Source: Archangium sp. (lineage in GTDB: Bacteria; Myxococcota; Myxococcia; Myxococcales; Myxococcaceae). Taken from it: a DNA stretch of 20,896 nucleotides. The notes beneath the pieces were generated by a model, which did no database searches, was not told the DNA's origin, and saw only the letters and a program-made list of their open reading frames with translations. Where the stretch lies: NCBI GenBank assembly GCA_016792935.1, contig JAEUJS010000455.1, positions 1 through 20,896 on the forward strand, in the 5' to 3' direction. A program made the position numbers and the translations under genes. The stretch's first letter is position 1; each line of letters starts with the position of its first letter. This document shows, piece after piece, positions 1 through 20,896 of the stretch.

Positions 1-516
1 GACGCGCGAGAGCGGCCGCACCACGAAGGTGATGGTCTCGAGCTGCGCGTCGGTGAAGCCGCCGTTCGCGCGCGTGGCGAACGAGATGGCGTGCACCGTG
101 CCGCCCATGAAGCGCATCGGCATGAACACGATGTCGGTGAAGCCGCTCTGCTTGAGCTCCAGCACGTCGGACGGCGTGTTCTCGAGCGTGAGCGTGTGCA
201 GCACGCAGCGATCGACTTGCCCGGTCTCGAAGACGCGCGCGAACGGTGAGCGCTTGAAGACCTCGGCGTTGATCAACTCCCACGGCGCTTCGCCGACCTG
301 CGTCTTGCCGGTCTCGATTTCCCAGATGAAACGGCGGCCCACGATGGATGGGTGCAGCGTCTTCACGAACGCCGACATGCGATGCACCGGCACGCCCGCG
401 GCGTTCAAGTCGGGACCGAGGCGCTCGAGCACCGCCATCGGCGTCGGCGCTCCCGGCGCACCGTCCACCAACCAGTCGAAGAGCTCCTGCACCTTCGCGT
501 TGGGCATGGCGCGCAT
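1..516 (-). CDS. Conserved hypothetical protein, N-terminal 172 aa only; the gene continues beyond the window start. It weakly resembles the N-terminal regulatory region of some class III nucleotidyl cyclases.
   Basis: Reverse-strand frame is open from ATG (516..514; MRAMPNAKVQELFDWLV...) to position 1, with high third-position GC throughout. This partial ORF is not in the track because it runs off the window. The plus-strand ORF 29..559 over the same DNA translates to low-complexity nonsense. The product assignment is from memory and weak. Confidence 0.6.
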   Translation of the reverse strand, partial: MRAMPNAKVQELFDWLVDGAPGAPTPMAVLERLGPDLNAAGVPVHRMSAFVKTLHPSIVGRRFIWEIETGKTQVGEAPWELINAEVFKRSPFARVFETGQVDRCVLHTLTLENTPSDVLELKQSGFTDIVFMPMRFMGGTVHAISFATRANGGFTDAQLETITFVVRPLSRV

Positions 517-571
517 GATGCCATCCGGGCAGGAACTTTCTGGGCGGGTTTCTGGTTAAAACAGACATCCA

Positions 572-3500
572 GTGCTCGAGCCGTCTGCCCCGCCCCCGGG
601 TCCACTTCCGGAGCCCAAACCAGTTCCCCCGCCCGTCTCGTCCGACGGGCGCGCGTTGCGTCTGCTCGCCGAGGTCCGCGCCGCGCAGGCCCGCGCGCTG
701 TGGACGCAGGGGCTGCTCCTCGGGCTCATCGTCGCGCTGGTCTTCCTCGTCGCCGGCTCGTGGGTCGGCGCGTCGCACGCGCGCGTCGGGCTCGGTGTCC
801 TCGTCAGCGGCGGACTCTTCTCGTTCGCGGTGCTGGCGTGGTTCGGCGTGGTGTTGCCCCGCCGCAAAGTCGGAGACGACGCGCGCACCGCGAAGCTCCT
901 CGCCGAGCGACTCCCCGAGCTGAACCTCGACCTGCTCGCCGCGGTCGAGCTGAGCAAGGCGCTCGGTCGCACCGGCGAAGACTTCTCACCCGAGCTGGCC
1001 CGCGCCTTCTTGCGCGACGTCGATCTACGCGCCGCGAAGTTGTCGGTGCAGAAGCTCATCGACCAACGCCCCACGCAGCGCGCCGCGATGTCGATGGTGG
1101 CCACGGTCTTCGTGGTGCTCACCCTGTTGGTCGTGCAGGGCAAGAAGCTGCGCGAGGGGTTCGCCGCGGCGGTGACTCCGGCCGAGAAGACCGAGCCGTC
1201 GCGACGCCAGCCCATCACCGGTGACGTCGAGCTGACCTACCGCTACCCCGCGCACACGGGCCTCGAGCCGCGCACCATCGCGGGCAGCACGGGCGACGTC
1301 AGCGCGCCGACGGGCACCGAGGTGACGTTCAAGACGCGCGCAGACCGTGACGTCGAAGCGGCGGCGCTCATCTTCGGTCCCGCGGGGACGCGTGTGCCGC
1401 TGCGCGTGGACAAGCGCGAACTCATCGGCAGCTTCGTGGTGAACGAGAGCGGCGTGTTCCACGTGGCGTTCCTCAGCAAAGCCCCCTGGGGCGACGCCGT
1501 TGGGTTGCAAGACGGGACGGACCCTGTCGCCGAGGGGCCTGATCAATCCGTCACCGCGGAAGTCGATCAGCCGCCGCAGGCGCGCATCTCCGCGCCGGTG
1601 GACAACCTCGAGCTCGACCCCAAGAAACAGGTCGTCACCGTGAAGTTCGACGCCAGCGACGACTACGGGCTCACCACGCTCGACCTCGTCTTCACGCCCG
1701 TCGGCGGCAAGACGCAGCGCGTGTCGCTCAAGCCCGACGATGGCCGCACCACGCGCGGGAGCTACCAGTGGGACCTCGCGCCCCTCGCGCTCAACCCCGG
1801 CCAAATCGTCACCTACGCGCTCGAGGCGACGGACAACGACGCGGTGAAGGGCAACAAGAAGGGCACCTCCACCACGATGCGCCTCAAGCTCTACAGCTCG
1901 GCGGAGCATCGACGTGAAGCGCTGCAGAAGGCCGAGGTGTTGTGGACGCGTCTCATCGACCACCTCGCTGACCGCATGGAAGGTCCCGACCGAGCGCAGG
2001 CGACCAACGTCCCGCCTTCCAAAGGCTCCGTGGGCTCGGGGCTCGACGCGATGGTGACGGGCAAGCCGGTGGACGAGCGCGGCACGGTGCTCGCGACCGA
2101 CTTCATTCAGCTCGCGCACGACCTCAACGAGGAGCAAGACCCGCCGCAAGAACTCCTCGCCGCGATGCAGAACGTCGGTACCGAATTGCGCGACGACGTC
2201 GGTCAGGTGTCGACCAATCGCAACTTCCTCCTGCGCTTGAGTGGCCGCATCGCCGCGCCCAACGGCAAGACACAGTTCGTCGACCCGCGCGCGGGCTCGT
2301 ACACGCAGGACCTGCAGCGGCGTGTGTCCATCTCCATCGAGACCGACATCAAGCACTCCGAGAAGAACGTGCTGTACCTCGAGGCGCTGCTCGACCGCGC
2401 GCGGCTCGACGCCATTCGCGAGCTCACGCGGCAGCTGCGCGACGACCGCCAGGAGCTCTCGAAGCTGCTCGACGAATACAAGAACTCGCCCGACCCCGAG
2501 AATGGGCAGCGGCTGCTCGACCAGATGGATGCGCTCAAGCAGCGCATGGACGACCTGCAGAAACGCATCGCCGAGCTGTCGTCGAAGATTCACGACGACT
2601 TCATGAACGCGGAAGCGCTCCAGGAAATGAACCGTGAGTTCGACATGAACGACGTGTTCGCCGACATGGAGAAGCTCATCCGCGAAGGCAAGGCCGACGA
2701 AGCGCTGCGTCGCATGCAGGAATTCTCCATGCAGATGGACCAGTTCCTCGAGAACCTCGACCGGGCCGAAGAGCGCGCCGAACAACAGATGGACCCCGAG
2801 CTCGCGCAGCAGTTCACCGAGTTCCAGGACAACCTGCAGGACACCATCGACAAGCAGGACCAGCTCTCCGAGAAGACGCGGCAGCTGCGTGACAAGTACC
2901 GCGCCGCGCAGAAGGAACGCATCGCGAAGCAGGGTGAAGCGCTCAAGAAGGAACTGAAGGAAAAACTCGCCGAGCTCGAGAAGAGCTGGTCGCAGGGAGA
3001 GCAGCGCTACGGCGCCGAGTTCAAGGAGAAGCTCCGCGAAGCGCAGCAGTCGCGCGCCAACGTCGGGCAGTCGCTCGAGGCGAACGACTTCGACCTCGCG
3101 AGCGAGGCCGCCGAGTCGATGGAAAAGCGCGCGTGGGAGATGTCGTCACTCGCCCAGGAGATGTACCGCTGGGAAGACTCCCCGCAGAACCCGCCCGAAT
3201 ACCGGCGTGAGGCGCGTCAGAACGCCGAGAAGTACGCGAAGGACGCGAAGAAGGCGGCCGAGATTTCCTCGAAGCTGCGCGACCTCTTCCCGCAGCCCGG
3301 TCAGCAGATGAGCGAGGCCGACCGCCAGCAGATGAACGAGCTCTCGCGTCAGCAGAAGCAGCTGCAGAACCAGGCGGCGCAGTTGCAGCAGCAGATGGAC
3401 GACATCAACGAGCGCGCTCCCATCTTCAATCAGGACTCGATGGACCAGGCGCAGCAGGCCGGTCAACGCATGCAGGGCGCTGGAGAGAAGCTGCAGGGCA

Positions 3501-3790
3501 AAGACCCGGGCCGCGGCTTCGGAGAACAGCAGGGCGCGCTGCAGTCACTGCGCGGGCTGCAGCAGTCGATGGGCGAGTCGGGCAACAAGGGCAAGGGCGG
3601 CATTCCGCTCCCGATGCGCGGCAAACGTGGTGGTCGCGGCACGAGCAACGAGAAGGTCGAGATTCCCGACGAAGACCCCAACGCCGCGCCGCGCGAGTTC
3701 CGCAAGGACGTGATGGACGCGATGAAGCAGGGCCAGCCCGACCGCTACAAGGAACAGAACAAGAAGTACTACGAGGAGCTGGTGAAGTGA
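572..3790 (+). CDS. Large (1072 aa) membrane-anchored protein. It has a Pro-rich N-terminus, two predicted TM helices, a beta-rich central region and a long E/Q/K/R-rich coiled-coil C-terminal half.
   Basis: GTG start at 572, the only start after the in-frame stop at 557-559. Hydrophobic segments LLLGLIVALVFLVAGSWVGA and LGVLVSGGLFSFAVLAWFGVVL. About 600 aa of heptad-like low-complexity sequence (…LQKRIAELSSKIHDDFMNAEALQEMN… QQKQLQNQAAQLQQQMDD…). High GC3. The antisense ORF 1025..2785 is rejected. Confidence 0.85.
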   Translation: MLEPSAPPPGPLPEPKPVPPPVSSDGRALRLLAEVRAAQARALWTQGLLLGLIVALVFLVAGSWVGASHARVGLGVLVSGGLFSFAVLAWFGVVLPRRKVGDDARTAKLLAERLPELNLDLLAAVELSKALGRTGEDFSPELARAFLRDVDLRAAKLSVQKLIDQRPTQRAAMSMVATVFVVLTLLVVQGKKLREGFAAAVTPAEKTEPSRRQPITGDVELTYRYPAHTGLEPRTIAGSTGDVSAPTGTEVTFKTRADRDVEAAALIFGPAGTRVPLRVDKRELIGSFVVNESGVFHVAFLSKAPWGDAVGLQDGTDPVAEGPDQSVTAEVDQPPQARISAPVDNLELDPKKQVVTVKFDASDDYGLTTLDLVFTPVGGKTQRVSLKPDDGRTTRGSYQWDLAPLALNPGQIVTYALEATDNDAVKGNKKGTSTTMRLKLYSSAEHRREALQKAEVLWTRLIDHLADRMEGPDRAQATNVPPSKGSVGSGLDAMVTGKPVDERGTVLATDFIQLAHDLNEEQDPPQELLAAMQNVGTELRDDVGQVSTNRNFLLRLSGRIAAPNGKTQFVDPRAGSYTQDLQRRVSISIETDIKHSEKNVLYLEALLDRARLDAIRELTRQLRDDRQELSKLLDEYKNSPDPENGQRLLDQMDALKQRMDDLQKRIAELSSKIHDDFMNAEALQEMNREFDMNDVFADMEKLIREGKADEALRRMQEFSMQMDQFLENLDRAEERAEQQMDPELAQQFTEFQDNLQDTIDKQDQLSEKTRQLRDKYRAAQKERIAKQGEALKKELKEKLAELEKSWSQGEQRYGAEFKEKLREAQQSRANVGQSLEANDFDLASEAAESMEKRAWEMSSLAQEMYRWEDSPQNPPEYRREARQNAEKYAKDAKKAAEISSKLRDLFPQPGQQMSEADRQQMNELSRQQKQLQNQAAQLQQQMDDINERAPIFNQDSMDQAQQAGQRMQGAGEKLQGKDPGRGFGEQQGALQSLRGLQQSMGESGNKGKGGIPLPMRGKRGGRGTSNEKVEIPDEDPNAAPREFRKDVMDAMKQGQPDRYKEQNKKYYEELVK

Positions 3791-5535
3791 TCTCCGCGCT
3801 CGTCGTCGCGACGCTGGTGCTCGCGCAGACCCCATCAGCAGGCTTGCCTGCTGGGGTAGCCGAGGAGCCCGACCTCTCTTCCGTGAAGGGCGAGGCGAAG
3901 GCGCGCATCCAGAACCTCGACCAGTACCTCGACGATTGGGACCTCGAGGCCGCGAAGGGAGAGCTCGCCGCGCTCGAGAAATTGGCGCCCGCCGACATCG
4001 AGCCGCTGGCGTACTACCAGGGCCGCATCGCCTTCGAAGAGGGCCGCTACGAAGACGCGTCGAAGCTGCTCGAGAAGGCTGGCCTCACCGACAAGCCCAA
4101 CAGCTGGGTGCGCCTCGCGAAGGACACCGGGCAAATCGTCGCCAACTACGAGAAGGCCGAGAGCGAACACTTCATCTTTCTGTACCCGAAGGGGCGTGAC
4201 GCGGTGCTCGTGCCGTGGGCGCTCGAGACGCTCGAGAGTGCGCGCGCTGCGTTGGAGAAGGACCTCGGCTACGCGCCTCCCGGAAAAGTGCGCGTCGAAG
4301 TGGTGAGCAGCGGGAGCGAGCTGGCGAAGGTCTCGACGCTCACCAAAGAAGCCATCAAGACCACCGGCACCATCGCCATCTGCAAGTTCAACAAGCTGAT
4401 GGTGACGAGCCCCCGCGCGCTGGTGCTCGGCTACGACTGGCTCGACACGCTCGCGCACGAATACGTACACCTCGTGGTCAGCAAGAAGAGCCGCAACACC
4501 GTGCCCATCTGGATGCACGAGGGCCTCGCGAAGTACCTCGAGTCTCGGTGGCGTGGTCCTGCGGGCGGAGCGATGACGCCTCCCACGCTCGCGTTGCTCG
4601 GCATGCGCGTGAAGAAGAACACGCTGGTGCCCTTCGAGAAGATGCACCCCTCGATGGCGTTGCTCCCGACGGCGGAAGACGCGGCGACGGCGTTCGCGGA
4701 GGTGTTCTTCGCGTTGAAGCTCATCGACACCGAAGGCGGCCCGCAGGCGCTGGAGCGGTTGCTCGACGAGATGAGCAAGGGCGTCAGTGACCGCGCGGCC
4801 GTCGAGCACGTGATGAAGCGGAAGTGGCCGGCGTTCGAAGCGAGCTGGATGGCGTCGCTCAAGAAGCAGCCGTTCCCGAAAGAGCTGATTCCGCCGTCGT
4901 CCTTCGAGAAGAAGGAGCTCACCGAGAACAAGAACGCCGAGCCGAAGAAGAAGGCGCGCGAGGTGAGCTTCGGAGATTTCGCCGAGGTGACCGAGAACGA
5001 CGCGCGGCGTGATGCGCATCTCGGTGAGCTGTTCCGTGAGCGTCAGCGCATGAAGGCGGCGGCCGAGGCGTACGCGCGCGCGCACAAGGTGGTGGGCGAC
5101 AAGTACGAGTCGGTGTCGAACAAATACGCGCTGACGTTGCTCGAGCTCGAGCGGTACGACGACGCGGCGAAGGTGCTCGAGTCGAGCCTCGTGATGCATC
5201 CCGGGGTGTCGGCCACCAACGTGCACCTCGGTCGTATCTATCTGCGCGCGGAGAAGTGGGACGCGGCGAAGACGGCGTATCTCGCGGCCAACGCGGTGAA
5301 CCCGTTCGATCCTGAGATTCATGTCGCGCTGTTCGTCGCGGCGACGGAGCTCAAGGACGTGAAGCTCGCGGCGCGCGAGAAGGAAGCGGTGAAGCTGCTG
5401 CTCTCGCTCGATGACGCGAAGGTGACGGAGCTCGCTCGGCGTTTCTCGGGCATCAAGGATCTCGCGAACGTCGACTTGAACGCGGGCGCCGTAGAGAAGT
5501 CCTCCGACACGAAGAAGACGGACGCGGGGACCTGA
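3787..5535 (+). CDS. TPR-repeat protein with a peptidase MA-like (gluzincin) motif, possibly secreted.
   Basis: HEYVHLVVSKKSRNTVPIWMHEGLAKYLE gives HExxH plus a downstream WxxEGxAxY, as in Peptidase_MA_2-type domains. TPR-like helical repeats at both ends. GTG 3787 overlaps the stop of the upstream gene (GTGA). The first ~32 codons use AT-ending codons and contain a hairpin, so the true start may be GTG 3883. The N-terminus MISALVVATLVLAQTPSAG looks signal-peptide-like but has no basic n-region. Confidence 0.75.
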   Translation: MISALVVATLVLAQTPSAGLPAGVAEEPDLSSVKGEAKARIQNLDQYLDDWDLEAAKGELAALEKLAPADIEPLAYYQGRIAFEEGRYEDASKLLEKAGLTDKPNSWVRLAKDTGQIVANYEKAESEHFIFLYPKGRDAVLVPWALETLESARAALEKDLGYAPPGKVRVEVVSSGSELAKVSTLTKEAIKTTGTIAICKFNKLMVTSPRALVLGYDWLDTLAHEYVHLVVSKKSRNTVPIWMHEGLAKYLESRWRGPAGGAMTPPTLALLGMRVKKNTLVPFEKMHPSMALLPTAEDAATAFAEVFFALKLIDTEGGPQALERLLDEMSKGVSDRAAVEHVMKRKWPAFEASWMASLKKQPFPKELIPPSSFEKKELTENKNAEPKKKAREVSFGDFAEVTENDARRDAHLGELFRERQRMKAAAEAYARAHKVVGDKYESVSNKYALTLLELERYDDAAKVLESSLVMHPGVSATNVHLGRIYLRAEKWDAAKTAYLAANAVNPFDPEIHVALFVAATELKDVKLAAREKEAVKLLLSLDDAKVTELARRFSGIKDLANVDLNAGAVEKSSDTKKTDAGT

Positions 5536-5828
5536 TGCTCGCTCTCTTGCTCTTGCTGCTCGCTGGTGACGTGTTGCCACCGCCACCGCCCGGCGAGTTC
5601 AGCCTTCGGCCTCCGAAGACGACCACGGCGGACGGTGGCGTCGTGTCGTGTCAGACGGTGAACGAGTGCTGGCTCGCTCCAGACGGCAGCCCGATGCCGC
5701 GGCCCGCGCGCTTCAAGAAGAAGCCGCTGCCGAAGGGCGACTGCGGAAAGAACCTGCTGTGGCTGCGCAATCGGCTCACGTGTGAAGAGAACGTCTGCAA
5801 GTCAACGTACATGGGCGACGCGTGCTGA
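5535..5828 (+). CDS. Small (97 aa) secreted cysteine-rich protein.
   Basis: ATG overlaps the upstream stop (TGATG). N-terminus MLALLLLLLAGDVLPPPPP is a signal-peptide-like leader. Six Cys in the mature part (SCQTVNEC…DCGKN…TCEENVCKS…DAC). High GC3. Confidence 0.55.
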   Translation: MLALLLLLLAGDVLPPPPPGEFSLRPPKTTTADGGVVSCQTVNECWLAPDGSPMPRPARFKKKPLPKGDCGKNLLWLRNRLTCEENVCKSTYMGDAC

Positions 5829-5856
5829 TTCCCTGCTCGCTCCCGGTGCGCTCTCG

Positions 5857-7059
5857 TCATTTGACGGGCACGTAGCTCGTCGGCACGCCGCCGTTCTTCA
5901 CCAGCTCGTGAAACGTCTCGACGGCATCGGTCGCCTTGCGCTGCAGCGTGGCGTCGGTGCGCACGTCGACCGTGAAGAGTCCGAACCGATTCCGGTAGTC
6001 GCCCCACTCGTAGTTGTCGGTGAGTGACCAGTAGTTGAAGCCGATGACGTCGATGCCTTCGTCGCGCGCGCGCTGCAGCCAATAGATGTGGTCGCGCAAA
6101 TGGTTGCTGCGCGTGTAGCCGTCGCGGCGCGGCAGTCCGTCGTCGGTCGCCATGCCGTTCTCCACCACGTACAGCGGCAGGTGCGGAGCGCGTGCGTGGT
6201 AGTCGCGCAGCGCGGTGAGCAACTCGCTCGGGCGGAAATTCACGCGCCAGAATTTGCCGCGACCGGCGTGCGCGACGGACAGGTCGAGCGTGAGCGCGTA
6301 GTAGTAGTCGAGCGCGATGAAATCGACGTGATGTGCGACGCGCTCGAAGAACCAGTCGTCGAACCAGCTCGCGGGTGCTGGTTCCCACACGACGTTGGTC
6401 GAGACCGGAGCGCCGGCGTCTTCACGATGCAGCAGATCGAACGCGACGACGTGCATCTGAACGAGCCGTGCCTTCGCGCGCTCGACCTCGGCGTCGGGGA
6501 CGGAGCCGTGTCGGCGTTCGAGCGTGAGGAAGTAGGACGCTTCGTTGAGCGTGACCCACCGTGCACCTCTCGAGCGGTAGCGCCTGGCGACCACTTCGAC
6601 GAAGTCGCGAAACGCGCGAACGATGGAATCTGAAGCGAGTCCTCCTTCGTCGAGCACCCAGCCGGGCGTGACGAAGTGCAACAGCGTCGGCATCGGCGTC
6701 ATGCCTCGCTCGCGGAGTGCCTCGAACATTTGGTCGTAGTGCCGGAGGGCCTCTTCATCGACCACGCCGCGCCTGGGCATGACGCGCGCCCACTCGATGG
6801 AGAAGCGGAACGTGTCGACTCCGAGTGAGGCGGCGAGCGCGATGTCGTCGCGGAAGCGGCGGAAGAAATCGACCGAGTCGGCGTACGGCTCGTGCGCGGT
6901 GCCCGGGCGCGTCGTGTAGCGAGTCCAGTTGCTGTCGGGGAACGAGCCCTCGCTCTGAAATCCGGAGGTCGCGACGCCCCAATGAAAGTCTTTGGGGAGC
7001 TTCGAGACGGGCACCGCACAACCGCTCACCACCAACGAGATCAGGAACGCCGTCCGCAC
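5857..7059 (-). CDS. Glycoside hydrolase family 1 beta-glucosidase, predicted lipoprotein.
   Basis: GH1 hallmarks: FHWGVATSGFQSEG near the N-terminus, VTLNEASYF (acid/base Glu), YVVENGMA (nucleophile Glu), FNYWSLTDNYEWGDYRNRFGL. I place the start at GTG (7059) giving MRTAFLISLVVSGC, an n-h-lipobox leader 8 aa before the GH1 domain. The track ORF extends to 7326, but codons 7060-7326 are AT-ending/rare and antisense to the 7142.. gene. Confidence 0.88.
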   Translation of the reverse strand: MRTAFLISLVVSGCAVPVSKLPKDFHWGVATSGFQSEGSFPDSNWTRYTTRPGTAHEPYADSVDFFRRFRDDIALAASLGVDTFRFSIEWARVMPRRGVVDEEALRHYDQMFEALRERGMTPMPTLLHFVTPGWVLDEGGLASDSIVRAFRDFVEVVARRYRSRGARWVTLNEASYFLTLERRHGSVPDAEVERAKARLVQMHVVAFDLLHREDAGAPVSTNVVWEPAPASWFDDWFFERVAHHVDFIALDYYYALTLDLSVAHAGRGKFWRVNFRPSELLTALRDYHARAPHLPLYVVENGMATDDGLPRRDGYTRSNHLRDHIYWLQRARDEGIDVIGFNYWSLTDNYEWGDYRNRFGLFTVDVRTDATLQRKATDAVETFHELVKNGGVPTSYVPVK

Positions 7060-7141
7060 ATTTCGAGCGTAGCGGGAGAGGGGGAACTCGCGCGCTGCGC
7101 TCAGGCGAGTACTGTCGTGTTCGCAGGTCCTGGGAGATTCC

Positions 7142-7840
7142 ATGCACATCGACGGCTTCTCGGTCGACGCCTTCCGGCGCACGGTCGATGACGACCAGAT
7201 CGTGGTCATCGCGCTCGGGGACGAGCCGGCCGCGCTTCGTGAGCGACTCGGCGGCAACACCGAGACGTGGCTCACCTCGACCTCGCCCCACGCCGCCGAG
7301 CTCGACGTGCTGTTCGGTCGCCCCACCGGACTCCCCGAGCTGCTCTTCGTGCGTCACGGCGTCATCGTGCGCTGGTGGCTCGGCCATTCCGGCTCGCTCT
7401 CATCGCTCGACGTGAAGCCTGACATTGAGGCGCCGTTCACTCCGGAGCGCTACCGCGCATTGGTCGACGAAGTGCGCGCGCTCAGCGACGTCGAAGCTGC
7501 GTGGAGAGAAGTCACTTCGTGGCGCGAACTCCCCGACACGGTGCCGACCGCGTACGCGTTCAACGACGAGACGCTCCGACTCGAGCGCGGCGGCGCGGCG
7601 AGCCAGCGTCACAAGAACGGAGAGCTCCTCGGCACGTGGAGACTCCGCAGTGACGGCGACCTCGACCTCTTCTGGAAACGCTTCGTGCGCGAGAACGACG
7701 AAGGCACCGAGACCTCCGAGCTGGACCGACGCGAGGTCTGGCAGCTCGGTCAACGCGACGGTCGGGTGCAGGTGAGACCGACGCGCGGTCTGCTCCCGCG
7801 GCTCACGGCCTCGCACCGTGTCTTCATCGCCGACGCCTGA
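7142..7840 (+). CDS. Hypothetical protein (232 aa).
   Basis: ATG 7142 with high GC3 over the whole frame and no recognisable motifs. It is divergent from the GH1 gene with an 82-bp intergenic region if GH1 starts at 7059. An alternative in-frame GTG at 7202 cannot be excluded. Confidence 0.6.
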   Translation: MHIDGFSVDAFRRTVDDDQIVVIALGDEPAALRERLGGNTETWLTSTSPHAAELDVLFGRPTGLPELLFVRHGVIVRWWLGHSGSLSSLDVKPDIEAPFTPERYRALVDEVRALSDVEAAWREVTSWRELPDTVPTAYAFNDETLRLERGGAASQRHKNGELLGTWRLRSDGDLDLFWKRFVRENDEGTETSELDRREVWQLGQRDGRVQVRPTRGLLPRLTASHRVFIADA

Positions 7841-7852
7841 CCAATTCCGCCC

Positions 7853-8668
7853 TCAGCGACGCGATGCCTTCACTTTGATGCCCAGCTTGTCGAAGCGCCG
7901 CAACACGTCGCGCTCGAGTGACTTCTCGTAGACCTTCGTCCGCTCGGCGTTCTTCAGATGTCCGAAGGGATTACGAGGCGACTCGGTGTCGTCGAAGTCG
8001 CAGCCCTCGAACACCGCCTCTCTCGCGCTCTCCAGGTCCATCGTGATGCGCTTCTCGACGCGCTTCTTCTCGCGAGCGTTGAGCACCGGCCACAGCTGCG
8101 CGAGCAACGTCCACCCCAGCTGCGAGTGAAACGACTCATCGCGCGTCAGCGCCGTCACCACTTCGCGCGCCAGCGGGTCTTCCGTCACGTCACGCGTCGC
8201 GGCGAGCAGCGCGGTGGACAGAGTCTCTCCGATGCACAGACTTCCGGTGAGCGTCTGCACCGCGCGCACCCGCAGCGGCTCCGCTGAATCACTGCGCACC
8301 CACTTCGGCTCGCCGGGAATCTCGTCGGTGCCGCCAAGCGCGTTCACCAATCGCCGGCACAGCTCGACGTGCCGTGCTTCATCGCGCACCACGCGGACCG
8401 CGGCGGTCAACGTGTCGAACGCGCAGCCCAGCTCCGTCAGCTCGAAGAGGAACTCGGTGAAGCCGACCTGCGAGCGATACTCGTCGAGCGTGCGCAGCTG
8501 CCACGACTCGCGCGCCCAGCTGATGGTGTCTTCGTCGTAGCGGCTCGGGTCGAACGCCTCGAACGACTTCGCGTGCAGCGCCTCGGGCAACGCCTCGTCG
8601 AAGAAGCGCCGCTGATTCGTCGCGAGTCCGGAGTCGGCCGCGCCGAGGTGAAGGATGGGCTGCGTCAT
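7853..8668 (-). CDS. Ferritin-like diiron-carboxylate superfamily protein.
   Basis: Two ExxH motifs (VRDEARHVELC and TRDESFHSQLGW), each preceded by a helix carrying a Glu (LDEYRSQ; CIGETLS). This is the E/ExxH/E/ExxH arrangement of AurF/MiaE/Coq7-type four-helix-bundle oxidases. I place the start at ATG 8668 (MTQPILHLG) because the 16 codons upstream to GTG 8716 are AT-ending. It lies 4 nt downstream of the Lys-rich gene on the same strand. Confidence 0.7.
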   Translation of the reverse strand: MTQPILHLGAADSGLATNQRRFFDEALPEALHAKSFEAFDPSRYDEDTISWARESWQLRTLDEYRSQVGFTEFLFELTELGCAFDTLTAAVRVVRDEARHVELCRRLVNALGGTDEIPGEPKWVRSDSAEPLRVRAVQTLTGSLCIGETLSTALLAATRDVTEDPLAREVVTALTRDESFHSQLGWTLLAQLWPVLNAREKKRVEKRITMDLESAREAVFEGCDFDDTESPRNPFGHLKNAERTKVYEKSLERDVLRRFDKLGIKVKASRR

Positions 8669-14035: not shown

Positions 14036-16057
14036 ATGTGCCCTGATGAGAACGAGTTGCTGAAGTTCGCGAGCGGTGCCGCGGGTGAGCTCCCGGCCCT
14101 GGAAGCGCACCTCGACGGTTGCGAAGACTGCCGGCGTGCAGTGGCGGCGGCGGCTTCAGAGCGCACCCTGCCGACGCAAGCCGTCACGCACACGCTCTCA
14201 CCCGGTCAGCGCGTCGCCCGCTACGAAATCGAGCGCGAGCTCGGCCGCGGAGGCATGGGCATCGTCTACCAGGCGCGCGACGTGACGCTCGATCGCCGCG
14301 TGGCGCTCAAGCTGCTGCACGCGCGCCGAGATGAAGCGGCACAGGCCCGACTCCTCCGCGAAGCACAGGTGATGGCGAAGCTCACGCACCCCAACGTGGT
14401 GCCGGTCTTCGAGCTGGGCGAGTGGAAGAGCGACCTCTACCTGGTGATGGAGCTGGTGAACGGCGTCACGCTCGAGCAGTGGTTGAAGCGCGAGAAGCAC
14501 CGCCGCTCCGACATCATTCATGCCTTCGTTCAGGCGGGCCGTGGACTCGCCGCTGCACACGCAGCGGGCGTGGTGCACCGCGACTTCAAGCCAGCGAACG
14601 TGTTGGTCGGTGGTGATGGCCGCGTGCGCGTGACCGACTTCGGGCTCTCGCGGCCGGGACCTGCGCTCGAGCTCCCGGCGACCGACAGCGCCGTCGTCAC
14701 GCGCGACGGAGCCATCGTCGGCACGCTCGCGTACATGTCTCCCGAGCAGATCGACGGGAAGACGGCCGACGAGCGCAGCGACCAGTTCTCATTCTGCGTG
14801 TCATTGGTGGAAGCGCTCAGCGGCCTGCGTCCCTTCGAAGGAGAGAACTGGGCGCAGCTCGCGCAGGGTCTGGCCAAGAAGCCGCGCCTCTCTGGAGTGC
14901 CGCGTGCCCTGCGCTCCGTTCTCCGCAAGGGCCTCGAGCGAGATGCGTCGCGTCGCTACACGTCACTCACCGCGTTGCTCAACGCCATCGAGCGCAGCCA
15001 GCAGCTCGGGTGGAGCGCCGTTGCCGCCACCGCCGCCGCCGCGCTCGTCGCCGCAGGGGTGTATTTCTTTCCGACGCTCGCTCCGCAGCCGGCGGCGCTG
15101 GGCAAAGACCTCGTTCCCATCGTCGTCGCCAGCCGCGACCTGCAACCCGGCACCGTCGTCACCGCCGACATGCTCGAGCAACAAGTGATGCCGAGGGAAC
15201 GCGTCACCACCTCGTTCGTCGCGCACGACTCGCTCAGCTACATCCTCAATCAGAAGGTCATCGTGCTGGTGCAGAAGGGCGACCCCATCACCTGGCAGCA
15301 GTTCGAGACGGCAGACAAGCCGAGCCTCGCGAATGAGGACTACGTGCCAGTGGTGATGGCCGCGGTGGACATCGTCGACGGCACGACCGTGACGATGGAG
15401 ATGATTCAGCAGCGCAACATGCCGTCGATGTACGTCACCAGCTCGGTCATCAAGCCCGACGCCGCGTCGTACATCGTGGGGCAGAGAATCCTCGTGCCGG
15501 TGCAGAAGGGCGACGTGTTGCTGTGGTCGCAGTTCGAGACCATCAAGAGCAACACATCGATGGTGACGGTGATGGTGGCCGCTCGTGATTTGCCCGAGGG
15601 CTCGGTGCTCAGCAAAGACCGCGTCATGCAGGAAGAGATCCCCGAGTACATGGCGACCAGCTCGGTGATGCGGCCCAGGCAGTCGGGGCACCTCTGGGGT
15701 CACGCGCTCAAGGGCAAGCTGCGCAAGGGCGACCTGATTCTGTGGAGCAATCTGTCCGACGAGATGTTCATGGAAGACGGGCTCGACGCGAACTCGGTGA
15801 CGGAGCTGGTGAAGAAGAACATGAGCTCGCTCGCGCCGTGTCTGCAGAAACCGCCGCTGGGCGTGCCCCAGACGAACATGGTGTGGAGCGTTCATCCCGA
15901 TGGCTCCGCGTTCGACGTGCACCTCGAAGAGAAGGACCTCACCGGCAGCGAGCTCGAGTCGTGTCTCTCGAAGGCGGTCACCGCGCTCAGCTTCCCGAAG
16001 TCGAAGCGGCCGACGGTGGACGCGTCGCTGCAGTTGGTGTTCGCACCGGCGCAGTGA
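14036..16057 (+). CDS. Ser/Thr protein kinase with an N-terminal anti-sigma-type zinc finger (HxxxCxxC), one TM helix and three tandem SAF/CpaB-like extracytoplasmic repeats.
   Basis: ATG 14036 preceded by AGGAGG at -11 to -6. The track GTG 14012 lies inside that SD. LEAHLDGCEDCRRAV zinc-finger motif. Hanks kinase motifs GRGGMGIVYQA, VALK, HRDFKPANVL, DFGL, GTLAYMSPEQ. TM segment WSAVAATAAAALVAAGVYFF. Three ~90-aa repeats (…VVASRDLQPGTVV…, …VMAAVDIVDGTTV…, …MVAARDLPEGSVL…). Confidence 0.9.
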   Translation: MCPDENELLKFASGAAGELPALEAHLDGCEDCRRAVAAAASERTLPTQAVTHTLSPGQRVARYEIERELGRGGMGIVYQARDVTLDRRVALKLLHARRDEAAQARLLREAQVMAKLTHPNVVPVFELGEWKSDLYLVMELVNGVTLEQWLKREKHRRSDIIHAFVQAGRGLAAAHAAGVVHRDFKPANVLVGGDGRVRVTDFGLSRPGPALELPATDSAVVTRDGAIVGTLAYMSPEQIDGKTADERSDQFSFCVSLVEALSGLRPFEGENWAQLAQGLAKKPRLSGVPRALRSVLRKGLERDASRRYTSLTALLNAIERSQQLGWSAVAATAAAALVAAGVYFFPTLAPQPAALGKDLVPIVVASRDLQPGTVVTADMLEQQVMPRERVTTSFVAHDSLSYILNQKVIVLVQKGDPITWQQFETADKPSLANEDYVPVVMAAVDIVDGTTVTMEMIQQRNMPSMYVTSSVIKPDAASYIVGQRILVPVQKGDVLLWSQFETIKSNTSMVTVMVAARDLPEGSVLSKDRVMQEEIPEYMATSSVMRPRQSGHLWGHALKGKLRKGDLILWSNLSDEMFMEDGLDANSVTELVKKNMSSLAPCLQKPPLGVPQTNMVWSVHPDGSAFDVHLEEKDLTGSELESCLSKAVTALSFPKSKRPTVDASLQLVFAPAQ

Positions 16058-16102
16058 ACCAGCGTTGACGGGCGAGGAGCGTGCGAGTTCGCTTGGCAGT
16101 CC

Positions 16103-16909
16103 ATGGCACGTGAGAAGCCGCTGAGCACCGCACGCCGTCTCGAGAGAAGTCTTCCGAAGTTATCGCCGCTGATGCGCGAGGCGTACGCCTCGATGTGGAC
16201 CGACGCGCAGTGCGATGCGTGGGGCCGGAGAACGAAGGGCCCCGAGGTCGCGAAGCAGGCCAACGACTGGCTGCAGCTCGCCGACAAGGCGCTGCGCGCC
16301 GAGGGAGCAGAAGACATCCCGTGGTCGCGGCAGAGACTCGCGTGGGTCGCGTCGCTGACGGTGCAGCTCGAGAACGAGCTCGCGGGGAAGCTGGACGATG
16401 AGAGCTCCGCGGCGCGGCATGCGCGTGACGAGCACCTCGCGGCCGCGAAGCATCTGCGCGCGAAGACGTTGAGCCGCATGTCCTTGCTCGTCGGCGGCAA
16501 CGGAGAGCGCGGCGCGGCGCTGGCAGTGGCGAACAAAGACAGCTGCAACGCTGACGAGGTCGCCTCGACGCTCGGTGCGCTCGCCAACTTGCTGCATCTG
16601 TGGCGAATGGAAGCGCGCCTGCGGCTCCTGGCAGACGAGCTGGGGCTCGATGAGACCGTGGTGCGTGGGCTGCGTGAGTCGAAGAGTCAGCTGGCAGAGG
16701 CCGAGCTGAACGCGGCGAGCCTGCGTCCGTCGCGCGGTGATGGGCCCGCGCTCAACCGCGTGGAAGGAAGGTTGCTCCGCGAGTTGCGCGCGCTGCAGCT
16801 CGCGTTCGGAATGGCGCGCGACCAGGGGCTGAATGCGCCGAAGTTGCCGGTGCGGGCGGCGCTCAAGTCGATCTTCTCGAGTCGGCAGTCCACCGAAGTC
16901 GAGGAGTAG
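16103..16909 (+). CDS. Hypothetical alpha-helical protein (268 aa).
   Basis: ATG 16103, high GC3, A/L/E/R-rich without recognisable motifs. The antisense ORF 16160..16915 is Arg-rich nonsense. Confidence 0.55.
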   Translation: MAREKPLSTARRLERSLPKLSPLMREAYASMWTDAQCDAWGRRTKGPEVAKQANDWLQLADKALRAEGAEDIPWSRQRLAWVASLTVQLENELAGKLDDESSAARHARDEHLAAAKHLRAKTLSRMSLLVGGNGERGAALAVANKDSCNADEVASTLGALANLLHLWRMEARLRLLADELGLDETVVRGLRESKSQLAEAELNAASLRPSRGDGPALNRVEGRLLRELRALQLAFGMARDQGLNAPKLPVRAALKSIFSSRQSTEVEE

Positions 16910-16937
16910 TCGCACGCACTCCGCACGAAGCGACGCT

Positions 16938-17357
16938 GGAGGCGCACGCAGTCACGCCGGAGGCGCACGCAGTCGCTCGGGAGCTGCACGCAGTCTCGCC
17001 GGAGCCAAACGCAGTGACCCCGGAGGCGCACGCAGTGACTCCGGGGGCGCACGCAGTCGCTTGGGAGCTGCACGCAGTCACGCTGAAGGCGCACGCAGTC
17101 ACGCCGGAGGCCCACGCAGTCACGCCGGAGGCCCACGCAGTCACGCCGGAGGCGCACGCAGTCGCTTGGGAGCTGCACGCAGTCTCGCTGAAGGCGCACG
17201 CAGTCACGCCGGAGGCCCACGCAGTCGCTCGGGAGCTGCACGCAGTCCCGCTGGAGGCGCACGCAGTCACGCCGGAGGCGCACGCAGTCACGCTGGAGGC
17301 CCACGCAGTCGCTCGGGAGCTTCACGCACTCACGATGGAGGCGCACGCAGTCACGCC
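16938..17357. repeat. Intergenic tandem repeat array: 20 contiguous 21-bp units (consensus GGAGGCGCACGCAGTCACGCC) with higher-order 42/63-bp organisation.
   Basis: Units counted by hand; all are exactly 21 bp with core GCACGCAGT invariant in 18 of 20. Variant classes recur as B-C pairs (…CAGTCGCTCG GGAGCTGCACGCAGTCNCGCY). There are no spacers, so it is not CRISPR. All six frames are open across it, which explains the spurious ORFs 16833..17921, 17014..17499, 16687..17535 and 16863..17291. Confidence 0.95.
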
Positions 17358-17596
17358 GGCTTCCAGCCGCCGCAGTCGCGACTCGGCCACCAGCCCCGCG
17401 CGCCGTACCTGCACGGTCGCTCGAGGCCCTACCTGTCGTGGCCATGCACCCCGGTGTCCGCGTGCGTCCTGCACGGCGAGCCGACGAGCGCGGTGGTGAC
17501 GGCGCGGCACCTCGCGACAAGTCACCGCTCATCATGCGTGGCGAGTTCGCCTTGCGACTCCCGAGCGTGTCTCGTCCAGCCCGTTAGACTCCCGCC

Positions 17597-18031
17597 ATGC
17601 GAGACATCATCCACACGCTCGAGCAGCAGCACCGCGCCCTGGAGAAAGAAGTCGCCATGCTCGAAGGCGCGCTCGCAGCGAAGAGCGCGCGTGGCGTCCG
17701 CTCCGCGCTCGACAAGCTCGAAGGCATGCTCACCGTGCACTTCACGCTCGAGCAGAAGGAGTTCTACCCGCCGTTCCTCCAGCGCGTGGAACAGGCAGAC
17801 CCCGAAGCCAACAAGCTCGTGCTCCTCTTCCACCAGAACCTCGAGCGCATCGCGCTGGGCGTGCTCGCCTTCTTCCGCCGATGGAACGGCGAGCTCGAAC
17901 CCGCGCGCCTCTCCGAGCTGAACGGAGAATGGAAGACCACGCTCAAGGTGCTGTCCGGCCGCCTGCGCGACGAAGAGAAGGTGCTGCACCCCATCTACGT
18001 GCGCCTGTTCGGAGCGCCTCCGACGAGCTGA
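17597..18031 (+). CDS. Hemerythrin-like (HHE cation-binding) domain protein.
   Basis: LTVHFTLEQKEFYPPFL and HQNLERIALGVLAFF are typical of bacterial hemerythrin-like four-helix-bundle proteins. 144 aa. ATG 17597. High GC3. Confidence 0.7.
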   Translation: MRDIIHTLEQQHRALEKEVAMLEGALAAKSARGVRSALDKLEGMLTVHFTLEQKEFYPPFLQRVEQADPEANKLVLLFHQNLERIALGVLAFFRRWNGELEPARLSELNGEWKTTLKVLSGRLRDEEKVLHPIYVRLFGAPPTS

Positions 18032-18808
18032 TCAATCCTCATCGACGAGCGGCGGCGGAGACGACTCACTCGCACCCAACACCGCCGCCGTGATGGCGCC
18101 CGACACGCCCAGCCCAATCGCCACGCTCCCCGTGCCGAGCAGCGCGTTCGCGGCTCCCGCACGCTCGAGCGCCTGTGGCCGCGTCAGCGTCGTCACCACC
18201 GGCTGCTCCGCGAGCGCGGCGTCGAGCTGACCCTTCGCCACCGCACCGGCGATGAGCAGCGCGATGCCCACCACGCCTACGCCGAGCGACGTGAAGCCGA
18301 TGACCTTCGGCGCCGCAGACGGAGCGGCACGCGACGTGTCCACCCACTCGGGCTGCGGCACGACCTTCACGGGCGGCTTCTCGACCTCGGGCTTCGGGTT
18401 CTCCGCGACCGGCGCGTCCTTCAACAGCCGCGTCGAGAGCTGATGCGCGAACACCTGCGCCTCGGGGCTGCGCTCGAACTTCTCCACGTTGCTCACGAGG
18501 AACGTCTGCTGCAACACGACGGCCTCTCCATCGACGGCGTCGAGGTCCACCGTCACGCCCTTCTTGCTCTTCACGATGGTCATGCCGACCACCACGCGCT
18601 TCCGCTCGCGCGCCAGCGACTGCAGACAGGCGCGGTCCGCACACGTCTCGTTGACGACCTCGGCCTTCACGCTGACGTCCTCGAGCGCCTTCGCCAACTT
18701 CGTCCGCAGCTCCGCTCCTGCGGGAGCAGGAAGGCCGAGCGTCGAGCGTTCCACCACCACCACGTCGGCGGCGGCAGAGACGATGAGCGTGAGGGCGAGC
18801 GCGAACAT
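18032..18808 (-). CDS. Hypothetical exported membrane protein (signal peptide, Pro/Glu-rich linker, two C-terminal TM helices), co-operonic with the upstream kinase.
   Basis: I place the start at ATG 18808 (MFALALTLIVSAAADVVVVE); the 18 codons upstream to the track ORF start overlap the kinase 3' end. Hydrophobic segments IGFTSLGVGVVGIALLIAGAV and VAIGLGVSGAITAAVLGA. It begins 5 nt after the kinase stop on the same strand. Confidence 0.65.
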   Translation of the reverse strand: MFALALTLIVSAAADVVVVERSTLGLPAPAGAELRTKLAKALEDVSVKAEVVNETCADRACLQSLARERKRVVVGMTIVKSKKGVTVDLDAVDGEAVVLQQTFLVSNVEKFERSPEAQVFAHQLSTRLLKDAPVAENPKPEVEKPPVKVVPQPEWVDTSRAAPSAAPKVIGFTSLGVGVVGIALLIAGAVAKGQLDAALAEQPVVTTLTRPQALERAGAANALLGTGSVAIGLGVSGAITAAVLGASESSPPPLVDED

Positions 18809-18813
18809 GGTGG

Positions 18814-20817
18814 TCACTTCTTGAAGAACGTCTTCTCGATGTCCGCCAACTCGGACCAGCACTTGTCGGGCGCCGCGCTGCAGTAGCGCGCCTCGTCGAG
18901 CTGCAACTTCGCTGCGCGTCGCAGGTCTTCCGGCAACGTCTTCGCGCGCTGATTCAGCTCACGCCACTTCTTGTTCACGTCCTTCTGCGTGTGCCGCTCC
19001 GCCTTCGCCGGAGCCTTCGGTTTGGGGGGCTGCGGCTCGGGTTTCACCACCTCGACCGGCTCCGGCTTCACCACCTGGACCGGCTCGGGCTTCTCCACTT
19101 CGACCGGCGGAGGCAGCTCGACCACCGGCTTCACTGGAGGCCGCGGTGTCTCATCAGGAAGACGCAGCGCGACGAACGCACCGCCAAGCACCGCAATCAC
19201 ACACACCAGCGCGACAGGCACTTTCCAGCTGCCGCCACCCTGAGAGGGATGTTCATCGGTGGTCTCGCGCGACGCCGCATCGGCAGCGGGCGCCACGGGA
19301 CGCACGCGCGTGGGAACGACTCCGGCCGCGAGCGCTTCGCCCAGCCGCTCGAGCTGCTCCTTCACTTCCTGCGCGGACGCGGGCCGTTTCTGCGGGTCTT
19401 TCTCGAGCAGCCGCATCACCAACTTGTCGAACTCCACCGGCACCTGCGGAGCCGACGTGCGCAACGGCCTGGGCGCCAACGTGCGATGCGCGTCGAGCAG
19501 CTCGTGCAGGTTCGCCGAGGTGAACGGCGGATGACCACTGAGCATCTCGTACAGCACACAGCCGAAGCTGTAGAGGTCGGTGTACGGCCCGACGTTCTCT
19601 CCGCGCGCCTGCTCGGGAGCGACGTACAGCGGCGTGCCTCCCACGCTCGTCTGCCGCAGCGAACGCGCGCCCTTCTCACCGCGCCGCGCGAGCCCGAAGT
19701 CGAGCAGCTTGGGAAACACCGAGCCGTCGTGGAGCTTCAGCAGGAACACGTTGCCTGGCTTCAGGTCGCGGTGAATCACGCCCGCGGCGTGCGCAGCGCC
19801 GAGCCCGCTGAGCATCGGAATGCAGATGGACAACGTTTCCTTCGGGCTGAGCGGCGCGCGCTCGGCCAGCACCTGCTCGAGCGATTGTCCCTCGAGCAGC
19901 TCCATCACCAGGAAGGCGTCGCCCGCGGGGGTCTCGCCGAAGCTGAAGACGTCGATGATGTTCGGGTGCCGCGCGATGGACAGCGAGCGCGCTTCCTCGA
20001 GGAAGCGACGCGCGTGGTCGGGGTCATTCGCGTACTCGCGGCGCAGCAACTTGATGGCGACGGGCCGGCCGATGACGGGGTGCTCTCCGCGGTACACGAC
20101 GCCCATGCCCCCGGTGCCGAGCGGAGCGAGGACGCGGTACTCGCCCAACATCGCGCCGATGAGTGGGTCGGTCGCGCTGCTGATGGCGCGCACCGTCGTC
20201 ACTTCGAGCGGAGCCGCCGGCACATCAGGGCCCGTCACCAGCTCCGGCTGACGTCGCACGGCCGGAGGATCGACGATGGCCGGGTTGGCGCGAATCACCG
20301 CGGGCCGTCGCTGCGTGGCATCGGCATCACCCGGCTCCGCCCACGGCACTTCATGGCGACCCGTCAGCTGATCTCGCTGAACGGTGGAATCGAGACCGGC
20401 GTCCACTCCCGCGTGCGTCGGAGGCGGAACGATGTCGCGCGAGTGTCGACGCACGGTCCGCTCGAACGCGCCTTCCTCGCTCGGAGGCGGAACGAGGTCG
20501 CGCGAGTGCCGACGCACGGCTGAATCAGCAGGCGAGCCGGCTGCGTGACGCGGGTCCAACGGTGCACCTTTGTCTCCCGCATCTCCCGCGTGCGCGGCGT
20601 GTTGTGTCGTCGAGACCTCACGTGACTGACGTCGCGCGTTCGGGAGCGCGGCCTCTCGCACCGTCGGCGCGTGCGGCTCCTCGTCGATGGTGAGCGCCGC
20701 GTGCGCAGGCCGCGCCATGGACGGGTCGGTCGGTGCGTCTCCGCGCGCGGCCTTCAGGCGCTCCAGAACACCGTCATCGTGTGCGTCGTCGGTGGCCATC
20801 AGAGTTTGTTGAACCAC
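18814..20817 (-). CDS. Ser/Thr protein kinase with a disordered repeat-containing N-terminus, one TM helix and a Pro-rich (VVKPEP) extracytoplasmic tail.
   Basis: Kinase motifs GTGGMGVVYRGEH, VAIKLL, HRDLKPGNVFL, DFGLARR, GTPLYVAPEQ. TM VPVALVCVIAVLGGAFVAL. The start is GTG 20817 or ATG 20799 (M7). Confidence 0.9.
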   Translation of the reverse strand: MVQQTLMATDDAHDDGVLERLKAARGDAPTDPSMARPAHAALTIDEEPHAPTVREAALPNARRQSREVSTTQHAAHAGDAGDKGAPLDPRHAAGSPADSAVRRHSRDLVPPPSEEGAFERTVRRHSRDIVPPPTHAGVDAGLDSTVQRDQLTGRHEVPWAEPGDADATQRRPAVIRANPAIVDPPAVRRQPELVTGPDVPAAPLEVTTVRAISSATDPLIGAMLGEYRVLAPLGTGGMGVVYRGEHPVIGRPVAIKLLRREYANDPDHARRFLEEARSLSIARHPNIIDVFSFGETPAGDAFLVMELLEGQSLEQVLAERAPLSPKETLSICIPMLSGLGAAHAAGVIHRDLKPGNVFLLKLHDGSVFPKLLDFGLARRGEKGARSLRQTSVGGTPLYVAPEQARGENVGPYTDLYSFGCVLYEMLSGHPPFTSANLHELLDAHRTLAPRPLRTSAPQVPVEFDKLVMRLLEKDPQKRPASAQEVKEQLERLGEALAAGVVPTRVRPVAPAADAASRETTDEHPSQGGGSWKVPVALVCVIAVLGGAFVALRLPDETPRPPVKPVVELPPPVEVEKPEPVQVVKPEPVEVVKPEPQPPKPKAPAKAERHTQKDVNKKWRELNQRAKTLPEDLRRAAKLQLDEARYCSAAPDKCWSELADIEKTFFKK

Positions 20818-20896
20818 GGAGAGCGCGCCACTCCCGGCGATGGCGGCAAGGAACCTGAGATGAAGACCGTCACCACGCCCGCGTCACCGCCAGGCA

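Follow-up and report, generated by a model that had tools for sequence, protein, structure and literature searches.

A 21-bp tandem array in Archangium sp. and its linkage to the upstream hyp268 gene family of Myxococcota

A row of near-identical 21-bp repeats lies between a gene of unassigned function and a hemerythrin-like gene in a 20,896-nucleotide stretch of Archangium sp. DNA (hereafter the window, meaning the whole stretch analyzed), and this locus raises the question of what the repeats are and to which of the neighboring genes they belong. An earlier note on the same DNA had called the array non-coding and had placed it by the gap in front of the hemerythrin-like gene. We examined the array unit by unit, compared it with related loci, and weighed the readings that could account for it.

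Structure of the array in the window

The array occupies positions 16938-17357 on the plus strand and consists of 20 contiguous, head-to-tail units of 21 bp. TRF and the unit table agree with the earlier description on this count, and the unit table contains no indels within the 20 units; TRF reports period 21 at 16922-17359 with 20.9 copies, 78% matches and 0% indels, which puts its start of the array at 16921/16922. Twelve units lie within three mismatches of the consensus, GGAGGCGCACGCAGTCACGCC, against 0.00 expected from 100 shuffles, and a scan of the window with this consensus found no other occurrence elsewhere in it. Columns 9-13, 15 and 18 are invariant in all 20 units, which bears out the nearly invariant core noticed before. 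Each unit is composed of two boxes: Box 1, which in the window reads GCGCACGCAGTC where the family core has CGACGCGCAGT, and Box 2, which in the window reads CCGGAG and straddles the unit junction. The array region is about 70% GC (69-74%), compared with 66% for the window, and it contains no AT-rich stretch. A search for sigma-70-like promoters and intrinsic terminators yielded none, either around the array or in the spacer that follows it.

Some of the units vary in a regular order. Units ending in GCT[CT]G (named ‘B’) are followed by a unit starting with GGAGCT (named ‘C’) in five of five cases, just as the earlier note had said of the variant units. The first B-C unit pair, seen in the unit table and in the 84-bp TRF period, lies at 16959..17000 on the plus strand, and the remaining pairs begin at 17043, 17148, 17211 and 17295. 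The superstructure of 42-63 bp proposed before did not hold up, however, as the B-C pairs are spaced 63-105 bp apart (84, 105, 63 and 84 bp) and the best long period found by TRF is 84 bp, with 83% matches. In the B-C pairs, five linked substitutions convert the junction from CGCC-GGA-GGCG to GCTC-GG-GAGC, and the pairs probably represent a higher-order duplication unit.

The array does lie between the stop codon of the upstream gene (16907-16909) and the start of the hemerythrin-like gene as claimed, but it does not fill this gap. The remainder consists of a degenerate leading unit or units at 16910..16937 on the plus strand, straight after the TAG stop and with the core-like sequence TCGCACGCACTCC, and of 239 bp of unique sequence at 17358..17596 on the same strand, which reaches from the array to the hemerythrin-like start. 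This spacer is not conserved, being unalignable with the same region of two relatives (L008 and L061), and it is outside the element. A 13/15 complement of the B-C junction sits 30 nt 5' of the hemerythrin-like start.

Linkage of the array to the hyp268 gene family

The gene that ends at the array, hyp268 (16103..16909, plus strand), encodes a 268-aa protein without an assigned function. We ran TRF on 27 loci of the hyp268 family, 221 kb in total, and counted as an array any repeat with a period of 20-22 and at least 3.5 copies. Such arrays were found in 16 of the 27 loci, every one of them within 400 bp 3' of the gene, and none was found in the rest of the 221 kb. Additional chains of cores were found by eye in L019 and L065. 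The orientation of the array is that of the gene in all cases, and in several loci the two are fused: in L010, L024, L011 and L064 the first core, TGACGCGCAGT, begins with the stop codon TGA, and in L068 the stop codon TAG lies within the first core. The window array is among the three largest that we saw, where arrays assembled from short reads may be collapsed. The assembly trouble that the earlier note had foreseen is real, since short-read contigs (L001-L007 and L071) stop at or inside the array, so that it breaks such assemblies straight after the hyp268 gene.

The closest view of the surroundings comes from L008, an annotated long-read relative with the gene order of the window: sigma factor, kinase, hyp268, gap, hemerythrin. 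Its gap of 1115 bp contains 21.3 copies of another 21-bp unit, GGCTTCGCGAGCGTGCGTAGT, and its locus lies at 6.81 Mb on a 9.42-Mb contig, JASGKS010000001.1; judged from this relative, the setting of the window locus is likewise chromosomal. In the window, the hemerythrin-like gene is at 17597..18031 on the plus strand (Pfam PF01814, E = 3.5e-11), the ECF-type sigma factor gene at 13250-13915 on the plus strand (TIGR03001, E = 9.5e-59), and the Ser/Thr kinase gene, with Pkinase and SAF domains, at 14012-16057 on the plus strand. These neighbors are not constant. Three loci alone (the window, L008 and L061) have the hemerythrin-like gene downstream, and L014 has it upstream in divergent orientation; the downstream genes of other loci are an aldo-keto reductase gene, an aldose epimerase gene or convergent genes. 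The sigma factor-kinase context is confined to the window and L008, with the kinase also present in L001 and L061, and the upstream place is taken in other clades by a CBS-domain gene or by further genes. An AAA_21 ATPase gene on the opposite strand of the window (12062-13027) is a window-specific insertion. Because the neighbors vary while the gene-array pair is constant, the partner of the array is the hyp268 gene and not the hemerythrin-like gene; the earlier placement, by the gap in front of the hemerythrin-like gene, missed this main point, that the constant partner is the upstream gene family.

The pairing is not without exceptions. There is no array in L016-L018, only one or two units are left in L015 and L064, and the array of L061 is degenerate. 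Arrays also differ between close relatives: L010 has eight units and L024 has five with proteins that are 98.9% identical, and the array of L002 differs from that of L003 despite identical proteins. In addition, one unrelated locus without a hyp268 gene (L054) carries an array of 43 units of 21 bp whose core is similar.

Searches beyond these loci argue against a common dispersed element, which had been named as an identity that would overturn the earlier interpretation. The two-unit pattern of the window gave no match in 185,579 GTDB species genomes and none in metagenome contigs, both of which are sets that do not include the window genome, and this result together with the absence of other 20-22-bp arrays from the 221 kb led us to reject that identity. 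For an unbiased scan of metagenomes, we used the pattern GACGCGCAGT-N11-GACGCGCAGT, which matched 37 metagenome loci with L024 as the sole true relative. Of the multi-unit arrays among them that were read, most encode heptads with Asp-Ala-Gln (L029, L035, L039, L044, L045/L050, L052 and L056) or are unrelated iteron-like repeats (L031 and L059), and most of the remaining matches are bare two-core matches. As the scan returned mostly non-relatives, the 10-mer at 21-bp spacing is not specific alone. The same pattern had no match in viral contigs.

The hyp268 protein itself has 54 close homologues of 183-308 aa, mostly about 240-300 aa, all of them from Myxococcota-type MAGs, and a profile search gathered a family of 228 clusters at 50% identity. 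No match was found in Pfam, NCBIfam, PADLOC or PHROG. The AF2 model (pLDDT 85) is all-helical with 12 helices. No DNA-binding fold such as a helix-turn-helix, winged helix or ribbon-helix-helix can be recognized in it, and generic helical bundles were the only results of fold searches. Invariant arginines of the protein are R78, R108, R125, R136, R168, R223 and R226. The family is basic, with a pI of about 9-10. An N-terminal extension of 20 aa or more occurs in 83 of 187 relatives with the N-terminus present, and in 70 of these 83 its net charge is at least +4. These extensions are of the type MAAKKK..AKKAPAAK or KAAKK/PAKK (examples are MAAKKKSTAKKAPAAKA... and MAKPKKSTKKGPKTKKPAAPKGKA...), and they are Lys/Ala/Pro tails like those of histone H1 and of a DNA-binding type. 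Lys/Ala/Pro tails of this type bind DNA in HupB, AlgP, Hc1 and the CarD family. The hyp268 protein of the window has no basic tail. With tblastn, we found no homologue on 72,556 plasmids and no match on phages, and we rejected a defense, phage or plasmid origin of hyp268 on these results and on the lack of a PADLOC or PHROG family. The coding sequence contains a core, GACGCGCAGTG, as well, at its invariant W-T-D-x-Q-C-D-A-W motif and only where the variable residue x is Ala; we take this to be a coincidence, as the clades with the strongest arrays carry GACAAACAATGC at that motif.

Conservation of the units and candidate readings

In most clades, the core is (C)GACGCGCAGT, and the forms in the window (GCGCACGCAGT) and in L003 (GTGCGCGCAGT) are derived from it. 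To describe which parts of the unit are kept, we used 44 units from six loci whose inter-core parts have diverged (L012, L013, L014, L019, L065 and L066). In these units, an 11-nt contiguous core block is 77-100% conserved and the G at +15 is 91% conserved, while positions +9 to +14 are variable and the 9-10 nt between cores have diverged. The core-to-core spacing is 21 with two exceptions of 22, and the conservation shows no 3-nt periodicity. The inter-core part nevertheless keeps (C/T)CCGG(A), often TCCGGA, at a fixed position, and the center of the CCGG box is ~11 bp from the center of the core. The same core is common to clades whose proteins are only 57-64% identical, whereas the flanking intergenic DNA is unalignable even at about 70% protein identity and also between the window and L008. 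Since the core is kept between clades with unalignable flanks, neutral decay cannot explain it, and since the conservation holds between species, concerted evolution is no explanation either; the comparison indicates that selection on the array acts at the nucleotide level. The earlier remark that the array is unlike a decaying minisatellite is thus well founded: the core and the 21-bp spacing are kept in orthologues whose upstream proteins are 55-68% identical to that of the window, and the flanking intergenic DNA of those orthologues is unalignable.

Among more remote hyp268 relatives, the period is kept and the unit sequence is different. L021 and L068 have about seven copies of a 21-bp unit with the core CGTC[CG]GTAG, L023 and L069 have about 6-11 copies of a 21-bp unit with AAGTAAGTCCGTAC, L070 has 20 copies of a 22-bp unit that contains a 12-bp palindrome, TGGGCATGCCCA, and L020 has a different repeat of about 120 bp. 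Two of these, L020 and L023, are paralogues in one MAG (CAYWON01), each with a different array. Superperiods of 42 bp with near-identical ‘spacers’ occur in L012, L066 and L069, and the inter-repeat part of the arrays in the window, L010 and L011 hardly varies.

The explanation that we favor, to which we give about an even chance, is that the array is a row of phased bipartite DNA sites for the adjacent hyp268 protein. The array would then be a non-coding cis-acting element with ~20 bipartite protein sites, and of the functions suggested earlier a binding-site array fits. One 21-bp unit would correspond to two turns of B-DNA carrying an asymmetric Box 1 and a short palindromic Box 2 (CCGG), and with the box centers about one helical turn apart, all boxes would point to one side of the helix. 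The best candidate for the ligand is hyp268, the product of the gene whose stop codon borders the array. Its support comes from the linkage to the gene amid changing neighbors, the period kept by remote relatives with other unit sequences, the nucleotide-level selection, the fixed CCGG box, the basic family with its charged tails and the lack of a structured RNA; binding itself, DNA instead of RNA as the substrate and the role of the complex are inferred. The protein, made beside its own sites, may coat the array cooperatively to give one large nucleoprotein complex per chromosome, which could serve as a landing pad, a titration sink or an organizing site. Slippage would alter the number of units, homogenize them and yield the 84-bp higher-order blocks. 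Several observations weigh against binding by hyp268: the AF2 model lacks a recognizable DNA-binding fold, the protein of the window lacks the basic tail, and the L054 array, with its similar core, has no hyp268 gene. The protein can also do without the array, as the loci with no units or one or two units show, and this counts against the binding model. The 21-bp spacing is weaker evidence than it seems because slippage alone keeps a period.

We next consider the other readings in the order in which they withstand the evidence. The first is that the array works as RNA: transcribed as the 3' part of the upstream gene, it would stay unstructured and serve as a sponge with many sites for the protein, as its autoregulatory platform or as a guide-type array; in the guide-type version, it would be processed into short units like TIGR-Tas arrays or type III antitoxins. 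Direct contact or overlap with the stop codon, together with an orientation that is always that of the gene, would also suit a co-transcribed 3'-UTR element, and we consider this reading unlikely, if the most durable of the alternatives. The structured RNA that the earlier note had suggested is a different matter and was rejected. Compared with dinucleotide shuffles, the MFE z-scores of the array are +6.05 for the plus strand and +3.33 for the minus strand, meaning that the folds are less stable than those of the shuffles, and in most orthologous arrays z is about 0. Rfam gave no match at the array and only a chance miRNA match (E = 4.5) outside of it.

The second is that the array is a neutral or nearly neutral VNTR, in which a slippage-prone 3' gene end keeps regenerating duplications and the array, without a function, yields copy-number noise and assembly breaks. 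The differences in copy number and composition between near-identical strains (L010 and L024; L002 and L003) would follow from this, as would the homogenized units and higher-order duplication blocks of the window, the loss of the array in some members (L016-L018, L064), and the fusion of the first unit with the stop codon of the gene, which resembles MIRU-type intercistronic repeats. However, the 11-nt core, the CCGG box and the exact spacing are kept across clades at 57-64% identity while the intervening 9-10 nt and the flanks are randomized, and independently arising arrays would not recur at one family with a 21-22-bp period and be absent from ~200 kb of other sequence. We therefore hold a neutral origin to be improbable.

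A third reading keeps the site array and changes the protein, so that the sites would belong, for instance, to a global regulator, a nucleoid protein or the ECF sigma factor and kinase, with hyp268 no more than a conserved neighbor, or the array would regulate the hemerythrin-like gene. This would agree with the lack of a known DNA-binding fold in the hyp268 model, with the sigma factor and kinase genes directly upstream in the clade of the window, and with the complement of the B-C junction in front of the hemerythrin-like start. Yet the sigma factor, kinase and hemerythrin-like genes accompany the array in one clade only, whereas the array follows the hyp268 gene everywhere and the downstream genes vary and are sometimes convergent. 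In addition, the array sequence tracks the protein clade, and paralogues in one MAG differ in their arrays; such co-change of array and protein, and the separate arrays of paralogues, are expected of a cognate pair and not of a shared global factor. We regard a different protein as rather improbable, and regulation of the hemerythrin-like gene was rejected since neither this neighbor nor the spacer is conserved.

A more speculative reading, which we hold to be about as improbable, is a new kind of two-part chromosomal system of Myxococcota, either a single large sequence-programmed assembly on a private array (a centromere-like or anchor-like organizing site on DNA) or a guide-like, Nop-independent analogue of TIGR. 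The guide-like option draws on the short variable inter-core segments in L012-L014 and L019.

The remaining reading, a coding heptad repeat, is hardly credible and was largely refuted already. It holds that one frame (EAHAVTP, GGARSHA or, on the minus strand, RDCVRLR) either is a genuine gene or extends the upstream protein at its C-terminus. All six frames had been described as open, but only three are, namely plus 1, plus 2 and minus 3 (GGARSHA, EAHAVTP and minus RDCVRLR); plus frame 3 contains four stops, minus frame 1 one stop and minus frame 2 ten stops. The three frames without stops over 420 bp speak for coding, and so do a G-to-C change at unit position 7 that leaves the amino acid unchanged in the EAHAVTP frame alone, the differences of the L003 unit at positions 3, 6 and 9, which are synonymous in the GGARSHA frame, and frame ‘A’ (xTRSxxx), which is open in every orthologous array. 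Against this, the 52 differences between units fall on third positions 16, 15 and 21 times across the three frames, which gives no wobble excess; the EAHAVTP frame has no ATG, GTG or TTG ahead of unit 4; the GGARSHA ORF (16833-17921) overlaps both flanking genes; and in L013 and L014 the frame changes from xTRSxxx to xDAQxxx at units of 22 bp. The conserved block is contiguous and includes A- or T-ending codons that are rare in a 66% GC genome, the Pfam matches of the ORFs are below threshold, no gene was called in the 1115-bp gap of L008, and the hyp268 homologues, at 183-308 aa and mostly about 240-300, leave no room for a repeat extension. These lengths, and the fact that the gene's own frame stops in unit 4, also led us to reject a C-terminal extension, readthrough or frameshift into the array. 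The non-coding call of the earlier note therefore stands on the absence of codon periodicity, the frame-shifting 22-bp units of the orthologues and the uncalled gap of L008; on this evidence the array is non-coding, and the long ORFs that it creates in three frames are spurious, among them a 282-aa minus-strand ORF at 16687-17535 and a 362-aa plus-strand ORF at 16833-17921. Z-DNA, a G-quadruplex, a Shine-Dalgarno sponge (GGAGG) and an ECF promoter were, on inspection of the sequence, rejected as well, their motifs being short, unconserved between clades or wrongly spaced.

Comparison with known repeat systems

Our search of the literature on 21-bp repeats in myxobacteria found nothing relevant, and the pairing of gene and array in Myxococcota was previously undescribed. 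We therefore compared it with known systems in which tandem repeats accompany a protein gene.

Type III antitoxins have repeats of 34-45 nt in 2-6 copies, located upstream of a gene for an RNase of the ToxN/AbiQ fold and behind a terminator. Type III toxin-antitoxin systems (ToxIN, CptIN, TenpIN) are like the hyp268 loci in combining a protein gene with a tandem repeat in varying contexts. The hyp268 repeats, in contrast, are 21 nt long, reach up to 20 copies and lie downstream, and the protein is a helical bundle without a PADLOC match, so that repeat length, position and protein fold all differ and this identity was rejected.

MIRUs are 40-100 bp long, are dispersed at dozens of loci and are not bound to one gene family. 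The MIRU-type VNTRs of mycobacteria share with our arrays a high GC content, units that follow or overlap the stop codon in the orientation of the gene, copy-number differences between strains and a unit length that is a multiple of 3. The window array, however, has a 21-bp unit, and such arrays are found only behind the hyp268 family (0 elsewhere in the 221 kb). We rejected a MIRU-type VNTR as the intercistronic stop overlap and the variable copy number are there and dispersal was not found in the window, the family loci, the GTDB species genomes and the metagenome contigs searched.

TIGR-Tas arrays consist of 8-12-nt repeats and ~9-12-nt variable segments beside a helical protein (PMC12045711; bioRxiv 10.64898/2026.09.09.750476). 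The hyp268 arrays resemble them in having 5-15+ units and in lying downstream of the gene or running into it. They differ in that there is one repeat type (11-12 nt + 9-10 nt) instead of alternating edge and loop repeats, in that the half-unit is 21 nt against 18, and in that the segments between the repeats contain a conserved CCGG and, in the window, differ very little from each other. The hyp268 profile showed no Nop-domain similarity (hhalign probability 0.1% against 21 Tas Nop-domain sequences), Pfam gave no Nop match for the family, and no box C/D-type covariation was seen in the hyp268 arrays. We also found no spacerA + rc(spacerB) targets in the available locus flanks, which is weak evidence as it covers the flanks only. 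With no Nop domain, no alternating repeats and constrained, near-identical ‘spacers’, TIGR-Tas was rejected.

Two further systems consist of rows of protein sites. Iterons are direct repeats of 17-22 bp, about two turns apart, in ~5-10 or more copies; the gene of their binding protein lies next to them, and their sequence is specific to the replicon. Those of P1 (incA, downstream of repA), R6K, pSC101, RK2 and F are like the window array in being 17-22-bp direct repeats with ~21-22-bp phasing. The window locus differs from them in being chromosomal, judged from the 9.4-Mb contig that carries L008, and in lacking a plasmid homologue, hyp268 is all-helical with no Rep or winged-helix match, and the window array is about 70% GC with a bipartite unit. 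We found the phased repeats but neither a Rep initiator gene nor a plasmid or origin location, and we rejected a plasmid iteron/Rep origin module.

Tandem-repeat centromeres include parC of R1 (10 x 11 bp), sopC of F (12 x 43 bp, downstream of sopB), parH of TP228 and tubC. In these partition systems, a tandem row of sites lies beside the gene, in F downstream of it, of a small site-binding protein that coats the row into one large complex; the layout of the window locus would fit this if hyp268 is indeed the binding protein. The sequences are specific to each of the related systems, as they are among the hyp268 arrays. Unlike these systems, the hyp268 loci have a chromosomal setting and a protein with no ribbon-helix-helix or ParB helix-turn-helix match, and no ParA, ParM or TubZ-type NTPase is conserved beside the gene-array pair in the neighborhoods compared; for want of this partner, a partition centromere of the parC/sopC type was rejected. 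If the pairing of hyp268 with its array is true, an unannotated protein family gains a predicted ligand in its own downstream site array, whose specificity would appear to shift by clade while the two-helical-turn spacing is kept. This would give a handle on genome organization or regulation in the large genomes of Myxococcota, and the array would represent a chromosomal, NTPase-less relative of the phased site arrays of iterons and centromeres.

Hairpins and repeats flanking the arrays at other loci

In one clade, a REP-like hairpin (CTCCCTCTCCC-TTCG-GGGAGAGGGTCGGGGTGAGGG) lies between the end of the gene for the 268-aa protein family, the constant partner of these arrays, and the array of 21-bp units itself. 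Three of the compared loci carry two copies of the hairpin (L012, 6795-6832 and 7113-7150; L014, 6805-6848 and 7026-7071; L066, 3763-3797 and 4001-4035), and because the second copy is inverted and lies 3' of the array, the array is bracketed by 35-38-nt inverted repeats (83-97% complementary). The reading frame of the gene continues into the hairpin in L012 and L066. The element was also found in L001, L013, L017-L019 and L065.

Other repeats accompany the arrays elsewhere. L008, the long-read relative with the gene order of the window, has two copies of a ~55-nt element (11525-11665 and about 11778-11840; pattern ccgctcacgtt.ggggtg.t.caatctgtacatgcccgggcag...) in the stretch that separates the array from the hemerythrin gene, with inverted repeats inside each element; it has no counterpart in the window and no Rfam match. 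In remote clades of the family, further direct repeats of ~100 bp lie 3' of the 21-bp arrays, at about 6985-7090 and 7200-7300 in L021 and at about 3190-3270 and 3400-3480 in L069/L023 (L069 coordinates).

Arrays at unrelated loci and other repeats in the window

A non-coding array of 43 units of 21 bp (unit GGGACACGCAGTCGGCTTGGC, 71% GC) occupies 1190-2103 of the 2.4-kb contig L054, on which there is no relative of the 268-aa protein. Its core resembles that of the window array, and it is placed after an unrelated 202-aa gene; L054 may represent a second class of array-bearing locus, or the resemblance could be due to chance. The palindromic iteron-like units of L059, a metagenome contig of 48% GC (GTGTAGAC[GT]C[GA]CAGTCTACAC, 7825-8115, 21- and 33-bp periods), surfaced solely through the 10-mer scan and are unrelated to the window array.

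Within the window, 17553-17567 (TGCGACTCCCGAGCG), ~30 nt 5' of the hemerythrin ATG, is complementary at 13/15 positions to the junction of the linked B and C variant units (CGCTCGGGAGCTGCA). The repeat search matched this site to two of the five junction copies, and the complementarity may be a chance one. A 24-bp repeat at 19033-19108 (3.2 copies, 86% matches) lies inside a Ser/Thr kinase gene (18814-20817, minus strand) and is presumably a coding repeat.

Genes upstream of the array in the window

An ECF-type sigma factor gene (TIGR03001, Myxococcales family 1) followed by a Ser/Thr kinase gene occupies 13250-16057 (plus strand). The kinase has two SAF domains and, at its N-terminus, a weak match to zf-HC2 (anti-sigma-like), and the pair may constitute a kinase-linked sigma module ahead of the 268-aa gene in the window's clade. 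The gene at 9232-11484 (minus strand) encodes an MVP-like protein of 750 aa that has the shoulder and vault repeat domains of the major vault protein (PF11978, E = 3e-31) and shares 88.6% identity with its L008 counterpart; such a gene is unusual in a bacterium.

Between the MVP-like and sigma factor genes, L008 has only one called 60-aa gene and lacks the AAA_21 ATPase gene and 188-aa partner gene found in the window (11499-13027, minus strand). The partner has no family match, and the ATPase resembles HEC-01A/AriA (PADLOC, E = 2.6e-27); together, the two genes resemble a candidate defence module acquired by insertion.
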